Source: Deinococcales bacterium
GTDB lineage: Bacteria > Deinococcota > Deinococci > Deinococcales > JAAFIG01
Assembly: GCA_043778225.1 (NCBI GenBank)
Contig: JAYWGM010000028.1
Location: 32,001-96,000, forward strand
Direction of reading: 5' to 3'
Length of the DNA: 64,000 nucleotides
Part shown: piece by piece, positions 1 through 64,000 of the stretch
Layout of the letters: each line of letters begins with the position of its first letter
Position numbering within the stretch: position 1 is the stretch's first letter
The notes under the pieces: generated by a model
Database searches by the model: none
The model's input: only the letters and a program-made list of their open reading frames with translations
What the model was told of the DNA's origin: nothing
Made by a program: the position numbers and the translations under genes

Positions 1-199
1 TCCTTCTCAATTTTGGTGACCAATTACACATTTACCTAAGAATTGTAATCTTGTGCTGTCAACAATGGCGTTTGGGACAATTCTCTGGTTGTTGCATCGC
101 TTTGTAATTCGTATGCTCTATGCAATCTACCGAATCACATGGTTGAGGTCGTCTACCCAGCATTGCGTTGGGGTTTCTCGAGGAGGAAGGCTGGTGAGT

Positions 200-1645
200 A
201 TGAGTATGGTCGAATCTGTGCGTGACCGTTTATTTCCTGATACTCCAGATGCGTCGGCAAAGCTATGGCTTACGTCGGCTGTGGTCTGGGGCGTGCTGGG
301 TATGACATTTGGTGTCTTGATGGCAATTTTGTTTGTCTTTCCAGAATTTACCAAGGGTGTGCCGTGGTTATCGTTTAGTCGGATTCGTCCGTCTCACGTC
401 AATACCGTGGTCATGTCTTGGGTTTCGATGGCAAGCATCGGCTCAATGTTTTATATGCTGCCGCGCTTACTCAAAACTGGCTTAGTCAGTGAACGCCTTG
501 GTACAGCCGTTGGTTGGTCTTGGAACGCCTTTGCGCTGTGTATCCCGCTCACACTCCTGAATGGAATGTCCGAAGGGCGTGAATGGGCAGAGTTGGTTTG
601 GTGGATGGATTGGTGGATGCTGATTAACCTCGGTTTGGTTGGGTATCTGACCTTTGCAACCGTCGCCAACCGCAAAGAACAGCAGCTCTATGTTTCAGTC
701 TGGTATTGGATGGGTTCGATGGTCGGCATGACGATGGTTTGGATTGTCGGCAACCGCACTTTTGTACCACTTGATGGCTTAAACGATGCCATTGCCAATT
801 GGTTTTATGCCCACGATGTACTGGGGCTTTGGATTACCACCATGGGCATTGGCATTATTTACTATTTATTGCCAAAACTGACGGCTGGCAAAAATGGCGA
901 ACCGGGCAACCCAGTTTTTAGCCATAAACTGTCTCTAATCGGTTTTTGGGGAAATTTTGCTTTCTACACAGGTATTGGCGCACATCACATCATCCAAGCA
1001 CCCGTGCCAGAATGGTTAAAAGCCTTTGCGATTGCCTCGAGTGTCCTGATGAGCATTCCGGTCTACTCTGCCAGTGCTAATTTCTTTTTGTCCACCCAAG
1101 GACGCTGGGAAAACTTGGCTTGGAATTTACCATTGCGCTTTGTGACTTTTGGTTGGATTATGTACGCCCTCTCGAGCTTCCAAGGCAGTTTACAGGCGGT
1201 ACGTAGCATCAATTGGTATCAGCACTTTACGGGCATTGTCAGCGCTCACGCTCATTTAGCCATGCTTGGCGGTTTTAGCGTCGTGCTTTTTGCCAGCATT
1301 TATTACTGTATTCCACGGCTTTATAAAGTCGAATGGTACTCCAAAAAACTTGTGGTGGTGCATTTTTGGACGTTCACCGTTTCGTTTGTGATGTTCTTTT
1401 TGGTCTGGACAACCATGGGCTTTGTACAAGCCACCAGTTGGGTCATGGGTATCAATGTGCAGCAAACTGTACCGTTCTTGCAGCCATTTACCTTTACCCG
1501 CATGATTGCTGCCTTAGCAATGATTTTCTCGGTTTATATTTTTGCTTATAACGTGCTGCAAACCGTGCGTTCTGCCAAACGCCAAGAGGCTACTTCTCGA
1601 GTCCTCATTCCTTCAGGCGTTGCTCCTGCTGCGGCGGACGATTAG
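200..1645 (+). CDS. ccoN: cbb3-type cytochrome c oxidase subunit I
   Basis: Multi-TM protein with heme/CuB ligand motifs IRPSHVN, WFYAHD, FYTGIGAHH (helix VII Tyr typical of the C family), SAHAHL and GREWAE. RBS GGAGG at about 180-186, so the start is placed at ATG 200 (or GTG 194) rather than 53. Confidence 0.93.
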   Translation: MSMVESVRDRLFPDTPDASAKLWLTSAVVWGVLGMTFGVLMAILFVFPEFTKGVPWLSFSRIRPSHVNTVVMSWVSMASIGSMFYMLPRLLKTGLVSERLGTAVGWSWNAFALCIPLTLLNGMSEGREWAELVWWMDWWMLINLGLVGYLTFATVANRKEQQLYVSVWYWMGSMVGMTMVWIVGNRTFVPLDGLNDAIANWFYAHDVLGLWITTMGIGIIYYLLPKLTAGKNGEPGNPVFSHKLSLIGFWGNFAFYTGIGAHHIIQAPVPEWLKAFAIASSVLMSIPVYSASANFFLSTQGRWENLAWNLPLRFVTFGWIMYALSSFQGSLQAVRSINWYQHFTGIVSAHAHLAMLGGFSVVLFASIYYCIPRLYKVEWYSKKLVVVHFWTFTVSFVMFFLVWTTMGFVQATSWVMGINVQQTVPFLQPFTFTRMIAALAMIFSVYIFAYNVLQTVRSAKRQEATSRVLIPSGVAPAAADD

Positions 1646-1653
1646 GGGTTTTT

Positions 1654-2577
1654 ATGTTAAATGCCAAAAATGCAATTATTGGAATGATGTTTTTACTGCT
1701 CGTGACTGGTGTCACCAGCCTTGTGGTGGTTGTTCCAGCCGCCACTTTTAACCCAGAACCAGCCATTGGTTTACGCAATTACACCGAAGCCGAATTGCGT
1801 GGACGCGAAGTCTTTAAGCGCGAGAACTGCTATGTCTGCCATAGCCAATTTGTACGCTTTCAAGATGAGGGCATGGGCAACACCTCGCAAGCCGGCGATT
1901 TTGCCTACGACAATTCAAATTTATTGGGGACACTGCGAAACGGTCCAGACTTGTCTTATGAAGGTGGCTTGTACCCCGACGAATGGCACATCGGACACCT
2001 CAAAGCACCGCGCTCTTATTTGCCGGGCAGCTATATGCCAAGTTACAGCTACCTCAATAACAACGACATCAAGGACTTGGTGGCTTACATTCAAAGCCTT
2101 GGCACACGCAACACCCGAGCTTGGGACACCAAAGATGTCAACATCCCCGAAAAGTACCGCAACCTCGAGTCTCCGCTTGGTCAAACGACCGCCAACATCG
2201 GGGCTGGGCGAGGTATTTATAACCAAAACTGCTCAGCTTGCCACGGCTTTGAGGGTCGGGCGGACGTGCCACTAGCAAAAATGTTTTATCCAAAACCAGC
2301 CGCCAATTTCCGTTTGCCGCGCTATAAAGACTTTACCGACGGTCATTGGTTTAACAAGGTGGCTCGAGGCGTACCCGGTACAAGAATGCCGCGCTGGGAC
2401 CAAATCCTTAATTCCGAGCAAATGTGGTACGTCGTGACCTACTTAAAGTCCTTAGCCCAAGACCAAGACCTTGTGCCAAAAGCTGGGCGCGAGAAATACT
2501 ACGACAAGAGCGTACTACAACCCGGCACAATTAAGAAAAAGTACGAAGGCGCTCCAAAAGCTGGCGGTGGTCACTAG
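1654..2577 (+). CDS. ccoO: cbb3-type oxidase subunit II with a fused second cytochrome c domain
   Basis: N-terminal TM; CYVCHSQFVR, GTLRNGPDL and SYMPSY motifs of CcoO; second heme motif CSACH with downstream GTRMP. Confidence 0.9.
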   Translation: MLNAKNAIIGMMFLLLVTGVTSLVVVVPAATFNPEPAIGLRNYTEAELRGREVFKRENCYVCHSQFVRFQDEGMGNTSQAGDFAYDNSNLLGTLRNGPDLSYEGGLYPDEWHIGHLKAPRSYLPGSYMPSYSYLNNNDIKDLVAYIQSLGTRNTRAWDTKDVNIPEKYRNLESPLGQTTANIGAGRGIYNQNCSACHGFEGRADVPLAKMFYPKPAANFRLPRYKDFTDGHWFNKVARGVPGTRMPRWDQILNSEQMWYVVTYLKSLAQDQDLVPKAGREKYYDKSVLQPGTIKKKYEGAPKAGGGH

Positions 2578-2847
2578 ATGCTTTTGCGCTCAGCTGTTTT
2601 CTTGGCTTTCTCGAGTTTAGCCTTGGCAGACCATGTTCCCGGTGTTGGCTTAAATTACAGTGGTACATGGGTGGTTCTGATTGCGGTTGGCGTGATTTTC
2701 TCGTTGCTGATTTTATCGTTTCTCTGGGCATTTTTGGATGGACAATTTCACAATTCCGAACAGGTAAAATTTGCAGTGGCTGCGCCTGACGACAGTTTTA
2801 TTCCCAGCATTGAACGTCCAAAAGAGGTGAGTTATGGCTCAAAATAA
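2578..2847 (+). CDS. ccoS: CcoS/FixS-like cbb3 oxidase maturation protein
   Basis: TM segment followed by FLWAFLDGQF, resembling the CcoS motif FxWAxxxGQF; lies within the cco operon. Confidence 0.7.
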   Translation: MLLRSAVFLAFSSLALADHVPGVGLNYSGTWVVLIAVGVIFSLLILSFLWAFLDGQFHNSEQVKFAVAAPDDSFIPSIERPKEVSYGSK

Positions 2848-2989
2848 CGATGACCAGCACGACGACCACACCCACGAAATCGCTGGGGTGCGGGTTGGCG
2901 AAAAAAATGTACCAACTTCGGTGATTGCTGTTTTTATCTTTGTTGCATTTATCGCCCTGATTTCTTGGATTGCACCACAGGGGTTTTAA
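2834..2989 (+). CDS. 51-aa membrane peptide resembling the CcoP N-terminal domain (not in the ORF track)
   Basis: RBS AGAGGTGA; translates MAQNNDDQHDDHTHEIAGVRVGEKNVPTSVIAVFIFVAFIALISWIAPQGF; its stop overlaps the next ATG (TAATG). Confidence 0.7.
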   Translation: MAQNNDDQHDDHTHEIAGVRVGEKNVPTSVIAVFIFVAFIALISWIAPQGF

Positions 2990-3993
2990 TGAAAAAACTT
3001 TTATCCCTATTGCTTTTCTCGAGCCTTGCCGCCTGTAGTCTGCCGAGCGATGCCAATAATCCAGCCAAAGAAGCTGCCAAAAAAGGTGTTTTATATATTC
3101 GTGAAGGCGAAAAGCCACTCGAGTTAAAACCCGAAGAAGGCGCATACGACTGGAAATACCCCAAGTACCCAGAAGATTACAAAGTTGACTTGAGCAACCG
3201 CGACCAAAACAACGCCACCTATATGTCTGGGCGCGAAATCACTTATCGTGCCAAAACCGACGGGCAACACAAAATGGACACCGCTCTTGCCGAAGCTGGT
3301 TCGTATGCCGGTCCATGGCTCGAGGGCGAGGACACTTTACTTTTGCCAGTTGCCAATCCCAATATCATCCTTGGTGATGCTTTGATTAAAACCTTGGGGG
3401 CAGAAATTACCAACGAGATGATGCCAGCGCTCGAGGAAAGCCCATTCCAAGCCTTTTTGAAATTGCGTGAACTTGGTAAAGATGCAGAAGGTAAGCACCG
3501 CACCGTCACGATTTCCTTAACTGGTGTGACCAATCCCTCGAGCGGACAAGCCGAAGTTGCCGAATACGATGTCCAACTTGATAAAGAGGCGCTATGGAGC
3601 ATTACCTATGCGCTCTATCGCAAAATTCAGCCCGATTTTAGTTTGCGAATTGGCACAAAAGACAATCCTAAGGCGAAAGTAGATGGGGCTTTAATTTATG
3701 GCAACTGCAATATGTGCCACGGCTCAGACGGTTGGGGTTTAGGAAAAAGTGGTCATAAGTTGCAGCCACATCCAGCCAATTTCCATGAGCCACGGCGTTT
3801 ATTTAATCGCTCGGATACAAAACTGCGTGAAGTTCTCAAGCATGGTGTCTATGGAAGCGCCATGCCACCATGGAATGATAAGCTCTCGGAAGCCGAGATT
3901 AACCATGTGGTGGCATACATCCGTTCTTTTTCGTACACCCTCGAGCCACCAGTTTTGAATGTCAAGCCACGTTTTAAGGGAGGTCAGCCATGA
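2989..3993 (+). CDS. lipoprotein c-type cytochrome with a C-terminal class I cytochrome c domain
   Basis: Signal peptide with lipobox LAAC; CNMCH heme motif; GSAMPPW axial Met region. Confidence 0.85.
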   Translation: MKKLLSLLLFSSLAACSLPSDANNPAKEAAKKGVLYIREGEKPLELKPEEGAYDWKYPKYPEDYKVDLSNRDQNNATYMSGREITYRAKTDGQHKMDTALAEAGSYAGPWLEGEDTLLLPVANPNIILGDALIKTLGAEITNEMMPALEESPFQAFLKLRELGKDAEGKHRTVTISLTGVTNPSSGQAEVAEYDVQLDKEALWSITYALYRKIQPDFSLRIGTKDNPKAKVDGALIYGNCNMCHGSDGWGLGKSGHKLQPHPANFHEPRRLFNRSDTKLREVLKHGVYGSAMPPWNDKLSEAEINHVVAYIRSFSYTLEPPVLNVKPRFKGGQP

Positions 3994-4039
3994 ACCTGAT
4001 ACTCAAGGCAAAATACCCGATTCTCAAGGGAGGTCAGCC

Positions 4040-4693
4040 ATGATTGACCGCAGAAGCATCATCAAGGGCATCACCATTCTGCCCTTATTGGCGGTGGCTG
4101 GTGGAATCGGTACGGCGCTTTTGTCGTACTTAAAACCAACTTGGAAACCTCTTGCATTGCCAGTCACCGAAAAACCACTCAATAAAGACAAAGTAATTGG
4201 TACACTCGAGGAATTTGATAAGGATTATGCCTTTAAGGAGTTTATTTTTACGCAAATCACGGTCGAGTACACGGCTCGAGGACGGGCTGCGACCGATATT
4301 TTGGGCTATGCGGTGCGTGTCCCGAACGACAAATTAGCCGCCGCCGATGTCGGTGTTGGTCCGAGCGGCTTGCGGCGTGGTTACGGCGAAACAGATTACA
4401 ACGGTCAGAAGTACAGCATCGTGGTGGTCTCGAGAATTTGCGCGCACTTGGGTTGTATTTTTGAGTATCACCTCCCAGCCGAGGTTTGTAGCGGCTTTAA
4501 TTATTGTGGTGGTTCAACCCCGATGTTTTCTTGTCCATGCCACTTATCGGTCTATGACCCAGCCCAAAAACAAGATGTGGCGGGGGCTGGCACATTGCCG
4601 GGCAAGGTTGTTTCCGGTCCTGCACCACGCACCCCGTTCCCATTTGATTTTGAGATTAAAGGCAATGAAATTATTGTCAAGAGCTACGGTTAA
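4040..4693 (+). CDS. qcrA: Rieske [2Fe-2S] subunit of a Rieske/cytochrome b complex
   Basis: Tat-like DRRSIIK plus TM; boxes CAHLGC and CPCHLSVY; GPAPR. RBS GGAGG precedes ATG 4040. Confidence 0.9.
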   Translation: MIDRRSIIKGITILPLLAVAGGIGTALLSYLKPTWKPLALPVTEKPLNKDKVIGTLEEFDKDYAFKEFIFTQITVEYTARGRAATDILGYAVRVPNDKLAAADVGVGPSGLRRGYGETDYNGQKYSIVVVSRICAHLGCIFEYHLPAEVCSGFNYCGGSTPMFSCPCHLSVYDPAQKQDVAGAGTLPGKVVSGPAPRTPFPFDFEIKGNEIIVKSYG

Positions 4694-4704
4694 GGAGGAA
4701 TACT

Positions 4705-6015
4705 ATGGCAGCCCCAGCAATTCCCGCAAAAAAAGCTGTTCCCAATATCGGGCAGAAAGTTGCCCAGTGGTGGACAAAAAGCGCTCGCAACTTAGATTTA
4801 TTCGATGAAAACCAAACCGATAAAGTCTTAAACGACCCATGGTATATGCTCGGCGGAATGGCGTTGCTGTTTTGGTATATCACCATTGCAACTGGTACAG
4901 TGCTGATGTTTTATTATGTGCCAGACACGTATCAGGCATGGCGCAGTGTGCGTGGCATTTTTGAAGGCGAACAGGGATTTTGGATTGCCTTGATTCGCAA
5001 TATGCACAAATACGGCGCGGATGCACTGATTATTGCCCTGACGATGCGAATTTATCGAATGTACTTTCGTGGTGAATTTAAGAATTATAATCAGCTTTCC
5101 TATATCGTCACGATTATTGGCTTGTTGTTAGCGATGTTCAGTGGTTTAACGGGTTACCTACTGATTTGGAATCAACGCGCCCTTTGGGCAACCAAAGTCT
5201 TTGCGACTTTCCCAACCTTTATTGACGATTTCCATAACATCCCAACCATTAAAGTCTTTATGCCTCTGGTGGCTGGTCTGCTCGAGAACACCCTCTCGAG
5301 CCTCAAAATTGGCGCTTTAACCGCCAACTTTATGTTGGCTGGACAAAGCATTGGACCTGCCACCCTGACCCGTTTTTACAGCGCTCACTTTATGCTCTCG
5401 ATTTTAGCCATTTTAGCCATCGAAGCCTATTTTGCCCGTAAAGGACGCGGTGGAAAAATCGGCGAAGCGGCGGCTGGCGGCGGCGCTGGACGTTTTAAGC
5501 GGATTAACTTGCCGTGGTTTGCCGTGGTCTTTTGCTTTGTGGTGCTGGTTGTGGTTTCGATTTGGGTACCTGTCGATACGGGCAGCCCCGCCAACTACAA
5601 CGTCACACCAAATCCGATTTTGTCCGACTGGTACTTTTTAGGCTTATACCAAATGATGAAATGGTGGCAACCTGCCGTGGCGACCTTGCAAACAATCCTT
5701 CTACCGTTGGTGGCTTTTGTGGTGGTCTTTTTGGATTACAGCCCCGAACGCAACCCATGGAAACGCCCATTCTGGACAATGGTTGGTATTTATGGCTTGG
5801 TATCGTGGTTGGCATTTAGCATCCTGATTATTCTGAACATTGCCGACATTAAACGCGACCCGCCTTACGTCTATTTGGTGAGCATGATTATGCTTGGCGC
5901 TGGGGCAATTTGGCACTGGGTATTTATGGCGGGAGAACGCAAGAAGCGTCTTAAACTCGAGGCTGAAAAAGCCGCCAAAGCCGCAATTGCGGCTGTTCCG
6001 CAAGCTGCCGATTAG
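4705..6015 (+). CDS. qcrB: cytochrome b, copy 1 (Qo-like SDWY motif; heme bH ligands absent)
   Basis: Cytochrome b motifs LGG, TGTVLMFYYVP, RNMH, TGYLLIWNQ, TLTRFYSAH, and subunit IV-like PANYNVTPNPILSDWYF. Confidence 0.88.
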   Translation: MAAPAIPAKKAVPNIGQKVAQWWTKSARNLDLFDENQTDKVLNDPWYMLGGMALLFWYITIATGTVLMFYYVPDTYQAWRSVRGIFEGEQGFWIALIRNMHKYGADALIIALTMRIYRMYFRGEFKNYNQLSYIVTIIGLLLAMFSGLTGYLLIWNQRALWATKVFATFPTFIDDFHNIPTIKVFMPLVAGLLENTLSSLKIGALTANFMLAGQSIGPATLTRFYSAHFMLSILAILAIEAYFARKGRGGKIGEAAAGGGAGRFKRINLPWFAVVFCFVVLVVVSIWVPVDTGSPANYNVTPNPILSDWYFLGLYQMMKWWQPAVATLQTILLPLVAFVVVFLDYSPERNPWKRPFWTMVGIYGLVSWLAFSILIILNIADIKRDPPYVYLVSMIMLGAGAIWHWVFMAGERKKRLKLEAEKAAKAAIAAVPQAAD

Positions 6016-6025
6016 GGGTGTAATC

Positions 6026-6328
6026 ATGAAAGGAAGCACTTGGTTATTTACGATCGCCACATTTGTGGGCGGCATCCTTGTGTTCTCGAGTGGTTATGCC
6101 GAAGTCCTGCGTTACCTCAATAGCCCGACTTGGACGGGTCTAGCAATGATTGCTTTTTGGTTGGCACTGCTGATTTTCTTTGTGGTCACACTTGGGTTTA
6201 TTATGTACGCTGTCGATCGCAAAGCGGGTAATGTTAAAGTTAAAATCGCATTTTTTGAACGGCTACTTGGTCATGATAAAGATGCCAAATTGCCAGAGTC
6301 TCGAGAAAGTAACAAGGAGAATTCATGA
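6026..6328 (+). CDS. small two-TM membrane protein in the respiratory operon
   Basis: ATG 6026 follows AGGGGTG; two hydrophobic segments; ATGA overlap with the next gene. Confidence 0.7.
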   Translation: MKGSTWLFTIATFVGGILVFSSGYAEVLRYLNSPTWTGLAMIAFWLALLIFFVVTLGFIMYAVDRKAGNVKVKIAFFERLLGHDKDAKLPESRESNKENS

Positions 6329-6693
6329 AAACAATCATCGCCATTCTGATGGTGCTAGGAGCGCTGGGCTTGACACCCCTAACCATCGGTGCGTTTGCCC
6401 ACGCCAACCCCGACTTTGGGGCGGTGGACAGCACTTTGGTGACCGAAAACCCGTACATTGTGCGCGAAGATGGAGCGCCAAGTATCCCCGCTTTTGCGGT
6501 TAGTTTGGTTAAGTTTATCCGCGACACCGAAGGTGCAATTTCTGGAGCGCTGCTGCCAAACCTTAAATCTTTCCCGTTTGAACGTGGCTTTGCCTACATG
6601 GGACTGACGGTTTTGCTGACCGCCATTGCTTCGGCACTGCTGGCGGATACACGCAGTCAAACGCTGGTCAAGCCCGGCAGGAAGGTGGCATAA
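6325..6693 (+). CDS. small membrane protein in the respiratory operon
   Basis: RBS AAGGAG; hydrophobic N- and C-terminal segments; tight operon packing. Confidence 0.7.
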   Translation: MKTIIAILMVLGALGLTPLTIGAFAHANPDFGAVDSTLVTENPYIVREDGAPSIPAFAVSLVKFIRDTEGAISGALLPNLKSFPFERGFAYMGLTVLLTAIASALLADTRSQTLVKPGRKVA

Positions 6694-6694
6694 G

Positions 6695-7882
6695 ATGGCA
6701 GGTTATAGCGCAGACCAAGCACCAACCTCGAGAGACAAAGGCTTTGATGCTGGTTTAGACAGCCTGCATAAGGGTATTGTCTCAATCGATAAAGCCATCA
6801 ACAAGGTTATCCCCGAAGAATTTAATCCATTTTATTACCTTGGTGGCATCACTAATGTCTTGTGGGTTTTACTTGTGCCATCGGGTATTTTTTTGTGGTT
6901 TTACTATAAGCCGACCACCACCGAAGCCTTCTCGAGTGTCGATTACTTAACTGTTCAGGTCTTTTTTGGTGGCGTGATTCGCGGTATTCACCGTTATGCT
7001 GGCAATGGCATGATTTTACTGGCAATTCTGCATATGTTGCGTAATTTTTTTACTGACCGCTACCGAGGTTTCCGCGATATTCCTTGGGTTTCTGGGGTTA
7101 TTTTATTGTTCTTGACTGGTTTTATCGGCTTGACTGGCTACTTATTGGTCTGGGACCAACGCGCCTTGGTGATTACGGAAGCACTGGTGCAGATTTTACG
7201 CAGCTTTGACTTGGTGATTGCTGGCTTTGGTACTTGGTTGGCACAAGGCTTAATCGGCGGCGATGAACCCAATAACCTGACGCTGGCACGAATGTTATTT
7301 TTGCACGTCGGTCCTGCTGTGTTGGTCTTTTTCTTCTTGTGGGTGCATTACTTGCGCTTACACCGACCAAAAATCTGGCCTCCAGCTTTTGTGACCCTTT
7401 TGACGATTGGCGCAGTATTGTTGGCGGCTGGTCTGTTGCCACTCGAGAAAACTTTGCCCGCTACACAACCGATTGCGGCAGGACAAGCTGCCATTGTTTA
7501 CGATATTTTTTATCTGTTGCCCGTTTTGGCGCTCTCGAGCATCAGCGCTCCTTGGATTTTGGCGATTTTATTGGTGCTGTTTGGCGTGATGTTTATTTTG
7601 CCATGGCTACCCGCCAAAAAGCATCGCTATGTCAATGTGGCAACCGTCACCCCAGAAAACTGCACTGGCTGCCAACTGTGCGCCATTGACTGCCCATTTG
7701 ACGCAATCATCATGGTGCCTGGTGCAAACCCGAATCCACGCTATACAGAATTGGCTGTGGTCAACGATGATAAATGTGCTGAATGTGGTATCTGTGTTGG
7801 GGCTTGCCCATTCCATGCAATCAATCTCCCGCTTATGGACGAATACGCGATACGCGATAAGGTGGTGGCGTTACTTAAATGA
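6695..7882 (+). CDS. cytochrome b, copy 2, fused to a 2x[4Fe-4S] ferredoxin domain
   Basis: All four heme His present (RGIH..13 aa..H, FLH..13 aa..H); C-terminal CTGCQLCAIDCP and CAECGICVGACP. Confidence 0.9.
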   Translation: MAGYSADQAPTSRDKGFDAGLDSLHKGIVSIDKAINKVIPEEFNPFYYLGGITNVLWVLLVPSGIFLWFYYKPTTTEAFSSVDYLTVQVFFGGVIRGIHRYAGNGMILLAILHMLRNFFTDRYRGFRDIPWVSGVILLFLTGFIGLTGYLLVWDQRALVITEALVQILRSFDLVIAGFGTWLAQGLIGGDEPNNLTLARMLFLHVGPAVLVFFFLWVHYLRLHRPKIWPPAFVTLLTIGAVLLAAGLLPLEKTLPATQPIAAGQAAIVYDIFYLLPVLALSSISAPWILAILLVLFGVMFILPWLPAKKHRYVNVATVTPENCTGCQLCAIDCPFDAIIMVPGANPNPRYTELAVVNDDKCAECGICVGACPFHAINLPLMDEYAIRDKVVALLK

Positions 7883-8367
7883 ATCTAGCATCCGATACAA
7901 CCCAACCCAATGTGCTTTCCCACAATGGCAAACCTAAGTTGCTTGGTTTTGTCTGTGAATGGAGCTTAGGACGAACTGACCACATCCATGAGGACGGCAC
8001 AGTCAAAGGCATGGAACACATCAAAACCCTGAAAATTCCGTGCAGTGGCTTTGTCAAAACCGAATGGGTGACAGTGGCTTTTGAAAACGGCGCTCAAGGT
8101 GTTTTTGTGCTTGGTTGCCCACTGGGCGATTGCCACTTTAACGAAGGTAATTTTATTATCAATGGGCGGCTCGAGCAACACACCGGACGGATGGTCAATC
8201 GTAAAATTATTGATGATTCTGGGCGGGTTGCCGAATTGTACTTGGGTGTGACTGGCAACAATGATTTCTTTGGTCAACTCGAGGACTTTACTAAGTACAT
8301 TGCTGCCATGCCACCGCTTGTCGTGGCAGCTAAAAAACCACGGGCGGCAGCTGCCAAAAAGGAGTAA
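7879..8367 (+). CDS. MvhD/FlpD-family iron-sulfur protein (hydrogenase delta-subunit-like)
   Basis: FVCEWS, IPCSG and GCPLGDCHFNEGN cysteine pattern of MvhD. Confidence 0.85.
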   Translation: MNLASDTTQPNVLSHNGKPKLLGFVCEWSLGRTDHIHEDGTVKGMEHIKTLKIPCSGFVKTEWVTVAFENGAQGVFVLGCPLGDCHFNEGNFIINGRLEQHTGRMVNRKIIDDSGRVAELYLGVTGNNDFFGQLEDFTKYIAAMPPLVVAAKKPRAAAAKKE

Positions 8368-8371
8368 GCAC

Positions 8372-8575
8372 ATGGAAGAGGCAACCCTAAACAATAAAAT
8401 CCTCGAGACCAGTGGTGAATCTGGTTTGGCGGTGCGTCCAGAACTTGAGCAAGTCGCAAGTACAGAAAAAGACTCCCGAGGTGTTGGTTACATTATGAAT
8501 TGGGTCAGCCTAATTTTGTTGTTTGTGATTTCGATGATTGCGATTGCTTGGTTTGGACCTTTTAGCGAAGTTTAA
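8372..8575 (+). CDS. small single-TM protein at the end of the respiratory operon
   Basis: RBS AAGGAG before ATG 8372; C-terminal TM helix. Confidence 0.6.
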   Translation: MEEATLNNKILETSGESGLAVRPELEQVASTEKDSRGVGYIMNWVSLILLFVISMIAIAWFGPFSEV

Positions 8576-8626
8576 TAACCTCTTCCAAAGGTCTGTAAAA
8601 AAGCTCACAAAAAACGTTAAACTATA

Positions 8627-8650
8627 GGGCGACTCGACAATGGGTCGCCC
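8627..8650. terminator. GC-rich hairpin after the respiratory operon
   Basis: GGGCGAC-10 nt-GTCGCCC inverted repeat; no clear U-tract on the plus strand. Confidence 0.35.
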
Positions 8651-8658
8651 CAAACGTT

Positions 8659-9465
8659 ATGGCACGCTCAATTGCACAACCAGAACCGCTCGAGCCATCC
8701 AACGCGATGGGCAGTTCGCACATGAGCCAAATTGAAGTGGTCTCGATTAGTTCGTATATTCGACTCGAGAAAGGGCGATGGAAAGGAAAACCGGTTTTGG
8801 TTAAACGCCTAAAAACCTCGGTACTGAATCATCACGAGATTCTTGAGCGCTTTGAACGCGAAGCTGACGTTCTCGAGCGCCTTGACCACCCCAATATCCC
8901 AGCCCTGATTCACCGCGAAAAAGGGTTGCTGATGCGCCAATATATCGAGGGCAACACGCTCTATCATTATCTGAGTCAAGCCACCATAGACTTGAAATCC
9001 ACGCTACATATTGCCAGAGGTTTACTCTCGGCGCTGGTGCATTCTCATGTCCGCGAGATTTTGCATCTCGATGTCAAACCTGCCAATATCCTGCTCAGTG
9101 CTGACCGACGGGTGCATTTGATTGATTTTGGCTGTGCCAAAGACCTGACTTTGGACAGCATTACCCACCAAGAAGCCCGACTTGGCACACCGCATTACAT
9201 GGCACCAGAACAATTTAAGGGCATCCGCGATGACCAACGCAGCGATATTTACAGTGTTGGGGCAGTGATGTACGAATGCCTGATGGGGCAGCCACCGCAC
9301 AAAGACCCTTTTGCTTGGTTATCTGGGCGTGGGGCATTGCCCAAAGCCATGCCCACCAATAAACCGCTTGCCACCATAATCCTCAAAGCCATTCAGCGTA
9401 ACCCAGACAACCGTTATGAAGAAGCGCTCGATATGCTCGAGGCGCTAGAAGCCATCGAGGACTGA
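8659..9465 (+). CDS. Ser/Thr protein kinase (Hanks type)
   Basis: VLVK, RFERE, HLDVKPANIL, DFG, GTPHYMAPE and SDIYSVG motifs. Confidence 0.92.
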   Translation: MARSIAQPEPLEPSNAMGSSHMSQIEVVSISSYIRLEKGRWKGKPVLVKRLKTSVLNHHEILERFEREADVLERLDHPNIPALIHREKGLLMRQYIEGNTLYHYLSQATIDLKSTLHIARGLLSALVHSHVREILHLDVKPANILLSADRRVHLIDFGCAKDLTLDSITHQEARLGTPHYMAPEQFKGIRDDQRSDIYSVGAVMYECLMGQPPHKDPFAWLSGRGALPKAMPTNKPLATIILKAIQRNPDNRYEEALDMLEALEAIED

Positions 9466-10370
9466 TGAAACGACTTGCACTTTGTGTCACTTTACTGGCT
9501 GGTATTGCCGTTTCGCAGCCCACCTCTCCCCTACCAAGCGGCGCAGTGCTTATTTCGAGCAAAAGTATATTGGGAATTCTCGAGCAAGATTTATGGTACA
9601 AAAGTGGCACTCTAAAAATTCGCGGCAGATTATTTTTGCCCAGTGGCGCATCTCGAGTGGCTGGCGTTGTCTATAACCACGGTGGAATTAGTGGCTTATC
9701 AAATCTAGCCGCTACACGCTGCCGCGAATTGGCTATGGCTGGCTTTGCAGTTTTTGCCTCGAGTTACCGTGGTGAAGATGGTTCGGATGGTCGGATTGAA
9801 GTTGCCAAGGGCGAAGTGGATGATGTCTTGGCGGGTTACAACTGGTTCAAAACCCATCCTCGAGTTGACCCAAAACGGATTGCCCAATTTGGCACAAGTC
9901 ATGGCGCATTAATTGGCTTACTTGGCAGTGCCAGAGACTCGAGTTTTCGCAGTTTGGTCTTTGCGTATGGTGTGGCGGACATTAGCGCTTGGTATGAGCA
10001 TTTGGTACGCACCAACCAACTGAGCAACGACCAACTGACCAAAGATATTTATGGCAAAGGACCGACCGATAAACCGCAAAGTTTTGCGATTCGCATGGGC
10101 TTGACCGCCGTGCCAAAATTATCTGCCTCCATGCCAGTGTTGATTGTTCAGGGCGGCAAGGATGTAGTTGTGCCACCCGAACAAGCCAATGCCTTACAAG
10201 CTGCACTCGAGACACACCGAAAACCAAGTATCTTAAATATATATCCAAACAGCGAACATGGCTTTGTGATTACCCAAGAAGCGGCAGCTAAAAAAAGTAA
10301 AATCGCGGGACTCGAGGCAAAGCAAGCATGGACGGATATTAAAAAGTTTTTGCTCGAGACGACAAGATAA
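9465..10370 (+). CDS. secreted alpha/beta hydrolase (S9 peptidase or dienelactone hydrolase-like)
   Basis: Signal peptide; HGG, GTSHG nucleophile elbow, GGKDVVV Asp, EHGF His. Confidence 0.85.
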   Translation: MKRLALCVTLLAGIAVSQPTSPLPSGAVLISSKSILGILEQDLWYKSGTLKIRGRLFLPSGASRVAGVVYNHGGISGLSNLAATRCRELAMAGFAVFASSYRGEDGSDGRIEVAKGEVDDVLAGYNWFKTHPRVDPKRIAQFGTSHGALIGLLGSARDSSFRSLVFAYGVADISAWYEHLVRTNQLSNDQLTKDIYGKGPTDKPQSFAIRMGLTAVPKLSASMPVLIVQGGKDVVVPPEQANALQAALETHRKPSILNIYPNSEHGFVITQEAAAKKSKIAGLEAKQAWTDIKKFLLETTR

Positions 10371-10378
10371 GGGGGAAA

Positions 10379-10888
10379 ATGTACAGCAAATCCGACTCTG
10401 TATTTGGAAAGCTTGAACGACACGGACAAACTTGGGTTGGTAGTTATTGGTTTGACGTTTTAGAAAAAGACATCGAAATCAATTTAGACTACAGCGACGA
10501 AAATTCTCCGAGCAAACAAGAAAGAGAAAGTTTTTTGAGCTTCAAAGCTCAAATTGACAAGATATTTTTGGCAATCCAAAAAGCCTTATTTCATTTTCTG
10601 ATAGAGAACACTGAACATTATCGGCAGCAGCACGACATAGAAGACCAAGAAATTGTTGTTCCAGAAATAAAAAACATCGCCGAAATTTGGGAAAGCCTCG
10701 AGATTATTCGCATAGAAATTGACTCCCATAATTATCAAAACACTTGTATCACCATGATTTGCGATTTCAAATGGGATGCAGAACATGGACTTGATATTGA
10801 CTTCTATAACAATCAAATTGGCATTTCAGGTGGCGGCGTACATTGGGATGATAAAGCGCACTACGACTCTGACGGTAATCCAAATTAA
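10379..10888 (+). CDS. acidic hypothetical protein (DUF2004/DUF6985-like)
   Basis: AT-rich ORF with CDFKWDAEHGLDI motif; family recalled from the WDxEHGL motif only. Confidence 0.55.
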   Translation: MYSKSDSVFGKLERHGQTWVGSYWFDVLEKDIEINLDYSDENSPSKQERESFLSFKAQIDKIFLAIQKALFHFLIENTEHYRQQHDIEDQEIVVPEIKNIAEIWESLEIIRIEIDSHNYQNTCITMICDFKWDAEHGLDIDFYNNQIGISGGGVHWDDKAHYDSDGNPN

Positions 10889-10955
10889 CGAAGCATAGCA
10901 ATCACTCCACACTCGAGAAGGTGCGTTCTGATGTAGCTATCAATACAACACTTTT

Positions 10956-10997
10956 ATTACTTAGTCGGCTAAGTTATTAGTTAGCCGACTAAGTAAT
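10956..10997. promoter_or_regulatory. probable MarR operator (two palindromic boxes)
   Basis: ATTACTTAGTCGGCTAA and TTAGCCGACTAAGTAAT form a perfect 17-bp inverted repeat; each arm holds an imperfect TTAG-N4-CTAA palindrome; upstream of a membrane protein-marR pair. Confidence 0.65.
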
Positions 10998-11017
10998 TTG
11001 GCAAAGGAGAAAAAATC

Positions 11018-11428
11018 ATGACCCAATCCAATCCAACACCCAACATTTGGATACTTTCGCTCATCGGTGGCATCATCGCAGCCGTCCTGAACACCGTTAT
11101 TGCACTGATTGCTCCAAGCATCCTCGGGCAAGACATTCTTATCCCAAACCGCAGCACCAACATCCTCGAGCCATTGCCACTTTTTGCGGTGATTGCCGCC
11201 AGCTTAGTTCCAGCTTTTGCAGCCGCCGCCGTGCTGCTTGGCTTGCAAAAATTTACAAAGAACCCCATCGGTATTTTCCAGATTACAGCCATTATACTGA
11301 CCGTTTTATCGCTGTTTCCATTGGCTACGCTGAACATCAGTCTTGGCATAAAAATCGCCCTTGGTTTAATGCACATTGTCGCTGCTGCGAGCATCGTCGG
11401 GACATTAACTCGACCCAAAGCAGCCTAG
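11018..11428 (+). CDS. four-TM membrane protein (DUF6069-like)
   Basis: RBS AAGGAG; four hydrophobic helices; LGLMHIVAA motif. Confidence 0.75.
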   Translation: MTQSNPTPNIWILSLIGGIIAAVLNTVIALIAPSILGQDILIPNRSTNILEPLPLFAVIAASLVPAFAAAAVLLGLQKFTKNPIGIFQITAIILTVLSLFPLATLNISLGIKIALGLMHIVAAASIVGTLTRPKAA

Positions 11429-11437
11429 ACTACAAGT

Positions 11438-11890
11438 GTGCAACACAGCAACCTTGGCTATGGCATTGTGCAACTCTGTCGCGCCCATCGCGCCCTAGCA
11501 GGGGGGTTGCTCAGTACACTTGGATTGCACCCAGGACAAGAAATTATTCTGATGCAACTCTGGCAACAAGACGGACTGAACCAGACCCAACTGACTCAAC
11601 TCCTCAACGTCCAAGCGCCTACCGTCAGCAAAATGCTCCAACGCCTCGAGCAAACTGGCATTCTTGAACGCCGCCCTTCGAGCCTTGACCACCGCATCAT
11701 GCAAGTCTGGCTGACCCAAAGTGGAAAAGACCTCGAATCAAAAGTGGCTGCCATCTGGACAGAACTCGAGACCCGAACCACCGAGCATTTAAGCCATGAA
11801 GAACGCACTGTGTTTGAAGCAACCTTGAGTAAAATTGTTGTGGGTTTGCGCCAACCAAACTTTGGCTGTTCTGAAACGATCCAAGAATAG
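11438..11890 (+). CDS. MarR family transcriptional regulator
   Basis: LGLHPGQ, HTH TVSKMLQRLE, DHR..VWLT..G wing. Confidence 0.9.
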   Translation: MQHSNLGYGIVQLCRAHRALAGGLLSTLGLHPGQEIILMQLWQQDGLNQTQLTQLLNVQAPTVSKMLQRLEQTGILERRPSSLDHRIMQVWLTQSGKDLESKVAAIWTELETRTTEHLSHEERTVFEATLSKIVVGLRQPNFGCSETIQE

Positions 11891-11949
11891 TTGGTGCAGG
11901 GCTTTTTTTCGCTCGAGTTGGTGGGCAAGAAGCAGCAAATTTGGGTTTC

Positions 11950-13464
11950 TTATTTGCGGATTCGCACCAAGTCGTTGAGGACTCCATCCAGACCATTGGT
12001 GACTGTTAGCGTTTGCACTTTTTCGATGATTCGCTCGAGTGCCTCGAGTTCTTTGAGGCGCAATGCCACAGGGTTGTCTTCCATCACTTTGGCAGTATTT
12101 AACAAATTTCGCGTGGCAGCCGTTTCTTCACGGCGACGAATCAAGTTGGCTTGGGCAGATTTTTCGGCTTCGACCACTTTGCTTAAAATGGTTTTCATTT
12201 CGCCTGGCAAAATAATGTCTTTGATACCGACATTCTCGAGTTGCAAACCCAGATTCTCGAGTTTAGAACGCACAATTGCTGCAATATCCAAATCCAGTGC
12301 GGTTTTATCCTCGAGTAAGCTGTCTAAGGTGCGTGTGCCGATGACACCACGCAAAGCAAATTGCAATTCTTTATACAAAAATGCCACAAAATCGGTCAGT
12401 TGGGCAAAGGCTTTGAGTGGCTCGAGAACACGGTAGCCAGCCGCGAGGTTAATCCGCAGCGCAACTTTATCCTTGGTCAGAATTTCTTGCCCGCTGACTT
12501 CGAGGGTTTGTAAACGCAAATCGGTGGCAGCCACCCGAACACTGCGACCTGTTTTCCAAAAGGTGTGCAGTCCGACTTCTAAGGCAGACTCGAGTTTGCC
12601 ATCCAAAAACAGCGCACCTTGGTGATATTCTGGCACAAGCGCATACTCAATCAGTGGCTCAAGCGGCGTGCCTTTGGCAGCTTTGGCAAGCGCAAGCGGC
12701 ACGTTCAGGTTAGCGGTCTCGAGCATTTCAACTCGAGTAGCCGCATCGAGCATCAAAAGCGTATTGCTGTTGGGCGCAAAAACCGCCACAATTGCCGCAC
12801 TGCGGCGAACGATGGCAATTTCAGTATCGCCCAATTCAAGTCGGGTCAATTGCACCAACCACGCTGGATTGGCTGCCAAAATCGCTTCGGCAAGCGGCTT
12901 TGGCAGTGGCATCGCCACACCTTGTAGCGCCACTACAATTTCCTCGAGTCCACGCCAGTAAATACGGCGCTGCCCACTTTGCACCAAGTCTTGTACCACT
13001 CCGCCGCGAGTCACGACTGCAAATTGCAAGGCAGCAGGGGCAACTTCGACAAAAAATTTATTCAGCACAACTTTATTTCGCACTTGTGCCAAACGCATTC
13101 CAGCCTCGATCATCAAGCCATGTTCGATTTTGAATAGCTCAATTTGCATGGCAGCAAAACCTTTCCAGTACAAAACTTGGCTGTTTGGCGCAACCACCTC
13201 AAGAATTTCATCGCCTCGAGAAACCAGTGCCACTTCAAGTGCGCCCGTTTGCACCACCGCAAAGTGCTTGTTGACCACATCGGAACGCCGCTCGAGTAAA
13301 AAATTGGTCAGTTCGTGTTCAAATCGAGTCTCGAGGGCAAAACGCTGGACAGCATAACCTGTGCCATAAACTGTATTCGCACCAGCCTCGAGAATCCGAA
13401 CAAAACGCCCATGACGGGTCAGAATACCTTTTTCCGTGTCTTTAATCGCAAAATTTTGAATCAT
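11950..13464 (-). CDS. slipin family (SPFH/band 7) protein with an extended N-terminal repeat region
   Basis: DLRLQTLEVSGQEILTKDKVALRIN, IKDIILPGEMK and RREETAATR...MEDNP.ALRLKELE. Start moved to ATG 13464 (RBS AGAGG) because the upstream extension overlaps a non-coding element. Confidence 0.9.
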   Translation of the reverse strand: MIQNFAIKDTEKGILTRHGRFVRILEAGANTVYGTGYAVQRFALETRFEHELTNFLLERRSDVVNKHFAVVQTGALEVALVSRGDEILEVVAPNSQVLYWKGFAAMQIELFKIEHGLMIEAGMRLAQVRNKVVLNKFFVEVAPAALQFAVVTRGGVVQDLVQSGQRRIYWRGLEEIVVALQGVAMPLPKPLAEAILAANPAWLVQLTRLELGDTEIAIVRRSAAIVAVFAPNSNTLLMLDAATRVEMLETANLNVPLALAKAAKGTPLEPLIEYALVPEYHQGALFLDGKLESALEVGLHTFWKTGRSVRVAATDLRLQTLEVSGQEILTKDKVALRINLAAGYRVLEPLKAFAQLTDFVAFLYKELQFALRGVIGTRTLDSLLEDKTALDLDIAAIVRSKLENLGLQLENVGIKDIILPGEMKTILSKVVEAEKSAQANLIRRREETAATRNLLNTAKVMEDNPVALRLKELEALERIIEKVQTLTVTNGLDGVLNDLVRIRK

Positions 13465-13483
13465 ATAAAACCTCTGGGGTGAA

Positions 13484-13559
13484 AGCGACCATGCCCGATA
13501 GCGACCCAGCCCGTCAGGTGCATCTTTAGGGTCAAGAAGGTGCGTGCTTATGGTCAAGA
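13484..13559 (-). repeat. two nested copies of a 38-nt structured element
   Basis: Outer TCTTGACCATAAGCACGCACCT|ATCGGGCATGGTCGCT is interrupted by inner TCTTGACCCTAAAGATGCACCTGACGGGCTGGGTCGCT (13500-13537). Confidence 0.85.
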
Positions 13560-13625
13560 AAGGGTTAAAAGGTTAAAAGGTTAAAAGTTAAGGGCAGAAC
13601 AGTTACTTTTTCCCTTTTTCTTCTT
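13559..13625. repeat. short tandem 8-mer repeat (AAAAGGTT)n with a degenerate complementary arm
   Basis: gggttaaaaggttaaaaggttaaaagttaa followed by a pyrimidine-rich tract; related to 50293-50369. Confidence 0.6.
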
Positions 13626-13850
13626 GCCAACCTTATCTCGAGTATTTCGAGTTTCGCATGAGCTTTTGGGCGCGTGTTCACTGGCTTGAAGGCGGCTCGA
13701 GCCGACGTTCACTCGAGGGTGGCGGTTCAGGTGGGCGAATCGGTGCTTTGTGCCGATAGGAGACTCGAGGCTTTTGGCTGTACACCCTTAAAGGGCAAGC
13801 AACTCGAGACAAAGCTGGTGGTGCTTGGGTCAACGATTTTGCTTATCGTT

Positions 13851-13960
13851 TGGTGATTTATGGGAGTCGAACCCATTACCGTCAGTTTATAAGCGACCCT
13901 GCCCGCGAGGTGCGTCTTAGGGTCAAGAAGACTGATGCTCTAACCAGTTGAGCTAAAACC
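13851..13960 (-). ncRNA. tRNA-like module A (Ile-UAU-like once a 37-nt anticodon-loop insertion is removed)
   Basis: GGTTT TA GCTC AACTGGTTA GAGC A TCAGT CT [37 nt] TAT AA ACTGA CGGTA ATGGG TTCGACT CCCAT AAATC A CCA; acceptor stem only 5 bp. Confidence 0.8.
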
Positions 13961-13961
13961 T

Positions 13962-14066
13962 TGGTAAAAGATGCAGGATTTGAACCTGCTTGCCCGTTTG
14001 GGCGCTCGAACAGTCGTTTGTGCGACTGCAACCCGAGTGCGTTTATCCAGTATCCGCCAATCTTTT
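13962..14066 (-). ncRNA. tRNA-like module B (class II, Leu-like body, hairpin in place of the anticodon loop)
   Basis: AAAAGAT/ATCTTTT 7-bp acceptor plus ACCA; D arm GCG..TGG..CGC; CTCG/CGAG stem enclosing CAGTCG-CACAAA-CGACTG; variable arm GCCC-AAAC-GGGC; T arm GCAGG-TTCAAAT-CCTGC. Confidence 0.8.
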
Positions 14067-14067
14067 G

Positions 14068-14150
14068 TTTGATGAAAGGAATCGAACCTTTGACCTCTCG
14101 AGTGGTCAGTCAAATGACCAGCCAAGCGCTCTACCCCTGAGCCACATCAA
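14068..14150 (-). ncRNA. tRNA-like module C (class I body, hairpin in place of the anticodon loop)
   Basis: TTGATG/CATCAA acceptor; D arm GCTC-AGGGGTA-GAGC; CTTG/CGAG stem enclosing TGGTCA-TTTGAC-TGACCA; variable loop AGGTC; T arm AAAGG-TTCGATT-CCTTT; no encoded CCA. Confidence 0.8.
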
Positions 14151-14360
14151 TTTATCTTTGTGCGATATGCAAGGTAAGCAGGGCTTATTTGCATCAGCGA
14201 GGCTATGCAAACCTCTGACCACGGCACGTGATGCAAAAAGTGTACTCGAGAAGTCAAAAAAGTCCATGACTGATTTGGCTTACGCCAATGTGCCAATCGT
14301 CACGTTTAGCAAGCTGGTTTTTTCACGTCTGACAGAGGTAGTATACCGTATACTCGAGCC

Positions 14361-17111
14361 ATGCTTGAACGATTTTTTAGCTTGTTGGCTTGCAGCATAG
14401 GCTTGGTGGCTTGTCAGGACAAACCAATTTTAATTGTCAATCCGCCAGACAACAGCAGCCCAGCCTTACTTTGGTCAAATGCTGCCACATGGGGCGGGAG
14501 TGTACCAAGCGACAACAGCAGTGTGGTCATTCCAGACGGCAAACGCATTGTTTTAGATGTCAATGCCAATGTCAAAAACATTACCGTACTTGGAACGCTC
14601 GAGTTTAAGGACACCAACCTCAATCTTCAAACCGATTATATTGCTGTCCATGGTGCAATGCGCTTAGGCAGTGCGATTAACCCATTTGCCTCCAGAGCCA
14701 CCATTACCTTAAAAGGCAGCAATACCGAAGACATCATGAAGATGGGGTCTCGAGGTATTTTGGTGATGGGCGGCGAATTGTCGGTCTACGGCACAGCCCC
14801 CAAAGTTATCTGGACTAAATTAGCCGACCACAGCGCGGCTGGAGCTTTAAGTCTGAGTTTACTCGAGAATACAGCTTGGAAAACTGGCGACCAGATTGTG
14901 ATTGCACCGACCGATTTTTACAACGATGGAAATTTCCAAAAATCCCCAGAGACCGAAATGCTCGAGGTACAAAGTGCCAACGGCTCGAGTATCGGCTTAA
15001 AAAATGCTTTAAGTGGGGCGCGTTGGGGTAAATTGCAGTATGCCACCGAAAGCGGCATGAGTTTGAGTCAAGGCAGTATTACGCTGCCAAGTACATCGGC
15101 TCGAGACACGGGTGGCACTACCATTCCAACAGTGCTGGATGAACGGGCAGAAGTTGGCAATGTCAGCCGCAACATTGTGATAGAAGCTGCCGACGACAAC
15201 CTCTGGAAAGAACAAGGATTTGGCGCTCAGGTCATGATTATGGGCGAAACTGCCAAGACCCATCTCGAGGGCATCGAACTACGGCGGGTTGGGCAAGCTG
15301 GCAAATTTGGGCGTTATCCGGTGCATTTTCATAATTTAAGTTACGACAGCACGGGCAAGGAATTAGCCGATGCAAACGCCACCCTCAAAAACTCGAGCAT
15401 TTGGAATTCAAGTCAACGTTGTGTGGTGATTCATGGCTCGAACGGTGTTAAAGTGCAAAATAATATTTGCTACAACATCAAAGGTCATGCAATTTTTCTC
15501 GAGGATGCAGTCGAGCGGCGCAACTTAATCGAAAATAATCTGGTATTGCGGGTACGCGAGCCTAAAAAAGCCCAAGCACTTTTGAAGCACGAAATTGGCG
15601 AAGCCTTTGGCGGTACGAGTTCTGGCTTTTGGATTGTTAATCCTGACAACACGCTGCGTGGCAATGTCGCCGCCGATGTTGTTGGGCATGGGTACTGGTT
15701 GGCTTTTCCAAAGACCACGCTTGGAGTCAACAACAACGTCAAGCTCAATCCGTACGCTGACCAAGGAAAAATCATAGGCGCTCGCCCTGAAAGAATGCCG
15801 TTTGGGATTTTTGAAAACAACGTGGCGCACAGCATCCAAGACAATGGTGTGTTTATAGATGCCGCTCCAACCGATGCTCGAGACGCAAGTGGCAACCAAA
15901 TTGGCGAAACCGAAGGCGCAAAGTATGTCCCCATGCAGGGAGGTAAAGACTGGGATTACGATTTTAGCAAGTGGGAACGCTTTACTTTGGCTAGAGTCAC
16001 GACCTATAAAACAGGTTCGTACTGGGGCGGTGGTGGCGGCATCTGGAATCGTAACAGTTACCCCAATTTTCTCGAGTGGGTTTCGGCAGACCATCAGGGC
16101 GGTTGGTTCGCTGGGGCTGGCGACGATGGCTTAATTGCCCGTAGCCTGATGGTTGGCACAAGCCTCAATATTGGTGTGGCTCGAGCCAGCACCCAGCCTT
16201 TGGCAGCCTTAGCGAGTTATCACAGCACTTTTGACATGACCCAAAACATTATCCTCGAGTTTCCATTTGCCCAAGGCACGGAAAACAACCCAAGTGGTGT
16301 ATTTATGACTGCCGATTATTACATCACACCAGTAGACAAAGGCTTAAAACGCAATCCAGACAACAAGTTAGTCAATGCTCACCCCGGACGACGTGTACAG
16401 CCTTTTACAACCGAAAACTGGGCTTTGGCTGGCGCACTTTGGGATTACAACGGCTATTGGGGGAAGGCAGGCAATTATTGGGTTTATGACCAAGCCTTCT
16501 TTACATCTGGCACAAGCTGCACCCAAGTTGCACCAGTCGGCAAAAACGGCGCAAGTTGTGTTGGTCCATACTATGGCATTGGCGATTTTGTAACCAATTT
16601 TGACACCGACCGCTACGGTTTTAAGCACCCCATAGAAGCTACTCGAGTTGACTCGAACGGCACAACTTTGGACACTTGGAGTGTGGGCGACGGCAATACT
16701 GCCCCAAAATTGGGCAATATGCGCCATTTTGCAGCCGTCAAGAATGGGCGCTTTATGCTGCGTTTTCCTAAGCGCTCGGGTTCTGGGTACGAAATTCCAC
16801 AGCGTTTTGAATCCACCGTGGATAACTTTCTGAGTGCCAGCGACGAAACTTTATTGGCGGTACAGTTTGATGGCACAAAAAACCCAAGCATTAGCCTCGA
16901 GAACGGCACAGAGACTCGCGCAATCAACTCGAGTGGGATAAATCTGGCAGCCGTAACAGCCGACTCGAGTGGCAAAACCTTTTTCTTTGACCGTGGCAAT
17001 AACTTACTTTGGCTGAAATTAAAAGGTGGGCTGACCAAAAACCCCAATTGGAATCAAGACCCGAAATCCAACGACCAGTTGTATCAATCTATGCGGCTCG
17101 AGATTAAGTGA
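14361..17111 (+). CDS. G8 domain / parallel beta-helix lipoprotein (CEMIP/TMEM2-like architecture)
   Basis: Lipobox LVAC; WSNAATWGG G8 start; RAEVGNVSRNIVI, GQAGKFGRYPVHFH, RCVVIHGS, GHAIFLED and GFWIVNPDN motifs. Confidence 0.85.
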   Translation: MLERFFSLLACSIGLVACQDKPILIVNPPDNSSPALLWSNAATWGGSVPSDNSSVVIPDGKRIVLDVNANVKNITVLGTLEFKDTNLNLQTDYIAVHGAMRLGSAINPFASRATITLKGSNTEDIMKMGSRGILVMGGELSVYGTAPKVIWTKLADHSAAGALSLSLLENTAWKTGDQIVIAPTDFYNDGNFQKSPETEMLEVQSANGSSIGLKNALSGARWGKLQYATESGMSLSQGSITLPSTSARDTGGTTIPTVLDERAEVGNVSRNIVIEAADDNLWKEQGFGAQVMIMGETAKTHLEGIELRRVGQAGKFGRYPVHFHNLSYDSTGKELADANATLKNSSIWNSSQRCVVIHGSNGVKVQNNICYNIKGHAIFLEDAVERRNLIENNLVLRVREPKKAQALLKHEIGEAFGGTSSGFWIVNPDNTLRGNVAADVVGHGYWLAFPKTTLGVNNNVKLNPYADQGKIIGARPERMPFGIFENNVAHSIQDNGVFIDAAPTDARDASGNQIGETEGAKYVPMQGGKDWDYDFSKWERFTLARVTTYKTGSYWGGGGGIWNRNSYPNFLEWVSADHQGGWFAGAGDDGLIARSLMVGTSLNIGVARASTQPLAALASYHSTFDMTQNIILEFPFAQGTENNPSGVFMTADYYITPVDKGLKRNPDNKLVNAHPGRRVQPFTTENWALAGALWDYNGYWGKAGNYWVYDQAFFTSGTSCTQVAPVGKNGASCVGPYYGIGDFVTNFDTDRYGFKHPIEATRVDSNGTTLDTWSVGDGNTAPKLGNMRHFAAVKNGRFMLRFPKRSGSGYEIPQRFESTVDNFLSASDETLLAVQFDGTKNPSISLENGTETRAINSSGINLAAVTADSSGKTFFFDRGNNLLWLKLKGGLTKNPNWNQDPKSNDQLYQSMRLEIK

Positions 17112-17112
17112 T

Positions 17113-18849
17113 TTAGGGATAGACATTGGCATTGGTGGCTGCGCCCATACTGCCCATTTGGGCGGGTGGGCAAACACCGCCAGGAGCGCCAAAGTTGCCC
17201 AGTAACCCAGCTATTAGCGTGTTGTTGCTGGCAGAAAAAACCATATGGCCAGAGGCTAATGAATAAACCCCGCCACCAATCGCATCGCCACCGTTACCGC
17301 CATTGGTGGCTTGAACAAGACATTGGGTTGGTGAGGAAACCGAATTAAAACCAGTCCCACCATTGCCGCCCCAAGCCAAATTATCTTTGATTTCTGAAGC
17401 AATGATTTTTAAGGCACTGCTCGAGGTTGCCGCACTATAAATGCCAGCCCCATAGGCATGACCGCCATTTTGACCCGCCACACTCAGCGATCCATTCGCC
17501 CCGTTGCTCCCTGTAGCCGTGTTATTGCTGATTTGGCTGTACTCAATACTCAAAGCCCCATTGGTGGTGCTAAAAATTCCGCCGCCTCGAGCCACTAAAA
17601 GCGCAGCAGGCAGACCAAGAACCGCAGTTGTGCCTTTGACTTGGTTTGAAGTTATTTTCATCCCAATCAAGCGCGTGGTGGTATCAACTAAAATTCCCGC
17701 CCCACCAAAGTTAGTGCCATTGTGGGTGAGTCTGCCATCTTTAATTGTAAAACCACCCAGCACCACAGTTTTTCCAGTGCCTGTGGTCTCGAGAACCCGA
17801 GAAGCAAAACTTCCAGACAGTGACACATTCGCCCCGCCATACAACCCAATGGACTTATTGATCACCAGTGGGCTACCAACCCCGATGGTGGTATCAAAAC
17901 AAATGCCATCCCCTTGGGTCGCATTGGCAACAGCATTGGTCAGTGCGTTCACACCCGACACAATTATATTCACGGCTGGCACGGTTAAATGGGTGCTGAC
18001 GGCATCTGAACCTATTCCGCCCAATTTACCCGCCACCCTAAGGTCATGAATAAATTTGAGGTTCGTAGTGGTATCACCACACGCCTGTCCACCCAGCATC
18101 GTGACTTTACGAGTGCCGCTCGGCACAGCACTTAAACCCGCCACTGTCCCCGCAATCTGTTCCTCGAGACTCTGGACAAGTTCGTTGACCCCGCCTTCGG
18201 AAAATAAAAAAGTCAGGCTAAAACCATATGTACCAGAAGTTTGGTTTGGCACACTCAGGGAAAGGGTGACTGTGGCTGTTTCGTTTGGGGCAATGGTTCT
18301 TGGATTGCTGTCCAAGTTCGTATCGCCAACCCGTTGCTGCATTAAATAACCAAATCCAAGCGGGTATTCGCCAACCCCAAGGGCAGCCCCAGCTTCGGTG
18401 GCTCGAGTATTGATTTCACTTTGATTAAAAAGTTGTAAATCGGCGGCATTTGAATCCACTGTACTCGCATTGCAATCCATACCGTGACTCGACACGATGG
18501 CTCGAGGGTTAGGCGTAGTTGCACCACCAAAATTAACAATCGCTTTGAGGGCTGTACCATCGGCATTACCAGATTTGTGATAGGCATGAAGCAGCAGATT
18601 ATTGAGGGTTGAGTTGGTGTTGTTGGTGAACCGAAAACTGCGTCGTAAATAGCGCAAGCCCTTGGTCATGTCATCGCAGACTGCCACGGCTGCCAGTGGC
18701 ACAAAACTCAAGGCGGTATCGGGCAGGACTGCCGCTTGGGTCAAGACATTGGACATTGGTAACTCGAGTGCGCCAAGTGTTTGCGGACTCGGTTGTGGGT
18801 TTTGCTGACAAGCCAAGAGACCAACAAAAAGAACAATCAACCGCTTCAT
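17113..18849 (-). CDS. lipoprotein with a C-terminal Gly/Asn-rich beta-helix-like region
   Basis: Lipobox LLAC; repeated GGG(I/V)(Y/F)S and N.A.GG.GG motifs. Confidence 0.75.
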   Translation of the reverse strand: MKRLIVLFVGLLACQQNPQPSPQTLGALELPMSNVLTQAAVLPDTALSFVPLAAVAVCDDMTKGLRYLRRSFRFTNNTNSTLNNLLLHAYHKSGNADGTALKAIVNFGGATTPNPRAIVSSHGMDCNASTVDSNAADLQLFNQSEINTRATEAGAALGVGEYPLGFGYLMQQRVGDTNLDSNPRTIAPNETATVTLSLSVPNQTSGTYGFSLTFLFSEGGVNELVQSLEEQIAGTVAGLSAVPSGTRKVTMLGGQACGDTTTNLKFIHDLRVAGKLGGIGSDAVSTHLTVPAVNIIVSGVNALTNAVANATQGDGICFDTTIGVGSPLVINKSIGLYGGANVSLSGSFASRVLETTGTGKTVVLGGFTIKDGRLTHNGTNFGGAGILVDTTTRLIGMKITSNQVKGTTAVLGLPAALLVARGGGIFSTTNGALSIEYSQISNNTATGSNGANGSLSVAGQNGGHAYGAGIYSAATSSSALKIIASEIKDNLAWGGNGGTGFNSVSSPTQCLVQATNGGNGGDAIGGGVYSLASGHMVFSASNNTLIAGLLGNFGAPGGVCPPAQMGSMGAATNANVYP

Positions 18850-18853
18850 GGAT

Positions 18854-19789
18854 TTATGCTAACACTTGCTGTAAAAAACTTGGGTCATAATTACCACCAG
18901 AGACAATACACACGGTTTTACCCCTTGGCGTAAACACCCCAGAGCGAATTGCCGCCGTGGTCAGTGCGCCGGTTGGTTCAACTGCCAGTTTGGTCTCGAG
19001 AAACAAATGGCGCATGGCTTCAAGAACCGCATCTTCGGATACAGTCATCATATCGTCCACCAAGCTCGAGATGATTTCGTAATTCAACACGCCAAGCCCT
19101 TGGGTTCGCACCCCATCGCAGATGGTTCTTGTCACCAGACTGGCATCCCACGAACGGCGCTCTTTGGCATAAAACGATTCTTTGGCATCAGCCGCCAATT
19201 CTGGTTCGACCCCAATCACTTTGGTTTTGGGCGATAGCGCTTTAATCGCCACCGCGATTCCAGCCAGTAGTCCACCGCCACCAACACAAACCAGAACCGT
19301 ATCCACATCGGATAAATCCTGCACAATCTCAAGTCCGATTGTGCCTTGCCCGGCAATCATTCTGGCATCATCGAATGGCGCGATGTACTCGAGACCACGT
19401 GAATCCCGAAGATTCATGGCGACCTGCATCCGCAAATCCGAGGCATTTGGGCAACGCACGATTTCTGCTCCCCAAGCGGCTGTTCGGTCTACTTTAATTT
19501 GTGGGGCATTGTGTGGAATTACAATTGTGCTTAGAATACCGTGCATAAAAGCTGCCGCCGCCACACCTTGGGCATGGTTGCCGCTCGAGTCTGCCACAAC
19601 ACCCATAGCCCTCGTTTCGGCACTCAGGCTCGAGATGGCATTGTATGCACCACGGAACTTAAAACTGCCCGTGACTTGCAGATTCTCGGGTTTGAGCCAG
19701 ATTCCAGCCTCGAGCGGTAAGAGTGGGGTATGCCGCGCCACACCCACAATTCGAGCGGCTGCCGCTTGCACATCGGATAAGCCCACCAT
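18854..19789 (-). CDS. threonine/serine dehydratase (PLP fold II)
   Basis: KPENLQVTGSFKFRGA, SSGNHAQG, VGGGGL and SGGN motifs. Confidence 0.93.
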   Translation of the reverse strand: MVGLSDVQAAAARIVGVARHTPLLPLEAGIWLKPENLQVTGSFKFRGAYNAISSLSAETRAMGVVADSSGNHAQGVAAAAFMHGILSTIVIPHNAPQIKVDRTAAWGAEIVRCPNASDLRMQVAMNLRDSRGLEYIAPFDDARMIAGQGTIGLEIVQDLSDVDTVLVCVGGGGLLAGIAVAIKALSPKTKVIGVEPELAADAKESFYAKERRSWDASLVTRTICDGVRTQGLGVLNYEIISSLVDDMMTVSEDAVLEAMRHLFLETKLAVEPTGALTTAAIRSGVFTPRGKTVCIVSGGNYDPSFLQQVLA

Positions 19790-20913
19790 CAGATTCGGTA
19801 CTCCGTGAATGGTGCAGCATCGGGTTGACCATCACTGACGTGTAGGGTGCGCGTCTCGAGGTTCATAATCACGCCACAAATCGTGGCAACGCGGTCTTCA
19901 GGCGGTTCTTCTTGGTTTGGATAACGACAAATTCCGTCGGGGTCGTCGTCGCGGTCAGATAAAAATTCCTTAAAATCCTCAAGTTTTAACGGGCGGCGAT
20001 TCTCGAGCAATTCGGTCATGCGTTTTTGTCGGTGATAACTGTGCGGACGACGCTCAGATGGCGGCTCGACTAAGTTCATGCTTTTTGGGTCTAAAAAGTG
20101 ATTGGTATGCGCCATACTGCCTAAATTGCACGAGACGGTACGAATACCATGTGGCGCAGTTTCAAAATCAATCACTTGGTCGGGTGCATGACCCACCATA
20201 AAATTGGTACTACAGGCTTTTGTGCCATCATCTATAACGGCTCGAGCCGCTTCAAGACTGGTGGAACGCAAAATTTCCCAGCAACGTGCATGGGTTGGTC
20301 GGGCAATTCGCGCCCAGTCGTCGTCCATGCTGGTCAAGCCACTGATACACAAGCCCAGTCCAGCACTGTTTAGCCCAAGTTTTGATGCAAAAATACCAGC
20401 TTCGGTAAAACCCAACGTCTCGAGACCATCAAGGTGCTTAGTGTGCAGCAGCGCCCCTTTAACGCCTTCAATCCAATCCCAGTTTTGACCAATGGTTAAT
20501 TGCCCGCTTGCCGTGGCTTCAGGCAGCGCCGCAAACAAAGTACAACCATCCGGGCGACGATGCTCTGGGCTGGCAGTCACTCGGGTCAAACCCGCATTCT
20601 CGAGACCGACCGTGCCGTATTGGTAATACAAAATCTCGTAACGCGCATTGAGGGCAGCAATCTCAAAAAAATTACGCCCAGAGCTTTGAGAAATGCCGCG
20701 CATCCCTTCAGAATAGGCTGGCGAAAACTTCTCGAAGTGCCGTGCTACCTTGGCTGCCATTGAAAGGGTTTGTTCTCGAGTCAGCTTAGCTTCTTTTTCA
20801 AAACGGTAAAAATACAACTCGAGGTTGTACTCGATTAAATCTTTGAGGGCTTCGCCGTGCTGCTGCCCCTGCTCGAGCGGTGTGCCAGAAAGTTCTACCA
20901 GTCTAAAGGTCAT
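19789..20913 (-). CDS. peptidase C45 family Ntn hydrolase (acyl-CoA:6-APA acyltransferase-like)
   Basis: DG|CT autocleavage site, GQNWDW, GLNSAGL and HTNHFL; start placed at MTFRLVEL. Confidence 0.88.
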   Translation of the reverse strand: MTFRLVELSGTPLEQGQQHGEALKDLIEYNLELYFYRFEKEAKLTREQTLSMAAKVARHFEKFSPAYSEGMRGISQSSGRNFFEIAALNARYEILYYQYGTVGLENAGLTRVTASPEHRRPDGCTLFAALPEATASGQLTIGQNWDWIEGVKGALLHTKHLDGLETLGFTEAGIFASKLGLNSAGLGLCISGLTSMDDDWARIARPTHARCWEILRSTSLEAARAVIDDGTKACSTNFMVGHAPDQVIDFETAPHGIRTVSCNLGSMAHTNHFLDPKSMNLVEPPSERRPHSYHRQKRMTELLENRRPLKLEDFKEFLSDRDDDPDGICRYPNQEEPPEDRVATICGVIMNLETRTLHVSDGQPDAAPFTEYRI

Positions 20914-20966
20914 GCTCTGAGCATACCGAATTTTCAGACTCGAGAAGTAATACAAATGGCGTAAAG

Positions 20967-22874
20967 TTATAGGGCTTCGCACCACTCCAAGACTCGAGGG
21001 AAAGAAACAGCTTCGCAGCTTCCGAAAAGCGCATTTTTCGAGAGTTTGGCTCGAGTCGTTTTGGGGCTGGTCATGCCGCATAAAAATCGTGCCAGTTGAC
21101 GCGGCTCGGATAAGGCATCTGGGTTAGCTTGGACAAGGGCTTTGATGCTTCTTGGCTCGAGAATTTGCTCGAGCCTCGGGCTGGATTGGGCTGGTGGCAA
21201 TCGGATTTCTTGCCCAAGGCAGTAGCTACATTGACCACAGTTTTGCACGTCAATGTCGCCAAAATAATTGGCTAAAGCATCGGTGTAGCAATGCTGATTC
21301 TCAAAAAACTTTGGGATGCTGTGCAAGCGTTCTAAATCGGCTTGTTCGCGTTTGGCAAAGCGTTGCTCGAGACTGGCAACCAGTTTGGGGATGTGGCTAA
21401 ATTCTTTGACTCGAGTGAATTGATTGATAACATTGGAAACTTTTAATTCAACAAGTTTTTGCTCGGATAAATAATTGAGAGCAGTCACGATTCGCTCTCG
21501 AGGTTGGGCTATTTTTTCGCTTATCACACGTGGCTCGAGGGTCAGCCAATCGCGCCCCATTTTGCCATTTTGTAAGACTGTCTCGAGAAAATCATAGCGC
21601 TCACCGCTAAATCTGGTCATGATTGTTTTGAGCGGTGTTAAGAATTTGAGGGCATATGTTTCGTATTGTGGTGTGCCTTGGTACAACATATCCTCGAGTT
21701 CCAGATAAGTGATCGCTGTTCGCAGCACAAGCGGGCGCAAATCGGTCTCGCCAGATAAATTGTAAAGGTTGACGAGCATCTGTTCTGGCTGTGCCGCAAA
21801 GAAGCTCACAAGGCGCGTCAGGGCATCGGCGCTTGGCGTATCGCCATAAATAAATTGCTCGAGGGTTGCAGCATCCTCTAGGCTGCCAAACATCATGCCG
21901 ATGGCTGGCAAATCATCGCGCCCAGCCCGTCCGACTTCTTGGGCATAGCCCTCGAGACTTTTGGGCAGTTGATAATGATAAACGCCACGCACATTGGCTT
22001 TGTCTATGCCCATGCCAAAGGCAATGGTTGCCACGACAATTGCATTTGGAGTGGTCATCCACCAGTGCTGCACGTCGGAACGCAGTTCGTCAGGCAGACC
22101 AGCATGATAGGCTCGAGCCTCAAGACCAGAGGCAATCAAAAAATCGGCAACCCGTTCAGCATCTCGCTGCAAGGTCGCATAAACAATACTTGTCCCGATA
22201 TTTTGTTGCAGCGCTTTGAGTAACGCCGCATCTCGAGCCGCCAGTTTGGTTGGTTGCGCCAAAAGTTGCAGATTATCGCGGCGAAAACCAGAAATCACGG
22301 CTGCCGAATTAGGAATCTTAAAAGCCTCGCAAATGTCTTGCACCACACTTGGCGTGGCTGTGGCGGTCAACGCCAAAATTCGTTCCGCCCCAATATCTTC
22401 GGCAACTCGAGCCAGTTTTAAGTAGTCTGGACGGAAATTATGCCCCCACTGAGAAACACAGTGGGCTTCATCCAAAGCAAACAGCGCAATTTTGGCGGAC
22501 TTTATTAAGGCATAAAATTGTTCGTTGTTAAAGCGTTCAGGCGAAACATAGAGGATTAAACTTTCGCCGTTTCGGATTGCCGCATTGACCCGCAAAAGTT
22601 CCTCGCGCCCCAAACTCGAGTCGAGTCGAGCCGCCGCAATTCCCAAGGCTTGCAAGGTCTGGACTTGCTCGCGCATCAAAGCCAGAAGCGGCGAAACCAC
22701 AAGCGTGATTCCCTCGAGCATCAGGGCTGGCAACTGATAACACAAAGACTTGCCACCACCCGTTGGGAAAACTGCCAAGGCGCGGTTAGAGGTAAACAGA
22801 TGATGCAGCACGGCTTCTTGCCCAGCCCGAAATTTTGAATGACCGAATTTTAGCAACGCCGTCTCGAGGTTCAT
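20967..22874 (-). CDS. recQ: RecQ family DNA helicase (no HRDC domain)
   Basis: PTGGGKSLCYQLP, DEAHCVSQWGHNFRPDY, TAT, ATIAFGMGIDK, QEVGRAGRD and Zn motif CGQCSYC. Confidence 0.93.
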   Translation of the reverse strand: MNLETALLKFGHSKFRAGQEAVLHHLFTSNRALAVFPTGGGKSLCYQLPALMLEGITLVVSPLLALMREQVQTLQALGIAAARLDSSLGREELLRVNAAIRNGESLILYVSPERFNNEQFYALIKSAKIALFALDEAHCVSQWGHNFRPDYLKLARVAEDIGAERILALTATATPSVVQDICEAFKIPNSAAVISGFRRDNLQLLAQPTKLAARDAALLKALQQNIGTSIVYATLQRDAERVADFLIASGLEARAYHAGLPDELRSDVQHWWMTTPNAIVVATIAFGMGIDKANVRGVYHYQLPKSLEGYAQEVGRAGRDDLPAIGMMFGSLEDAATLEQFIYGDTPSADALTRLVSFFAAQPEQMLVNLYNLSGETDLRPLVLRTAITYLELEDMLYQGTPQYETYALKFLTPLKTIMTRFSGERYDFLETVLQNGKMGRDWLTLEPRVISEKIAQPRERIVTALNYLSEQKLVELKVSNVINQFTRVKEFSHIPKLVASLEQRFAKREQADLERLHSIPKFFENQHCYTDALANYFGDIDVQNCGQCSYCLGQEIRLPPAQSSPRLEQILEPRSIKALVQANPDALSEPRQLARFLCGMTSPKTTRAKLSKNALFGSCEAVSFPRVLEWCEAL

Positions 22875-22918
22875 AAAAGCAGTCTATCCTGCGCTTTGAA
22901 GTGGTAGAGTCATTACGG

Positions 22919-23944
22919 ATGCAACGTAATCTTCGCCTTACCCTCGAACCTTGGAGTCCGGAATACGACACCAGTCTTCATGCCGACCCAAACGAAACCA
23001 AATCGCTCGAGGATGTCGAACTTGAAGTTGAATTTAGCCTCTGGGGCAAGGTTCGCCCTGCCGATTACCGCGTGGATTTTAGCCAATTGTTTTTTATAGA
23101 TGGGCGGCGCAGACTGGAAGGGCGGGTCTGGAACACCCTCGAGAAGGGAATTATTGCACCCGGTTTACTTGGCACTTTGGCGGTTGGTGCAGTCACCACC
23201 AAGCACGACACGCTGACCCCAGCCAAAGTCGTGGACCGAGTTCTCGAGCGAATTTTGATTTTGTCGGGCGGCACGGGAGAGGATTTAATCATTGAAAACC
23301 GTGGTCACGAATACGGGCGGCTCGAGTACCGTTACGAAGCCCTGAACGACACCCAAAACCTCGAGAATGCCCTAATTCAGCGTTTGCAATTTTTAATGCG
23401 CGATGCCGAAGATAAACTGGCGGCTGGTTTAGCGCTCGAGAAGGCGCTTTTGATTTTGGATGGTCCGTTGCAACGCCGCGCCCCAGACCGCAGCCTAGGC
23501 TATGTCAAAACGATGCACACCTTGTATGTCTCGGGGGCAGAACTCGAGGTTTTACGCCAACTCGAGAAAGGCGAACGCACCCCAATTTTTCGGATTGGCA
23601 GCCGAATTTTGCCGCGTTATTCGTGGTACATCCGACTCGAGGACACGCCAGAGTATATTCAGCCCTTTGCGGGTTTGGTGCGGCTCGAGGTGCGCGACAG
23701 CATGGGTTTGGAGTGGGCAAAAGAAATTGCCGATTGGAGTTGCCGAATTTTACCGCGTTACAGCGCCAAAGCCTTCCGAGACCCCAGAGCGCCGCAACAA
23801 TTGATGCCGATTGCTTTTCTCGAGTCGGATTTGGGTCGGCGCATGGGCGACATGAGTATTATCCGCCGTAGAATCCAAGCCCACTTAAAAGGACTGAATG
23901 CTCGAGAAGAAGATAGGCTCGAGGCTCGAGAAGTCAGTAATTGA
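22919..23944 (+). CDS. nurA: NurA DNA double-strand-break repair nuclease
   Basis: FIDGRRR, ILDGPL, GYVKT, GERTPIF and DPRAPQQLMPI..LE; directly upstream of herA. Confidence 0.88.
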   Translation: MQRNLRLTLEPWSPEYDTSLHADPNETKSLEDVELEVEFSLWGKVRPADYRVDFSQLFFIDGRRRLEGRVWNTLEKGIIAPGLLGTLAVGAVTTKHDTLTPAKVVDRVLERILILSGGTGEDLIIENRGHEYGRLEYRYEALNDTQNLENALIQRLQFLMRDAEDKLAAGLALEKALLILDGPLQRRAPDRSLGYVKTMHTLYVSGAELEVLRQLEKGERTPIFRIGSRILPRYSWYIRLEDTPEYIQPFAGLVRLEVRDSMGLEWAKEIADWSCRILPRYSAKAFRDPRAPQQLMPIAFLESDLGRRMGDMSIIRRRIQAHLKGLNAREEDRLEAREVSN

Positions 23945-23958
23945 GTCACCTCTCAGGC

Positions 23959-24072
23959 ACTCCCCCCGCAGCGAAGCTGCGACCCCCTCTTCGAGGGGGT
24001 TCAAAACCTTAGAGCCTTGAACTTAAACCCCCTCGAAGAAGGGGAAACGCGAGTACAACAAGCGTGGGGAGT
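23959..24072. repeat. long imperfect inverted repeat (REP/MITE-like) between nurA and herA
   Basis: ACTCCCC...GGGGAGT termini and an inner 14-bp perfect pair TCTTCGAGGGGGTT / AACCCCCTCGAAGA. Confidence 0.7.
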
Positions 24073-24091
24073 TCCCACAAATTGGAGAAAC

Positions 24092-25897
24092 ATGAATTCA
24101 GCAATTCAATCCGTCGGCATGGTACTTGGCACAAAAGACAGCGCTCCGCTCGAGTTTTGGGTTGGGGTCAACGAAGGGCAGATGTTGCAACTCGATGATT
24201 TTGTGGTGGTCAAGACCAAAAAGCCGCTCGAGGGAACAAACGATGTTATTTCCTTTTATGGCGTGGTGGACAGTGTGCGAAAACTGCACGAAGGCGTACA
24301 GTTTGATTCTGATACCCGCCTAGCGATCGAAGGAACAATTCCAGTCAATGTCAGTTACGCCGCCCATGTGATTGTGACTCGAGTTGAACCCGAAGAATTT
24401 GTGCCACCACATCCCGGCGACGAAGTTTGGCACGCGGTTGGCGAAGAACTGAAAATGGCGCTTTACCAAGACCGCATGGAGTCGGTCACACCCGCCGGTG
24501 TGCTGCGGAACGGTCAGCCGGCTTACCTCAATTTTGCTTTTTTGAACGGCGAAAACGGCGCACACGTCAATATCTCGGGCGTGTCTGGCGTGGCAACCAA
24601 AACCAGTTATGCGCTTTTTTTGTTGTACAGCATTTTTAACTCAAATGCCCTTGGACTCGAGAAAAGTAATTCTCGAGCCGTTATTTTTAACGTTAAAGGC
24701 GAAGATTTACTTTTCCTAGACCAAGAAAACAATAAATTCAGAGACCGCGAAGCCAAACAAAGCGCGGCTCGAGGTTTAGCCACCGACCGCTATACGGTTT
24801 GTGGCTTGCCTGCCACACCTTTTACCGATGTCCAGTTTTTAGCTCCCAACATTGGCACAGAAGGCGTGATTACCCACGGGGCTTCACAGCGAGGACAGGG
24901 GATTACGCCCTACCTCTGGACACTCAAACAATTTGCCCTCGAGCGGCTATTGCCGTATTGCTTTACCGACCGCGACGGCAGCCTCAATCTAGGGTTTTTG
25001 ATTGGTCAAATCGAAGAGCGCTTGGTCAAACTGGTCTCGAGCCAAGATGCCAGCGCCCCGCATATTTTGGTAGACGACTGGTCTCGAGAAGACATTGCCG
25101 AGATAGACGACTCTATCGAATTTAATCAGATCGGCAAAGCAAAATTAACCAGTTTTACGCAGTTAATCGCCTACCTCGAGTACAAGCTGATAGACCAAAA
25201 CGATGGCGAAGGCGACCCGCGCTGGGCTGGCAAGCAACCATCTGGCACACGTCAGGCTTTTGTGCGCCGTTTACGTGGTGTGGTCAAGCACCTCAATCCG
25301 CTCATTCGTGGCGATTTAGATTCGGCTCGAGCCGCCGCTTACCGCCCAGACCCAATGCGAAACCAGTTGAGTGTAGTGGATATTCACGGCTTGCACAGCC
25401 ACGCCCAGATGTTTGTGGTCGGCGTGATTTTGAAGCAGCTTTTTGAAGACAAAGAACGCAAAGGGCGCACGCCATATGTTTTTGTGGTGCTGGATGAGCT
25501 TAACAAATACGCTCCGCGAGATGGCGAAAGCCCAATCAAAGATGTGCTGCTCGATATTGCCGAACGTGGGCGCAGCCTTGGGATTATTTTAATTGGCGCA
25601 CAGCAAACGGCTTCTGAAGTTGAACGGCGGATTGTATCTAACGCCAGCATTCGTGTGGTCGGGCGCTTAGACCCCGCCGAAGCCGAACGCCCAGAGTACC
25701 GCTTTTTACCAGCCGCTTTTAGAATGCGCTCTGGGATTTTGCAACCTGGCACAATGATTGTGAGTCAGCCCGAAGTGCCAAGCCCCGTAATGATAACTTT
25801 TCCGTTTCCAGCATGGGCAACTCGCCGCGATGAGGTTAAGGATTTACCAACCACAAGGGAAGAATCTGAGAAAGCGGCGGCTGATTGGTTATCGTAA
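24092..25897 (+). CDS. herA: HerA ATPase/DNA translocase
   Basis: HAS-barrel N-terminus; Walker A variant [11 protein letters not shown]; Walker [34 protein letters not shown] before ATG 24092. Confidence 0.9.
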
Positions 25898-25922
25898 CTC
25901 GAGAATCGTGTACACTAATTGT

Positions 25923-26183
25923 ATGAACGCCATTACTACCCAAGAAGCAGTCAAAGACCTTGAAGCCTTGGTGCGTTCTGTGATTCAAGGCATTGAACCT
26001 ACCATTGTCATTGCTAAAGATGGTTCAAAAGTTGTGGTCATGCCAATGGAAGAATACAATTCGCTGAGCGAAACAGATTATTTACTCTCTAACCAAAAAA
26101 CCGCCACCAAACTCCGCCAAGCGCTCGAGCAAGTGGCGAGTAACCAAGTGGTTAGTAAAACCTTAGCCGAACTTGATTTATGA
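25923..26183 (+). CDS. yefM: Phd/YefM family antitoxin
   Basis: VVMPMEEYNSLSETDYLLS motif; ATGA overlap with yoeB; leaderless TACACT -10 box. Confidence 0.88.
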   Translation: MNAITTQEAVKDLEALVRSVIQGIEPTIVIAKDGSKVVVMPMEEYNSLSETDYLLSNQKTATKLRQALEQVASNQVVSKTLAELDL

Positions 26184-26437
26184 ACTTTGTTTTTACCGAC
26201 GATGCTTGGCAAGATTATTTGTGGTGGCATGGTCAAGATATTGTGATTTGGCAACGAATCAACAGCCTCATAAAAGAATGCTCGAGAACTCCGCACCAAG
26301 GAATAGGAAAGCCAGAACCCTTAAAGCACGACCTCAAAGGCTATTGGTCAAGACGAATTACCAAAGAGCATCGTTTGGTGTACACGTTTAACAACGAACG
26401 GCTGCTGATTTTATCGTGCAAAGGTCATTATGATTGA
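26180..26437 (+). CDS. yoeB: Txe/YoeB toxin
   Basis: AWQDYLWW, GIGKPEPLKHDL.GYWSRRITKEHRLVY, C-terminal HY. Confidence 0.95.
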   Translation: MNFVFTDDAWQDYLWWHGQDIVIWQRINSLIKECSRTPHQGIGKPEPLKHDLKGYWSRRITKEHRLVYTFNNERLLILSCKGHYD

Positions 26438-26512
26438 ATTTCTAGCTCGGGCAGCACAGAGATAGCACTATCTTTTGCATCTCTTAAACTTTCGTTTGGC
26501 ATTTGGTGGGTT

Positions 26513-27301
26513 TTAACTAGGTTCAAAATTAATCACTTCAACCCACAATTTGCGAAACTCATCAGGCTTTACTTTTAACGCTTTCATTTTTGGCGAAGCA
26601 GCAATTATTTGCAAAAGTAGTGAATCAGATGGATTAGCTAATGTTGCTTCCATCACTTCCGAAACCTGAGATTCTCGAATTGATATTTTTGCGAGCTTTT
26701 TTCTAGGTACGACATACTCTTCACATAGCTTTCGTGAAAGTTTTTTAACGTGATCATCATTTGAAGTATTTTTCAATTGATTAAACAACTTTGTGATTTC
26801 AGAAACATCGGAAATTGTAAGATCAACCTTTTTTACAGCAAATAAACTTAAATCTAAGTCTGGCATTTTGATTTTTTCTTCATCTGAAATAGCCTCGCAG
26901 ATGTCGGATATAAAGAAGTGTTCAGGATTAAGTAATACATAAGCCCATTTTCCGCCCAAAAGCACCCCTAAGCACATTTTCTCATGCCTTAAATAGCTTT
27001 GCATTTGCTCAATGTGCTTATTGATTTTTGTAATTTCTGTAGGTTTTTTTAGGTCTAAAAACCATCGATTTTCATTTCTACCTACTAAAAAATCAACTTT
27101 TATTATCGTTGTACCTATACGAATTGCATATTGTGAAATCACAGACGTTTTATCATACCCCAAACACTGCAAAAGCGTTTTACCGCGTCCCCAACCTGAT
27201 AATGGCAACTCGACAGTCATACTAAGCTCGCGTTCGCTGACAATCTCGTGAGCATCTATACTTTCAAAAAGACGTTCAAAGTAATTCTTCACTGATGACA
27301 T
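26513..27301 (-). CDS. HsdR N-terminal-like PD-(D/E)XK nuclease domain protein
   Basis: LGYD, KVDFLV, FLDLKKP, EQMQSY and GVLLGG pattern; AT-rich. Confidence 0.6.
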   Translation of the reverse strand: MSSVKNYFERLFESIDAHEIVSERELSMTVELPLSGWGRGKTLLQCLGYDKTSVISQYAIRIGTTIIKVDFLVGRNENRWFLDLKKPTEITKINKHIEQMQSYLRHEKMCLGVLLGGKWAYVLLNPEHFFISDICEAISDEEKIKMPDLDLSLFAVKKVDLTISDVSEITKLFNQLKNTSNDDHVKKLSRKLCEEYVVPRKKLAKISIRESQVSEVMEATLANPSDSLLLQIIAASPKMKALKVKPDEFRKLWVEVINFEPS

Positions 27302-27360
27302 AATGAGCTAATTATATCCCCAATTCGTACACATAAGGACTCAACAACTACCTTTTCAGA

Positions 27361-27609
27361 CTATCTCGAGCTTTTGCTTATGCCACGGCTTGGCTTGCCC
27401 AAGGGTCGTGCAGCACTTCCGTAGGTTCTCATAGCAGTGCCAGTTATCAAACTTATGGCTTGCTCGAGAATGGCTAGACCCTCGTCTATTTCAGAGTCGC
27501 TGATGGTTTGCAATTCTAAAGACTCCACCCATGTCTGGACGCTGCACGATATTCATCGATAAATACGGATTAAGCAGCTATTGGCGATTTCCCAAAACTG
27601 ATCATTCAT
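27361..27609 (-). pseudogene. dgdA: remnant of a 2,2-dialkylglycine decarboxylase-like class III aminotransferase
   Basis: N-terminal MNDQFWEIANSCLIR joined to C-terminal LSMNIVQRPDMGGVFRIA and, after a frameshift, TISDSEIDEGLAILEQAI; the middle of the gene is missing. Confidence 0.65.
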
Positions 27610-27698
27610 GGGCTAGTTTAAGGAAAAACTCGAGGATTTACGAGTGCCTTGCACCCACGCGACGCTGATGCGACGCTAGTCGTTATATACTTTGCTTC

Positions 27699-29576
27699 AT
27701 GAAAAAGATTCTGTGTGGATTGCTGTTTTTTCTCTTCTCGAGCGCTTCGGCATTTAATTTGCTACCACCAGTTCAAAATCTCGAGGTGGCTCGAGCCGCC
27801 CAGAGTCCCGCCAATTCTTGGACAATTTTGGTCTATTTGCACGCCGACCATAACCTCGACCCAAGCAGTGTCGTGGATATGCAGGAAATGCAGAAAATTG
27901 GCTCGAGCAACACCTTTAATATCGTGGTACAGTGGGATAGAAGCGAAGTTTCTGGGGTGCAGCGCGGTCTGGTTGGTCAGGGCAAATTTAATGTGGTACA
28001 AAAAATGCCCGAGCTAAATTCCGACGACCCCAAAGTGCTTGCCGATTTTGTTTCGTGGGGGATTCAAAAATATCCAGCCCGACGTTACGGCTTAATCATG
28101 TGGGACCACGGCGGACAATGGGATGGCGGCTTTGGTGGCGACGAAACCAGTAAAGGAAACGGCTTGAGTGTGGCGGATATGCGCCGTTCGATTCAAGCTG
28201 GATTAGCCCAAAGCCAACAAAAAAAGCTTGAGTTTTTGTCGTTTGACACCTGTTTGATGGGCGGTCTCGAGTTACTTGGCAGTTTTGCTGACCTAGCAAA
28301 TATTTACATTGCCAATCCAGAACTCGATTTTGGCGATGGTTGGGAATACACCAACACCTTTGGATATTTAAAAAATAACCCAAGTGTGCCAATGAATCTT
28401 TTTGCTGCTAAAGAAAACGAATACTGGGCGAAACACCACAGTATTGATGAAGCCGATATTTTGTACCGCGCCCACACCGCTTATGACTCGAGCAAACTGC
28501 CAGCCCTACTCACTGCCAGTAAAAGTTTCTCGAGCGCCCTGACCAACGTCTGGAAAAGCGAAACCGACAAACTCGCCACCCTTCGCAGTAAAGTTCTCGA
28601 GTACAACATCGATACCGACGAACCACGCGCTCCAAAAAACTATGTGGACTTAGGTCATTATGCTGCCCTGATTGGAAAAACCACTTCGGATGCTGCCCTA
28701 AAAACGGCGGCTGCCAATTTACAAACCGCAATCAAAAATTCGGTCTTAGCCAAAACCTTGGGTAAAAACAATCAAGCCGCCAGTGGCATCAGCATTTGGA
28801 TGCCAGCCGACAACAGCGAACTGCCCGAAGAAAGTGTCCTGACAGCTTACTCAAGCCTTTATAAAGTCAGCGATAGCGGTTGGAATGATTTTCTCGGGAC
28901 TTGGTTTGGCACAGTTGAGCAAAACCAAGAAGCCCCAACCCTCGAATTGCTCGAGAGCCGAAATTTGACTTCACCCAATGCTAATCGTCCTGCCGAAGTC
29001 GATTTTCGGGTGGCTGGCACAGATTTAGATGGTGTCTATGCCAGCATCGGGCGCGAAGTCGGCACAACCTTTAATCTGTACGGCGATTTATTCTTTGACC
29101 GAGCCGAAGAAGGCGAATTTACCGCCGAGTGGGATGGCAGTCTAATTTACTTGTCGGACGGTAAAAACCGCGATTTGTTCACTGGTTTTTTCCAAGATGT
29201 CGGCGATACGCTGCTGGCGGCGACGGCTCAGTATTCTGAACCCAGAGACCTCGAAACCACGCCAGTAATTGTCTTGATGAACGCCGAGACACTGCGGATT
29301 ACCGCCATGCTCGATGATTCTGGCTCGAGTCCACGAGAAATGACCGCCAAGCCGGGCGCGACCCTCGAGTTTGAGTATTTACGCTACGACAGCATAGACG
29401 ACGAAGACCCCGATTTTGCTGCCACGGGTGGCAAAGTGATCATTCCGGCGGCGGGCATAAAAGCCCTAAGAAGCAGTTTATCACCTGCCCCAAAAGGCAA
29501 CTATGTGCTGCTTTTTGGTGTGACCGACTGGGCTGGCAACGAACAAAATGACGAAGTAGCCGTCCGAATTCCATAA
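27699..29576 (+). CDS. clostripain (C11) family secreted cysteine peptidase
   Basis: Signal peptide; WTILVYLHADHNL, YPARRYGLIMWDHG (His) and FDTCLMG (Cys). Confidence 0.9.
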   Translation: MKKILCGLLFFLFSSASAFNLLPPVQNLEVARAAQSPANSWTILVYLHADHNLDPSSVVDMQEMQKIGSSNTFNIVVQWDRSEVSGVQRGLVGQGKFNVVQKMPELNSDDPKVLADFVSWGIQKYPARRYGLIMWDHGGQWDGGFGGDETSKGNGLSVADMRRSIQAGLAQSQQKKLEFLSFDTCLMGGLELLGSFADLANIYIANPELDFGDGWEYTNTFGYLKNNPSVPMNLFAAKENEYWAKHHSIDEADILYRAHTAYDSSKLPALLTASKSFSSALTNVWKSETDKLATLRSKVLEYNIDTDEPRAPKNYVDLGHYAALIGKTTSDAALKTAAANLQTAIKNSVLAKTLGKNNQAASGISIWMPADNSELPEESVLTAYSSLYKVSDSGWNDFLGTWFGTVEQNQEAPTLELLESRNLTSPNANRPAEVDFRVAGTDLDGVYASIGREVGTTFNLYGDLFFDRAEEGEFTAEWDGSLIYLSDGKNRDLFTGFFQDVGDTLLAATAQYSEPRDLETTPVIVLMNAETLRITAMLDDSGSSPREMTAKPGATLEFEYLRYDSIDDEDPDFAATGGKVIIPAAGIKALRSSLSPAPKGNYVLLFGVTDWAGNEQNDEVAVRIP

Positions 29577-29583
29577 GCCGAAC

Positions 29584-29606
29584 GAGGGCAGGCAATGCCA
29601 GCCCTC
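29584..29606. terminator. hairpin between convergent genes
   Basis: GAGGGC-AGGCAATGCCA-GCCCTC. Confidence 0.4.
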
Positions 29607-29670
29607 GAGAATCAAATTTTGGTGGGTTTTATGGTCGTCGCGTTTCTTACAAATGTGATGCTTTGAACAC

Positions 29671-31275
29671 CTATGGTGCGTCTATCGCTCGAGCCGCATT
29701 TAACAATCCAGCCCCACATTTCTCGAGCGGGCAAACCTCGAGCGCGGTGCGTGAAGCTCCAGCCAGAATTTTATTTTTAATCTCGAGCGGTGTCGCACTT
29801 GGGTTTATGGCTTTGAGCATCGCGGCAACCCCACTTACCCAAGGCGCAGCAAAAGACGTACCCATAAATAGGTTATAACCAAAGCCATCTGCGCCACTCG
29901 AGTTAAACGAAGCACTTTGGGTCACACCGGGCGCAACCAAACTGACCCAAGCACCCGGCACACTAAAATCTGAGGCAAAGTATTTTGTGCCATTCCATTT
30001 GACACTGCCAACGGCAATAATCGGTAACTCGAGGCTGTAGGCGGCTGGGTAATTTGGCACTGTGCCTCTGTTCCCCGCCGAGGCAACCAGCACGATTTTG
30101 GCTTGGGTCACAGCTTCTATAACTTGCTTAACAATACTCGAAGGTTGCTGAGTTCCCAGCGAAAAGTTAATCACATCTGGGGCTTGACTAATCGCATAGC
30201 AAAGACCTTCGATGACATCTATGCCTTTACATTTTGTGGTTTCATCGCAGACTTTGACGGGCAAGATTTTTGCTCCATCTGCGCCATTTGGTCCACTCTG
30301 ATTATTATTTCGAGCAGGCAGCACCCCAACTTGCCAAAATTGGGTGAAGTTCGTGCCAATTTCTGAATCCCGCGCCGCAATAATGGCGGCGACTGCCGTA
30401 CCGTGTCCGACTAATTTTCCAGTGGCATCTTTGGCATTATCGCCAGTGTCGGACTCGAGTTCAATTGCCAAGTTGGTGCGTTCGGTGGTGAAATTTTTTC
30501 CTGCTAACAGATTGGAGTCTACAAGATTAAAAAGATTCCTAAAATCGTAATGTTTAGAAACTCCAGTATCCAGTACCGCCACTCGAGGGGAGCGGTTTTG
30601 CATATTGGGCAGGAGGGTTTTCCAGTGCGTATAAGCGCGATCTAGCTCAAGGGTGGTAAATTCGTTTTTATGTTCTACGGTAGGTCCTGAATCGGAATAA
30701 CTTGCTCCTGTGCTAATTGTGTGTGGATTTGCTTCAAGAGTTTCAGGTATGTCACTGGCTGTGTCTACCGCTCGAGAAGTGCTGCCTTGTTGCTCGAGAA
30801 CAGCTAGGGTTTTACTACAAATACCTGTTGTTGAAGGATCGGCTGGTTTGAAGTCTACTAGGGTCATGCCTCCACGTTGAGCAGCCTGTGTGGCTTTACC
30901 TAAGTCCAGATTTTCCCTAAAAGTTACCAATGCTTGGTCTGCGAAATAATTATCTGGACTCGCAAGGATGTTTAAGTCTTTGCTACTTGCGAAGTCTTGA
31001 GGCGAGTTGGTTACAACAACATCATAAGAACCTGCTTGTATGTTTGGTGCTTTCACTTTTAGTTCTGTGGTTTGAAACGAATTAACACTGACTGTTTGAT
31101 TGCCAATCATAACTATGGAACTGCTCGAGAAACCTTTCCCAGTAATAATAATTTCTTCTAATGGTGCAACGAATCGGGGTCGTACTTTCTGAATCTCGAG
31201 TAGGGCAGGCGGACTTGTAGGATTACAAGCAACACAGAATGCTAGGGTACTGAGGAATAGTAAAAAGCGTTTCAT
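29671..31275 (-). CDS. S8 subtilase lipoprotein with an N-terminal IPT/TIG domain
   Basis: Lipobox CVAC; triad motifs VAVLDTG, HGTAVA and GTSFAAP; IIITGKGF IPT-like segment. Confidence 0.9.
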   Translation of the reverse strand: MKRFLLFLSTLAFCVACNPTSPPALLEIQKVRPRFVAPLEEIIITGKGFSSSSIVMIGNQTVSVNSFQTTELKVKAPNIQAGSYDVVVTNSPQDFASSKDLNILASPDNYFADQALVTFRENLDLGKATQAAQRGGMTLVDFKPADPSTTGICSKTLAVLEQQGSTSRAVDTASDIPETLEANPHTISTGASYSDSGPTVEHKNEFTTLELDRAYTHWKTLLPNMQNRSPRVAVLDTGVSKHYDFRNLFNLVDSNLLAGKNFTTERTNLAIELESDTGDNAKDATGKLVGHGTAVAAIIAARDSEIGTNFTQFWQVGVLPARNNNQSGPNGADGAKILPVKVCDETTKCKGIDVIEGLCYAISQAPDVINFSLGTQQPSSIVKQVIEAVTQAKIVLVASAGNRGTVPNYPAAYSLELPIIAVGSVKWNGTKYFASDFSVPGAWVSLVAPGVTQSASFNSSGADGFGYNLFMGTSFAAPWVSGVAAMLKAINPSATPLEIKNKILAGASRTALEVCPLEKCGAGLLNAARAIDAP

Positions 31276-34133
31276 GATTTTACTCCTTGTTGCGATAAGT
31301 AATTGTTGATTTCTGCATGGTATGCCATAAAAGACTCGTTGGCTGCGAATGGTTTAATTTGCTCGAGCCAGACAGTAGAATCTGTTTTAAGAACTTGACC
31401 TACTTCAAGTAAGTTGAGTAGTGCCAATAATTGATTTTCTGAATCGTGTAAAGAGTTAGCTTTTTCAAGTGCCAATTCATAATGCTCTTTAGCAGTTGTA
31501 TAATCTGCACGATAATAATGAGTTACACCAATGTTTAGGTGCGCTCGAGCTTCAGCCCACGGGTCGTGAAGAACTTGATTTAGGTGCAAGGATTCTTCAT
31601 ATGATTTGAGTGCTTTTTGAAAGTTTGCGTTTCGAGTATGAAATTCCCCTAAATTATTAAGCGTGCGAGCCATTCGGGTTTCATCACCTAGTTTTTTAAA
31701 CAACATAAAACTACGTTGATGTATCTCTTCTGCTCGAGGATGATTGCTGTGCGTATAAGTCACAGCTAAATTCATTAAACTATCAGCTATTTTCACATCT
31801 TCCTCGAGCGCTTGGCGGATGCTTAGGCTGGCTTCAAAGGCTTGTGCTGCTTCAACAAATTTCTTCTCGAGCCTATAAATCGTGCCTTGGATATTGAGCG
31901 CATCAGACCGTGCCAATTGGGCAGCGCTGTAACTTAGCCCCTCGAGTGCCGTAAATGCTTGATTGACCAAGACTTGCGCTTCCTCGAGTCGGTGCATTTT
32001 CAGTGCCAATAAGTTGGCTCGAGCTAACCATGCGTTGCTGCGTAAAACAGAGTCAGTCACACTACCTTCAAGTATCGCCAATTTGTCGAGCGTCTCGAGG
32101 GCAGCCTCGTGTCGTCCGTATCGCTCGAGTGCCGAAGCACGTTCGGTCAGGGCTTGGAGGCGTTCGGTGGCGTTGCGGCTGTGCTGGTCGGCGTGTTCAA
32201 ACCACTCGAGGGCGGCGGCTAAGTCACCGCGAATGCTGTGCTGTTTACCTGTCTCGAGAAACGCCAAGAGCATTTTGGCAGTGTCGGTGTCTTCCCAAGC
32301 GTTTACGGCAGCCAGCGCATGAACCGCCGCTTGGTTAGGTTGTAAAGCTCGAGCCGCCCGCAGGTGCAGAATTTGTTTTCTGGCTGGGCGAATCTGATGT
32401 AAGACCACTTCGCGGATTAAATCGTGCTTAAAATGCGTGCCATCGGTTTCTAAATGCAGCACATCGGAGACTGCCAATTCATCGAGGTTTTGGCTGATTT
32501 CCTCCAAACTGCGCCCAGAGACGGCACGTAAGATGCCAATGGTACTGCCGTCACCCAGTAGGGCGGCAACCTCGAGCAATTGCTGGGCGGTTTCGGGCAG
32601 ATTGGCTAAACGACTTTTTACCAAGTCGTGCAGTCGGCTGCTGTCTAAATTGGTGCGTAGTAGCTCGAGCAGATAAAATGGGTTTCCACCGCTTTTTTTG
32701 TGCAGCAGCGCCGTATCGGTGCTTTGTCCAAATGAAAGGCTCAGGTCAGTCACGGCTTTGGGGGTCAGTCCTTGAAGCTCGAGTTTGATGCCAAGCTGTT
32801 CTCGAGTTATCAATTCTAAAAGGTCGTGTAAATCGCTGCGCGGTGTTTCGGTATCGCGTAAAGTTGCCAGCAGCAGCAGCCCATGGGGGTTGGGTTGGTG
32901 CATCAGGTGCAGCATCAATTCTATCGATGTTTTATCTGCCCATTGCAAATCATCCAAGATTAAAACCGTGGTTTGGGTCGGATGGGTTAAAAGCGCCGTT
33001 AATGCCGCAAAAAGATGTTCTTTGCTCGGCTCGAGTTGGGTACTGCTGAGGCTGTCTGGAACAAATGCTGCCAGCGCTTGTTGCCATAACCGATTAAAGT
33101 CAGCCAAGCTGCGTTGGGTTAAAGCCAGTCTGACCAAGCGCTCAAACAACCCAAGTGATACCCCAGTAGGGGCTGCCACACCAGACAGCACCCACAAATT
33201 GGCGGTTTCTTGGGCGGCTTCTTGGGTTAATCGGGATTTGCCGACACCCGGTTCACCGGTCAAAAGCACCAAGCGGGCTGTTCCTTGGGCGGCTCGAGCC
33301 AGTTCGATGCGAATCAATTGTAATTCGTATTCCCGTCCAAACAGTGGCACGTTGGTTTCCTTGGCTTGCACAATTGCTTTGACTTGGAATTCTTGTTGAA
33401 TCGCAGCCAAACAACCTGCTGCATCACCTCGAGCCAAAACTAAAGCATCTCGAGTCGGACGACTTGGACCAAGTTCGAGTTCTTCTTGTAAACGCCGCTC
33501 GAGCTTAGAAAAAGCCGTTTGCGCCCGAATTTCACGCTTTAATGCCCCAGCCGTCAACATCAGTAAGCGAGTGGCATCTTCGCGGGGTGGCAAATGCTGA
33601 CTTTGGGTCTTCTCGAGTAAACTTAAAGCAGTTTCAAGGTTAAGTTGCTGCAATTCAAACCTTGCTAAACGCCAACTCAGTTCGGCATGGATTTCCTCGA
33701 GTTTTTCGCGCCAAGTCAGCAGCCACTCTTCAAAATCTGCCCCAAAGCCATCATCCCACTCTGGGAGGCGCACCCCCTCGAGCAATGCTCCACGGTAAAG
33801 CTCGAGCGCTGGCTGCCAATCGGTGGCTTGGTTGGACTCGAGGGCGGCGGTAAAAACTTCTATATCGCAATAAAAACCCTTTTGTAAAGACAGGGTTTCG
33901 TTGTCGCCCTCGAGCCATTTTTTGAGAACATCGCGGATGCTGATTCTGGCTGCCGAAAGGCTGTTGAGTGGGTCGGTGGCGCTCGACCACAGCAAATGTG
34001 CCAAGTCGCGCCGTGTGGCTCGCCCCTCGAGGGCTAAATATGCCAGCACCAGCATCGGTTTGATGCCCAGTTTTATTGCCCGTCCGCGAAGCTCGAGACG
34101 TGGTGTACCTAGCAAATGGAGTGCCAGTGTCAT
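31272..34133 (-). CDS. SARP/BTAD-AAA ATPase-TPR transcriptional activator
   Basis: LHLLGTP wHTH start; ALELYRGALL..FEEWL BTAD; GEPGVGKS; LDDLQWAD; GGNPFYL; C-terminal TPRs. Confidence 0.9.
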   Translation of the reverse strand: MTLALHLLGTPRLELRGRAIKLGIKPMLVLAYLALEGRATRRDLAHLLWSSATDPLNSLSAARISIRDVLKKWLEGDNETLSLQKGFYCDIEVFTAALESNQATDWQPALELYRGALLEGVRLPEWDDGFGADFEEWLLTWREKLEEIHAELSWRLARFELQQLNLETALSLLEKTQSQHLPPREDATRLLMLTAGALKREIRAQTAFSKLERRLQEELELGPSRPTRDALVLARGDAAGCLAAIQQEFQVKAIVQAKETNVPLFGREYELQLIRIELARAAQGTARLVLLTGEPGVGKSRLTQEAAQETANLWVLSGVAAPTGVSLGLFERLVRLALTQRSLADFNRLWQQALAAFVPDSLSSTQLEPSKEHLFAALTALLTHPTQTTVLILDDLQWADKTSIELMLHLMHQPNPHGLLLLATLRDTETPRSDLHDLLELITREQLGIKLELQGLTPKAVTDLSLSFGQSTDTALLHKKSGGNPFYLLELLRTNLDSSRLHDLVKSRLANLPETAQQLLEVAALLGDGSTIGILRAVSGRSLEEISQNLDELAVSDVLHLETDGTHFKHDLIREVVLHQIRPARKQILHLRAARALQPNQAAVHALAAVNAWEDTDTAKMLLAFLETGKQHSIRGDLAAALEWFEHADQHSRNATERLQALTERASALERYGRHEAALETLDKLAILEGSVTDSVLRSNAWLARANLLALKMHRLEEAQVLVNQAFTALEGLSYSAAQLARSDALNIQGTIYRLEKKFVEAAQAFEASLSIRQALEEDVKIADSLMNLAVTYTHSNHPRAEEIHQRSFMLFKKLGDETRMARTLNNLGEFHTRNANFQKALKSYEESLHLNQVLHDPWAEARAHLNIGVTHYYRADYTTAKEHYELALEKANSLHDSENQLLALLNLLEVGQVLKTDSTVWLEQIKPFAANESFMAYHAEINNYLSQQGVKS

Positions 34134-34338
34134 GTGGTGCTATTCTACTCGCCAAACGCCAATTGTGTTCCATAAGATAATCTACAAGGGCTTAGCTGAA
34201 AAGGGTCTGATTGCAATCTAGCCGTTGATTACAAACTCGAGTTGTGCGTTTGCGAATTTGTAGTGGCGGCGCGTATCATAAGGGCAAGAAACTCGTTTAT
34301 CGGTCTTGGTTCAAATTTTTTTAGGAGATGTGAAACGT

Positions 34339-35691
34339 ATGCCACCACTTGAAATCACCACAGATACGGTGATTGTCGGTGCGGGAATATCTGGTTTGAT
34401 TGCAGCCCATAAGCTGATTGAAGCTGGAGTGGATGTGGTGGTTCTCGAGGCAGCGCCGCGAGTTGGTGGGCGCTTACTGACCAAGGTGCTGCCAGACGGT
34501 ACAGCTTTTGATTTGGGCGGACAGTGGCTTGGTCCAGAAATGTGGCGCGTGACTCGGCTAGTACAAGAATTGGGACTCGAGACCTTTGCCCAAAACGAAA
34601 CTGGACGAATGGATTTAAGCGCCCAACCACTCTCGAGCATGGATCAACTGACCCAAGCCGAATGGGCGTGGTTTACGGCTAAAATCTCTTGGCTGGTCGA
34701 GCAAGTCAATGTCGAGCGCCCAGCCGAAACGCCCAATGCCTCGCAGTTGGATGTGATGAGCGTTGAGGAATGGAAATGTCAAAACCTCGAGTCAGAGTAT
34801 CTGCGGCACTTATTTGACCAGTTAATCCGCACCGAGTACACGATTGAACCCAAAGATTTTTCGATGCTGTTTTTACTCTACAGCGTTCGCAGCGCTGGCG
34901 GCTTTGAGGATTTAATAGACTTGGATGGTGGCAATCACACCATGCGCTTGACCCAAGGAATGCAAACGATTTGCACTAAACTTGCCGAAGAACTTGGGGA
35001 CAAATTGCACCTCAATTCTCAAGCCTACGAACTCGAGCATTCTGAAAATGGGGTACGGGTTATTTCTGAGGGCTTTAGTGTGACTGCCAAGCACGCCATT
35101 GTGGCGATTCCGCCCAACCAAGCCCAACGCATTGACTTTGATCCAGTGCTGCCGCGCCGCCGAATGAAGTTAATGCAGCGCCTCGAGATGGGCAGTGTGA
35201 TTAAGTGCTTTGCGATTTACGACCGTCCGTTTTGGCGCACCCAAACCTTAAAAGCCGTAGACCCCGACAACCTGATTTTTGACCACGCCATGGATGCCTC
35301 GAGCCACGACGACAAGCACCCAGCCTTGGTGGCTTTTATTGGCGGTGACGATGCGGTTTTTTGGTCTGACCGTCCGGCTGGAACACGCCGTCGGGCAGTG
35401 CTGGAAAATTTAGCGATGATTTACGGCGACGAAGCACTGTACCCACGCGATTACTTTGACCACGACTGGATGACCGAGCCATTTATTGGCGGTGGCTACC
35501 AGTGTTACGCTCCGCCCGGCGTGATGACCAATGGCTTTGAAGAATTGCGCGAACCGATTGGTAGAATTCACTTTGCGGGGACAGAAACCGCCGTTTGGTA
35601 CTATGGTTATGTTGAAGGCGCAATCGAAGCTGGTGAACGGGCGGCGCTCGAAGTACAAAAAGCCTTAGGCAAAGAACATAAAGAAGAATAG
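34339..35691 (+). CDS. flavin monoamine oxidase family protein
   Basis: GAGISGL, EA..RVGGR, DLGGQW and IHFAGTETA..YYGYVEGAIEAGERAA. Confidence 0.92.
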   Translation: MPPLEITTDTVIVGAGISGLIAAHKLIEAGVDVVVLEAAPRVGGRLLTKVLPDGTAFDLGGQWLGPEMWRVTRLVQELGLETFAQNETGRMDLSAQPLSSMDQLTQAEWAWFTAKISWLVEQVNVERPAETPNASQLDVMSVEEWKCQNLESEYLRHLFDQLIRTEYTIEPKDFSMLFLLYSVRSAGGFEDLIDLDGGNHTMRLTQGMQTICTKLAEELGDKLHLNSQAYELEHSENGVRVISEGFSVTAKHAIVAIPPNQAQRIDFDPVLPRRRMKLMQRLEMGSVIKCFAIYDRPFWRTQTLKAVDPDNLIFDHAMDASSHDDKHPALVAFIGGDDAVFWSDRPAGTRRRAVLENLAMIYGDEALYPRDYFDHDWMTEPFIGGGYQCYAPPGVMTNGFEELREPIGRIHFAGTETAVWYYGYVEGAIEAGERAALEVQKALGKEHKEE

Positions 35692-35707
35692 GTGCTAGAC
35701 TTTTTCT

Positions 35708-36304
35708 ATGTCGTATAGTCAGTTTTCTTTGAGCGAAATCCTCGAGCAATTCGAGCTTCATCTTGTGGATTCAAAGCCATTATTTGTAGCCATAGCACCT
35801 CGAGCGCCATCGGTTTTGTTGCGCGATTGGTTGGCAGAAAGTGTCCCCTTGGCACTCAATTTATCCACCGAAAAAGCCCGCTCTGAAGGCATTATCGCAC
35901 CAATTCTGCTCGAGGTTCGCCGCACCTTAGCGCATCGGGTTTCTTTATTCTCGGGTATAGATTTTACGGTGGACTCGAGCTTGGGCTTGAATGGCGAATG
36001 TGATTTTTTATTCTCAAAATCACCAGAGCAACTGTTGCTCCGTGCGCCAGTGGTGAGCGTGGTAGAAGCGAAAAACGAGAATTTTAGAAATGGTATTGCC
36101 CAAGCCTGTGCTGAAATGATTGCAGCTCGAATTTTTAACGAGCGCAAAGGGCAACCGCTTGAACGGGTTTTTGGAGCAGTGACCACCGGCGATATGTGGC
36201 GCTTTTTGATTCTCGAGAAAAATACACTGTATGCCGACAGTAACCGTTATGACCTAGATGACCTAGACAAAATTATTGGCATATTTTGTTCAATGCTCGA
36301 GTAA
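35708..36304 (+). CDS. conserved restriction-endonuclease-fold hypothetical protein
   Basis: EKARSE.IIAPIL, GECDF, VEAK, AQ..AEM and GAVTTG..WRF. Confidence 0.7.
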   Translation: MSYSQFSLSEILEQFELHLVDSKPLFVAIAPRAPSVLLRDWLAESVPLALNLSTEKARSEGIIAPILLEVRRTLAHRVSLFSGIDFTVDSSLGLNGECDFLFSKSPEQLLLRAPVVSVVEAKNENFRNGIAQACAEMIAARIFNERKGQPLERVFGAVTTGDMWRFLILEKNTLYADSNRYDLDDLDKIIGIFCSMLE

Positions 36305-36318
36305 GGTATGCTCAAAGC

Positions 36319-37128
36319 ATGGATTTTGCCCAAACCCTGCATGCCCGAATACTCGAAAAAAACACCCGCCTTTGCCTAGGCTTAGACCCGCGTCTCGAGT
36401 TCTACCAGACGACCCAACAAGCTGGGCAGCACTGTTTAGATGTTCTCGAGGCTTGCAGTGAACTGATTGCTTGCGTTAAACCTCAAGTGGCTTTTTATGA
36501 AGCCATAGGCATGGCTGGAATGCAACTGCTCGAGCAAATTTGTGCCACGGCTCGAGGCTTGGGAATACCGATTATTTTGGATGCCAAACGCGGTGATTTT
36601 CCAAGTACCGCCCAAGCCTACGCTAAGGCATGGCTGACTGGGCAACACGCTGGCAGTGCTTTAACCATCAATCCGTATTTGGGATTTGAAACGATCGAAC
36701 CTTTTTTAAGCACGGCTCGAGAAAATAACGGCGCGGTTTTTGTGTTGGTCAAAACCAGTAATCCCGGTTCAAAAGACCTTCAAGACCTCGAAACGAAAAA
36801 CGGCACTGTCGCCCAAGTTATCGCCACCCACCTCGAGACCCTGACCGATGCTTATGGTGCGGTTGGGGCAGTGGTTGGTGCAACCCACACATCCGAACTC
36901 GAGGCTTGGCGCAAGCTCATGCCAAATGTCTTGCTGTTATTGCCGGGGCTTGGCGCTCAGGGTGCAAAAGCCAGCGACTTAGCGGCAGCCTTTGACCAAC
37001 ATGGCTTAGGTGCAGTTGCCAGTGCCTCGAGAGGTGTTCAATATGCCAGTGCTGACCTAAGTGTACTCGCGGCTCGAGCAGCTGCGCTTAGTTTGCGCGA
37101 CCAACTTAACCGCGCCCTTCGTTTATGA
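36319..37128 (+). CDS. pyrF: orotidine 5'-phosphate decarboxylase
   Basis: LCLGLDP, KPQVAFYE, DAKRGD, KTSNPGS and PGLGAQG. Confidence 0.95.
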   Translation: MDFAQTLHARILEKNTRLCLGLDPRLEFYQTTQQAGQHCLDVLEACSELIACVKPQVAFYEAIGMAGMQLLEQICATARGLGIPIILDAKRGDFPSTAQAYAKAWLTGQHAGSALTINPYLGFETIEPFLSTARENNGAVFVLVKTSNPGSKDLQDLETKNGTVAQVIATHLETLTDAYGAVGAVVGATHTSELEAWRKLMPNVLLLLPGLGAQGAKASDLAAAFDQHGLGAVASASRGVQYASADLSVLAARAAALSLRDQLNRALRL

Positions 37129-37604
37129 TTCGCGCTGCTGTTACTGCCGATATTCCCAGACTGGCTCGAGTTCATGTCCAGTCGTGGACTGAAACCTATA
37201 CTGGTCTAATTCCCGACGATGTACTGTACAACATCATCACGCTCGAGTCTCGAGAATTGCAATGGCAGCGCACACTGGCAAGTCCTAAAATAGCGGTTTT
37301 TGTGGTAGAAGTTTCCGAAGCTGTGGTTGGTTTTTGTAGCGTGACTGTTACGGGCAATCAAGCCGAAATTTACACGCTGTATTTACTTAAAGCCAATCAG
37401 GGTTCTGGCATCGGCAAGCAGCTTTTTAAGGCTGGACTCGAGTATGCAAAATCAAATGGCGCAAAAAGCCTGACGCTCTGGGTTTTAGCAGATAATCCAA
37501 GCCGCAAATTTTATGAACACATGGGCGGGAATCTCGAGGATGAGCGGATTGAAAAAGTCGGCGGGGTAAATCTACTCGAGATGATGTACGAGTTTTGGCT
37601 TTAG
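37125..37604 (+). CDS. GNAT N-acetyltransferase
   Basis: QGSGIGKQL acetyl-CoA motif; N..R.FYE..GG. Confidence 0.9.
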   Translation: MIRAAVTADIPRLARVHVQSWTETYTGLIPDDVLYNIITLESRELQWQRTLASPKIAVFVVEVSEAVVGFCSVTVTGNQAEIYTLYLLKANQGSGIGKQLFKAGLEYAKSNGAKSLTLWVLADNPSRKFYEHMGGNLEDERIEKVGGVNLLEMMYEFWL

Positions 37605-37620
37605 GTTATTCTGGTTTGGT

Positions 37621-37980
37621 ATGAACAAAATCAACCTACAAGAAAAACTTGGGCTTTTTACTGACCACTGGAATCCTCGGATGCTTGGGCAAGTCAACGA
37701 CACCGCCATTAAATTAGTTAAATTCCAAGGCGAATTTGTTTGGCATAGTCACGAACTCGAGGATGAAATGTTTTTGGTGATTTCAGGCAATTTCGAGATG
37801 CACTTTCGAGACAAAATTGTGAATCTCGAGGCGGGTGAGTGTTTAATCGTGCCGCGAGGTGTGGAACATAAACCTGTGGCTCTTGAGGAAGTTTGTGTCA
37901 TGTTGATTGAACCTAGCAGCACGGTCAATACTGGCGCAGTTCTCGAGCAGCGCACCAGAAACGTTCTCGAAAAAATTTAA
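37621..37980 (+). CDS. cupin domain protein
   Basis: FVWHSHELEDEMF and VPRGVEHKP. Confidence 0.9.
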   Translation: MNKINLQEKLGLFTDHWNPRMLGQVNDTAIKLVKFQGEFVWHSHELEDEMFLVISGNFEMHFRDKIVNLEAGECLIVPRGVEHKPVALEEVCVMLIEPSSTVNTGAVLEQRTRNVLEKI

Positions 37981-38277
37981 TTATTCTGGCTCGAGGGTGC
38001 ATTGAAGCGGATGCCCTTCTGAACGCGCCATATCCTCGGTTTGCATGACTTTGGTTTCGGCAATCTCGAAGGTGTAGACCCCAGCTAACCCCGCCCCCGC
38101 GTGGTGAACCATCAGCATGATGCGCTCGGCTTCGGGTTCGGATTTACGAAAAACCTGTGTCAGGACATCCACCACAAATTCCATTGGGGTGTAATCGTCG
38201 TTTAAGAGCATCACTTTCCACAATTTTGGTGTGGCAGTCTGGCTTTTTTCTCGAGTTAAGGTACGGGTGTCGCTCAC
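37981..38277 (-). CDS. clpS: ATP-dependent Clp protease adaptor ClpS
   Basis: LLNDDYTPMEFVV, MLMVH and EIAETKV. Confidence 0.95.
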   Translation of the reverse strand: MSDTRTLTREKSQTATPKLWKVMLLNDDYTPMEFVVDVLTQVFRKSEPEAERIMLMVHHAGAGLAGVYTFEIAETKVMQTEDMARSEGHPLQCTLEPE

Positions 38278-38424
38278 AAGAAGATATTGTACCAGCTTTG
38301 CGCCTTGAGATAAAATTCGGCTGCTGAATAATGGAATACGGGGTACTGTTTTCGTTTCAGTTTCGCATCAGCCGAACCATTGATAATCAGCGTTCGCCCC
38401 ACAAGGAGCGACGGAGGTTCAACC

Positions 38425-39786
38425 ATGAGTCAGCAAAACTTAGAATTTACACCAGGGTTGCAAACAAACGAGGTTGAACTAACACAATCGCACCTCGAGA
38501 CCAGTCGAGCCATTGTTGAATTGCTGGCAGGTGCAGTAACACAGCGCGATTTCACAGTACGCTGGTGGAATGGCATCGAGGACGCGCCGCCTAAAATTTC
38601 GCGCTTTACATTGACGCTGGGTCACCCCGGCGCACTGCGGCGAATGCTCATGCCGCCGACAGAACTCGCATTGGCTGAAGCCTTTATCCGCAAAGACTGG
38701 GATGCTGATGACTTGAGCGCAGCCCTTGGGTTTCAGGAAGCCTTTGCCACTGCCTCGAGTCCAGCCAAGCTCGCCCGACTTGTGCCTTTGCTGCGCTCCT
38801 TGCCAACCGACGACCTCCCCCCAGAAGCGCGTCTCGAGCGTCCCAAGCCAAACCTGAGCAGTGGTCGGGTACACACCAAAGCCCAAGATGCCAGCGATGT
38901 TAGATCGCATTACGACCTTGGTAACGACTTTTATCAACTTTTCTTGGATGCCAAAATGGTTTACAGTTGTGCCTATTTCGAGACTCCAAAGGTATCGCTC
39001 GAGGCAGCCCAAACCGCAAAACTTGATCTTATCTGTCGAAAATTGAGACTGCATTCTGGTGAGCGGCTGCTTGATATTGGTTGCGGTTGGGGTGGTCTGT
39101 TGATTCACGCGGCACAGCATTACGGCGTGCGTGGTATGGGAATAACGCTCAGTAGACAGCAAGCCGACCTTGCGCGTGAGCGCATCAAAGCAGTTGGTCT
39201 CGAGAATCAAATTGAGATTGCAGTCAAGGATTACCGCGACCTGTCCAAACTGACTGCGTTTGATAAAATTGCCTCGGTCGGCATGGTGGAACACGTCGGA
39301 CGCGCCAACATTCGCCCATACTTTCAGACTGCCTATCGATTGCTCGTGCCAGGTGGTGTGTTTTTATGCCACAGCATTGTGGAAATCCGAACACCGCAAG
39401 CCTTCGTGCCAAAGTTGGTTCATGCGCTGACTTGGCGTAATACCTCTTTCTTACACCATTACATTTTTCCGGGTGGTGAAACACCATACCCAAGCCAATT
39501 ACTCAGTGCCGCCGAGGGGGCTGGCTTTGAAACACGAGATGTCGAGAGTCTGCGTGAGCATTATGGACTGACCGCGCAGCACTGGGCAGAGCGTCTTGAA
39601 GATAATCACAAGACTGCCATCAGTTTAGTAGGAGAGCCAACCTACCGAGCTTACCGCTTGTACCTAAGAGCCGTGATTCGCACCTTTAAGACTCGTGTCA
39701 ACGGCTTAAACCAGATTTTGTTGTCTAAACCATTGGCGGATGGCTCGAGTAATCTGCCATTGCAGCGCACAGATTGGTATGAATAG
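38425..39786 (+). CDS. cfa: cyclopropane-fatty-acyl-phospholipid synthase family methyltransferase
   Basis: HYDLGNDFY, MVYSCAYF, LLDIGCGWG, SVGMVEHVG and YIFPGG; RBS GGAGG. Confidence 0.9.
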   Translation: MSQQNLEFTPGLQTNEVELTQSHLETSRAIVELLAGAVTQRDFTVRWWNGIEDAPPKISRFTLTLGHPGALRRMLMPPTELALAEAFIRKDWDADDLSAALGFQEAFATASSPAKLARLVPLLRSLPTDDLPPEARLERPKPNLSSGRVHTKAQDASDVRSHYDLGNDFYQLFLDAKMVYSCAYFETPKVSLEAAQTAKLDLICRKLRLHSGERLLDIGCGWGGLLIHAAQHYGVRGMGITLSRQQADLARERIKAVGLENQIEIAVKDYRDLSKLTAFDKIASVGMVEHVGRANIRPYFQTAYRLLVPGGVFLCHSIVEIRTPQAFVPKLVHALTWRNTSFLHHYIFPGGETPYPSQLLSAAEGAGFETRDVESLREHYGLTAQHWAERLEDNHKTAISLVGEPTYRAYRLYLRAVIRTFKTRVNGLNQILLSKPLADGSSNLPLQRTDWYE

Positions 39787-39810
39787 CGATTACTTTGACC
39801 CAAACCAACA

Positions 39811-41631
39811 TTAAGGCAATGCCAAGACGGTGTACGCCACCAACCGCAAGCCGGGTGGTCCAAACGCCAAATCCAGACCAAAGCCAAAAGGTAAGAAACC
39901 AAACCAAGCCCCCGGAAAATTGATACCAACGCCAGCGCTCCATAAAAACTGGCTCGAGTTGGCATTGAGCGTTAATGCCCAACCAGCATCAAAAAAAACA
40001 CGGATTTCTGGGCTGGCGCTGATGATTCCAGCCACACTGGGAAGCTCGAGCCGATAACCAAATTCAAGGTTGGCAATCACAGCTTGGCGCGAGACCGTAA
40101 AATTAGCTGGGTACGCCCTTAAAAAGCTGTGATAACCAAAGCCAAAGCCTTGTGCGCCGCCAGTAGTCAGACCCAATAAACCTCGAGCGCGAATAAAAAA
40201 TGGCGCAAACCGAGTCTCGAGTCCGAGTGTGGTTTGTAAGCGCAAACTTGGAGCATAACCAAAACGGGTCTCGAGGCTGGCGGTCAGGCTGGTGCTGCCG
40301 ATTTCGAGTTTGCTTTGGGTATTCAGCCCAATTGCAAGGCTGTCGAGGCTGATTTGAATCCTAAAAGCTGGATTTTGATAATTGCCCGGACGGTACTCGA
40401 GTCCGATTTCCCAAGGTGTCCCTTCTGGACGACGCACAGGGTCAAAGGCTGCGTATGCCCTGAGTGGTGCAAAGTCAAAACTGGCTCGAGCAAAAATACT
40501 GTCGTTGCTGTCGTTTAGGCGTTCGACATAGCCAACCCCAAAACCCAAGTTACCAAGTACCCCACCGCTTATATCCAGCCCTAAGCCAAGGCTCGAGTAA
40601 GCACTGGGTTGGGCTGGGCGAGTATTCCAGTCAAAGGCACTCGGGGTCAGTTCGATGGCTGGGGCGATGGTCAGTGGGCGTGGCAAATTACGGGCTTGTT
40701 GTACACCGAGTTCTAAACGTTCACGCCAATTTTGGTTAATGGCGTTTTTTTCATGTGGGTCGCCTTTGGGATTTAAAGTCACACCTTTTTTTTGCAGCAT
40801 CTCGAGAATCGCGGGCAATTCGGCTCGAGCCGTCACCCGACCACGCTCCATTAACTCCGAGACTTTAGAAAAATCAAAGTAGAGCGTGTCAAAAGTCTTA
40901 ACCCGAATCCATGCCTCGGGTTGGGTTTGCTCGAGTGGCACGGTCAGCGCACCGACCAGAAACGAAACAGCATTGAGTAAATTATCGGGTTTTACGCCCG
41001 GCTCTGGCAGCGCCCGAATACCAATCACCACCTCCGAGCCAAGTGCTTTGGCAACACCAACCGGAAAAGGGTCGCGCAGACCACCATCGGCATAATATGT
41101 ACCATCTATTTGTGCAACCGGAAAAATAACTGGCAAACTGATGCTGGCACGAATTGCCGTGGCAGTATCGCCCTCGAGCAAGGCTTTTGGTGGGGCTGGG
41201 CGCAACTCTGTGACCATCACCGCCAGTTTTGGCGAGGTATGCTCGAGTCTGCCGTTTGCCACCAAGGCTCGGTAAACCGTTTCAAAACCAGTCGGGTCAA
41301 GAATGCCCTGAATTGGTGGGAACAAGACCCGCACCAAATCGCCTTGAACAAAACGCAATTCGTTAAGCATAGATTCAATCGTCTTAAAACTGTAACCAGA
41401 GGCGTACAAACCGCCGACCAATGCCCCTGCCGAAGTTCCAACAATGCTGTCCACGGGTACGCCTTCGGTAATCAGTACCTCGAGCGCTCCCAAAAATGCA
41501 AAGCCTCGAGCCACGCCACCCGCCAGCGTGACCGCCACCTGAGGGCGCGGTGCGGCTTGAGTAGTATTTTGGGCTACGGCAATAGGTGCAAACAACAGCA
41601 GCAGGACACAGCAAATTCTCGAGGTTTTCAC
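39811..41631 (-). CDS. secreted patatin-like phospholipase with a beta-strand-rich C-terminal domain
   Basis: Signal peptide; GGVARG, GTSAG and DGG motifs; amphipathic strands in the C-terminal half. Confidence 0.85.
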   Translation of the reverse strand: MKTSRICCVLLLLFAPIAVAQNTTQAAPRPQVAVTLAGGVARGFAFLGALEVLITEGVPVDSIVGTSAGALVGGLYASGYSFKTIESMLNELRFVQGDLVRVLFPPIQGILDPTGFETVYRALVANGRLEHTSPKLAVMVTELRPAPPKALLEGDTATAIRASISLPVIFPVAQIDGTYYADGGLRDPFPVGVAKALGSEVVIGIRALPEPGVKPDNLLNAVSFLVGALTVPLEQTQPEAWIRVKTFDTLYFDFSKVSELMERGRVTARAELPAILEMLQKKGVTLNPKGDPHEKNAINQNWRERLELGVQQARNLPRPLTIAPAIELTPSAFDWNTRPAQPSAYSSLGLGLDISGGVLGNLGFGVGYVERLNDSNDSIFARASFDFAPLRAYAAFDPVRRPEGTPWEIGLEYRPGNYQNPAFRIQISLDSLAIGLNTQSKLEIGSTSLTASLETRFGYAPSLRLQTTLGLETRFAPFFIRARGLLGLTTGGAQGFGFGYHSFLRAYPANFTVSRQAVIANLEFGYRLELPSVAGIISASPEIRVFFDAGWALTLNANSSQFLWSAGVGINFPGAWFGFLPFGFGLDLAFGPPGLRLVAYTVLALP

Positions 41632-41682
41632 GAGCTTTATTCTAAAGACAGGGCTGGGCGGACTGTCCCACGTAGACGAACA

Positions 41683-42102
41683 TTAGGGACAAATCACATC
41701 AAAAGCAATTTGGTCTTTCCAACGGTACACATGGAAGTCTCGAGTATCTATCGTAAAAATACGCTTACAATTTAGGCGTTCTGCAAGGGCGACGAGGGTT
41801 GCATCGGCAAAATCCATCGGTGAGTCAAGATATTTTTTCATCAGCACAGCAATTCTTTGAAAATCGCTTAAACTGGTGTGTTGCACGATAATATCGCCAC
41901 GGTTGACCAATTCCAACAATTTCTCGGCTGCATACCAACCAAGTCGGTCTTGAGTCAGATACATGGCTTCGGTCATGACTGCCACTGTGGTTGTAAAAGG
42001 CTGGTTATACTGACGCATGGTTTCTACGGCAAAACGATGGTGTTTGTCTTGCCGATTAAGTGCCGCTAAAAGCGGTCCAGTATCAATCAGAATTTCAATC
42101 AT
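41683..42102 (-). CDS. vapC: VapC/PIN domain toxin
   Basis: ILIDTG, TEAMY, MDFADA and FTIDTRDF. Confidence 0.92.
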   Translation of the reverse strand: MIEILIDTGPLLAALNRQDKHHRFAVETMRQYNQPFTTTVAVMTEAMYLTQDRLGWYAAEKLLELVNRGDIIVQHTSLSDFQRIAVLMKKYLDSPMDFADATLVALAERLNCKRIFTIDTRDFHVYRWKDQIAFDVICP

Positions 42103-42328
42103 GCTTTTGTGTCATGAGTAACCCAAATTCTTGGCTGACTTGGCTCGATAATTCTGGCGAACCTTCGGCAATACCAAACATATCCTCAAATCGGCTTTGT
42201 GGGATTGTATTTTGTTGGCAATACAACTCGAGCGCCCGGCGATGCAATTCTGACTGGGTAATATTTTGCAACTGCGCCAGTCTCTGGATTTTGCTTTTAA
42301 GTTCAGGCTCAAGACGTACTGTGTTCAT
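42095..42328 (-). CDS. ribbon-helix-helix (CopG-like) antitoxin
   Basis: NTVRL..ELK....LA....ITQSEL.RRAL; overlaps the PIN gene start. Confidence 0.82.
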   Translation of the reverse strand: MNTVRLEPELKSKIQRLAQLQNITQSELHRRALELYCQQNTIPQSRFEDMFGIAEGSPELSSQVSQEFGLLMTQKHD

Positions 42329-42360
42329 ACCTTCGATTGTACCACAAAGTTACTTTTGTA

Positions 42361-42978
42361 TTACCACCACTCGAGTAAATCAGTCGGAAACGCTAGTGGC
42401 GCAATTTTTTGCCCAAGTTCAAGAATAACAGGTGCATCGTAAGCCCAGCCACTCGAGACCAAGCGCGGATTGCGGTAGACCTCGAGCGTATTGTTGTTGA
42501 GGTTGTGAATCCACACTTCGGGGATATTATGTTGGGCGTACATTGGGAGTTTATCGGCACGGTTTGTCTCGAGTGTAGATTTTGCTATTTCAATCACCAA
42601 AAGTACATCTTCTGGTTCTGTCACGCCTCGAGAAGTCATATTGATTAACATAAAATCGGGTTCTGGTTCGCCAAATGCAGCACTTAAACGCACTGGTGTT
42701 TGCGAGGTAATCTGAGCCTTAGCGGCATAAGCCAAGACCAACCGCACCAAAATTGTTTTGATTGAATCCACGTGTGCATTCCCCATAGCTGGCATAGCGG
42801 TAATTGCTCCTTTTATCAGTTCGACTCGCGGCGGTAACAAACCTTGTTCAAAAAGTGCCTCATACTGCACGACACTAATTGGCAAAACTCGAGAACCCTC
42901 AAATCGGGCTTCTGGCTTTGACTCAGGCTTAACTTTTAGCTCGAGTTGGCTGATTGGTCGCTCTAAGGTTTGGGTCAT
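42361..42978 (-). CDS. Uma2 family endonuclease
   Basis: RVELIKG, EPEPD, LLVIEIA and DKLPMYA...IPEVW. Confidence 0.92.
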   Translation of the reverse strand: MTQTLERPISQLELKVKPESKPEARFEGSRVLPISVVQYEALFEQGLLPPRVELIKGAITAMPAMGNAHVDSIKTILVRLVLAYAAKAQITSQTPVRLSAAFGEPEPDFMLINMTSRGVTEPEDVLLVIEIAKSTLETNRADKLPMYAQHNIPEVWIHNLNNNTLEVYRNPRLVSSGWAYDAPVILELGQKIAPLAFPTDLLEWW

Positions 42979-43045
42979 GTCAAAAGTTTACTCCAAAAGC
43001 GTTAAAATAAAGCGTTGCTCGAGTTTTCGAGCCAAGGAGATAATC

Positions 43046-44449
43046 ATGCGTTACGACGTGTTTGTAATTGGGGCTGGACCTGGTGGCTATCATGCGGCAA
43101 TTCGAGCCGCACAACTGGGGCTTAAAGTGGCAATAGCCGAACGCGAATTTTGGGGCGGGGTCTGCTTAAACATCGGTTGTATTCCAACCAAGGCGCTGCT
43201 GCACGTTGGGCAAGAAGTTTATAACGCTCAACACGGCAAAGAATTTGGCTTAAATATCCTCGAGATGAATCTAGACTTAAAAGCCGTCAACAAATACCGC
43301 GAAGGCATTGTCAAAAAACTTTCGGGTGGCGTTTCTGGCTTACTCAAAGGCAATGGCGTGACCATGCTCGAGGGCGAGGCTAAAATTGTTGGTCGTAACA
43401 AAGCTGTGGTAACTGGAAAAAAAGGCACAGAAGAAATCGAATTCGATAAACTGATTATCGCTACAGGCGGCGCACCAAATCACCTCAAAACTTTTCCAGT
43501 AGACGGCACAGACATCACCGACAGCACCAGTGCGCTGCAAATTCCTGAGACGATTCCACCAAGGGTCTTGTGTATTGGCGGCGGCGTGATTGGTCTCGAG
43601 TTCGCCACCATCTATAACCGTCTTGGCAGTAAAGTCGTGGTGGTCGAGCCATTTAAGGTACTGGGGATGGTGGACGATGAAATTGCCAAAGTTGCCCAGA
43701 AAGCCTATAAAAAACAAGGCATCCAGATTTTTAGTCAGACTGGGGTGGTCAGTTTTGAGAAAAAACCCGATGGCTTACACGTCGTCATCGAAAACCTCGA
43801 GACCAAAGAAAAACGCACCGAGATTTTTGATCGAATCATCAGTGCAGTTGGTCGTCATGCGGTTGGGCAGGGCATTGGTTTAGAAGAAATCGGTGTTAAA
43901 TTTGACCCCAAAGGCACAATAGATATTAATCCGCAAACCCTCGAGACCAGTGTGCCAAATGTCTATGCGATTGGCGATGTGGTGCAAGGTGTTTGGCTGG
44001 CACACAAAGCCATGAAGGATGGCATTGTAGCAGCCGAGCGCTGCGCTGGTAAAACCAGCCTCAACGATGCGGTAGCCGTGCCAGGCGTGATTTACACCAG
44101 TCCAGAAGTGGCATGGGTCGGACCAAGCGAGGAAGAACTCCGCGCCAAAGGCTATAATTTAAGAATTGGCACATTTCCGTTGGCAGCCCTTGGGCGGGCA
44201 TTGACCCTAGGCTCGACCGAAGGCATGGTCAAAATGATTGCTGACCAAGAAACCGATGTGGTCTTGGCGGTTCATGCGGTTGGACCAAATGCCTCGGACA
44301 TCATTGGCGAAGCCTGCCTGGCGCTCGAGATGGGCGCAGTGGTAGACGACATTGCATTAACAATTCACCCACACCCGACCCTTTCAGAACTGATGCTCGA
44401 GGTTGCCGAAGCCACCCATAAGCGCAGTATTCATGTGTTGAATAAGTAA
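43046..44449 (+). CDS. lpdA: dihydrolipoyl dehydrogenase
   Basis: GAGPGGY, GGVCLNIGCIPTK, LAHKA and HPHPTLSE; RBS AAGGAG before ATG 43046. Confidence 0.96.
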   Translation: MRYDVFVIGAGPGGYHAAIRAAQLGLKVAIAEREFWGGVCLNIGCIPTKALLHVGQEVYNAQHGKEFGLNILEMNLDLKAVNKYREGIVKKLSGGVSGLLKGNGVTMLEGEAKIVGRNKAVVTGKKGTEEIEFDKLIIATGGAPNHLKTFPVDGTDITDSTSALQIPETIPPRVLCIGGGVIGLEFATIYNRLGSKVVVVEPFKVLGMVDDEIAKVAQKAYKKQGIQIFSQTGVVSFEKKPDGLHVVIENLETKEKRTEIFDRIISAVGRHAVGQGIGLEEIGVKFDPKGTIDINPQTLETSVPNVYAIGDVVQGVWLAHKAMKDGIVAAERCAGKTSLNDAVAVPGVIYTSPEVAWVGPSEEELRAKGYNLRIGTFPLAALGRALTLGSTEGMVKMIADQETDVVLAVHAVGPNASDIIGEACLALEMGAVVDDIALTIHPHPTLSELMLEVAEATHKRSIHVLNK

Positions 44450-44451
44450 TT

Positions 44452-44700
44452 ATGGATTTTTTTGCTTTCCAGATGTTCGCTTCGCTTGCACCTTTTTTAG
44501 GGATTGTGCCATGGGTCGTGAATTTGATTGTTCACCTCACCTGTGCAGTTGTTATTTCCGACGATGCAACGAATCTCGAGCGCAGTAATGGTCAGACTAA
44601 ATTGTTAGGGCGAATTCAATGGAGCTTGATTGGATTATGCACTGGTTTACTCGGCTTGATTGCATATTGGGTTGTTAATCGGCTCGAATCAAAACCTTAA
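44452..44700 (+). CDS. small membrane protein
   Basis: Two hydrophobic segments; 2 nt downstream of lpdA. Confidence 0.6.
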   Translation: MDFFAFQMFASLAPFLGIVPWVVNLIVHLTCAVVISDDATNLERSNGQTKLLGRIQWSLIGLCTGLLGLIAYWVVNRLESKP

Positions 44701-44703
44701 ATC

Positions 44704-44730
44704 AAAAACCCGCCAATTGGCGGGTTTTTT
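44704..44730. terminator. bidirectional rho-independent terminator
   Basis: AAAAACCCGCCAATTGGCGGGTTTTTT between convergent genes. Confidence 0.9.
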
Positions 44731-44743
44731 GTGTACTCGAGAA

Positions 44744-45514
44744 TTAACGCAAAATGCCAGTCAAGGTGATATAAAAACCACCGTTGTAACCCGTGGTCAA
44801 ACGAGCTGCAAAAGCATTTGAGAGGTTGTAGCGTAAACCAGCATAAACACCGAGAAAATCATCCCCATAAAGTCCATTGGAATCAAGGTAGAAGCCAGTA
44901 AAATCAGTGTTAAACGCTAAACCACCAAAGACTCGTAAAGGGCTGCTGATGTCATAGTTAGCATGAATGTAACCGTAGATACCGTCAAAGCGGAAACTCG
45001 GAATGATTTGGAAATCTGCCTCGAGACCAAAGTCCACACCCAAAGCGCCCATGCCATAAGAAGCATCAACAGCAAACCATGGTTGAAACTTAAAAGTTGG
45101 AATGATCGGAACATTAAGATACAATGTTCCAGCCACAAAAAATGTATTCGTTTCGACTAAAGTGAGACTGGCATATGGGCGCAAAGTTGCCTTAAAGGTG
45201 TTCAGTGTACCAATGCTTACAAGTTCAAGAATTAAAGTGCCGCCAATAGCGAGTTTGTCGTTGATGTTGGAATTAACCTGAGCGAAGACAAGTGCGCTAG
45301 ATTCAAACGTAAAATTAAAATTGTAACGCAGCCCGAAAGTTGCCGCAGTGGAGTTATTCAAATCCAAGCCATAATTCAAGCCCACACGAGCGCCGAAGGC
45401 TGGTCCAGGCAAAAAAGTATCCAAAGAAAGAAAGCCACTCAGTTGAGCCGAAGCTGGACTCGAGATGGCAACGGTGGCGGCTAATACGGTTAATGCTTTT
45501 AGAAATTTATTCAC
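44744..45514 (-). CDS. putative outer-membrane beta-barrel protein
   Basis: GGAGGA RBS, GTG start, signal peptide ending ASA, alternating aromatic/hydrophobic strands. Confidence 0.7.
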   Translation of the reverse strand: MNKFLKALTVLAATVAISSPASAQLSGFLSLDTFLPGPAFGARVGLNYGLDLNNSTAATFGLRYNFNFTFESSALVFAQVNSNINDKLAIGGTLILELVSIGTLNTFKATLRPYASLTLVETNTFFVAGTLYLNVPIIPTFKFQPWFAVDASYGMGALGVDFGLEADFQIIPSFRFDGIYGYIHANYDISSPLRVFGGLAFNTDFTGFYLDSNGLYGDDFLGVYAGLRYNLSNAFAARLTTGYNGGFYITLTGILR

Positions 45515-45707
45515 TGGGTAAATCCTCCGTGGCGTATGTAAACACATTTTGTTTTCATCTGGCTACCATCAAATTTAGTCACTCAAGTGGGGAATTTGGA
45601 TTGTGTCAGGGTATTATCATGTGAGCCACAAGATAATTGTCAGCCAAAACTTATTTTTAGACTTTGGTCTATACTCGTTGTGTTGGGCTTGTGACAAAGC
45701 AGCACAT

Positions 45708-47429
45708 TCAAAAAGATGGCTCGAGTAGCCTAAACTGTTCAACATCAAATAAACCCTGCTCGGTGATTTTCAGGCTTGGAATGACCGTTAATGCTAAAAA
45801 CGCTAGGGTGATAATTGGATGCGGCAGGGTGCAACCCAATTCGTGAGCGGCTGACTCGAGTTTGCGTTGGGCAGCAACCACCTCTAAAGCTGGGGCATCG
45901 GACATCAGACCCGCCACAGGTAACTCGAGAACCGCCAGAACCACACCATCTGCTACCAAAACCACGCCGCCTTGGATTTTCTCGAGTTGCAAAATCGCAA
46001 GTTCCATGTCCGAGTCTAAAACCCCTGCACAAATAATATTGTGGGCATCATGGCTGATGGTTTGGGCAATCGCGCCGCGCTTTAGCCCAATACCTTTGGC
46101 AAAACCAACCCCCGTTTTGCCCAGCCCAGAGTGCCGCTCGACTACTGCCAGTTTTACAAGGTCTTGACTTGGGTCGGCTGCTCCTAGCTCGAGACTTGGC
46201 AGATGCTCGGTGCGGATTTGAGTCGGATGAACCCCAATAATTGGCTGAGTCCTAAGGCGGCTCTCGAGGGCAATCTGAACTGGTAAATGCACACTTTTCA
46301 GGGCGGCATCTGGAAAAACATAGGCTTGGGGCGATTCAAGCAGCGCTCCATCTCGAGCCACGATTTTGCCGAAGCGCCAGACAACTTGGGCGTTGGCAGC
46401 TTCTAAACTGTCGAACAGCACCAAATCGGCAATTTGTGAGGCAGCAACTGCGCCACGATTGGGAATGCGCCAATACTCGGATGGGGCGAGGGTCAGCATT
46501 CGTACTGCTAACGGGGCTGGAATACCGCAAGCGATAGCAGTTCGCAGTAAGCGATCGCAGTGTCCATACTCAAGCAATTCGGCAGCATCGGCATCATCGG
46601 TAATTAGCATGGCTCGGGTTGGTTTGAGGCGAGTAATCAGTGGCGCAAGCGTCTCGAGGTTTCGCGCAGCACTGCCATCGCGCACCATCAACCATGCGCC
46701 AGAGCGCAGGCGTTCAAAGGCTTCGGCTTGGGTCACGGCTTCATGGTCGGACTCGAGTCCAGCCGCAACATAGGCTTGCCATGCGTCCCCAACCAGACCG
46801 GGTGCATGACCATCTTGGCGCTTTCCTTGGGCGGCTGCTAAAATTTCCCAGACCTTTGGCTCGAGCTTTAAGACCCCCGGATAATTCATCATCTCGCCCA
46901 ACCCAAGTACACCCTGTAACTCGAGCGCAATTTTAATTTCGGCTGCGCCAAGGTTTGCCCCAGATGCCTCAAAAGCACTGGCTGGCACACACGATGGCAC
47001 ACTTGCCCAAACCGAAAGTGGCGTGGCTGCTCCCGCCTCGAGCATGGCTTTGATTCCAGCCAAACCAATCACATTGGTAATTTCGTGGGGTTCACAGACC
47101 ACGCCAACTGTGCCGCGAGGCACAACTGTTTGGGCAAAACGGCGCGGGGTAAGCAACGAACTTTCGATGTGAATATGGGCATCTATCAGTCCGGGCGTGA
47201 GGTACATCCCTTGGGCATCGAAGGTCTCGAGGGCGGGCAGGGCTGCACCAACCGAGGCAATAAAACCATCAGTAATATTGACCGCTCCTAAAAAAATCGT
47301 CAGGGTATGAACATCCACAATTCGGGCATTAAAAATACATAAATCACTTGGCTCGAGACCCTGAGCCACCCGCACCAGCCTTTGACGAGTAGCGAGACTT
47401 GGAATCGTATCCGAAGGTAGTAGTGGCAT
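45708..47429 (-). CDS. ade: adenine deaminase
   Basis: PGLIDAHIHIESS, EPHEI, EMMNYPG, DGHAP, SDHE and HDAHNI. Confidence 0.94.
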   Translation of the reverse strand: MPLLPSDTIPSLATRQRLVRVAQGLEPSDLCIFNARIVDVHTLTIFLGAVNITDGFIASVGAALPALETFDAQGMYLTPGLIDAHIHIESSLLTPRRFAQTVVPRGTVGVVCEPHEITNVIGLAGIKAMLEAGAATPLSVWASVPSCVPASAFEASGANLGAAEIKIALELQGVLGLGEMMNYPGVLKLEPKVWEILAAAQGKRQDGHAPGLVGDAWQAYVAAGLESDHEAVTQAEAFERLRSGAWLMVRDGSAARNLETLAPLITRLKPTRAMLITDDADAAELLEYGHCDRLLRTAIACGIPAPLAVRMLTLAPSEYWRIPNRGAVAASQIADLVLFDSLEAANAQVVWRFGKIVARDGALLESPQAYVFPDAALKSVHLPVQIALESRLRTQPIIGVHPTQIRTEHLPSLELGAADPSQDLVKLAVVERHSGLGKTGVGFAKGIGLKRGAIAQTISHDAHNIICAGVLDSDMELAILQLEKIQGGVVLVADGVVLAVLELPVAGLMSDAPALEVVAAQRKLESAAHELGCTLPHPIITLAFLALTVIPSLKITEQGLFDVEQFRLLEPSF

Positions 47430-47583
47430 GGTCTATGATACCAAATTGTGTTAATCAGTCGCGTATTTTGACTGATTAACCGACTAAAAGGAGTAACAAC
47501 GAAACCGAATTAACGCCTGAACGGCAGTTTGACCGTTTTTTGGTCAAACTAGAGTGATTAAGTTAATTCGGTATGATACCCCA

Positions 47584-48162
47584 ATGATTTTATTAACTGG
47601 CTTTGAAGCTTTTGGCAGTGATGCCCACAATCCAAGTGCAGCCGTGGCAGAGGCACTAGACTCCAAAAACGTAGCAGTGCGAATTTTACCTGTGGATGGC
47701 GCAAAAATACAAGCAGCGCTTGAGGCGGCTGTTGCCCAAACCCAACCCAAAGCACTTGTCATGCTTGGACTCGCCAGAGGAAAAACCTGTTTGACGCTCG
47801 AGAAAGTTGCCTTAAATTGGCTCGAGTACCGAATTCCAGACAATGCTGGAATCACCAAAAGTAACCAGAAAATACTCGAAGAAGCCCCAGATGCCCACTT
47901 CTCGAGCCTGCCACTCGATGCGATTACAACTGCACTTAAAGCTCAAAAAATTCCGCATGAACTCTCGTACTCGGCAGGAGCATTCTTGTGTAACCAAGTA
48001 TTTTTCTTGGCTCGAGCCTTGTACCCGAGTTTAATGGCTGGTTTTCTGCACTTACCGAGTGATGAAACACTAGCGCAAAGCAAATCCGAACCATTTTTGC
48101 CACTCGAGTACCAGATAAAAGCAGTGCGTTTGGTTCTTGAGACGATGCAAAAAATACTTTAG
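47584..48162 (+). CDS. pcp: pyroglutamyl-peptidase I
   Basis: LLTGFEAFG, EKVALN, SAGAFLCN and GFLHLP. Confidence 0.92.
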   Translation: MILLTGFEAFGSDAHNPSAAVAEALDSKNVAVRILPVDGAKIQAALEAAVAQTQPKALVMLGLARGKTCLTLEKVALNWLEYRIPDNAGITKSNQKILEEAPDAHFSSLPLDAITTALKAQKIPHELSYSAGAFLCNQVFFLARALYPSLMAGFLHLPSDETLAQSKSEPFLPLEYQIKAVRLVLETMQKIL

Positions 48163-48314
48163 GCTGGCTTTTCTTTAGCTGGCATTTAACTGGCTTTACT
48201 TTTCTTTACGAAGTGCTTAATTTCTCATGTCATACGCCAAAATCGTGCTAATGTTCTCCTTGGAGCATCCCAAGACCACCAAGCGTGGATTCCGCCGTGA
48301 AAATGGGTATCACC

Positions 48315-48899
48315 ATGAAAAAACTAATCATCGTTGTTATCGGGTTCTTGACTTCCCTCGCTTTGGCTGCATCATTTGCGGTCAGTGGAACAGTCAAAAG
48401 TAATTCGGCAATTCAAAACTTACGGATTGGCGCGTTTTTGGTAGACCGAAACGGCAATCCTACCCGTGAAATGGTTTCGGTTGTCCCCAACAGCGCTAAT
48501 TTTGCGCTTTCGATTCCAGATACCGCACCACCCGCCAACAGCATCAATCCACTCTCGAGCGATTCCTTAGATTGGCCCGGTTTACTTGGTGAAGTCAAAA
48601 TTACTGGGACTGCCCGTGCGGCTCGAGCCATGCTGCGTGGTTTTCAAGATACTGATAAAAACGGCTCGTTTAACGCTGGCGATAAATTACTCGAGACCAC
48701 CCTGACCCGTGGACGTGGCAATATGGTGCTGATTTACGCCGAAAACCGTTTTCGGGTGCAAGGCGACCGCGGTTTTGACCTGACCCTCGAAACTGGCTGG
48801 AATTTGGTAGCCATCGAACTTGGTAAAACCATCGAGACCAAACGCCTTGACCGCATGGAAAATCTGCAACTCGAGGTTTTTGCATCGCAAGGCTATTAA
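48315..48899 (+). CDS. secreted hypothetical protein
   Basis: Signal peptide ending ALA; DTDKNG Ca-binding-like loop; LETGWN motif. Confidence 0.7.
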   Translation: MKKLIIVVIGFLTSLALAASFAVSGTVKSNSAIQNLRIGAFLVDRNGNPTREMVSVVPNSANFALSIPDTAPPANSINPLSSDSLDWPGLLGEVKITGTARAARAMLRGFQDTDKNGSFNAGDKLLETTLTRGRGNMVLIYAENRFRVQGDRGFDLTLETGWNLVAIELGKTIETKRLDRMENLQLEVFASQGY

Positions 48900-48938
48900 A
48901 AATGTATCTCATCTGAGTAAAGTCAATAATCTTTTGGT

Positions 48939-49625
48939 ATGAATCGTTTTGTTCCAGCCGTTGTGATTGTCCTTGCGTTGGTGGTTGCGTTTTTCTTGAG
49001 TCGCCCAAAAGCCTCAAACGAACCCCAAGCACTCAGCACCACTGTAAAAGCCCGCGTTCTCGAGGGAACTGCTAACTCCCCCCAAGCGGTTGAAAACCTG
49101 CGGGTGGTGTTAGTCGCAGATGGGCTGGCACTTGCCGATAGTGCGGTCACGGCTGGGCGTTATCGGCTCGAGCTACCCAGTCAGATTATTTCGACGCTTG
49201 AGTCCCTAAAGGATGTCCAACTGGTGCATGGCGATGGACGCTTGCCAGAAAATGTCTTGGGGACAGACACCAAAATTTTAATGTACGACGACCAAAATAA
49301 AAGTGGGGCGCTCGACAGTGGCGAACCACAACTCGAGGCAGCCCTTTTTCCACCCAAAACCGACCCAAATTTACGCACCTTTTTTAAGTATAAAGTCTTG
49401 TTGTTGGGGTCTGCCAGTCGCTTTATCGAGACCCAAGACACCGCCACAGGTACAAAAGGGTATTATCGCTATAACCTGCCATTGCAAAGTGGTTGGAACA
49501 TTCTCGAAGGCGAACTTGCCAGCAATGGTTACGATGTTCGTTTGCGCCCAGAGAATTCGTGGGATATTTTTGCGGCGCTGCCCGCCGGCGGGAAAGCCAC
49601 ACCACCCGCCTTTACCCCACAATAA
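48939..49625 (+). CDS. membrane-anchored hypothetical protein, probable paralog of the upstream gene
   Basis: N-terminal TM; DQNKSG loop; LQSGWN motif. Confidence 0.7.
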   Translation: MNRFVPAVVIVLALVVAFFLSRPKASNEPQALSTTVKARVLEGTANSPQAVENLRVVLVADGLALADSAVTAGRYRLELPSQIISTLESLKDVQLVHGDGRLPENVLGTDTKILMYDDQNKSGALDSGEPQLEAALFPPKTDPNLRTFFKYKVLLLGSASRFIETQDTATGTKGYYRYNLPLQSGWNILEGELASNGYDVRLRPENSWDIFAALPAGGKATPPAFTPQ

Positions 49626-49636
49626 ATAAGGAGCAT

Positions 49637-50281
49637 ATGCCCAAAATTATTATTCTTGCTGCCATGGGTTCAGAGACCGAACCCCTGACTCGAGTCCTGC
49701 CCGATATACCTGTAATCGGTACAGGTGTTGGCAAAGTAGCGGCTGCCAGCAACACCACCAAAGCGATTCTTGAACATCGTCCAGATGGGATTATTTTTGT
49801 TGGTGTGGCGGGTGGATTAGCCCCGGATTTAGCCCAGCTAAGTGTTTTAATTGCCCAAGACGCGCTGCAATGGGATGTGGATTTGACCCCAATCAATGGC
49901 GGTCAGCTTGGTACACTCAACGATGGTCGCGGCGCAATTGCACTCGACCCCAAAGGAACAGCACTGGCACTCGAGGCAGCCCGAGAACTGGGGTATCACT
50001 CGAGGCTCGGGCGGGTTGTGACGGGCGATGTTTTTCTTGCAGATAGCCAAAAAAGTGCATGGTTACACCAGACCTTTGCCGCCGATGCGGTCGAAATGGA
50101 AGGTGCAGCCGCGCTTCAGGTGGCACACGACTATCAAATCCCGATGGTTTTACTGCGCGTCATTTCCGACAGCGCCAATGACCAAGCGGCACTGACGTAT
50201 GCCGATTTTTTACCCAAAGCCGCCGAGCGAGCGGCTTTGGTGACCGAGCATTTTTTACCGCGTTGGCTCGAGACGTTATGA
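49637..50281 (+). CDS. mtnN: 5'-methylthioadenosine/S-adenosylhomocysteine nucleosidase
   Basis: AAMGSE, GVGKVAAA, GVAGG, TGDVF, VEMEGAA and RVISDSA; RBS AAGGAG. Confidence 0.92.
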   Translation: MPKIIILAAMGSETEPLTRVLPDIPVIGTGVGKVAAASNTTKAILEHRPDGIIFVGVAGGLAPDLAQLSVLIAQDALQWDVDLTPINGGQLGTLNDGRGAIALDPKGTALALEAARELGYHSRLGRVVTGDVFLADSQKSAWLHQTFAADAVEMEGAAALQVAHDYQIPMVLLRVISDSANDQAALTYADFLPKAAERAALVTEHFLPRWLETL

Positions 50282-50292
50282 AGTGCAAGGAG

Positions 50293-50369
50293 AAAAGGTC
50301 AAAAGGTTAAAAGGCTAAGAGGTTAAAGTTTTTTACTTTTTACCTTTTTACCTTTTAACCTTTTGACCC
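50293..50369. repeat. palindromic array of 8-mer repeats
   Basis: GGTCAAAAGGTTAAAAGG (50297-50314) pairs perfectly with CCTTTTAACCTTTTGACC (50351-50368); arms are built of AAAAGGTY-like units. Confidence 0.75.
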
Positions 50370-50376
50370 TCGTTTT

Positions 50377-50844
50377 ATGCCAGATGACCGTATTGTTGTT
50401 CAACTCGAGCGTGCTTTAGGGCAGCTTCCAGAAGTGGTCGAGGAAGTCTATGAGCGTCGCTTACTCGAGCGAATTTTGGGCGAGACCGATGAAGTCAGCA
50501 CTGCCCAATTACGCACCCTGCGTTTTCTTGCCAGCTTGCCAGATGGCAAAGTTGGCTTTCCGGTTGGGCAGATTGCTCAAGGTTTACATATCTCCTATCC
50601 GGCTGCTACCAAAGCTGTAGACCGCCTGACCGAGCGTTTACTTGCTGAACGTCACCGCGACTCGGACGATGCCCGAAGTATCCATGTGCGCTTGACCCAA
50701 AAGGGGCGGGAACTGAACGAGCGCCTTGGTTTTGAACGGCGACAAACTTTGTTGCGGGTATTGGAGCGCTTAGGTGGCGAAAAGCCCGCCGTGGTTTTGT
50801 TGGCACTGCTCGAGACATTTATTGCCGAAAGTCTAACGGAGTGA
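50377..50844 (+). CDS. MarR family transcriptional regulator
   Basis: ISYPAATKAVDRL HTH; DAR...VRLT.KG wing. Confidence 0.9.
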   Translation: MPDDRIVVQLERALGQLPEVVEEVYERRLLERILGETDEVSTAQLRTLRFLASLPDGKVGFPVGQIAQGLHISYPAATKAVDRLTERLLAERHRDSDDARSIHVRLTQKGRELNERLGFERRQTLLRVLERLGGEKPAVVLLALLETFIAESLTE

Positions 50845-50845
50845 T

Positions 50846-52030
50846 TCACCCCATACCTAAAGGTAGGGGCTTCTGAAGTCGTTGGGGACGCACAACTGCG
50901 TTCCCCTCGTTCAAGGGCAAATCCTGCCCTAATCTAAGAATGTTCAAAGCTGCATTAACATCACGGTTAATCTCGAGGTTACACTTGGCGCACACATACC
51001 CTTTACCAATAGCAACCTTTTGCCGATGACCGCAACTAGAACAATCTTGAGATGTAAATCTAGGGTCTACACCCTGTACTCTCCGACCAGCTTCTACCGC
51101 TTTGTTGGAAAGGATACTTAAAAACATTGCCCAGCCTGAATCTAAAACACCTTTAGCTGTTCTCGAGCGAGCCAAGCCAATGATGTTAAGGTTCTCATGG
51201 TAAATCACATCATGCTTGTTAATCAGTTTACGGGCGGTCTTATGGTGAAAGTCTTTGCGCTGGTTGGCAGTCTTTCGGTGCAACTTTGCGACTCGAGTTT
51301 TAGCTTGTTTACGACCTCTCGAGCCTCGTTTCTTCTTGGACAGGCTGCGCTGTGCAGTTCGTAAGTTACGTTGTGCTTTAACATAGTACCGTGGTGCAGC
51401 CTCAAATTCAGCATCGGAAGTAATCAAGAAATTAGGATTCGTTCCAAGGTCAATACCAATGACTGACCCTGTAGACTCGAGTGGCTTGTTCTCTATCTCG
51501 CAAGTGTAAACCGTGTACCAATGATTAGCTTCCCGTTTGATGGTAAGAGTCTTAGGTTTGCCCTCGAGTGGACGGTGAAACTTGATTTTGACTTCACCGA
51601 TTTTAGAAAGTTGGATACGGTTATGCTTAATTGGTTTGCCAACACCAGCCCAAGTATTTCTCTTGTTATCCCAAAGTTGGGGATAGGTGAAACTATCCCA
51701 TCTATCAGCACTCTTAAATCTTGGAAAACCAGCAGCACCACCTTTTTTAACTCGAGAAAAGAAACCTTGAAATGCTTTGTCCAAGCGTTTTAACGTATCT
51801 TGCAAAGTTTGGGAAAACACATTTTTGAACTCAGGACGCGCCTCTTTAATCTCAGGAAGACTGTTAATTTGCTCATAGGCTGATACGCTTTTCTTGCATT
51901 TTTTGTATGCCTCTTTGCGTTCCTCGAGTGCTGCGTTATACAACTCCCTCGTTAAGTACAAGGTGTCTACCAAAGCCTTTTCTTGGGCTTTGGTAGGGTA
52001 GATACGGTACTTAAACGCCTTGACAATCAC
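50846..52030 (-). CDS. tnpB: TnpB RNA-guided endonuclease
   Basis: KAFKYRIYPT HTH, GFPRFK, RuvC residues GIDLG / HENL / NRDVNAA, Zn finger CSSC..CAKC. Confidence 0.95.
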   Translation of the reverse strand: MIVKAFKYRIYPTKAQEKALVDTLYLTRELYNAALEERKEAYKKCKKSVSAYEQINSLPEIKEARPEFKNVFSQTLQDTLKRLDKAFQGFFSRVKKGGAAGFPRFKSADRWDSFTYPQLWDNKRNTWAGVGKPIKHNRIQLSKIGEVKIKFHRPLEGKPKTLTIKREANHWYTVYTCEIENKPLESTGSVIGIDLGTNPNFLITSDAEFEAAPRYYVKAQRNLRTAQRSLSKKKRGSRGRKQAKTRVAKLHRKTANQRKDFHHKTARKLINKHDVIYHENLNIIGLARSRTAKGVLDSGWAMFLSILSNKAVEAGRRVQGVDPRFTSQDCSSCGHRQKVAIGKGYVCAKCNLEINRDVNAALNILRLGQDLPLNEGNAVVRPQRLQKPLPLGMG

Positions 52031-52061
52031 GATTTATGATCCTTCTCGAGTATACCAAAGA

Positions 52062-52469
52062 CTAAACATCTTTTTGATTCTCGATGTACTGCTTCACAAT
52101 ACTTAAAGGCGCTCCACCAACCGTGGATACGAAGTAACTATTTGTCCAGAGTGTGGGTAATCTACTTTTTAACCACTCGAATTCTTGTCTTAAATACCGA
52201 CTGGAACGCCCTTTTAATTGTTTTACAACTCGGTGGATTCCAAATTGTGGGTCTACCTCGAGTAGAATATGCACATGATCAGGCATTATCTCGAGTACCA
52301 GAATCTCGCACTGCATCTCTGCACAATTCTCTCTGAGAATCATTGCTAGTCGTGTTTCCACACCATTGACAAGCACTTTACGACGATACTTTGGACAGAA
52401 CACAACATGGTACTTACAAGAGTACGTGATATTGTTATTTGACTTGTACTGCACATGGCTATTCTTCAT
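52062..52469 (-). CDS. tnpA: IS200/IS605 Y1 transposase TnpA
   Basis: YHVVFCPKYRR, HUH motif PDHVH, KGRSSR, LWTNSYF and YIENQ; TATAAT 7 nt upstream of ATG 52469. Confidence 0.95.
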   Translation of the reverse strand: MKNSHVQYKSNNNITYSCKYHVVFCPKYRRKVLVNGVETRLAMILRENCAEMQCEILVLEIMPDHVHILLEVDPQFGIHRVVKQLKGRSSRYLRQEFEWLKSRLPTLWTNSYFVSTVGGAPLSIVKQYIENQKDV

Positions 52470-52734
52470 TTGTATATTATACAACACAATGCTATCTAAT
52501 GTGCAAAAGAAGTTGATTGGTCTTTCTCGAGAGCTTCGCCCTCGTATGCGTCGCTACGCGACGAAACCTGTCCATCCCCATAGCTAAAGCTAGGGGTTTT
52601 TCGGTTTTTTCAGATAAAATCATGAGTGATTTTTAGATACTGTATGAGGGACAACAGCTTAGTGTCATAACCTTGCAACTTTTCTAGGCTTAATGGCGTA
52701 CAATAGCCTGTTGCCTTTTGGCATCCGGAGTAAA

Positions 52735-54714
52735 ATGAGTGAACAAAAACACGATTCTGCGGCAGCGACATCCGAACACCCTCATGGCTTAAAAGAGTGG
52801 TTGCTCGAGGGCGCAAAAGAACCCGAAGGGGCATTTGAATCTGAATCTGAGGTGGCGGCGCAGCATCACACCCAGCCTTGGTGGAAAGTGATGTGCTTAA
52901 CAGGGGTGGATTACTTTTCCTCGCTGGGCTATCAGCCAGCCTTGGCGGCTTTGGCGGCTGGTGCTTTATCGCCCTTTGCGACCCTTATTCTGGTTTTGGT
53001 AACGCTTTTTGGGGCATTGCCAATGTACCGTCGTGTGGCTGAGGAAAGCCCACATGGGCAGGGCAGTTTATCCATGCTCGAGTCGCTATTGACGTGGTGG
53101 GCTGGCAAATTAACAGTTTTGGTGTTGCTTGGTTTTGCGATGACCGGTTTTATTATTACCATCACCTTGTCGGCTTCGGACGCAGCCGCCCACATCATCG
53201 AAAACCCATTTGTACATCAATATGTTGAAGGTAAAGCCGTGATTATCACCTTGGTCTTGATTTTACTGCTTGGTGCGGTTTTCTTAAAAGGATTTTCGGA
53301 AGCGATCGGAATTGCAGTCGTCTTGGTGATTGCCTTCTTGAGCCTCAATGCCGTGGTTCTGGTTCGGTCGGCAGTCGAAGTGATTGGACACCCCGAGTAC
53401 ATTCCAAATTGGCAAAACTTGGTGAGTTTACGAGTTGATAACCCAGTCATGCTTTTTGCAGTGTCTTTTATGTTGTTTCCACAGTTAGCCCTTGGTCTGT
53501 CTGGGTTTGAAACAGGTGTAGCAGTCATACCTTTGGTTCGTGGTAATGCTAATGACAACGCCAAAAAACCACTGGGAAGAATTCGCAATGCGAAAAAACT
53601 CTTAACAGGAGCGGCAATCATCATGAGTGTTTACTTGATGGCTTCGAGTATTGTCACGACGCTTATTATTCCAGCCGCAGAATTTCAAAAAGGCGGCGAA
53701 GCCAGTGGGCGAGCCTTGGCATACCTTGCCCATAAATTCTTTGGTGATGGTTTTGGAACGCTCTATGATGTCAGTACGATCCTGATTCTGTGGTTTGCTG
53801 GGGCAAGTGCAGTGGCAGCCCTCTTAAATCTTGTGCCTCGCTATTTGCCTCGCTATGGAATGGCACCCGATTGGGCGCGAGCCAACCGTCCGCTGATTTT
53901 GGTCTTTACCTCGATTAGTGTAGTGGTGACGATTTTATTTAATGCTGATGTTGAAGCTCAAGCAGGAGCTTATGCCACAGGGGTTCTGGCGTTGTTCTCG
54001 AGTGCTGCCATTGCCGTCACGCTTTCGGCACGAAAAAAAGGACAAACAGGTGCAACAATCATGTTTGGCATCGTGACGCTCATCATGTTGTATGCCACCA
54101 TCCTTAATATGGTGCAACGCCCAGACGGACTGAGAATTGCGGGGGTTTTTATTGCTGGGATTGTAATTATCAGCTTACTCTCGAGAACCTTTCGTAGCTT
54201 AGAGCTTCGCGCAACCAAAATTGAGCTTGATGCCACCGCTCAAAAATTTATTGATGACCTTGCCCACGGCGAACTGCGAATTATTGCCAACCGCAAACAA
54301 ACAGGTTTAGAAGCCGAGTATTACGACAAAGAACTGCGCCAACGTGAAGACCACCACATCGAAGAACGCGAACCTGTGGTTTTTCTCGAGGTCGAAATTT
54401 CTGATGCTTCGGATTTTGAAGATGTCTTACGCATTAAAGGGATTGAAGTGGTGGGTGAATGCGGCAAATACCGAATCATGCGGGTCAAAGCCCCGGCAGT
54501 ACCAAACGCCATTGCCGCATTTTTACTTTATATCCGCGATGAAACACATTTGCAACCACATTGCTACTTTACTTGGTCAGACGGCAACCCTTTGCGCCAC
54601 TTAATGCGCTATGTATTGTTTGGCGAAGGCGATACCGCGCCGATTACTCGAGAAATCCTGCGCCGCAGTGAACCCAATGCCAAACTGCGCCCGATGATTC
54701 ATGTTGGCGGTTAA
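52735..54714 (+). CDS. APC-superfamily transporter with a cytoplasmic C-terminal domain
   Basis: [22 protein letters not shown] and AYATGV; about 12 TM; substrate cannot be determined from sequence. Confidence 0.8.
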
Positions 54715-54774
54715 AGCCACGATTCATGCTAATAAAATTAAGAATAAGCTCGAGCTTATTCTTTTTGGTGAAAT

Positions 54775-55761
54775 TCAGGCTTTTTCCGCCAGCGCCCACA
54801 AAAAACTTTCTCGAGCGCGGGTTTTCATGGCTTCTACGGCGTTCCAGTTGGGTTCATAACGCCCTACAATGGCTTGCTCAAGAACATCTATATCAAAAGT
54901 TGGCGGTAACTCGAGGGCGCTGGCATCGCGGCAAAACCCTTGGACTTTGGGGTCATAGCTAATGCCATAAAATGGAACTCGCGCCGCCGCCGCCAGAATG
55001 ACGGCATGAAGTCGAACACCGATAACCGCCCCACTGCCAGCAATCAATTCTAAGGCTCGAGTTGGGTCGGCGGTATTTTCGATGCGGGTCTTGGCAATTC
55101 CCTCAAAAGCCTTTAACTCGTCGTCATCCCAGCCGGGCTGGAAACCAAGCACCAGAATTTCTTTGCCTTGCTTGACTAAGCGCTTGGCGAGTTCGACCAA
55201 GCAATCGGTGGCTGCACTTTGTCCTTCTCGAGGGGCAATCAAGACCTGATTTGGGTTAGAAACAATACCGCTTGGGGCTTCGAGCAGCAGCGCAGGGTCG
55301 CCGCCAAGTTTGACCGATAAGCCCAGTTGCTCGAGCAAGGCTTGACTTCCGGTATCGCGCACAATGTTGGTCACACCACGTAAAGCGGCGGCGACTTTGG
55401 TCTGCCCGTTTTCAGAAAGTGGACCAATGCTCTGGTTAAAAACCGCTACTCGTTTACCCAACATTTTAGCCAAGCCAATAATCCCAAGGTAATACGACAA
55501 AGTGCGGCTCGAGGTTTTATCTTGGAGTAAGCCGCCACCGCCCGACAAGACCACATCCGAATTCAAAATTGCCAAAGGTGTCAAGACTGGATTCATGCGC
55601 TGCGTGGCTTTAACTTGGTACAACTGAGCAGTTTGGGCTGGATTGGCGCTGAGTACCGTAACCGAATGCCCAAGGCGGGTCAGTTCTCGAGTGATTGCCA
55701 AACAAATGGCTTCATCGCCAGTATTCAAAAAGCCATAGTAGCCACAGAGCAGGATTTTCAT
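54775..55761 (-). CDS. csaB: polysaccharide pyruvyl transferase CsaB
   Basis: GYYGFLNTGDEA, SGGGGLLQDKTS, QSIGP, RLHA and ISYDPKV. Confidence 0.92.
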   Translation of the reverse strand: MKILLCGYYGFLNTGDEAICLAITRELTRLGHSVTVLSANPAQTAQLYQVKATQRMNPVLTPLAILNSDVVLSGGGGLLQDKTSSRTLSYYLGIIGLAKMLGKRVAVFNQSIGPLSENGQTKVAAALRGVTNIVRDTGSQALLEQLGLSVKLGGDPALLLEAPSGIVSNPNQVLIAPREGQSAATDCLVELAKRLVKQGKEILVLGFQPGWDDDELKAFEGIAKTRIENTADPTRALELIAGSGAVIGVRLHAVILAAAARVPFYGISYDPKVQGFCRDASALELPPTFDIDVLEQAIVGRYEPNWNAVEAMKTRARESFLWALAEKA

Positions 55762-57239
55762 TTGACCTTTTTCTTACGGCGGCGTTTGCGTTTTGGGTCA
55801 AAAACAGGTGGCAATGGCACAGCATTGGGCTTTTCTCGTGCAGGGTTAGCGTTCTCGAGTTTTGGTAATTGTGCCAACCAAGGCTGGCTGGGCTGTGCCA
55901 AGACCTCGAGAACATTTTTTCCATAGCGCTCGAGTTTTTTTGCACCAATGCCTTTGATTAAAGCTAAAGTTTCTGGGCTGGTTGGACAGATTTTGGCAAT
56001 CTCGGCTAGAATCGTGTTGCTCATGACCAAGAAGCGGCTGATGTTCTGGCTGGCAGCATTCTGGTCGCGCCACTGGCGCAGTTGGATAAAGCGCTCCAAA
56101 ACATCGTTGTCCATACCCAAAGTCGGGTCTTCAAGGGCTGGAAGGAGCGGATGAGCCACTGTTTCGGGTTCGTCTGGCTCGAGCGGCTCGGGTTCTGGGG
56201 TAACGTCAAAAGCGGCATTTAAGGCAACGTCGAGAACCCGCCACGTGTCGGTCACATCTTCTAGACCAAGAGACAAACGCACGATCGTATCCGATAAACC
56301 CAAGCCCAAAGGCTCGAGCGCCCGATGACTTGAGCGACTTGGAATACAAACGGTGTTGTCGGCTGCACCAAACCAATCGAGTGCGTCAAAATAGCGCAAG
56401 CGCTCGAGGAAGACCTTGGCGGCTTCTGAAACAGCAAATTCGATAGCAATCAGCGAACCGTTCATTTCGCGCCCATCACGGGTCAGGTTGCTGGCTGCAT
56501 TGGGATACGAAACCCCAACCACAGCCGCATGAGCCTCGATTTTAGCCAGTACCGTCAGCGCCGAAGCAGTCTGGCGCTCGAGTCGCACCGAAAGACTTTT
56601 TAAGCCACGTAAGGCACTACCACAAACTTGGGCATTGGGACGCGCCCCAACGGTATCGCGGTGTCCTCGCAGACGTTCGAGTAAATCTTCAGAACGCCCC
56701 ATGATTGCGCCCAAGGCAAGCGTGCTGTCGCCAGTTAAGGCAGCTGCACTCGAATACACAACCGCATCTATGGCAAATTCGAGCGGACGACAAGCAAACA
56801 TCGTTAAAATCGAATTGTCGACCACCAACAGCGCCCCAGCCTCGTGGACTCGTGTTGCTAAACCACTTAAATCAAAGGCGGTTAAAGTGGCACTGCTTGG
56901 ATTCTCGAGAAAAACCAGACTCGCGCCTTCAAAACGCACATCGGCTTGGGTCAGGTCGTTGAATTCGATTTCGATTTCCCATTCGGCAAGTGCCGAAAAT
57001 GCCCGCACCGCAAACCCCGAGGCTTCTTGGTGCAGCATCACTTTGTCGTGCGGACGCAATAAACGCCCCAAAGCATCCAAGGCGGCTCGCCCAGAAGCAA
57101 AAGCCACACACCACGCGCCACGCCCAGACAGACCACTGCCCTCGAGTGTACCAAGGCGAGCTTCTAACTGCGCCAAAGGGTTCGGGAGGTGATTCTCGGC
57201 GCGGACAGCCAAACTATCAAAACGTAAACCATCATCCAT
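55758..57239 (-). CDS. cystathionine gamma-lyase-like fold (catalytic Lys absent) fused to an HRDC domain
   Basis: FASG, FLENPS, VVDNS and VRLSLGLED; VYSSAAALTG replaces HSxTKY; C-terminal LRQWR...IKGIGAKKLERYG HRDC. Confidence 0.85.
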   Translation of the reverse strand: MDDGLRFDSLAVRAENHLPNPLAQLEARLGTLEGSGLSGRGAWCVAFASGRAALDALGRLLRPHDKVMLHQEASGFAVRAFSALAEWEIEIEFNDLTQADVRFEGASLVFLENPSSATLTAFDLSGLATRVHEAGALLVVDNSILTMFACRPLEFAIDAVVYSSAAALTGDSTLALGAIMGRSEDLLERLRGHRDTVGARPNAQVCGSALRGLKSLSVRLERQTASALTVLAKIEAHAAVVGVSYPNAASNLTRDGREMNGSLIAIEFAVSEAAKVFLERLRYFDALDWFGAADNTVCIPSRSSHRALEPLGLGLSDTIVRLSLGLEDVTDTWRVLDVALNAAFDVTPEPEPLEPDEPETVAHPLLPALEDPTLGMDNDVLERFIQLRQWRDQNAASQNISRFLVMSNTILAEIAKICPTSPETLALIKGIGAKKLERYGKNVLEVLAQPSQPWLAQLPKLENANPAREKPNAVPLPPVFDPKRKRRRKKKVK

Positions 57240-57288
57240 GCAGCCGACATCATAACATGGCAGCCTCGAGATATTACATAATAGCCGC

Positions 57289-59517
57289 ATGAAACTTTCG
57301 GAATTTAATCCCTTAACTTGGAAGCCCGAACGATGGGCAAGTTATGCACCGTTTGGTATTGGGCAGCAACGCCCGAATAATTATTTTGAGGTCTTTCGGG
57401 CAGCATGGGAATCCAAAGATAACCTAAGCTACGCTTGGAAAGTCCTGAATGAAGGTGTCTGTGATGGCTGCGCCCTTGGCACAAGTGGCTTAAAAGATTG
57501 GACTTTGGATGGCATTCATCTGTGTAATATCCGGTTGCGCTTGTTGCGCCTGAACACCATGCCCGCGCTCGAGACTGCCTGGCTTGAGGATATTTCGGCG
57601 CTTAGGGCGCTCTCGAGTCAAGAACTGCGCGACTTGGGCAGGTTGCCCTTTCCGATGCTCCGAAAACGTGGTGAGCGTGGTTTCTCGAGGATTTCTTGGG
57701 ATGACGCGCTCGACAAAATTGCGACAGCCATCAAACAAAGTTCGGCACGGCAGATGGGCTTTTTTTTGACTTCTCGAGGCATGACCAATGAAGGCTACTA
57801 TGCGGTGCAAAAAGCAGTGCGGGCGTTTGGCAGCAACAGCATCGACAATGCAGCACGGTTGTGCCACAGCCCGAGTACAGTCGCCCTCAAAGAAACGCTC
57901 GGTATTGCTGCCACAACCTGTTCGTACAGCGATTGGATTGGCTCAGAGGTAGTGGTTTTTATTGGCAGCAATGTGGCGACCAACCAACCCGTTGCCACCA
58001 AGTACCTGCACCATGCCAAAGTGGCTGGTACAAAAGTGGTCTGTGTCAATGCCTACCGTGAACCGGGGATGGAGCGCTATTGGGTTCCAAGTGCGCCCGA
58101 AAGTGCGGTTTTTGGCACAAAAATCACCGATGATTTTTACTTGGTCAACACGGGCGGCGATGCAGCCTTTTTGAGTGGAGTCCTGAAGCATATTTTGTCC
58201 TTAAAACTCGAGAATCAAGCCTTTATTGTAGCTCACACCAACGGCTTTGAAGCCTTACAAGCCCATTTAGAAGCCTTGGATTGGCTCGAACTCGAAACAC
58301 AAAGTGGCTCGAGTCAACAACAAATGCAAGCCCTAGGGCAGCAACTTGGAACTGCCAAGACTGGGGTGCTGGTCTGGAGCATGGGCGTGACGCAGCATTT
58401 GAGTGGCGAAGATACAGTACGGGCGATTGTCAATCTGGGTTTGGCACTTGGCTGGGTCGGGCGAGACCACTGTGGACTGATGCCGATTCGAGGACATTCG
58501 GGGGTGCAAGCTGGGGCAGAAATGGGGGCATACAGCACGATGCTGCCAAACGGCGCAACCCCAACCGAAGCCAATTATCTTGCACTCGAGGCGCAGTATG
58601 GTTTTGAACTAACTCGAGAAGTCGGGCTGACTGTGCCAGAAATGATTGATGCTGCTGCTTTCCAAAAACTCGATTTGCTGTTTGCGGTCGGTGGCAATTT
58701 TTTAGAAGTTTTACCCGACCCTACCTATGTGGCTCAGGCGCTCGAGCAAGTGCCATTGCGGGTGCATATGGATTTGGTTTTATCAAGTCAAATGCTTGTG
58801 GATGGCGAAGAAGTAATTGTACTGCCCGCCACCACCCGTTATGAAATTGCTGGCGGTGTGACCGAAACCAGCACCGAACGGCGGGTGATTTTTAGCCCAG
58901 AAATTATCGGGCATCGGATCCCCCAAGCCAAAAGCGAACTCGATGTCTTTATGGATTTAGCCCGCCGTGTGCGTCCAGAACTGAGTCAGTTACTCACTTT
59001 CTCGAGTACCGCCGCCATCCGTCAAGAAATTGCCAAAGTCATTCCAAGTTACGATGGCATTCAGCATCTGCAAAAACAAGGCGACCAATTCCAAATCGCG
59101 GGGCGGCACTTATGCCAAGATGGAATTTTTAAGACTCCAGACTCGAGGGGGCGCTTTAGTCTGGTACAACCCGTCAGCAGTGCCATTCCCGATGGGTATT
59201 TTCGACTCTCGACCCGACGCGGTAAGCAATTTAACAGCATGATTCACGAACAGAAGGACAGCATCAATGGAGCAAGCCGCGATGCGGTGCTGATCAACCC
59301 CTTGGATGCTGCCAAAATTGGGGTGCAAAATGGCGACGCGGTGCGGCTGACCTCGAGTTTTGGCAGTCTCGAGCTGCGGATTTGTTTTGCACCCGTCAAG
59401 CCAAGCAATCTGCAAGTGCATTTCCCAGAAGGCAATGTGCTGCTCGATAAAGCCAAGCGCTCGAGCCAAAGTCATATTCCCGATTACAATGCGCTGGTGC
59501 AAATTGAAGTGATTTGA
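57289..59517 (+). CDS. FdhF/YdeP family molybdopterin oxidoreductase
   Basis: CDGCALG, NAARLCHSPS, SMGVTQH, PIRGHSGVQ and TRRGKQFNS. Confidence 0.9.
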   Translation: MKLSEFNPLTWKPERWASYAPFGIGQQRPNNYFEVFRAAWESKDNLSYAWKVLNEGVCDGCALGTSGLKDWTLDGIHLCNIRLRLLRLNTMPALETAWLEDISALRALSSQELRDLGRLPFPMLRKRGERGFSRISWDDALDKIATAIKQSSARQMGFFLTSRGMTNEGYYAVQKAVRAFGSNSIDNAARLCHSPSTVALKETLGIAATTCSYSDWIGSEVVVFIGSNVATNQPVATKYLHHAKVAGTKVVCVNAYREPGMERYWVPSAPESAVFGTKITDDFYLVNTGGDAAFLSGVLKHILSLKLENQAFIVAHTNGFEALQAHLEALDWLELETQSGSSQQQMQALGQQLGTAKTGVLVWSMGVTQHLSGEDTVRAIVNLGLALGWVGRDHCGLMPIRGHSGVQAGAEMGAYSTMLPNGATPTEANYLALEAQYGFELTREVGLTVPEMIDAAAFQKLDLLFAVGGNFLEVLPDPTYVAQALEQVPLRVHMDLVLSSQMLVDGEEVIVLPATTRYEIAGGVTETSTERRVIFSPEIIGHRIPQAKSELDVFMDLARRVRPELSQLLTFSSTAAIRQEIAKVIPSYDGIQHLQKQGDQFQIAGRHLCQDGIFKTPDSRGRFSLVQPVSSAIPDGYFRLSTRRGKQFNSMIHEQKDSINGASRDAVLINPLDAAKIGVQNGDAVRLTSSFGSLELRICFAPVKPSNLQVHFPEGNVLLDKAKRSSQSHIPDYNALVQIEVI

Positions 59518-59673
59518 GGTTTGTATTCTAAAGTTTTCAGACTCGTACTCAAATTGAATTTTACTCGAGTAATTTTCTATTGTCTTTCACAGCTTGATTC
59601 GATTCAGGCAGCTTTCAGAGGGGTGCGCCTAAATTATATCCATCAGCGAAACAATCGCTTAAAGGAGTAATTT

Positions 59674-62499
59674 ATGAAAAATCTGATTCTCGGCTCGAGT
59701 CTTGTTGTTCTCACGGCAGCGTTGGCAAGTTGTAATCCAACCACCCCAGAAGTTCCGTTGGCAGCCCCACAAAATATCCTGACCATCCCGGACGATAAAA
59801 ACGTGACGGTACTTTGGGATGCGGTAGACGATGCTCGAGTGACTGGCTACAACGTTTATCAAGACGGTAAAAAAGTCAATGCCACGCCAATCGCCGCTAA
59901 ATCTCAAATCGTGCTTCAAGCCCTCAGCCCACGGCGTTTACAGTTTTTGGTCAGCAATGTCGCTAATCTTTCAAAATTCTCGGTGCGAGCCATCGGCACA
60001 AGCGGCGAAGGCACAACCAGTCCAGAATCGCCCAGTCGCCCAGTGGTTTGCTCGAGGTACTTGGTCAAAGGCACGGACATGGGCGCACAATCACAAAATG
60101 TCGGGCTGACTCGAGCCGCGACTGCCTTGGGTACTGCAACTGTGCGGGTCAACGGCACAAACATTCCATTTACGGGCAGTATTTTTCAAGGCAATTTACC
60201 GAGCAGTGTGGCAGTTGGCGCTAACCTCGAGATTTTAACCGCCGACGGCGATTGCTTGGTCTATGCCCGCGACACACTACCCGAGCAGCCCGTGGTGACT
60301 GCTCCAGCCGCCGCTATTAACGTCTCGAGCGCTGTGGCGCTGCCTGTTGCTTGGACGAGCGTCACCGACCCAGACCGCTTTGTGGTCTCGGCGACTTGGC
60401 TTGAGGGGAGTGGCGGCACAGGTTGGAATTCGGTAGATTTACTTGGCACAGCCAGAACTTTTAGCATCCCAGCCAACACCTTACCAAGCAACAAAAGCGT
60501 CAAAATTCGGGTTTATGCCTATAACGATGGCACAGAAACCTTTATTGGGGCTTTTGAGACTGGCTCGAGAATGGCAATTCGCAACGGCAACGAAACTGGC
60601 AAAGACATCACCACCACACCAGCCGCTACCGCCACCAATCCGGGGGTCAGTTGGGGCGACCCACACCTGATTACCTTCGATCAACTCGGCTACGAATTTC
60701 AATCGGTGGGCGAATATGACCTTGGTTTCTCGAGCGACAACAAACTGCGTGTCCAAGCGCGGCATCAACCTTGGGGCAGCAGCAGCTATGTCAGTGTCAA
60801 CACCGCAATCGCCACACAAATGAACGGTCAAAAAGTTGGTTTGTACTTAAATCCACCTGCCGGTCAAAGCCCATTGCGCCTTGGCAATACGGGAGTTCGC
60901 ACGGTTGTACCCGCCACTGGACTGGATTTAGGAGCAGGGTTCAAAGTCACCCTAGCTGGCTCGAGCTACACATTTAGCTACCCAGACGGCGACAAAATGG
61001 TGGTTGACATGGCTGGTAGCTACATCAATGTTAAAGTCTATCCAATCACAACTCGAGCGGGCAGCATGAAAGGTTTACTTGGTAACTTCGATGGCAACCT
61101 CAGCAACGAATTTATCAAGCGCGATGGTGGTGCTTTCCCACCGCTCACAACCCTTGCTTTAATCCAAGAATACGCCACTTCATGGAAAATCCCGACGGTT
61201 GCAGATTCACTGTTTGTCTACGATGGCACAGAAGCCTTTGGTGGTTTTAACAACGCCAGTTTCCCGAGTGCCACACCGCCAGCCGACCCAACCGCCTTTG
61301 CGGCTGCCCAAGCTGAATGCACCAGAGCAGGTGTGCAGCCAAAAAATATCGATGGTTGTGCCACCGATAAAACCCAGACTGGCAACAACGACTTTGTGAC
61401 TGGTGCAGCCACGATTCAACAACCCGCCGATGTGATTGCCGTGACACCAACTGCTAAACCCGATTTAATCATCCAAAGCGCGACCCTCAGCCTTGGCAAC
61501 GTCTGCCGCCCGTACAATACTTTTGTCAGTGGCAGCGTTGTGGTCAAAAATATCGGTGCTGCCACCGCCGCCGCTCGAGCCGATGTCGGTGTGGTGCAAC
61601 TGGTGGATGCTCGAGACGAACTGCTCGGGGCTGGCTACCGAGGCAACGGCGTGGGCATTCCAGAACTTGCTGCGGGTGCTTCGGCTACCGTGTCCGTCAA
61701 TATCTTCTATCCGATTAGCACCCCAGAAGACACCGAAGGGCTGCGTCAGTACATTGCTCGAGTAGACATTGGCAACTGGTACGACGAATCTGTAGAGACC
61801 AACAACCGTTTTGCCACGACCCTCGAGATAACCATTCCAAATGGACACTGCAAAAACCGTGTTGGGCTGATTCACGGTGTAACCACCAGCGCCGCCACCG
61901 CTTACAAAACGGGTTTAGAGAATAAAGGAATGCGCATTAGCCTACTGCCAATCTCTGGCTTAAACGCCAACAGCGCCGCCACCTTAGCCACTTACGATAT
62001 GCTGATGGTGGATACCAACACTGGCAATTTGAACACTTGGGAAGGCAGCAGCGATGTCCAAAACGCCATCCGCACGGCTGGTCGTCCACTACTTGGCATC
62101 GGTGAAGGTGGCTATGCCTACCTTGGCAAGTTCGGTTCGCCAATCGGCTGGGCAAATGCTTGGCACATCCCAACTGGCGCAACCAGCTTTGCGATTCCTA
62201 GTCCAGCCCACCCGACCAACAGTGGCATCTTCTCAATCATCAGCAGCGCTGGCAGTGTGACCGTCTCGAGCAGCAATATGCCCTACTTGGCAATTAACCT
62301 TCCACCCACAGTTGCCTCGACCCTACAATTGGTCGCCCGTCAACCAGACGATGCCACCCATTACATCAGCGTTCTCAACACCAAGCCAACCGCAACCACA
62401 GGCGCAACCGAAGCCATTTGGGGCTTTGACGGAATGCCGAGCTACACCGACAATGGGTGGAATGCACTGGCAAACTTAGGTTGGTTTATGCTCCCATAA
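59674..62499 (+). CDS. large lipoprotein with FN3-like, von Willebrand type D and CARDB-like domains
   Basis: Lipobox LASC; TGYNVYQDG; WGDPHLITFD and GLLGNFDG (VWD); KPDLII...VKNIG...ESVETNN (CARDB). Confidence 0.85.
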   Translation: MKNLILGSSLVVLTAALASCNPTTPEVPLAAPQNILTIPDDKNVTVLWDAVDDARVTGYNVYQDGKKVNATPIAAKSQIVLQALSPRRLQFLVSNVANLSKFSVRAIGTSGEGTTSPESPSRPVVCSRYLVKGTDMGAQSQNVGLTRAATALGTATVRVNGTNIPFTGSIFQGNLPSSVAVGANLEILTADGDCLVYARDTLPEQPVVTAPAAAINVSSAVALPVAWTSVTDPDRFVVSATWLEGSGGTGWNSVDLLGTARTFSIPANTLPSNKSVKIRVYAYNDGTETFIGAFETGSRMAIRNGNETGKDITTTPAATATNPGVSWGDPHLITFDQLGYEFQSVGEYDLGFSSDNKLRVQARHQPWGSSSYVSVNTAIATQMNGQKVGLYLNPPAGQSPLRLGNTGVRTVVPATGLDLGAGFKVTLAGSSYTFSYPDGDKMVVDMAGSYINVKVYPITTRAGSMKGLLGNFDGNLSNEFIKRDGGAFPPLTTLALIQEYATSWKIPTVADSLFVYDGTEAFGGFNNASFPSATPPADPTAFAAAQAECTRAGVQPKNIDGCATDKTQTGNNDFVTGAATIQQPADVIAVTPTAKPDLIIQSATLSLGNVCRPYNTFVSGSVVVKNIGAATAAARADVGVVQLVDARDELLGAGYRGNGVGIPELAAGASATVSVNIFYPISTPEDTEGLRQYIARVDIGNWYDESVETNNRFATTLEITIPNGHCKNRVGLIHGVTTSAATAYKTGLENKGMRISLLPISGLNANSAATLATYDMLMVDTNTGNLNTWEGSSDVQNAIRTAGRPLLGIGEGGYAYLGKFGSPIGWANAWHIPTGATSFAIPSPAHPTNSGIFSIISSAGSVTVSSSNMPYLAINLPPTVASTLQLVARQPDDATHYISVLNTKPTATTGATEAIWGFDGMPSYTDNGWNALANLGWFMLP

Positions 62500-62515
62500 G
62501 AAATAGTATCTCGAG

Positions 62516-62545
62516 AAAGCGTGACCAAATAGGTCACGCTTTTTC
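62516..62545. terminator. probable rho-independent terminator
   Basis: AAAGCGTGACC-AAATA-GGTCACGCTTT followed by a T-rich tail. Confidence 0.75.
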
Positions 62546-62890
62546 TTTGGAGAACGCGAGAATTTACGCTCGAGCGCTCCTCGTAATTCCTTGGCTTTCT
62601 CGAGTACCAATGTCTGCGCCTGTTCTAAACTCGTGCCATGGCTAAAGCCCTCACCTGCTAAATATGCTTTGCTGCGTTCATCATCTGGAATTAAAAAATG
62701 AATGTGCCAGTCTCCGCCTGTGGAACGGCTTTGCCCGCCTGTGCTGCGCTGTTTTTTTGTTTACGCCTTGAGGCATCTATTGGCTCGAGCCGCAAAAAAA
62801 CAATGTAATCCTCGAGTATCGCACGGTAAGAGGTGTCGTTATCCGTTTCTATTTCAGTCCACATCCTAAGACTTTACCGCAAGCCCTAAT

Positions 62891-64000
62891 TTAGTGCGCT
62901 GCGCCTGGTTGTTCGTCACGTAGGATTACTTTAGGCAGAAATATCGTGATGAAACAACCCAGTAAGGCAATCAAAACCGCAATTTGAAACATTTTTGAGA
63001 TGGCTAATGTAAATCCGTCTTTGAGCGCAATGCCAACTTGGTCAATGCTCTTAAACGCCAATACTTGCGCTTGGTTCAGTCCGTTTAGAGCAGCTTCTAA
63101 GGCGCTTCTGGTGGCTGTTTTTATAGCGCTGACTTCTCCACGCTCGAGTCCGTCGAGTGCAGATGTCAAGGCGGTTTGGGTAGCCGTTTTAATGGCTATT
63201 TTTTGGGCAGTCTCGAGTTGTGTTTTTATAGCACTCAGGGTTTGTGGTGCGCCTAAGGCTTGGAATGGAATGCGCTGTAAACCTATTCGCAGTTGCTCGG
63301 GTAATCTCGAGTCGTTTAGTAATCCCTGCCATGCTTGTGGGCTGCGGCTCGAGATGACGGCTTCTATGGCTTTGAGTTGGGCGTTGAAGCCAGTTGCGAT
63401 TTGGCTTTGAATACTGCCGTTTGCAAATCTGGTTTTGATTTCAGATGATGTATTCTGATCTTTTAATAAGGTGTTAATTGCCTTCTGGTCAGCGTTTTGA
63501 ATGGCTCGAGTGGTCAAGTCACGCTGAACCTTAAATACTTGGCTGATTTGATTTTGAATGCTGCCTTGTGCAAATCTTTCTTTGGTTTCTGGTGGTGTAT
63601 TCTGGTCAGCCATTAACGTGGCAATGGCTTTAATATCTCCATTTTGAATCGCAGCCGTAACTAAGGTTTTTTGCAACTCGAGGTTGGTGGCAATTTCGCG
63701 TTTGATGGTTTCTGGTTCAAATTTTGTAACACTTGCACCTTTGCCTCCGCCCGAGCCTGTGTTGGCAAATTGGGCTTTGAGGTTGGCTGGTAAGGCTGCG
63801 GTAGCTGCCTCAAGTCGTGGTTGTAATTCTTTGGTGATGCCGTCTGCAAAAACACTTCCTAAAACTGCCAGTCCAATGGTTAAGCCGATTTGTCTAAAAA
63901 AACCATTTGCTCCTGTTGCCTCACCTATTCTCGAGGGTTCGACAGCGCTTTGGACAGCCAGTGTAAACAATGGAATGGCTGGTCCTAGTCCAAATCCGAG
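62891..64000 (-). CDS. DHA2-type MFS drug transporter, C-terminal part (5' end outside the window)
   Basis: LAVQSAV...IGEATG...FFRQIG..IGLAVLG motif, large loop, final TM. Confidence 0.85.
   Translation of the reverse strand, partial: LGFGLGPAIPLFTLAVQSAVEPSRIGEATGANGFFRQIGLTIGLAVLGSVFADGITKELQPRLEAATAALPANLKAQFANTGSGGGKGASVTKFEPETIKREIATNLELQKTLVTAAIQNGDIKAIATLMADQNTPPETKERFAQGSIQNQISQVFKVQRDLTTRAIQNADQKAINTLLKDQNTSSEIKTRFANGSIQSQIATGFNAQLKAIEAVISSRSPQAWQGLLNDSRLPEQLRIGLQRIPFQALGAPQTLSAIKTQLETAQKIAIKTATQTALTSALDGLERGEVSAIKTATRSALEAALNGLNQAQVLAFKSIDQVGIALKDGFTLAISKMFQIAVLIALLGCFITIFLPKVILRDEQPGAAH

Follow-up and report, generated by a model that had tools for sequence, protein, structure and literature searches.

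The two dissimilar cytochromes b encoded in the operon described here form, in our judgement and on balance, an asymmetric b1:b2 Rieske/cytochrome b complex, which would contain three b haems and deliver an electron from quinol to a cytoplasmic iron-sulfur (Fe-S) arm. The architecture, in which a Qo-bearing b1 without an inner haem stands beside a two-haem b2 with cytoplasmic Fe-S clusters, is strongly supported by the comparative data. The genes, their ligand and motif patterns, the conservation of these across phyla, the gene order, and, from topology, the cytoplasmic placing of the Fe-S domain are shown here, whereas we infer that b1 and b2 pair, that an electron crosses between their haems, which way it flows, and what accepts it. 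In place of a conventional Q cycle, such a complex may carry electrons from quinol in the membrane into the cytoplasm. The interpretation in the first-pass annotation of this DNA, a heterodimer in which quinol is oxidised only in copy 1, was partly supported.

A cbb3-type oxidase, a cytochrome c, a Rieske protein, b1, one or two small membrane subunits, b2, and MvhD make up one respiratory operon, with all genes on the plus strand of the window (the whole 64,000-nt stretch of DNA analysed). The first gene (53..1645, start codon uncertain) encodes a CcoN-like haem-copper oxidase subunit I (Pfam COX1, 227 bits). The second (1654..2577) encodes a CcoO-type monohaem subunit fused to another cytochrome c domain (Pfam FixO, 125 bits; Cytochrom_C; Cytochrome_CBB3). 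The oxidase was assigned to the cbb3 type from the COX1 and FixO matches in neighbouring genes, independently of active-site residues. Subunit I is kept upstream in Deinococcales loci, and a Pfam scan of 11 diverse loci found it in 5 of them. The monohaem cytochrome c (2965..3993; Pfam Cytochrome_CBB3, 41 bits, residues 246-319) contains a CNMCH motif, and its translation has a signal sequence with a Cys lipobox; it is probably a lipoprotein, and the likely carrier between the Rieske protein and the oxidase.

The Rieske [2Fe-2S] protein (4040..4693) contains the motifs CAHLGC and CPCHLSVY, which are the two boxes of a Rieske subunit (CxHxGC and CxCH), and it is encoded together with a cytochrome b. 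The reading frame is open from 3959, and the ATG at 4040, which precedes a Tat-like RR motif, is the likely start. The Pfam score of 16.5 bits is under the cut-off of 20.3 bits; alignment with the Aquifex bc1 Rieske protein (6KLS_A, E 4.6e-4) paired both cluster boxes. The b1 gene (4705..6015) follows, with Pfam matches to Cytochrome_B (84.5 bits) and Cytochrom_B_C. The b2 gene (6695..7882; Cytochrome_B, 100.9 bits) has a C-terminal 2x[4Fe-4S] ferredoxin domain matched by several Fer4 families, and is followed by an MvhD/FlpD-like [2Fe-2S] protein gene (7879..8367). The start of b2 is most likely the ATG at 6695, not the TTG at 6626. As a correction to the first reading, two genes for small membrane proteins sit between b1 and b2: orfA (6026-6328), with two predicted transmembrane helices, and orfB (6325-6693). 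From Rieske to MvhD the intergenic gaps are 11, 10, -4, 1, and -4 nt; the ATG of orfB overlaps the stop codon of orfA, and the ATG of MvhD overlaps that of b2. Such tight spacing is that expected of translationally coupled genes. Directly 3' of MvhD lies a small ORF (8372..8575) whose 67 aa include a hydrophobic helix at the C-terminus, and tblastn found it there in 15/15 Deinococcales loci that reach past MvhD. It may encode a lineage-specific subunit, its conservation having been scored within Deinococcales.

The first-pass annotation had reported that b1 keeps only the first His of helices B and D, and that it has an SDWY motif. Each residue was confirmed codon by codon: 5005 (CAC) is His101, 5047 (CGA) is Arg115, 5386 (CAC) is His228, and 5428 (TAT) is Tyr242; SDWY begins at residue 307. 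Thus, b1 retains the p-side haem ligands H101 and H228, while R115 and Y242 occupy the n-side ligand positions. In the alignment to solved structures (phmmer), which had been proposed as a check, Arg115 stands opposite the later of the two helix-B His in cytochrome b6, and all four His of b2 are aligned. The profile-profile alignment of b1 and b2 (probability 100, E 7.9e-47, 293 columns) matches R115 to H113, Y242 to H218, and SDWY to YDIF. The motif SDWY retains D, W, and Y, but is absent from the six Qo patterns of Kao and Hunte.

Homologues of b1 were compared in a set of the query plus its best 120 homologues (121 rows). The n-side site of helix B is Arg or Lys in 120/120 covering rows. 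That of helix D is Tyr in 111, Arg in 6, His in 3, and Trp in 1; SDWYF is found in 121/121. In the 96 b1 genes taken from loci, the helix-B site is again always Arg or Lys, and SDWYF is always present (96/96 each); their helix-D site is more varied (Y 62, R 17, F 11, M 2, H 2, L 1, W 1). The sources of the b1 relatives include Melainabacteria and Vampirovibrionales. An alternative bH ligand in b1 would have undermined the annotation, and this was checked: no His besides H101 and H228 is conserved in the b1 family. In b1 the helix-A Gly (G50) that leaves space for the n-side haem remains invariant despite the missing n-side ligands. At the position of the haem ci Cys (CxGG motif), b1 has Met and b2 has Tyr, so that neither has the Cys. 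The loss of both n-side ligands in b1 is ancient and selected, not decay: the helix-B Arg/Lys and SDWYF are fixed in every relative examined. Of the four His that define a Rieske/cytochrome b complex, b1 has only two, family-wide, and b2 has all four. Because of the two missing in b1, the complex as a whole departs from that definition.

The four His of b2 reported earlier (His99, His113, His204, and His218, numbered from the ATG at 6695), the 2x[4Fe-4S] domain, and the adjacent MvhD gene were borne out by the residues, by Pfam, and by a match to PDB 5ODC. The eight Cys of b2 form a CxxCxxCxxxC group at 323-333 and another at 361-371; the Fer4 families cover residues 337-399. The four His and eight Cys are present in 119/121 rows of the b2 alignment; the two exceptions are short sequences. 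The AlphaFold2 model of b2 (mean pLDDT 84.5, pTM 0.80) shows helices A-F followed by the Fe-S domain (316-394). Its fold resembles the cytochrome b of bc1 and b6f complexes, and b2 has no helices past F. With six helices and the usual cytochrome b topology, the Fe-S domain is on the cytoplasmic side. His223 lies five residues past the n-side ligand, which we take to be the same spacing as that of the Qi His of bc1; it is found in only 22-31% of relatives. In one locus (L026), b2 lacks the Fe-S domain and MvhD is absent.

The Qo-motif place of b2 is more variable. The sequence YDIFY occurs at residue 269, as the annotation had noted, but its reading that no PEWY-like motif is present was overstated: the Asp is invariant in 74/74 copy-2 proteins. 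The Deinococcales proteins have YDIF (13), YDVF (6), or FDVV (1), and among the 74, YDIF and YDVF are limited to this lineage. In 31/74, Trp follows the Asp (xDW[F/L]); the xDWF of other lineages has no Pro at the first place. YDIF is a degenerate form of the xDWF of copy-2 relatives, with the Asp kept. Loss of the Qo-like site in b2 is lineage-specific, since many relatives keep xDWF, whereas the ligand loss of b1 is family-wide. Nor does quinol oxidation only in copy 1 stand as a general rule, given the 31 proteins with Trp; b2 lineages with xDW[F/L] may have a second quinol site.

The small subunits and MvhD are also conserved. An orfA-like gene is the first ORF past b1 in 78/78 loci with both b1 and b2; its products, a conserved extra subunit, share one invariant Tyr, and orfA matched no Pfam family. 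The orfB protein is conserved in Deinococcales loci at 34-92% identity. Sequence relatives of orfB were found in only 16/78 loci, although in other lineages its place is usually taken by a second small ORF. MvhD scores 73 bits with the Pfam FlpD/MvhD family (cut-off 22.3) and matches 5ODC_D (E 3.3e-15), with the C-x-W, CSG, and GC-x-x-GDCH Cys motifs aligned; the Cys that hold the [2Fe-2S] cluster of an MvhD/FlpD protein are thus present in the FlpD domain. Natural cytochrome b-Fer4-FlpD fusions occur, in which MvhD is joined to the b2 relatives P0117 and P0118, and with a weaker match in P0111.

Linkage of b1 and b2 was scored in metagenome loci with at least 2500 bp past b1 (n=54). In all 54, b2 lies downstream of b1 by 432-876 bp, and MvhD follows within 1.5 kb past b2 in 53. 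A Rieske-motif ORF is directly upstream of b1 in 79/83 loci. Where the contig permits the check (54 loci), b1 without b2 was never seen; b1 depends on b2 in gene order. A Pfam scan of 11 diverse loci and clustering of 628 downstream ORFs found no conserved cytoplasmic acceptor gene after MvhD, and no donor enzyme gene nearby. There was also no gene for an NAD(P)-binding Fe-S flavoprotein in the window, in the 11 loci, or in the recurrent clusters of downstream ORFs. The genome that carries the operon (89% complete) yielded no cytochrome b gene besides b1 and b2, no PF00115 match besides the oxidase of the operon, and no cytochrome bd oxidase.

Complex prediction of b1 and b2 with three haems gave an ipSAE of 0.54 (runs 0.56, 0.54, and 0.54), against 0.00 for the best control. 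The runs share at least 82% of contacts, and the partner pLDDT is at least 76. The prediction mark was reached by 116/157 solved complexes and 2/215 mismatches; only 18/157 solved complexes reached it with scores of 0.60 or below, as did both passing mismatches. The prediction gives weak support for the proposed heterodimer, and the score may mirror likeness to solved homodimers.

In the proposed b1:b2 complex, the SDWY site of b1 would oxidise a quinol, probably menaquinol. Of the two electrons, the first would pass through the Rieske protein and cytochrome c to the oxidase and O2. The second would enter the lone p-side haem of b1 and, because b1 offers no n-side haem, cross to the p-side haem of b2. 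From the n-side haem of b2 it would then reach the cytoplasmic clusters, namely the pair of [4Fe-4S] clusters and the [2Fe-2S] cluster in MvhD, so that the Fe-S arm would substitute for the Qi site at which quinone is usually reduced. Since no cytochrome b genes or haem-copper oxidase outside the operon, and no bd oxidase, were found in the genome, the loss of one electron per quinol to the cytoplasm would call for a return route of high capacity; none was identified.

Two separate machines might instead lie side by side, which we consider unlikely. A b1 homodimer with the Rieske protein would oxidise quinol without a Q cycle, its single haem being structural or a safety sink, and b2-MvhD would work on its own as a wire across the membrane, with electrons moving between Fe-S carriers in the cytoplasm and the cytochrome c or oxidase on the periplasmic side, as in the b2 relatives that have no Rieske protein. 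To our knowledge, all solved cytochrome b complexes that match b1 and b2 are homodimers, and the weak score of the pair leaves room for this arrangement. Moreover, b2-type fusions exist in clusters without a Rieske protein, those of the PDWF-FeS clade, according to the passages on them in Kao and Hunte (2014, Genome Biol Evol, PMC4122944), and b2 can therefore work without b1. Against this, b2 accompanies b1 in every locus scored for linkage. From what is known of bc1, oxidising quinol at a Qo site whose haem leads nowhere would favour short-circuit and superoxide reactions, and the b1 haem would be such a dead end. The one Rieske gene and the small subunit encoded between b1 and b2 in all 78 loci also fit a single assembly better.

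The same b1:b2 complex could also run in reverse, but this seems improbable. A low-potential donor in the cytoplasm would reduce MvhD, the Fe-S clusters, and the haems of b2; at b1 the electron would meet one that comes from cytochrome c by way of the Rieske protein and reduce quinone (confurcation), or it would exit to the oxidase branch. The first-pass annotation had allowed for this direction too. Electron carriers are reversible in principle, and the methanogen MvhD (PDB 5ODC family) hands electrons from hydrogenase on to HdrA. However, the linked O2 reductase keeps cytochrome c oxidised, and a donor enzyme gene was not found nearby. The operon is the only quinol-to-oxygen route found in the genome, and therefore net flow must run from quinol outward. 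That b1 is a degenerate paralogue without catalytic role, leaving the redox work to a b2 homodimer, would account for the two missing ligands of four but is very improbable and already at odds with the conservation data, as 53 columns including both p-side His and SDWYF are invariant among 28 sequences (41-75% identical to the b1 of the window), the helix-B Arg/Lys is fixed, the poorer Qo motif in this lineage belongs to b2, and it is b2 that lacks the helices past F.

The proposed b1:b2 complex can be compared with several known systems. Canonical bc1, b6f, and Firmicute-type bc complexes are known as homodimers; each monomer holds two b haems, and quinone is reduced at a site on the n-side. 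The present operon resembles them in its Rieske protein with both boxes, in the Qo-type motif of b1, and in the cytochrome c and oxidase that belong downstream in the electron path; the best sequence matches of b1 and b2 are cytochrome b6, and the best fold matches are bc1 cytochrome b. It differs in that its two cytochromes b are dissimilar, that a pair of them is predicted to hold three b haems, and that an Fe-S arm stands where the n-side site would be. The Complex III/IV cluster of Melainabacteria also has a type C oxygen reductase beside 'petB' and 'petC', annotated as b6f subunits; in the relevant portion of that account (PMC6349859), the missing haem ligands, second cytochrome b, ferredoxin domain, and MvhD are unmentioned.

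The b2-type fusion itself is already in print. The cytochrome b of the 'PDWF-FeS clade' bears 4Fe-4S binding and MvhD domains in Magnetospirillum magneticum AMB-1 and in Turneriella parva, and the same study lists an xDWF-type motif as a Qo variant and finds the four His fully conserved except in one sequence of its set (Kao and Hunte 2014, PMC4122944, in the passages concerned). Like b2, this clade has a cytochrome b fused to a non-Rieske Fe-S domain and linked to MvhD, and xDWF is found in many b2 relatives; this likeness was judged from domains and motifs. The present system differs in its separate MvhD gene, in YDIF instead of PDWF, and in a Rieske gene two genes upstream of b2, and a partner cytochrome b without n-side ligands is not described in those passages. 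In the literature searched, we found no description of the asymmetric b1/b2 pair.

A cytoplasmic exit for the low-potential quinol electron has been described for anammox bacteria. The Rieske/cytochrome b complexes of Kuenenia stuttgartiensis carry an NAD(P) oxidoreductase subunit (Kartal et al. 2013, via PMC12954380), and the electron is described there as leaving via the b haems to a cytoplasmic redox module, as proposed here. That description, as far as it extends, has no dissimilar cytochrome b pair, and the operon encodes a large NAD(P)-binding Fe-S partner; in contrast, the present arm ends at MvhD, and an NAD(P)-binding gene was not found nearby. The crossing between haems has a parallel in engineered, cross-inactivated bc1: one half was deprived of its Qo and the other of its haem path, and growth was reportedly still sustained by bL-to-bL transfer (PMC4152375, PMC4330944). 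One half provides the quinol site and the other the n-side haem path, joined via the p-side haems, as in the b1:b2 proposal. These are laboratory constructs with identical or near-identical cytochromes b and a normal Qi end, whereas the b1/b2 system, as known here from its genes, is natural, ancient, and widespread, and ends at Fe-S clusters.

The two cytochrome b genes of the operon, b1 (copy 1, 4705-6015) and b2 (copy 2, 6695-7882), form an asymmetric pair. The first-pass annotation held that b1 keeps the first His of helices B and D and has lost the second of each, and the codons agree: His101 and His228 are kept, Arg115 and Tyr242 stand 14 residues further on, and an SDWY motif lies at residue 307. 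The best solved-structure match of b1 is cytochrome b6 (E 5.5e-24), and Arg115 falls opposite the n-side His in that alignment. Profile-profile alignment of the b1 and b2 families (probability 100, E 7.9e-47, 293 columns) paired R115 with H113, Y242 with H218, and SDWY with YDIF. A search of 5.8 billion proteins returned 861 b1 relatives at E <= 1e-5; the best 120, down to 39% identity, were used. Among b1 and these best 120 of 861, the helix-B site is Arg or Lys in 120/120 covering rows. The ligand-site patterns of the 121 rows are HRHY (91), HKHY (19), HRHR (6), HRHH (3), and HRHW (1), with one fragment; SDWYF is found in 121/121. The 96 b1 genes taken from loci all carry R or K at the helix-B site and all carry SDWYF; their helix-D site is variable (Y 62, R 17, F 11, M 2, H 2, L 1, W 1).

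An alternative pair of n-side haem ligands in b1, which would have refuted the ligand loss, was looked for, and none was found. His101 and His228 are the only conserved His residues, as H404 occurs in 23-74% of the rows and H177 in 11-18%. Arg or Lys together with a variable helix-D residue (Y, R, F, M, L, W, or H) is not plausible as a bis-axial ligand pair. Decay of b1 to a pseudogene is rejected on its conservation. In cytochromes b, a Gly in helix A ordinarily leaves space for the n-side haem; in b1 this Gly (residue 50) is invariant despite the missing n-side ligands. Judged from sequence, the asymmetric b1/b2 pair is a conserved design, not decay.

The residues assigned to b2 also proved correct: all four His (His99, His113, His204, and His218), the eight Cys of two ferredoxin motifs, and YDIFY at residue 269. 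The best solved-structure match is again cytochrome b6 (E 4.7e-33), with all four His aligned. The search for b2 relatives gave 312 matches, and the four His and eight Cys are kept in 119 of 121 rows (b2 and the best 120 of 312); the two exceptions are short sequences. At the place of the Qo motif, Asp is invariant (74/74) and the Trp beside it is present in 31/74; YDIF (13), YDVF (6), and FDVV (1) occur in the Deinococcales lineage only. The earlier idea of complementary loss therefore stands in one half: the loss of haem ligands in b1 is universal, and the loss of the site in b2 is lineage-specific. In the AlphaFold2 model of b2 (mean pLDDT 84.5, pTM 0.80), the Fe-S domain follows helices A to F, and the fold matches the cytochrome b of bc1 and b6f complexes. 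Six helices in the usual cytochrome b topology would place the modelled Fe-S domain on the cytoplasmic side, the same side as MvhD and cluster assembly. The gene after b2 (7879-8367) is MvhD-like, as had been noticed: its product, a FlpD-like [2Fe-2S] protein, matches the MvhD chain of PDB 5ODC (E 3.3e-15), including the Cys motifs. Several b2 relatives join cytochrome b, Fer4, and FlpD in a single protein (P0117 and P0118, FlpD 63 bits each; P0111, 27 bits). In the 686-aa fusion P0112, a feature search of the C-terminal 330 residues gave FlpD at 0.89, which serves as a lead only. A search for longer proteins containing the window-type MvhD found just two, each with FlpD only.

All genes of the operon lie on the forward strand. 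Upstream of b1 are the haem-copper oxidase subunit I (53-1645; COX1, 227 bits), a fusion of a FixO-type subunit with a second cytochrome c domain (1654-2577), a monohaem cytochrome c whose signal resembles that of a lipoprotein (2965-3993), and the Rieske protein (ORF 3959-4693), whose likely start is ATG 4040, ahead of a Tat-like RR motif. Two small membrane proteins without a Pfam match, orfA (6026-6328) and orfB (6325-6693), separate b1 from b2, and b2 with its C-terminal 2x[4Fe-4S] domain is followed by MvhD. The intergenic gaps from Rieske to MvhD are 11, 10, -4, 1, and -4 nt. Directly after MvhD comes a 67-aa ORF with a hydrophobic C-terminal helix (8372-8575), kept in 15/15 Deinococcales loci that are long enough to cover this position. 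The operon is followed by a Ser/Thr protein kinase gene (8659-9465), whose position is kept in Deinococcales loci (12 loci, one cluster). Promoter and terminator scans of the operon are uninformative, as shuffled sequence gave just as many matches. The 18 nt at 3976-3993 recur exactly, in direct orientation, at 4026-4043; the first copy includes the cytochrome c stop codon, and the second includes the ribosome-binding site and the ATG (4040) that is probably the true start of Rieske. The Rieske protein matches the Aquifex bc1 Rieske, including both cluster boxes. In the family motif CPCH[LF]S[VI][YF], Ser is kept in 79/79 and Tyr in 68/79 sequences; in bc1 Rieske proteins this Ser and Tyr raise the cluster potential. 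A Rieske protein of high potential next to a Qo motif of the Asp type would widen the bifurcation window, as has been argued for anammox complexes (PMC12954380).

Synteny analysis showed that b1 is accompanied by b2 wherever the contig is long enough. Scanning genome contigs with b2 gave 21 loci, all titled Deinococcales or Deinococcota MAGs, with identical gene order wherever the contig permits. A scan of metagenome contigs, for which diverse b1 proteins were aligned as the query, yielded 80 loci, and b2 lies 432-876 bp 3' of b1 in all 54 that have at least 2500 bp after b1. In the remaining 26, the start of b2 is visible at the contig end in 9, and 17 have at most 901 bp left. The survey bears out the proposed ligand loss across homologous operons, with Arg or Lys at the helix-B site wherever it is covered. 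MvhD was found within 1.5 kb 3' of b2 in 53/54 loci by six-frame search with an MvhD profile. The sole exception is locus L026, where b2 (11961-12893) is 311 aa, lacks the Fe-S domain, and has no MvhD after it; a remnant of the domain was sought in all frames and none was found. The Fe-S arm may have been lost naturally at this locus, or the contig may be faultily assembled. A Rieske-motif ORF stands directly 5' of b1 in 79/83 loci with enough upstream DNA. An orfA-like two-helix protein with one invariant Tyr is the first ORF after b1 in 78/78 loci holding b1 and b2; the orfA profile was built from the same matches, so its E-values are circular, and position and length agree throughout.

A Pfam scan of 141 ORFs from 11 diverse loci revealed two gene contexts. 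Five loci resemble the window, with oxidase, FixO-cytochrome c, cytochrome c, and Rieske genes upstream. In the other six (L050, L063, L069, L080, L090, and L100), b1-b2-MvhD has no oxidase beside it; the genes ahead of the module encode cytochrome c maturation proteins and a dihaem cytochrome c, and in 6/6 a polyprenyl synthetase gene comes after it. L050, L063, and L069 also encode a cupredoxin and an NmrA-like protein of the NAD(P)-binding type downstream. No cytoplasmic redox enzyme recurs after MvhD across lineages in the Pfam scan of the 11 loci or in clustering of downstream ORFs. The largest downstream clusters were rejected as a cytoplasmic partner adjoining MvhD, being lineage-specific (Ser/Thr kinase, 12 loci; polyprenyl synthetase, 12 loci).

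The genome of the window (4.03 Mb, 89% complete) has no PF00033 matches other than b1 and b2. It contains one FlpD and one haem-copper oxidase, that of the operon, and no cytochrome bd oxidase was found in the 89% covered. As far as this incomplete genome shows, the operon appears to be the sole route from quinol to oxygen. A second, 11-subunit complex I, which lacks the NADH module, is encoded by a NuoABCDHIJKLMN operon on contig C86 (L112, 6431-18476); it has no NuoE/F/G between D and H, and its NuoI is enlarged to 379 aa. A complete complex I with NuoF is on contig C79. CCG-domain (HdrB-like) proteins gave 4 matches in 2 proteins, which carry no information because such matches also occur in 12 of 14 control genomes. 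Full-length b2 (556-561 bits) was found in five genomes of the window's own family only, among 251 Deinococcota sampled; all other matches in the 251 cover the cytochrome b part only (<= 176 bits). Five genomes with such partial matches (G185, G170, G195, G230, and G168) gave 163-176 bits over about 11-290 of the b2 model, exceeding ordinary cytochrome b matches, from ORFs of 348-410 aa without the Fe-S part. Their proteins may be b2-like cytochromes b without the ferredoxin domain. Among the best 120 matches, source-named relatives of b1 include Melainabacteria, Vampirovibrionales, Fimbriimonadaceae, and Armatimonadetes; those of b2 include Armatimonadetes and Holophagaceae.

Structure prediction of b1 and b2 with three haems scored 0.54 (0.56, 0.54, and 0.54 in the runs) versus 0.00 for the best of three controls, which points weakly to the b1:b2 heterodimer of the first-pass annotation and may reflect likeness to solved homodimers. 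The prediction mark was reached by 116/157 solved complexes and 2/215 mismatches; 18 of the 157 solved complexes and both passing mismatches reached it with a score at or below 0.60. The runs share at least 82% of contacts, with partner pLDDT of at least 76. Taken as a whole, the earlier interpretation is partly supported. The best reading is that b1 and b2 form one asymmetric complex, in which an electron crosses from b1 to b2 and the Fe-S arm. Quinol would be oxidised at b1, and one electron would pass through Rieske and cytochrome c to the oxidase. The other electron would reach the single p-side haem of b1, where the sole exit would be crossing to the p-side haem of b2, and it would then move to the n-side haem of b2 and the Fe-S arm. 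Such a complex predicts a one-sided dependence, which is the pattern observed: b1 is never seen without b2 (54/54), and b2-type fusions without Rieske or b1 exist (Kao and Hunte 2014). Engineered bc1 complexes are reported to sustain growth by crossing between the halves (PMC4152375).

Half of the electrons that leave quinol would need a return path if no complex III other than that of the operon is present. One proposal, which we consider unlikely, is a natural quinol-driven electron-bifurcating machine, with the Q cycle replaced by a longer loop from b2 through [4Fe-4S], MvhD, a ferredoxin-type carrier, and the NuoEFG-less complex I to the quinone pool. This loop might allow aerobes to gain extra proton pumping per quinol; another possibility is that ferredoxin-level reductant might be made directly from respiration. 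The loop would be compatible with the Rieske Ser and Tyr and the Asp-type Qo motif of the family, with the NuoEFG-less complex I operon in this genome, and with the partial complex I of Melainabacteria, which carry b1 relatives; a published account states that this partial complex I may use ferredoxin (PMC6349859).

To our knowledge, the textbook complex III enzymes are all symmetric dimers in which one electron is recycled to quinone within the membrane. A natural, conserved, and widespread complex of two unlike cytochromes b would, if true, change this picture. Quinol oxidation could then be linked to soluble redox chemistry in the cytoplasm of ordinary aerobes, as hitherto proposed mainly for anammox bacteria. 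In Melainabacteria, Armatimonadota, Acidobacteriota, and the window's Deinococcales family, current annotation labels these genes simply cytochrome b or b6, and respiration as read from the genomes would need revising. With the operon as the apparent sole route from quinol to oxygen, the mechanism would set the whole energy yield of the organism.

No description of an asymmetric b1/b2 pair was found in the literature searched; a "heterodimeric cytochrome b" (PMC6606698) concerns cytochrome bd. The oxidase-"petB/petC" cluster of Melainabacteria has been published, and the available part of that paper mentions neither missing ligands nor a second cytochrome b (PMC6349859). Dibrova et al. (2017, PMC5600118) mention a clade G', whose long cytochromes b belong to large conserved operons of unknown function. 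The b1:b2 complex, if true, would be the natural counterpart of engineered "cross-inactivated" bc1 complexes, in which electrons are forced across the halves. The b2-type fusion itself is published as the PDWF-FeS clade, which the accessible part of that work describes without Rieske (Kao and Hunte 2014). The present system has the fusion type of that clade, with a Rieske gene and b1 ahead of b2.

Follow-up and report, generated by a model that had tools for sequence, protein, structure and literature searches.

Mobile DNA as small as the element analysed here is barely documented, and the small dispersed repeats (SDRs) of Nostoc are the main bacterial precedent. SDR4–6 of Nostocaceae are reportedly 21–27 nt long, whereas the element, which occurs in another phylum (uncultured Deinococcales), measures 36–39 nt. 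According to extracts of their description (PMC4390886, PMC5861425), SDR4–6 resemble the element in being shorter than 40 nt, dispersed, non-coding and confined to a single lineage. In both, insertions into other repeats and into one another are precise, and both occur in genomes with a hyper-abundant palindrome and short tandem repeats. SDR5 reportedly enters HIP1 between the third and fourth bases (extract of PMC4390886), whereas 1 of 113 element copies lies in the register between CT and CGAG of CTCGAG. An extract of PMC5861425 records that no SDR-like repeats were found outside Nostocaceae, and a literature search with supplements outside its scope returned no account of the element, nor of SDR-like repeats in Deinococcota. 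The element is an independent family of very small mobile repeats in a phylum other than that of the SDRs.

REP and BIME sequences resemble the element in size, in an imperfect hairpin with conserved unpaired tails, in hundreds of mostly extragenic copies, in tandem arrays and in serving as landing pads for IS110-family elements. However, no GTAG-type tetranucleotide was found at the hairpin foot among 85 distinct element copies, the genome also holds true GTAG-REPs, into which the element inserts, and, in contrast to REP/BIME–RAYT systems, no cognate gene flanked by the element was found. REPs are not known to nest in one another or to enter hairpin loops. Archaeal bulge–helix–bulge tRNA micro-introns, among which nested introns occur, recall one copy of the element, a short anticodon-loop insert whose exact removal restores the loop. 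In contrast to them, the element has no predicted bulge–helix–bulge fold, no EndA was found in the 89%-complete genome, the repeat is genome-wide and the DNA of relatives is empty at the site. Yeast mitochondrial GC clusters, such as the 42-nt GC42, are likewise palindromic, non-autonomous and ~40 nt long, with fast turnover and merging or nesting, but they are organellar, eukaryotic and GC-rich within an AT-rich genome, and no kinship is implied (extract of PMC4478555).

Copies in the window and structure of the element

The window, that is, the whole 64,000-nt stretch of DNA analysed, belongs to a 4.03-Mb draft genome of an uncultured Deinococcales bacterium (107 contigs, 89% complete). The relevant features are as follows.

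11950..13464, minus strand: slipin gene, SPFH/Band_7, 504 aa (PF01145, E 2.8e-26)
13484..13559, minus strand: copy 3, split by copy 2, at the edge of the AACCTTTT-type tandem repeat
13500..13537, minus strand: copy 2 (38 nt), nested within copy 3, whose inner loop it enters directly after GCACCT
13561..13590, minus strand: short tandem repeats of the AACCTTTT type, where the element lands repeatedly
13852..13962, minus strand: tRNA-like gene 3, host of copy 1; Ile-UAU when the insert is removed
13892..13928, minus strand: copy 1 (37 nt), in the anticodon loop of tRNA-like gene 3; intron call by ARAGORN
13963..14151, minus strand: tRNA-like genes 2 and 1, which complete the trio with gene 3
47436..47575, minus strand: MITE-B, empty copy
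52074..52427, minus strand: IS605-type tnpA (Y1 HUH transposase), then tnpB

All three minus-strand copies had exactly the coordinates and letters given by the initial annotation. The halves of copy 3 were matched separately by nhmmer (13559–13537 and 13501–13484), in agreement with the proposed nesting of copy 2, and the search pattern devised from the copies had two matches in the window against 0.00 expected (100 shuffles). The insert boundary is ambiguous, as had been pointed out, with CT preceding the insert and the insert itself ending in CT. When introns were allowed, ARAGORN called a tRNA-Ile(tat) with a 37-nt insert at 13852–13962 (minus strand), and removal of copy 1 restored the predicted 7-nt anticodon loop, C-T-T-A-T-A-A. 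The same gene matched the Rfam tRNA family at 39.9 bits with a 40-nt gap at the anticodon loop; its acceptor pairs 1 and 2 are mismatched, and its orthologues were called Thr, Arg, Ser, Thr and Arg. The nested pair lies just upstream of slipin, with 19 nt between its end and the ATG at 13464. Copy 1 interrupts an accessory tRNA-like gene at its anticodon loop; copies 2 and 3 are stacked in the slipin leader. Neither locus is a conserved home of the element, and the slipin gene downstream of the nested pair is a bystander.

The element is a DNA hairpin of 36–39 nt, with the core order 5'-TCTTG, outer stem, A-rich bulge of 6–7 nt, inner hairpin GCACC-TNNC-GGGC, return stem and CGC(T)-3'. Among 85 distinct copies, the 5' tail started with TCTT in all 85, the 3' tail was CGC-N, and the inner hairpin GCACC...GGGC was intact in 70, with loops of the TNNC or TTC type. 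The covariation of the outer stem, first noticed among the window copies, holds family-wide: pair 5 is CG in 41, AT in 31 and TA in 3 of the distinct copies. This position was paired in 77/85 copies, compared with a shuffle mean of 41, and none of 2000 shuffles reached 77. What is conserved is structure, not sequence.

Genome-wide dispersal and empty sites

Searching the whole genome with nhmmer gave 130 matches at E ≤ 1e-3 and 166 at E ≤ 1, and the strict pattern gave 66. Most copies are intergenic (102/130 nhmmer matches), and among 57 scorable copies with co-directional neighbour genes, 21 were sense and 36 antisense, showing no sense-strand bias. Element orientation had no association with the sign of GC skew at 5, 10 or 20 kb, in a 107-contig draft where skew is possibly uninformative. 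Neither RNase P RNA nor tmRNA contained a copy. Every one of the 18 further genomes sampled from the family contained the element (19/19 with this genome). In the four other families of the order, 17/22 sampled genomes had no match and 5 had a single chance-like match each, a level equal to that of the reversed-pattern control. The element is a lineage-specific, genome-wide dispersed repeat; its scattered, REP-like distribution, without preference for slipin or tRNA-like loci, is the one that the initial annotation had named as refuting its proposal.

Comparison with congeners showed that the site of copy 1 is empty in 5/5 syntenic genomes, with the 7-nt loop intact, and that the nested pair is absent from the same slipin leader in 6/6, G004 having an uninterrupted flank. 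Since the three window insertions are missing from the same sites in congeners, they are DNA insertions. Empty alleles are also frequent as paralogs: 83 copies had an empty-site paralog in this genome, and 51 unique empty/filled events remained after self and tandem matches were excluded, with inserts of 36–45 nt (38 nt in 16, 39 nt in 22). Eight copies of MITE-A are empty and six are filled, at two fixed sites; MITE-B elsewhere in the genome is filled at as many as three fixed positions; and the REP family GGACAGAC..GTCTGTCC counts 14 members without and 8 with the element. Moreover, identical element copies occur up to seven times, 14–16 of 113 copies are nested in other copies (maximum depth three), and tandem arrays have periods of 38 or 39 nt. 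Identical copies, nesting and tandem arrays are a sign of recent activity.

From these patterns of presence and absence we infer mobility. The element is very probably a mobile DNA repeat and not an intron; the second possibility raised by the initial annotation, a miniature CT-core mobile element, was essentially right, given the many empty/filled sites and the CT or CTN flanks. It is probably a small non-autonomous DNA element that is moved in trans. The hairpin sits in REPs, MITEs and itself, and an IS110 sits in the hairpin, forming a three-layer stack of selfish DNA.

Landing sites and candidate movers

About four fifths of the copies lie inside other repeats, namely REP hairpin loops, two MITE families, AACCTTTT-type tandem repeats and the loops of other element copies. 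The AACCTTTT-type arrays, of which 42 with at least three units occur genome-wide, hold 7/113 copies. A hairpin loop (stem ≥4 bp) was the site of 32/101 copies compared with 75/600 control CT sites, so that landing in a hairpin loop is ~2.5 times commoner than at control sites. Nested copies enter many loop variants (GAC, CAC, ATC, TC and CGC). Many junctions have CT or CTN on both sides of the core, and junction identity is 0–5 nt, typically 2–3 nt. Both junction identity and insert length vary, and a fixed-length target-site duplication of the kind seen in DDE-derived MITEs was not found. A single universal target dinucleotide was rejected: among 42 informative events, C/C fitted 24, C/T 20 and T/T 16, each accounting for part of the events. 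C/T-compatible junctions (20/42) compare with ~11 expected from shifted positions. The 3' terminal base of the element tends to equal the 5' flank (CA with CA, CC with CC), which is more suggestive of a short duplication or crossover core than of a fixed HUH end.

With hundreds of copies, exact empty/filled pairs, nesting and 19 genomes, the mover of a 38-nt hairpin becomes addressable with a few candidate genes. Insertion follows pyrimidine-rich CT, CTN or CC sites; the hairpin loops entered include the element's own inner loop, REP loops and anticodon-loop DNA, and a short, variable junction identity is left in place of a fixed duplication. By analogy with E. coli TnpA-REP, the element would move in trans as folded ssDNA, and its mover would be a structure-recognising HUH/Y1-type enzyme cutting at sites like C/T. 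According to an extract of its description, TnpA-REP requires the REP hairpin and cleaves ssDNA between C and T on either side of it (PMC3333891). An HUH mechanism is put forward tentatively, with a RAYT-like gene as candidate mover. This genome carries such a gene, at 27219–27881 of contig C32, as do 16/18 family genomes, against 6/22 in other families. An element copy lay inside or ≤60 nt upstream of 4/20 RAYT-like loci, and none had copies on both sides. The RAYT-like gene goes with GTAG-type REPs that are separate from the element, and element copies near it may simply be sitting in those REPs.

Other genes were also considered. No gene bracketed by two inverted element copies was convincing in this genome. 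IS605 TnpA was rejected as mover, with a single PF01797 match (E ≤ 0.001) in the genome and no element copy beside the gene. As a parent IS, the IS605-type element had ends that look unlike the element, no copy in the stretch read and no match in subterminal hairpins. An IS607-type serine resolvase was rejected as well, no PF00239 match being present in the 89%-complete genome.

A clade of IS110 elements inserts at one spot in the inner loop of the element. The one IS110-family IS of this genome occupies the innermost of three nested copies, sitting in its inner loop with CT on both sides, and the same junction was present in 10/13 loci examined in the family. The guide of the IS110 bridge RNA tracks the loop variant in 8/8 copies, each guide being specific for one variant; a bridge-RNA guide is visibly re-programming to follow variants of its landing pad. 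No Rfam family matched the IS110 5' region or the element. The IS parasitising the element shares several features with REP-targeting IS110 elements: both junctions have a CT core, the target is a stem-loop repeat, and a guide in the 5' non-coding RNA matches the target, as far as extracts on IS621 (PMC11208160) and ISPpu10 (bioRxiv 10.64898/2026.03.19.712850) describe them. In contrast to IS621 and ISPpu10, its target is the loop of a mini-element and its guide has diversified along with the loop variants.

The element itself might move by CT-core site-specific recombination of the IS110/bridge-RNA kind, performed by the resident IS110-family recombinase or a relative, in which the element ends would be joined at CT and the junction exchanged with a target CT. 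The IS110 insertion point coincides exactly with the position at which one element copy enters another, and many element events have CT or CTN on both sides of the core. Furthermore, an element copy lies inside the bridge RNA's putative donor-binding loop in 7/10 IS copies. IS621 also speaks for this reading, having a conserved CT core in target and donor and targeting REPs (extract of PMC11208160). Nevertheless, IS110-family genes occur in 9/19 family genomes against 19/19 for the element; none was found in G011 (92% complete, 61 strict matches) or G006 (94% complete), although repeats go missing from MAGs. An IS110 donor is a double-stranded circle, which at 38 bp would be sterically implausible, judging from DNA stiffness. 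Many loop variants are entered and other targets share CT alone, whereas each bridge RNA serves one variant. The putative donor guides of this genome's IS match the IS ends but, compared by eye, fail to match the element ends. Such recombination is considered unlikely. Little credence is likewise given to the element as a minimal donor for CT-core exchange, coupled either to the loop-resident bridge-RNA IS110 clade or to an enzyme class new to repeats, with the tRNA-like copy additionally or instead removed from RNA; if it were a CT-core donor, no smaller element using this chemistry for movement would be known.

A hairpin that is itself immobile, serves a function as terminator, RNA stabiliser or protein-binding site, and is spread by recombination or gene conversion of its host repeats would fit the four fifths of copies residing in repeats able to carry them, and several identical copies are mere parts of MITE copies. 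However, unique sites such as the tRNA-like gene are struck too, along with REP loops of various families; insertions are base-precise in unrelated hosts; self-nesting and tandem arrays are typical of insertion; and orientation relative to genes is mixed. This explanation is very improbable compared with a small non-autonomous element moved in trans.

RNA evidence at the tRNA-like gene and slipin leader

The initial annotation favoured a micro-intron, excised from RNA by an endonuclease with joining by an RtcB-type ligase; under this reading both the tRNA-like RNA and the slipin leader would be repaired after transcription. The precise 7-nt loop left by removal of copy 1 agrees with this proposal, and the genome encodes RtcB. 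In addition, an exact 37-nt skip (13890 to 13928) was present in metatranscriptome contigs of two RNA libraries, X5 (two contigs, summed depth 47.7) and X7 (one contig, depth 32.2). The junction sought was found, but the contigs bearing it show traits of relatives that lack the insert in their DNA. The joined sequence equals the DNA state of five congeners, and the X7 joined contig differs from the window by 6 letters plus 16 gap letters and is congener-like. The joined and filled contigs of X5 have different 3' trailers, and in one X5 joined contig 92 other bases replace 73 window bases; these differences indicate that the joined and filled contigs come from different strains. Moreover, an RNA-library contig retaining the insert exists (144 nt, depth 31.5). 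RNA depth at the nested junction was ~5, and the window stretch itself was present only in the two DNA runs that are its possible source. The joined contigs are not counted as splicing and, to judge from their sequences, are explained by relatives.

Further observations stand against RNA excision. The tRNA-splicing endonuclease family PF01974 had 0 matches in the 89%-complete genome. No bulge–helix–bulge was predicted; a 5 × 7 internal loop is predicted instead between the anticodon stem and the element hairpin. The repeat is dispersed and mostly intergenic, with the antisense majority described above; RNase P RNA and tmRNA are free of it, and its sites are empty in the DNA of congeners. Within 12500–16500 of the window, Rfam at E ≤ 1 returned tRNA and a sub-threshold YrlA only, with no group I or II intron or ribozyme. 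A micro-intron is extremely unlikely, and the proposed gating of slipin translation by ordered excision is unsupported; the slipin leader of all six congeners is element-free.

For annotation, the locus carries a warning that an insert whose removal yields a perfect tRNA need not be an intron. Elsewhere in the trio, the anticodon arms of tRNA-like genes 1 and 2 have extra hairpins that are unrelated to the element.

Copies in the window and the micro-intron reading

The minus-strand sequence reported by the initial annotation at window positions 13484-13928 was recovered exactly on re-reading, and its search pattern gave two matches in the window against 0.00 expected (100 shuffles). Three copies of the mini-element, a 36-39-nt DNA hairpin repeat, are present:

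13892-13928, minus strand: copy 1, 37 nt
13500-13537, minus strand: copy 2, 38 nt
13484-13559, minus strand: copy 3, interrupted by copy 2 directly after GCACCT

With introns allowed, ARAGORN called a tRNA-Ile(tat) at 13852-13962 (minus strand) with a 37-nt insert, and removal of copy 1 left a 7-nt anticodon loop, as had been claimed. The Rfam tRNA model also covers this gene (tRNA-like gene #3) with 39.9 bits and a 40-nt gap. The host gene is accessory, the source genome carrying 68 ordinary tRNA genes besides, including three CAT and two Ile-GAT (ARAGORN). The nested pair formed by copies 2 and 3 ends 19 nt before the ATG of the slipin gene, whose product is a 504-aa SPFH/Band_7 protein.

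The tRNA-like trio and the slipin gene were found in the same order in five congeners (G003, G005, G006, G004, and G001), and in all five the copy 1 site is an uninterrupted 7-nt anticodon loop. Moreover, the nested pair in the slipin leader was absent from all six congeners compared (the same five and G007), and its uninterrupted flank was seen in G004. The window copies are DNA insertions.

The three tRNA-like genes themselves (13852-14151, minus strand; loci L003-L007), syntenic in these five congeners, are not ordinary tRNAs. The body of gene #3 is kept and its anticodon reads TGT, TCT, TGA, CGT, TCT, and TAT across six genomes, extra anticodon-arm hairpins have been gained or lost between genomes in genes #1 and #2, and the acceptor stem of gene #1 shows one compensating change. 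Next to the trio, 14361-17111 (plus strand) encodes a protein of 916 aa that has G8 and CEMIP beta-helix domains. In an accessory tRNA array elsewhere in the source genome (C19:9212-9477), two members called Leu-GAG and Arg-TCT carry 40- and 50-nt anticodon-arm inserts, which are not mini-element copies.

The initial annotation had proposed either a micro-intron removed by an endonuclease and an RtcB-like ligase or a CT-core miniature mobile element. An RtcB is encoded in the source genome, but the intron reading fails on the empty sites in congener DNA and on several further points. No tRNA-splicing endonuclease domain was found in this genome, which is 89% complete, and RNA folding predicts a 5 x 7 internal loop instead of a bulge-helix-bulge. 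Most copies are intergenic (102 of 130 matches, on a crude ORF map calling 91.5% of the genome coding), and between co-directional neighbours 36 were antisense and 21 sense. In addition, neither RNase P RNA nor tmRNA contains a copy. The RtcB gene (C80:47009-49219) lies in a single open frame of 947 codons and matches its profile as three separate pieces, with profile positions 263 and 278 about 1.1 kb apart; the interruption is probably an intein.

Public runs containing nearly the whole stretch were two DNA runs only, from which it may derive. An exact 37-nt skip was found in contigs of two metatranscriptomes, X5 (two contigs, summed depth 47.7) and X7 (one contig, depth 32.2). In the neighbouring gene the joined X7 contig has 6 letter differences and 16 gap letters relative to the window, the kind of divergence seen in congeners, and X5 holds a filled contig (144 nt, depth 31.5, 3 differences) beside joined contigs with a different 3' trailer, one of which has 92 other bases in place of 73 window bases. 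The contigs therefore represent different strains, some with a filled and some with an empty allele. As five genomes have the joined sequence in their DNA, it does not count as evidence for splicing, nor can the RNA-library contigs exclude splicing. The alternative reading, a CT-core miniature mobile element, stands.

Family size, anatomy and distribution

The draft source genome (G000), in which the window is C28:32001-96000, comprises 4.03 Mb in 107 contigs with 48.7% G+C. A strict pattern gave 66 matches, and a profile built from these copies returned 214 matches at E<=10, 166 at E<=1, 130 at E<=1e-3, and 105 at E<=1e-5. For flank statistics, 113 near-full-length matches (profile start <=2, end >=37, E<=0.1) were used, representing 85 distinct sequences, the commonest found 7 times unchanged. 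The mini-element begins with TCTTG, a 5-6-bp outer stem, and an A-rich bulge of 6-7 nt confined to the 5' side, followed by an inner hairpin (GCACC / loop / GGGC), the return stem, and CGC plus one variable base (T in 57, C in 18, A in 8, and G in 2 of the 85 distinct copies). The inner hairpin is intact in 70 of the 85, with loops TGAC, TCAC, TTC, TAAC, TATC, TTAC, and others. Outer-stem pair 3 is CG in 77, AT in 3, and TA in 3 distinct copies, pair 4 is CG in 79 and TA in 4, and pair 5 is CG in 41, AT in 31, and TA in 3. Pair 5 was paired in 77 of 85 copies against 41 in shuffles (0 of 2000 as high), a figure that overstates independence, as the 85 copies are kin; compensating outer-stem subfamilies are nevertheless plain.

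The pattern TCTTGACC-N20-26-GGTCGC matched 100 times in the source genome and 0 times as a reversed control, and 2-195 times in each of the 18 other genomes of the family (five genera). Across 22 genomes of the order's four other families, 0-1 match each was obtained, which is the control level, and the single matches in five of these genomes are unlike the mini-element. Among species-representative genomes at least 115 loci were matched, with a full-length copy in 49 of those listed. All 40 full-length loci among the 80 titled loci of the matches listed belong to Deinococcales/Deinococcota MAGs, and 0 of the 40 titled loci from other taxa among those matches is full-length. Another repeated word, CTCGAG, occurs 24,877 times in the source genome, one per 162 bases and 26.7 times expectation, and is visible throughout the window.

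Landing sites and junctions

A paralogous site without the mini-element was found within the source genome for 83 copies. After filtering (alignment across the junction at >=92% identity; same-contig matches within 120 nt dropped as tandem or self), 59 copies remained. They represent 51 unique events, whose inserts measure 36-45 nt, most often 39 nt (22 events) or 38 nt (16). MITE-A, a 145-nt repeat with inverted ends, has 8 aligned copies empty and 6 filled at two fixed sites, and the REP family GGACAGAC..GTCTGTCC has 14 empty and 8 filled members. An empty copy of a second host repeat lies in the window:

47436-47575: MITE-B, empty; other copies are filled at up to three spots

The two MITE families are related (about 140-145 nt, inverted ends, common internal architecture; window 47436-47575, C99:42128-42276, and others), break many contigs, and offer the mini-element the same two hot spots.

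Hosts of the 113 near-full-length copies, sorted by rough regex
Tandem with another copy: 22/113
Inside MITE-A or MITE-B: 20/113
Nested in another copy's inner loop: 14/113
GC-rich REP-type hairpin loops: 10/113
AACCTTTT-type tandem repeats: 7/113
Other: 40/113

Visual inspection assigned roughly half of the 40 other sites to additional REP loops. Nesting, up to three deep, occurred in 16 of 16 cases directly after GCACCT, either with or without one further base. When flanks were joined and folded as DNA, the junction fell inside a hairpin loop closed by at least 4 bp at 32 of 101 unique sites, compared with 75 of 600 random CT sites. The earlier statement that the element sits in loops after CT thus describes a real tendency but not a rule. 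Of the 113 copies, 36 have CT directly 5' of TCTTG and 38 have CT plus one base there.

Nine of the 51 events were dropped (>8 equivalent positions or >4 mismatches). Of the 42 informative events, 24 allow a junction at C|C, 20 at C|T, and 16 at T|T, against about 7, 11, and 10 at shifted control positions. Insert and target share 0-5 bases at the junction, usually 2-3 (CT, CTG, CTC, or CTT), and where a copy ends in CA or CC, the 5' flank likewise has CA or CC. Flanking a 35-36-nt core, TCTTG...GGTCG, these shared bases resemble a crossover core or a short duplication of variable length, unlike the fixed duplication made by a DDE transposon.

Candidate movers and an IS110 clade

The mini-element is a very small mobile repeat with a candidate mover only and, newly seen here, an attached parasite of the IS110, putatively bridge-RNA, type. 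In its behaviour it comes closest to REPs and to the Nostocaceae small dispersed repeats, although the GTAG that defines REPs is missing and no RAYT gene with copies on both sides was found. It also lacks the fixed duplication of MITEs and shows none of the tRNA micro-intron features that could be tested. A distant analogue is provided by the GC clusters of yeast mitochondria, for example GC42 of 42 nt (PMC4478555). Our literature search found no paper describing this family.

Escherichia coli TnpA-REP is described as binding the folded REP and as requiring a C|T, to either side of it and at variable distance, at which it cuts single-stranded DNA, and the same source mentions models of excision and rolling-circle amplification (PMC3333891). 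By analogy, a similar enzyme might act on the folded, single-stranded mini-element and cut at C|T. Such action would account for the conserved fold with freely varying stems, the conserved unpaired tails, the one-base end variation, the tandem arrays, and the preference for single-stranded loops. We tentatively regard this as the best mechanism for moving the mini-element. A RAYT-like protein (C32:27219-27881; 222 codons) has the HUH motif HVHG and a C-terminal Y...NP region, and relatives occur in 16 of 18 family genomes versus 6 of 22 from other families; its orthologues have repeat-rich, variable linkers of different length. The mini-element lies 24-60 nt upstream of the gene in three genomes (G000, G006, and G018) and inside it in a fourth (G015), that is, at 4 of 20 loci and never on both sides. 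Since classical GTAG-type REPs accompany the gene, two of them inverted within its own coding linker (L183/L184), these copies may merely sit in REPs. No resolvase was found in the source genome, and its single IS605-type tnpA-tnpB (window 52074-52427), the only Pfam Y1_Tnp match, was rejected as mover, having no copy nearby.

The single IS110-family gene of the source genome is part of a 1163-nt IS (C26:~30440-31610, L166). Within a MITE-B holding three nested copies, this IS occupies the innermost copy's loop, with CT on both sides, exactly where mini-element copies nest. Among 17 IS110 loci found in the family, 13 were examined; ten, from eight genomes, have ACCT and then TGTAAGTT as their common left junction, and two are of other IS110 lineages that lack the mini-element. 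The clade's IS copies are 1163-1270 nt long and all lie in the mini-element inner loop (L166, L169-L176, and L181).

That the IS110 recombinase also moves the mini-element is improbable. No more than 9 of the 19 genomes yielded an IS110-family gene, and a double-stranded circle of 38 bp is implausible. The mini-element also inserts into loops irrespective of their variant and into numerous unrelated CT sites, and its ends are unlike the IS donor. The 5' non-coding region, alignable across the 10 IS copies, reads GCACC(T/C), a small hairpin, and then CC-N4-5-GC, and the reverse complement of the last motif equals CT plus the rest of the occupied loop in 8 of 8 copies with both junctions, across five loop variants. 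Because IS621 has a CT core, carries guides for the left and right sides of its target, and naturally targets REPs, as PMC11208160 describes, we infer that this region may be a bridge RNA, its target-binding loop having tracked the landing-pad variants. Furthermore, in 7 of the 10 IS copies a mini-element is present at GG-CT-GCC in the putative donor-binding loop.

Follow-up and report, generated by a model that had tools for sequence, protein, structure and literature searches.

Non-decoding tRNA-like units before slipin genes in several bacterial phyla, and the anticodon hairpins of one Deinococcales array

Three tRNA-shaped units that cannot decode were found upstream of a slipin gene in the window, the 64,000-nt stretch of a Deinococcales contig that was analysed. 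Evidence from other genomes supports such units as tRNA mimics that do not decode, are conserved and are linked with slipin and RNA-repair biology. The feature is wider than this array and consists of units with free anticodons and broken outer acceptor pairs before slipin. The hairpins that sit in the three anticodon loops of the window are quirks of this one genome. Our preferred explanation, with a probability of roughly 0.5, is that the array RNA is a stress-induced, non-decoding tRNA-mimic partner of the soluble slipin in a translation-stress and RNA-repair response.

Results

Anatomy of the array

The three units lie on the minus strand, which is also the strand of slipin, and all have GG in the D loop and TTCRA in the T loop. 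Unit C (14068..14150) has a 6-bp acceptor and a 20-nt anticodon loop with a 5-bp hairpin at 14119-14104. Unit B (13962..14066) has a class II (Leu/Ser-type) body, a 7-bp acceptor, ACCA and a 23-nt loop with a hairpin. Unit A (13851..13960), the slipin-proximal one, has a 5-bp acceptor, ACCA and a 44-nt anticodon loop. A sequence-only reading of this DNA had described three minus-strand cloverleafs with these coordinates and acceptor lengths, ACCA on B and A, a hairpin inside each anticodon loop and a position upstream of slipin on the same strand, and all of this was reproduced. Its anatomy needed correction for unit B, which forms 3 pairs in the D stem and carries the long variable arm of class II tRNAs. 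The array of three units stood as well, but it is the middle of a longer conserved region.

The Rfam tRNA model scored C at 44.6 and A at 39.9 bits (gathering 29) and did not report unit B in the window scan. Folding energy singled out the cloverleaf of unit B (z -3.95) and was not significant on its own for C and A (z about -1.3). ARAGORN, from which pseudogene or undetermined calls had been expected, called only C by default and all three units when introns were allowed; at a low threshold it returned only noise. No full Rfam family covers the array. A canonical 7-bp acceptor with NCCA was present in unit B only, the acceptors of C and A being 6 and 5 bp, and none of the window units has a canonical 7-nt anticodon loop with a conserved anticodon. 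A plasmid search gave generic tRNA matches only.

A conserved 5' domain

The units are preceded by a 77-nt structured domain at 14158..14234 (minus strand) with a three-way junction, a T-loop-like hairpin and a bulged helix. The coordinates of the sequence-only reading held for the units but missed this domain, which lies outside them. An upstream motif was found at most 130 nt before the units in 66/122 cases, compared to 14/325 background segments. The alignment of the domain comprises 40 sequences, left from 62 after thinning at 90%, and spans Cyanobacteria, Proteobacteria and Deinococcota. The domain covaries, with both-side changes in 8/13 pairs of two helices and 96.5% of cells paired. 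Pairing this high was seen in 0/500 shuffles, which ignore kinship, and slid controls gave 31-56%. The three-way junction also fits the alignment, and a fold of the window's 615 nt reproduces it. One CUG of the domain has two conserved, mutually exclusive pairing partners.

A covariance model of the domain (R1) matched 14158-14234 at 41 bits, the sole strong match in the genome, and gave 75 and 43 matches in 91 and 80 sources, the training sequences among them matching by construction. When 116 candidates were scored in each of 41 Deinococcales genomes, 14 had the domain, one copy apiece, and these were precisely the ones with a true slipin ortholog. Three of the Deinococcales copies are on contigs other than that of slipin, and three-unit arrays follow them there. 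The domain is present in 107/142 loci with enough upstream DNA, of which 105/107 also carry units (the presence list was compiled by hand, and L119, at 18 bits, was left out). It was always on the same strand as slipin and 5' of it. It was also split from RtcR in distribution, being found in 107/120 loci without RtcR and in 0/22 RtcR-adjacent loci, and a search of two whole RtcR-locus genomes did not find it. No Rfam match was obtained at E values up to 10 with the domain from the window and from L022. A likeness to HDV-like or hammerhead ribozymes, judged by eye against their consensus, was dropped, and no such match appeared in Rfam. The literature searched, which leaves many journals uncovered, yielded no description of the 5' domain and no experimentally tested b7a-tRNA.

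In another possible explanation, the region would be a cis-acting leader. It would take the place of the RtcR protein sensor, detecting damage to tRNAs or to translation and setting slipin expression accordingly, with cleavage or processing of the units switching the 5' domain or freeing the slipin message. The split from RtcR loci, the alternative partners of the CUG and the fixed place 5' of slipin all point in this direction. However, the RtcR loci come from few lineages (enterobacteria, Comamonadaceae) and are thus not 22 independent exclusions, the three-way junction uses most of the pairs at once, and a search for a terminator where the leader ends found none. A protein repressor, TrcR, already binds the slipin-locus promoter in Anabaena, according to the available parts of PMC10272220. 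We regard such a leader as possible, although rather improbable.

Units before slipin in other genomes

Conservation upstream of other slipin genes had been named as a check on the array, and it was observed in several phyla: our parser found units in 118/144 loci from genomes, metagenomes and relatives, 26/170 having been excluded for too little upstream DNA. These loci are kin (many are from Nostocales) and were picked by similarity to the window slipin. Because the parser requires paired D, T and inner acceptor stems, counts of those features are partly by construction, as is the conservation of D and T positions near 2 bits. With ARAGORN, same-strand tRNA-like genes were found within 2.5 kb of slipin in 65/74 genome loci with at least 900 nt upstream, and Rfam found tRNA-like units in 11/12 slipin loci tested. 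An abutting pair of units is present in 53 of the 144 loci.

Among 111 distinct last, slipin-proximal units, a full 7-bp acceptor was kept in 9/111, pair 1:72 in 30/111 and NCCA in 28/111. Dispersed ARAGORN tRNAs served as a control; 27/42 were parsed and, with unit C set aside, pair 1:72 and NCCA were present in 26/26. A 7-nt loop was found in 95/111 of the last units, with 28 anticodons among these 95 and U36 in 74/95 (CAU, GAU, UGU, UAU). The window is the only locus with a long insert in the slipin-proximal unit. Penultimate units have a full acceptor in 44/51, and their loops range from 4 to 23 nt, being shorter than 7 nt in 20 and longer in 5.

The surroundings of the units vary among lineages. 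In many proteobacterial loci (L011, L034, L039, L048, L062, L067, L076), the slipin RNA closes a long array of tRNAs, an HNH gene is often near, and a conserved TTGCCACATCC box precedes the 5' domain. In Cyanobacteria (L006, L010, L012, L018, L028), a third, more degenerate unit often follows the pair, and a TrcR-like box lies near the start. Several Nostocales loci (L013, L025, L036, L053 and L060) have a duplicated RNA or one that is 1.3-2.6 kb away from slipin, and in some a reverse-transcriptase remnant separates the RNA and slipin.

Anticodon hairpins in orthologous arrays

Fourteen orthologous arrays were read by eye: that of the window, six from the genus (L086-L091) and seven from the family (L092-L094, L108, L219, L223, L224). 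A hairpin-bearing anticodon loop was found in C in 3/14, in B in 2/14 and in A in 1/14, and all three occur together only in the window. The C hairpin is shared with L086, where it has a compensatory change, and with L089, where it is shortened, and is absent from the 11 other family arrays. The B hairpin is shared with L091 only, while L086, L087, L088 and L089 have plain 7-nt loops (GAA or CAA). In the six genus orthologs, unit A has plain 7-nt loops with five anticodons (UCU twice, CGU, UGU, UAG, UGA), and ACCA is present on unit A in 1/7 genus arrays. The remaining family loops are plain or short, and among the B units some have degenerated or carry one arm twice; L090 and L224 contain degenerate units. 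No other copy of the B hairpin was found in the genome, and the C hairpin has one other site at one mismatch. The C hairpin of L086 resembles a tandem junction of the mobile repeat described below in 5/15 fuzzy matches, compared to 0-11 for shuffled queries.

It had been argued that one position altered three times, with every stem paired, speaks against random decay. The units are indeed conserved mimics rather than products of random decay, but a purposeful triple change is unsupported because the hairpin occurs in C in three, in B in two and in A in one of the 14 arrays and the hairpin of A is a mobile repeat. The triple hairpin is, in itself, of little importance. Two alleles of the unit C anticodon arm are interleaved on the slipin tree, several forks of which are weak: L088 and L089 are sisters (99/97) yet have different C arms, suggesting that the arms were exchanged or repeatedly remodelled.

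This interleaving would suit an arms race, in which the units are decoys for anticodon nucleases, released under stress or phage attack, and loop variation follows from the contest. The 7-nt loops and U36 of most last units are consistent with this, and a sponge role has been proposed for operonic tRNAs in the available parts of PMC8421152. On the other hand, 20/51 penultimate loops are shorter than 7 nt and the window loops of 20-44 nt are poor mimics of a nuclease target, and a decoy needs neither the conserved 5' and 3' domains nor the tie to slipin. We consider released decoys unlikely.

The view that the units are decaying tRNA pseudogenes at an old integration site is largely refuted. 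It would account for the random anticodons, the mobile insertion in A and the degenerate units of L090 and L224. However, order and position before slipin are kept in several phyla, compensatory changes are found in the stems and in the 5' domain, and no integrase was found among the flanking proteins scanned.

Origin of the insert in unit A

The insert in unit A (13891..13927, minus strand) is 37 nt long and belongs to a mobile hairpin repeat that is dispersed and self-nesting; a short target duplication accompanies it. The hairpin described earlier in this loop is present, but the loop was interrupted by insertion rather than remodelled. The repeat has 65 BLAST and 147 nhmmer matches on 57 contigs of the genome, compared to 0 in a shuffled genome. 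Copies are 35-39 nt long and often sit within other hairpin repeats. They are mostly intergenic, with 13/147 deep in long open frames, which cover 72% of the genome. Two nested copies lie at 13483..13561 (minus strand), in the variable spacer before slipin. Exact-pattern copies number 10-53 per genome in 5/5 genus genomes searched. A search of metagenome contigs for an exact 28-nt pattern found nothing, and a protein scan of metagenome contigs found no same-genus locus.

The insert position is a 37-nt gap in all six genus orthologs of unit A and also in RNA-library contigs of relatives, and taking the 37 nt out of unit A leaves an ordinary 7-nt loop. One might read from this restored loop, from the ARAGORN calls of the inserts as introns and from insert-less contigs in RNA libraries that each hairpin is a small intron whose removal by an endonuclease and RtcB yields a functional tRNA. 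This is very improbable given that the insert-less form is the DNA of relatives, that one RNA-library contig keeps the insert, that the insert is a DNA repeat with 147 copies and that acceptors and anticodons are unconserved.

REP and Nostoc SDR elements are very small mobile repeats. Insert A resembles them as a short, self-nesting and mostly intergenic hairpin repeat and differs in that its sequence is family-specific and that it landed in a tRNA-like anticodon loop.

Promoter boxes, 3' region and RNA-library contigs

A candidate -10 box, TACACT, at 14239..14244 (minus strand) is invariant in 7/7 genus arrays, and transcription would start near 14232. Upstream of it, a conserved box, TAMGCC..CATG, at 14265..14282 (minus strand) may be a regulator or promoter element, as it recurs in 7/7 genus arrays at a fixed spacing to the -10 box. 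No sigma-70 two-box promoter was found at the array. In relatives, RNA-library contigs stop some 41 and 55 nt past 14186, a weak hint on the start.

Past the last unit, a conserved non-coding region at 13620..13850 (minus strand) has a short hairpin, an RCASYAC motif and further blocks, all conserved in the genus. The motif was found 10-60 nt past the last unit in 50/124 loci, compared to 76/2480 shuffles.

Three RNA libraries, each from a different study, contain contigs of relatives over 13853-14187, although contigs can prove neither transcription nor splicing. One 454-nt contig (depth 85.8) of a relative runs from the 5' domain through unit A. In a fourth run, only the mobile repeat was covered. 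In one library, some contigs have insert A and others lack it, but the strains are mixed and the short form also exists as DNA. The slipin and upstream coding starts were not covered by the RNA-library contigs; because the relatives diverge there, this missing cover is not evidence.

The leader of the tRNA-array/Ro60 operon on contig C19 (G000:C19:14466-14527, minus strand; also L207) resembles the slipin-array promoter in boxes and spacing, a likeness that is statistically weak and in which the CATG may be a start codon. With the promoter pattern widened by eye, only the slipin array and the C19 operon matched in the genome, but shuffles gave about 4. The slipin-array box was also found in the leader of the G006 array, two other matches in relatives precede unrelated genes, and the box was not found before rtcB. 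A promoter shared by the slipin array and the C19 operon is thus only a hint.

Slipin and its neighbours

The slipin gene (11950..13464, minus strand) encodes 504 aa with tandem SPFH1-like beta repeats, an SPFH/Band-7 core (Pfam Band_7, E 2.8e-26) and a long C-terminal helix. In the AlphaFold2 model (pLDDT 88.8), stomatin is the best fold match and MVP the next. The N-terminal repeats had no clear Foldseek match; they compare to SPFH1 domains at Z 5.4-6.3 and to MVP R1-R7 at Z 3.5 (rmsd 5.7, 81 aligned). The array had been proposed to lead into an SPFH membrane effector, which does not agree with a slipin that is predicted to be soluble: no membrane segment is predicted, and the highest 19-residue hydropathy is 1.48. 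The nearest slipin among named genomes is that of a Deinococcales MAG, at 81% identity.

The neighbours of slipin in the window are G8-domain and MarR genes. Divergently upstream, at 14361-18849, are a G8/CEMIP beta-helix protein and a 578-aa protein without a Pfam match; some relatives lack this neighbour.

RNA-repair and translation-stress context

As the sequence-only reading had stated, the window has no rtcB or Ro gene; in this genome rtcB is on contig C80 and Ro60 on contig C19. Ro60, the only TROVE match in the genome, sits behind a long tRNA array. Co-occurrence with rtcB, rtcR and Ro60 had been suggested as a check; among 168 slipin loci, rtcB is next to slipin in 33, RtcR in 22 and TROVE in 0 (with one query). 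Other neighbours among the 168 loci were RlaP (19) and an HNH gene (20). Neither in the window nor in 99/107 loci with the 5' domain is rtcB adjacent. In 16/22 RtcR loci, slipin is present yet no unit was found by the parser, so that slipin may be able to do without the RNA.

In Anabaena, slipin alr0740 and the upstream alr0739 are 42- and 72-fold up without the repressor TrcR, and both are derepressed together with rtcB in the trcR mutant and under chloramphenicol, as given in the available parts of PMC10272220. Further context is found in the accessible sections of PMC8421152, PMC7790460 and PMC13607799.

Several other elements were seen in the genome of the window. Between the long tRNA array and Ro60 are two RNAs with a tRNA body whose anticodon arm has a bulged stem like that of Y RNAs (G000:C19:9212-9477; L084, L189), and RNAs like them precede Ro60 in G001, G006 and G007 (L207-L209). 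RtcB is encoded at G000:C80:47009-49219 (L081-L083) in a 947-aa open frame with a gapped Pfam match (possibly an intein) and additional sequence at the N-terminus. At G000:C72:54989-55134, a tRNA is directly followed by a tRNA-like element whose anticodon arm holds a long insert.

Discussion

In the explanation we prefer, one transcript would run from the TACACT box and consist of about 600 nt of structured RNA followed by slipin. Within the RNA, the three-way-junction domain would come first, then the three tRNA-like units and then the 3' domain. The units would be stand-alone b7a-tRNAs, read by the shape of the D/T elbow and not by the anticodon; the anticodon loop would therefore drift, swap between relatives and tolerate a mobile insertion. 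The available parts of PMC4201824 name a 7-bp acceptor as a major determinant for RNase P. Units with a full acceptor, such as B here, would probably be excised by RNase P and tRNA 3' processing, and the last unit, with its outer acceptor broken, probably remains attached to the 3' domain. When translation and tRNAs are damaged, this RNA, shaped like tRNA, may serve a soluble slipin oligomer as partner or scaffold, and RNA and slipin would act alongside RtcB, Ro60 and a spare tRNA array encoded elsewhere in the genome. The anatomy, the pattern of conservation, the link to slipin and the origin of insert A are shown by the results above, while binding to slipin and induction by stress are, like the promoter, the single transcript and the processing, inferred steps of this model.

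A bolder version is that the region is an undescribed class of large ncRNA of about 600 nt, with a three-way-junction head and exchangeable modules, which works in a vault-like RNA-repair particle with a slipin cage or senses tRNA damage instead of RtcR. We hold this to be improbable.

What was gained is a set of boundaries for the system, a covariance model of a 5' domain that Rfam lacks and a clean split from RtcR-controlled loci. The natural variants show that the anticodon loop is dispensable. The system behind the array is a predicted partner of bacterial RNA repair, and a role for slipin and b7a-tRNA is directly testable in Anabaena, where the locus is induced by translation stress. If true, an SPFH cage that is soluble and has a tRNA-shaped RNA of its own would also be relevant to how the vault arose.

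Comparison with known systems

The closest known RNA is b7a-tRNA, a tRNA-like RNA predicted beside Band-7 genes in RtcB neighbourhoods and unvalidated as of 2018, according to the accessible text of bioRxiv 10.1101/312249, which cites Burroughs and Aravind 2016. Rfam returned no such family, and that text shows the class to be already predicted. As in its description there, the window has a tRNA-like ncRNA directly beside a Band-7/SPFH gene on the same strand. In contrast to that description, rtcB is not adjacent, and three tandem units lie in a longer RNA with a 5' domain and a 3' region, the comparison being to the citing text only. Since the RNA and Band-7 features agree and the rtcB adjacency does not, we would file the window array as a stand-alone variant of b7a-tRNA.

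Kinship to Y RNAs, which the sequence-only reading had raised, was not upheld. The motif GNCGAAN0-1G has 0 matches in 13601-14240 (1 in the C19 control region), and Ro60, expected within about 4 kb of a Y RNA, is on another contig. The YrlA model (Rfam RF02553), named as a check, gave 21.7 bits versus 69; the match comes from the B/A junction, and tandem tRNAs elsewhere in the genome behave likewise. The idea of a permuted YrlA fold spanning B and A was dropped on this score and on the missing Ro60 motif. In the available parts of PMC4201824, YrlA/Yrn Y RNAs are, like the units, tRNA mimics that keep D and T arms without decoding and occur in an RNA-repair context, but the window units have the normal tRNA order and are not permuted, with no Ro60 motif or nearby Ro60. 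The Y-like RNAs of this genome are those on contig C19, apart from the slipin array.

The TrcR regulon of Anabaena (the trn L-array, rtcB and alr0739-alr0740) is similar in having slipin away from rtcB and tied to translation stress, and in the window genome, too, rtcB and an L-type tRNA array are encoded at other sites. In contrast to the window, the accessible parts of PMC10272220 and PMC8421152 describe no tRNA-like RNA before slipin.

Finally, the slipin resembles the eukaryotic vault (MVP with vault RNA) as a soluble protein with beta repeats, an SPFH domain and a long helix, with an ncRNA nearby. Its predicted structure has the SPFH shoulder followed by a long helix, and the comparison to MVP gave a Foldseek E of 5.5e-12 and a VIA Z of 10.5. 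Nevertheless, slipin is closer to stomatin, its N-terminal repeats fit SPFH1 over MVP, and a cage and RNA binding are hypothetical for slipin.
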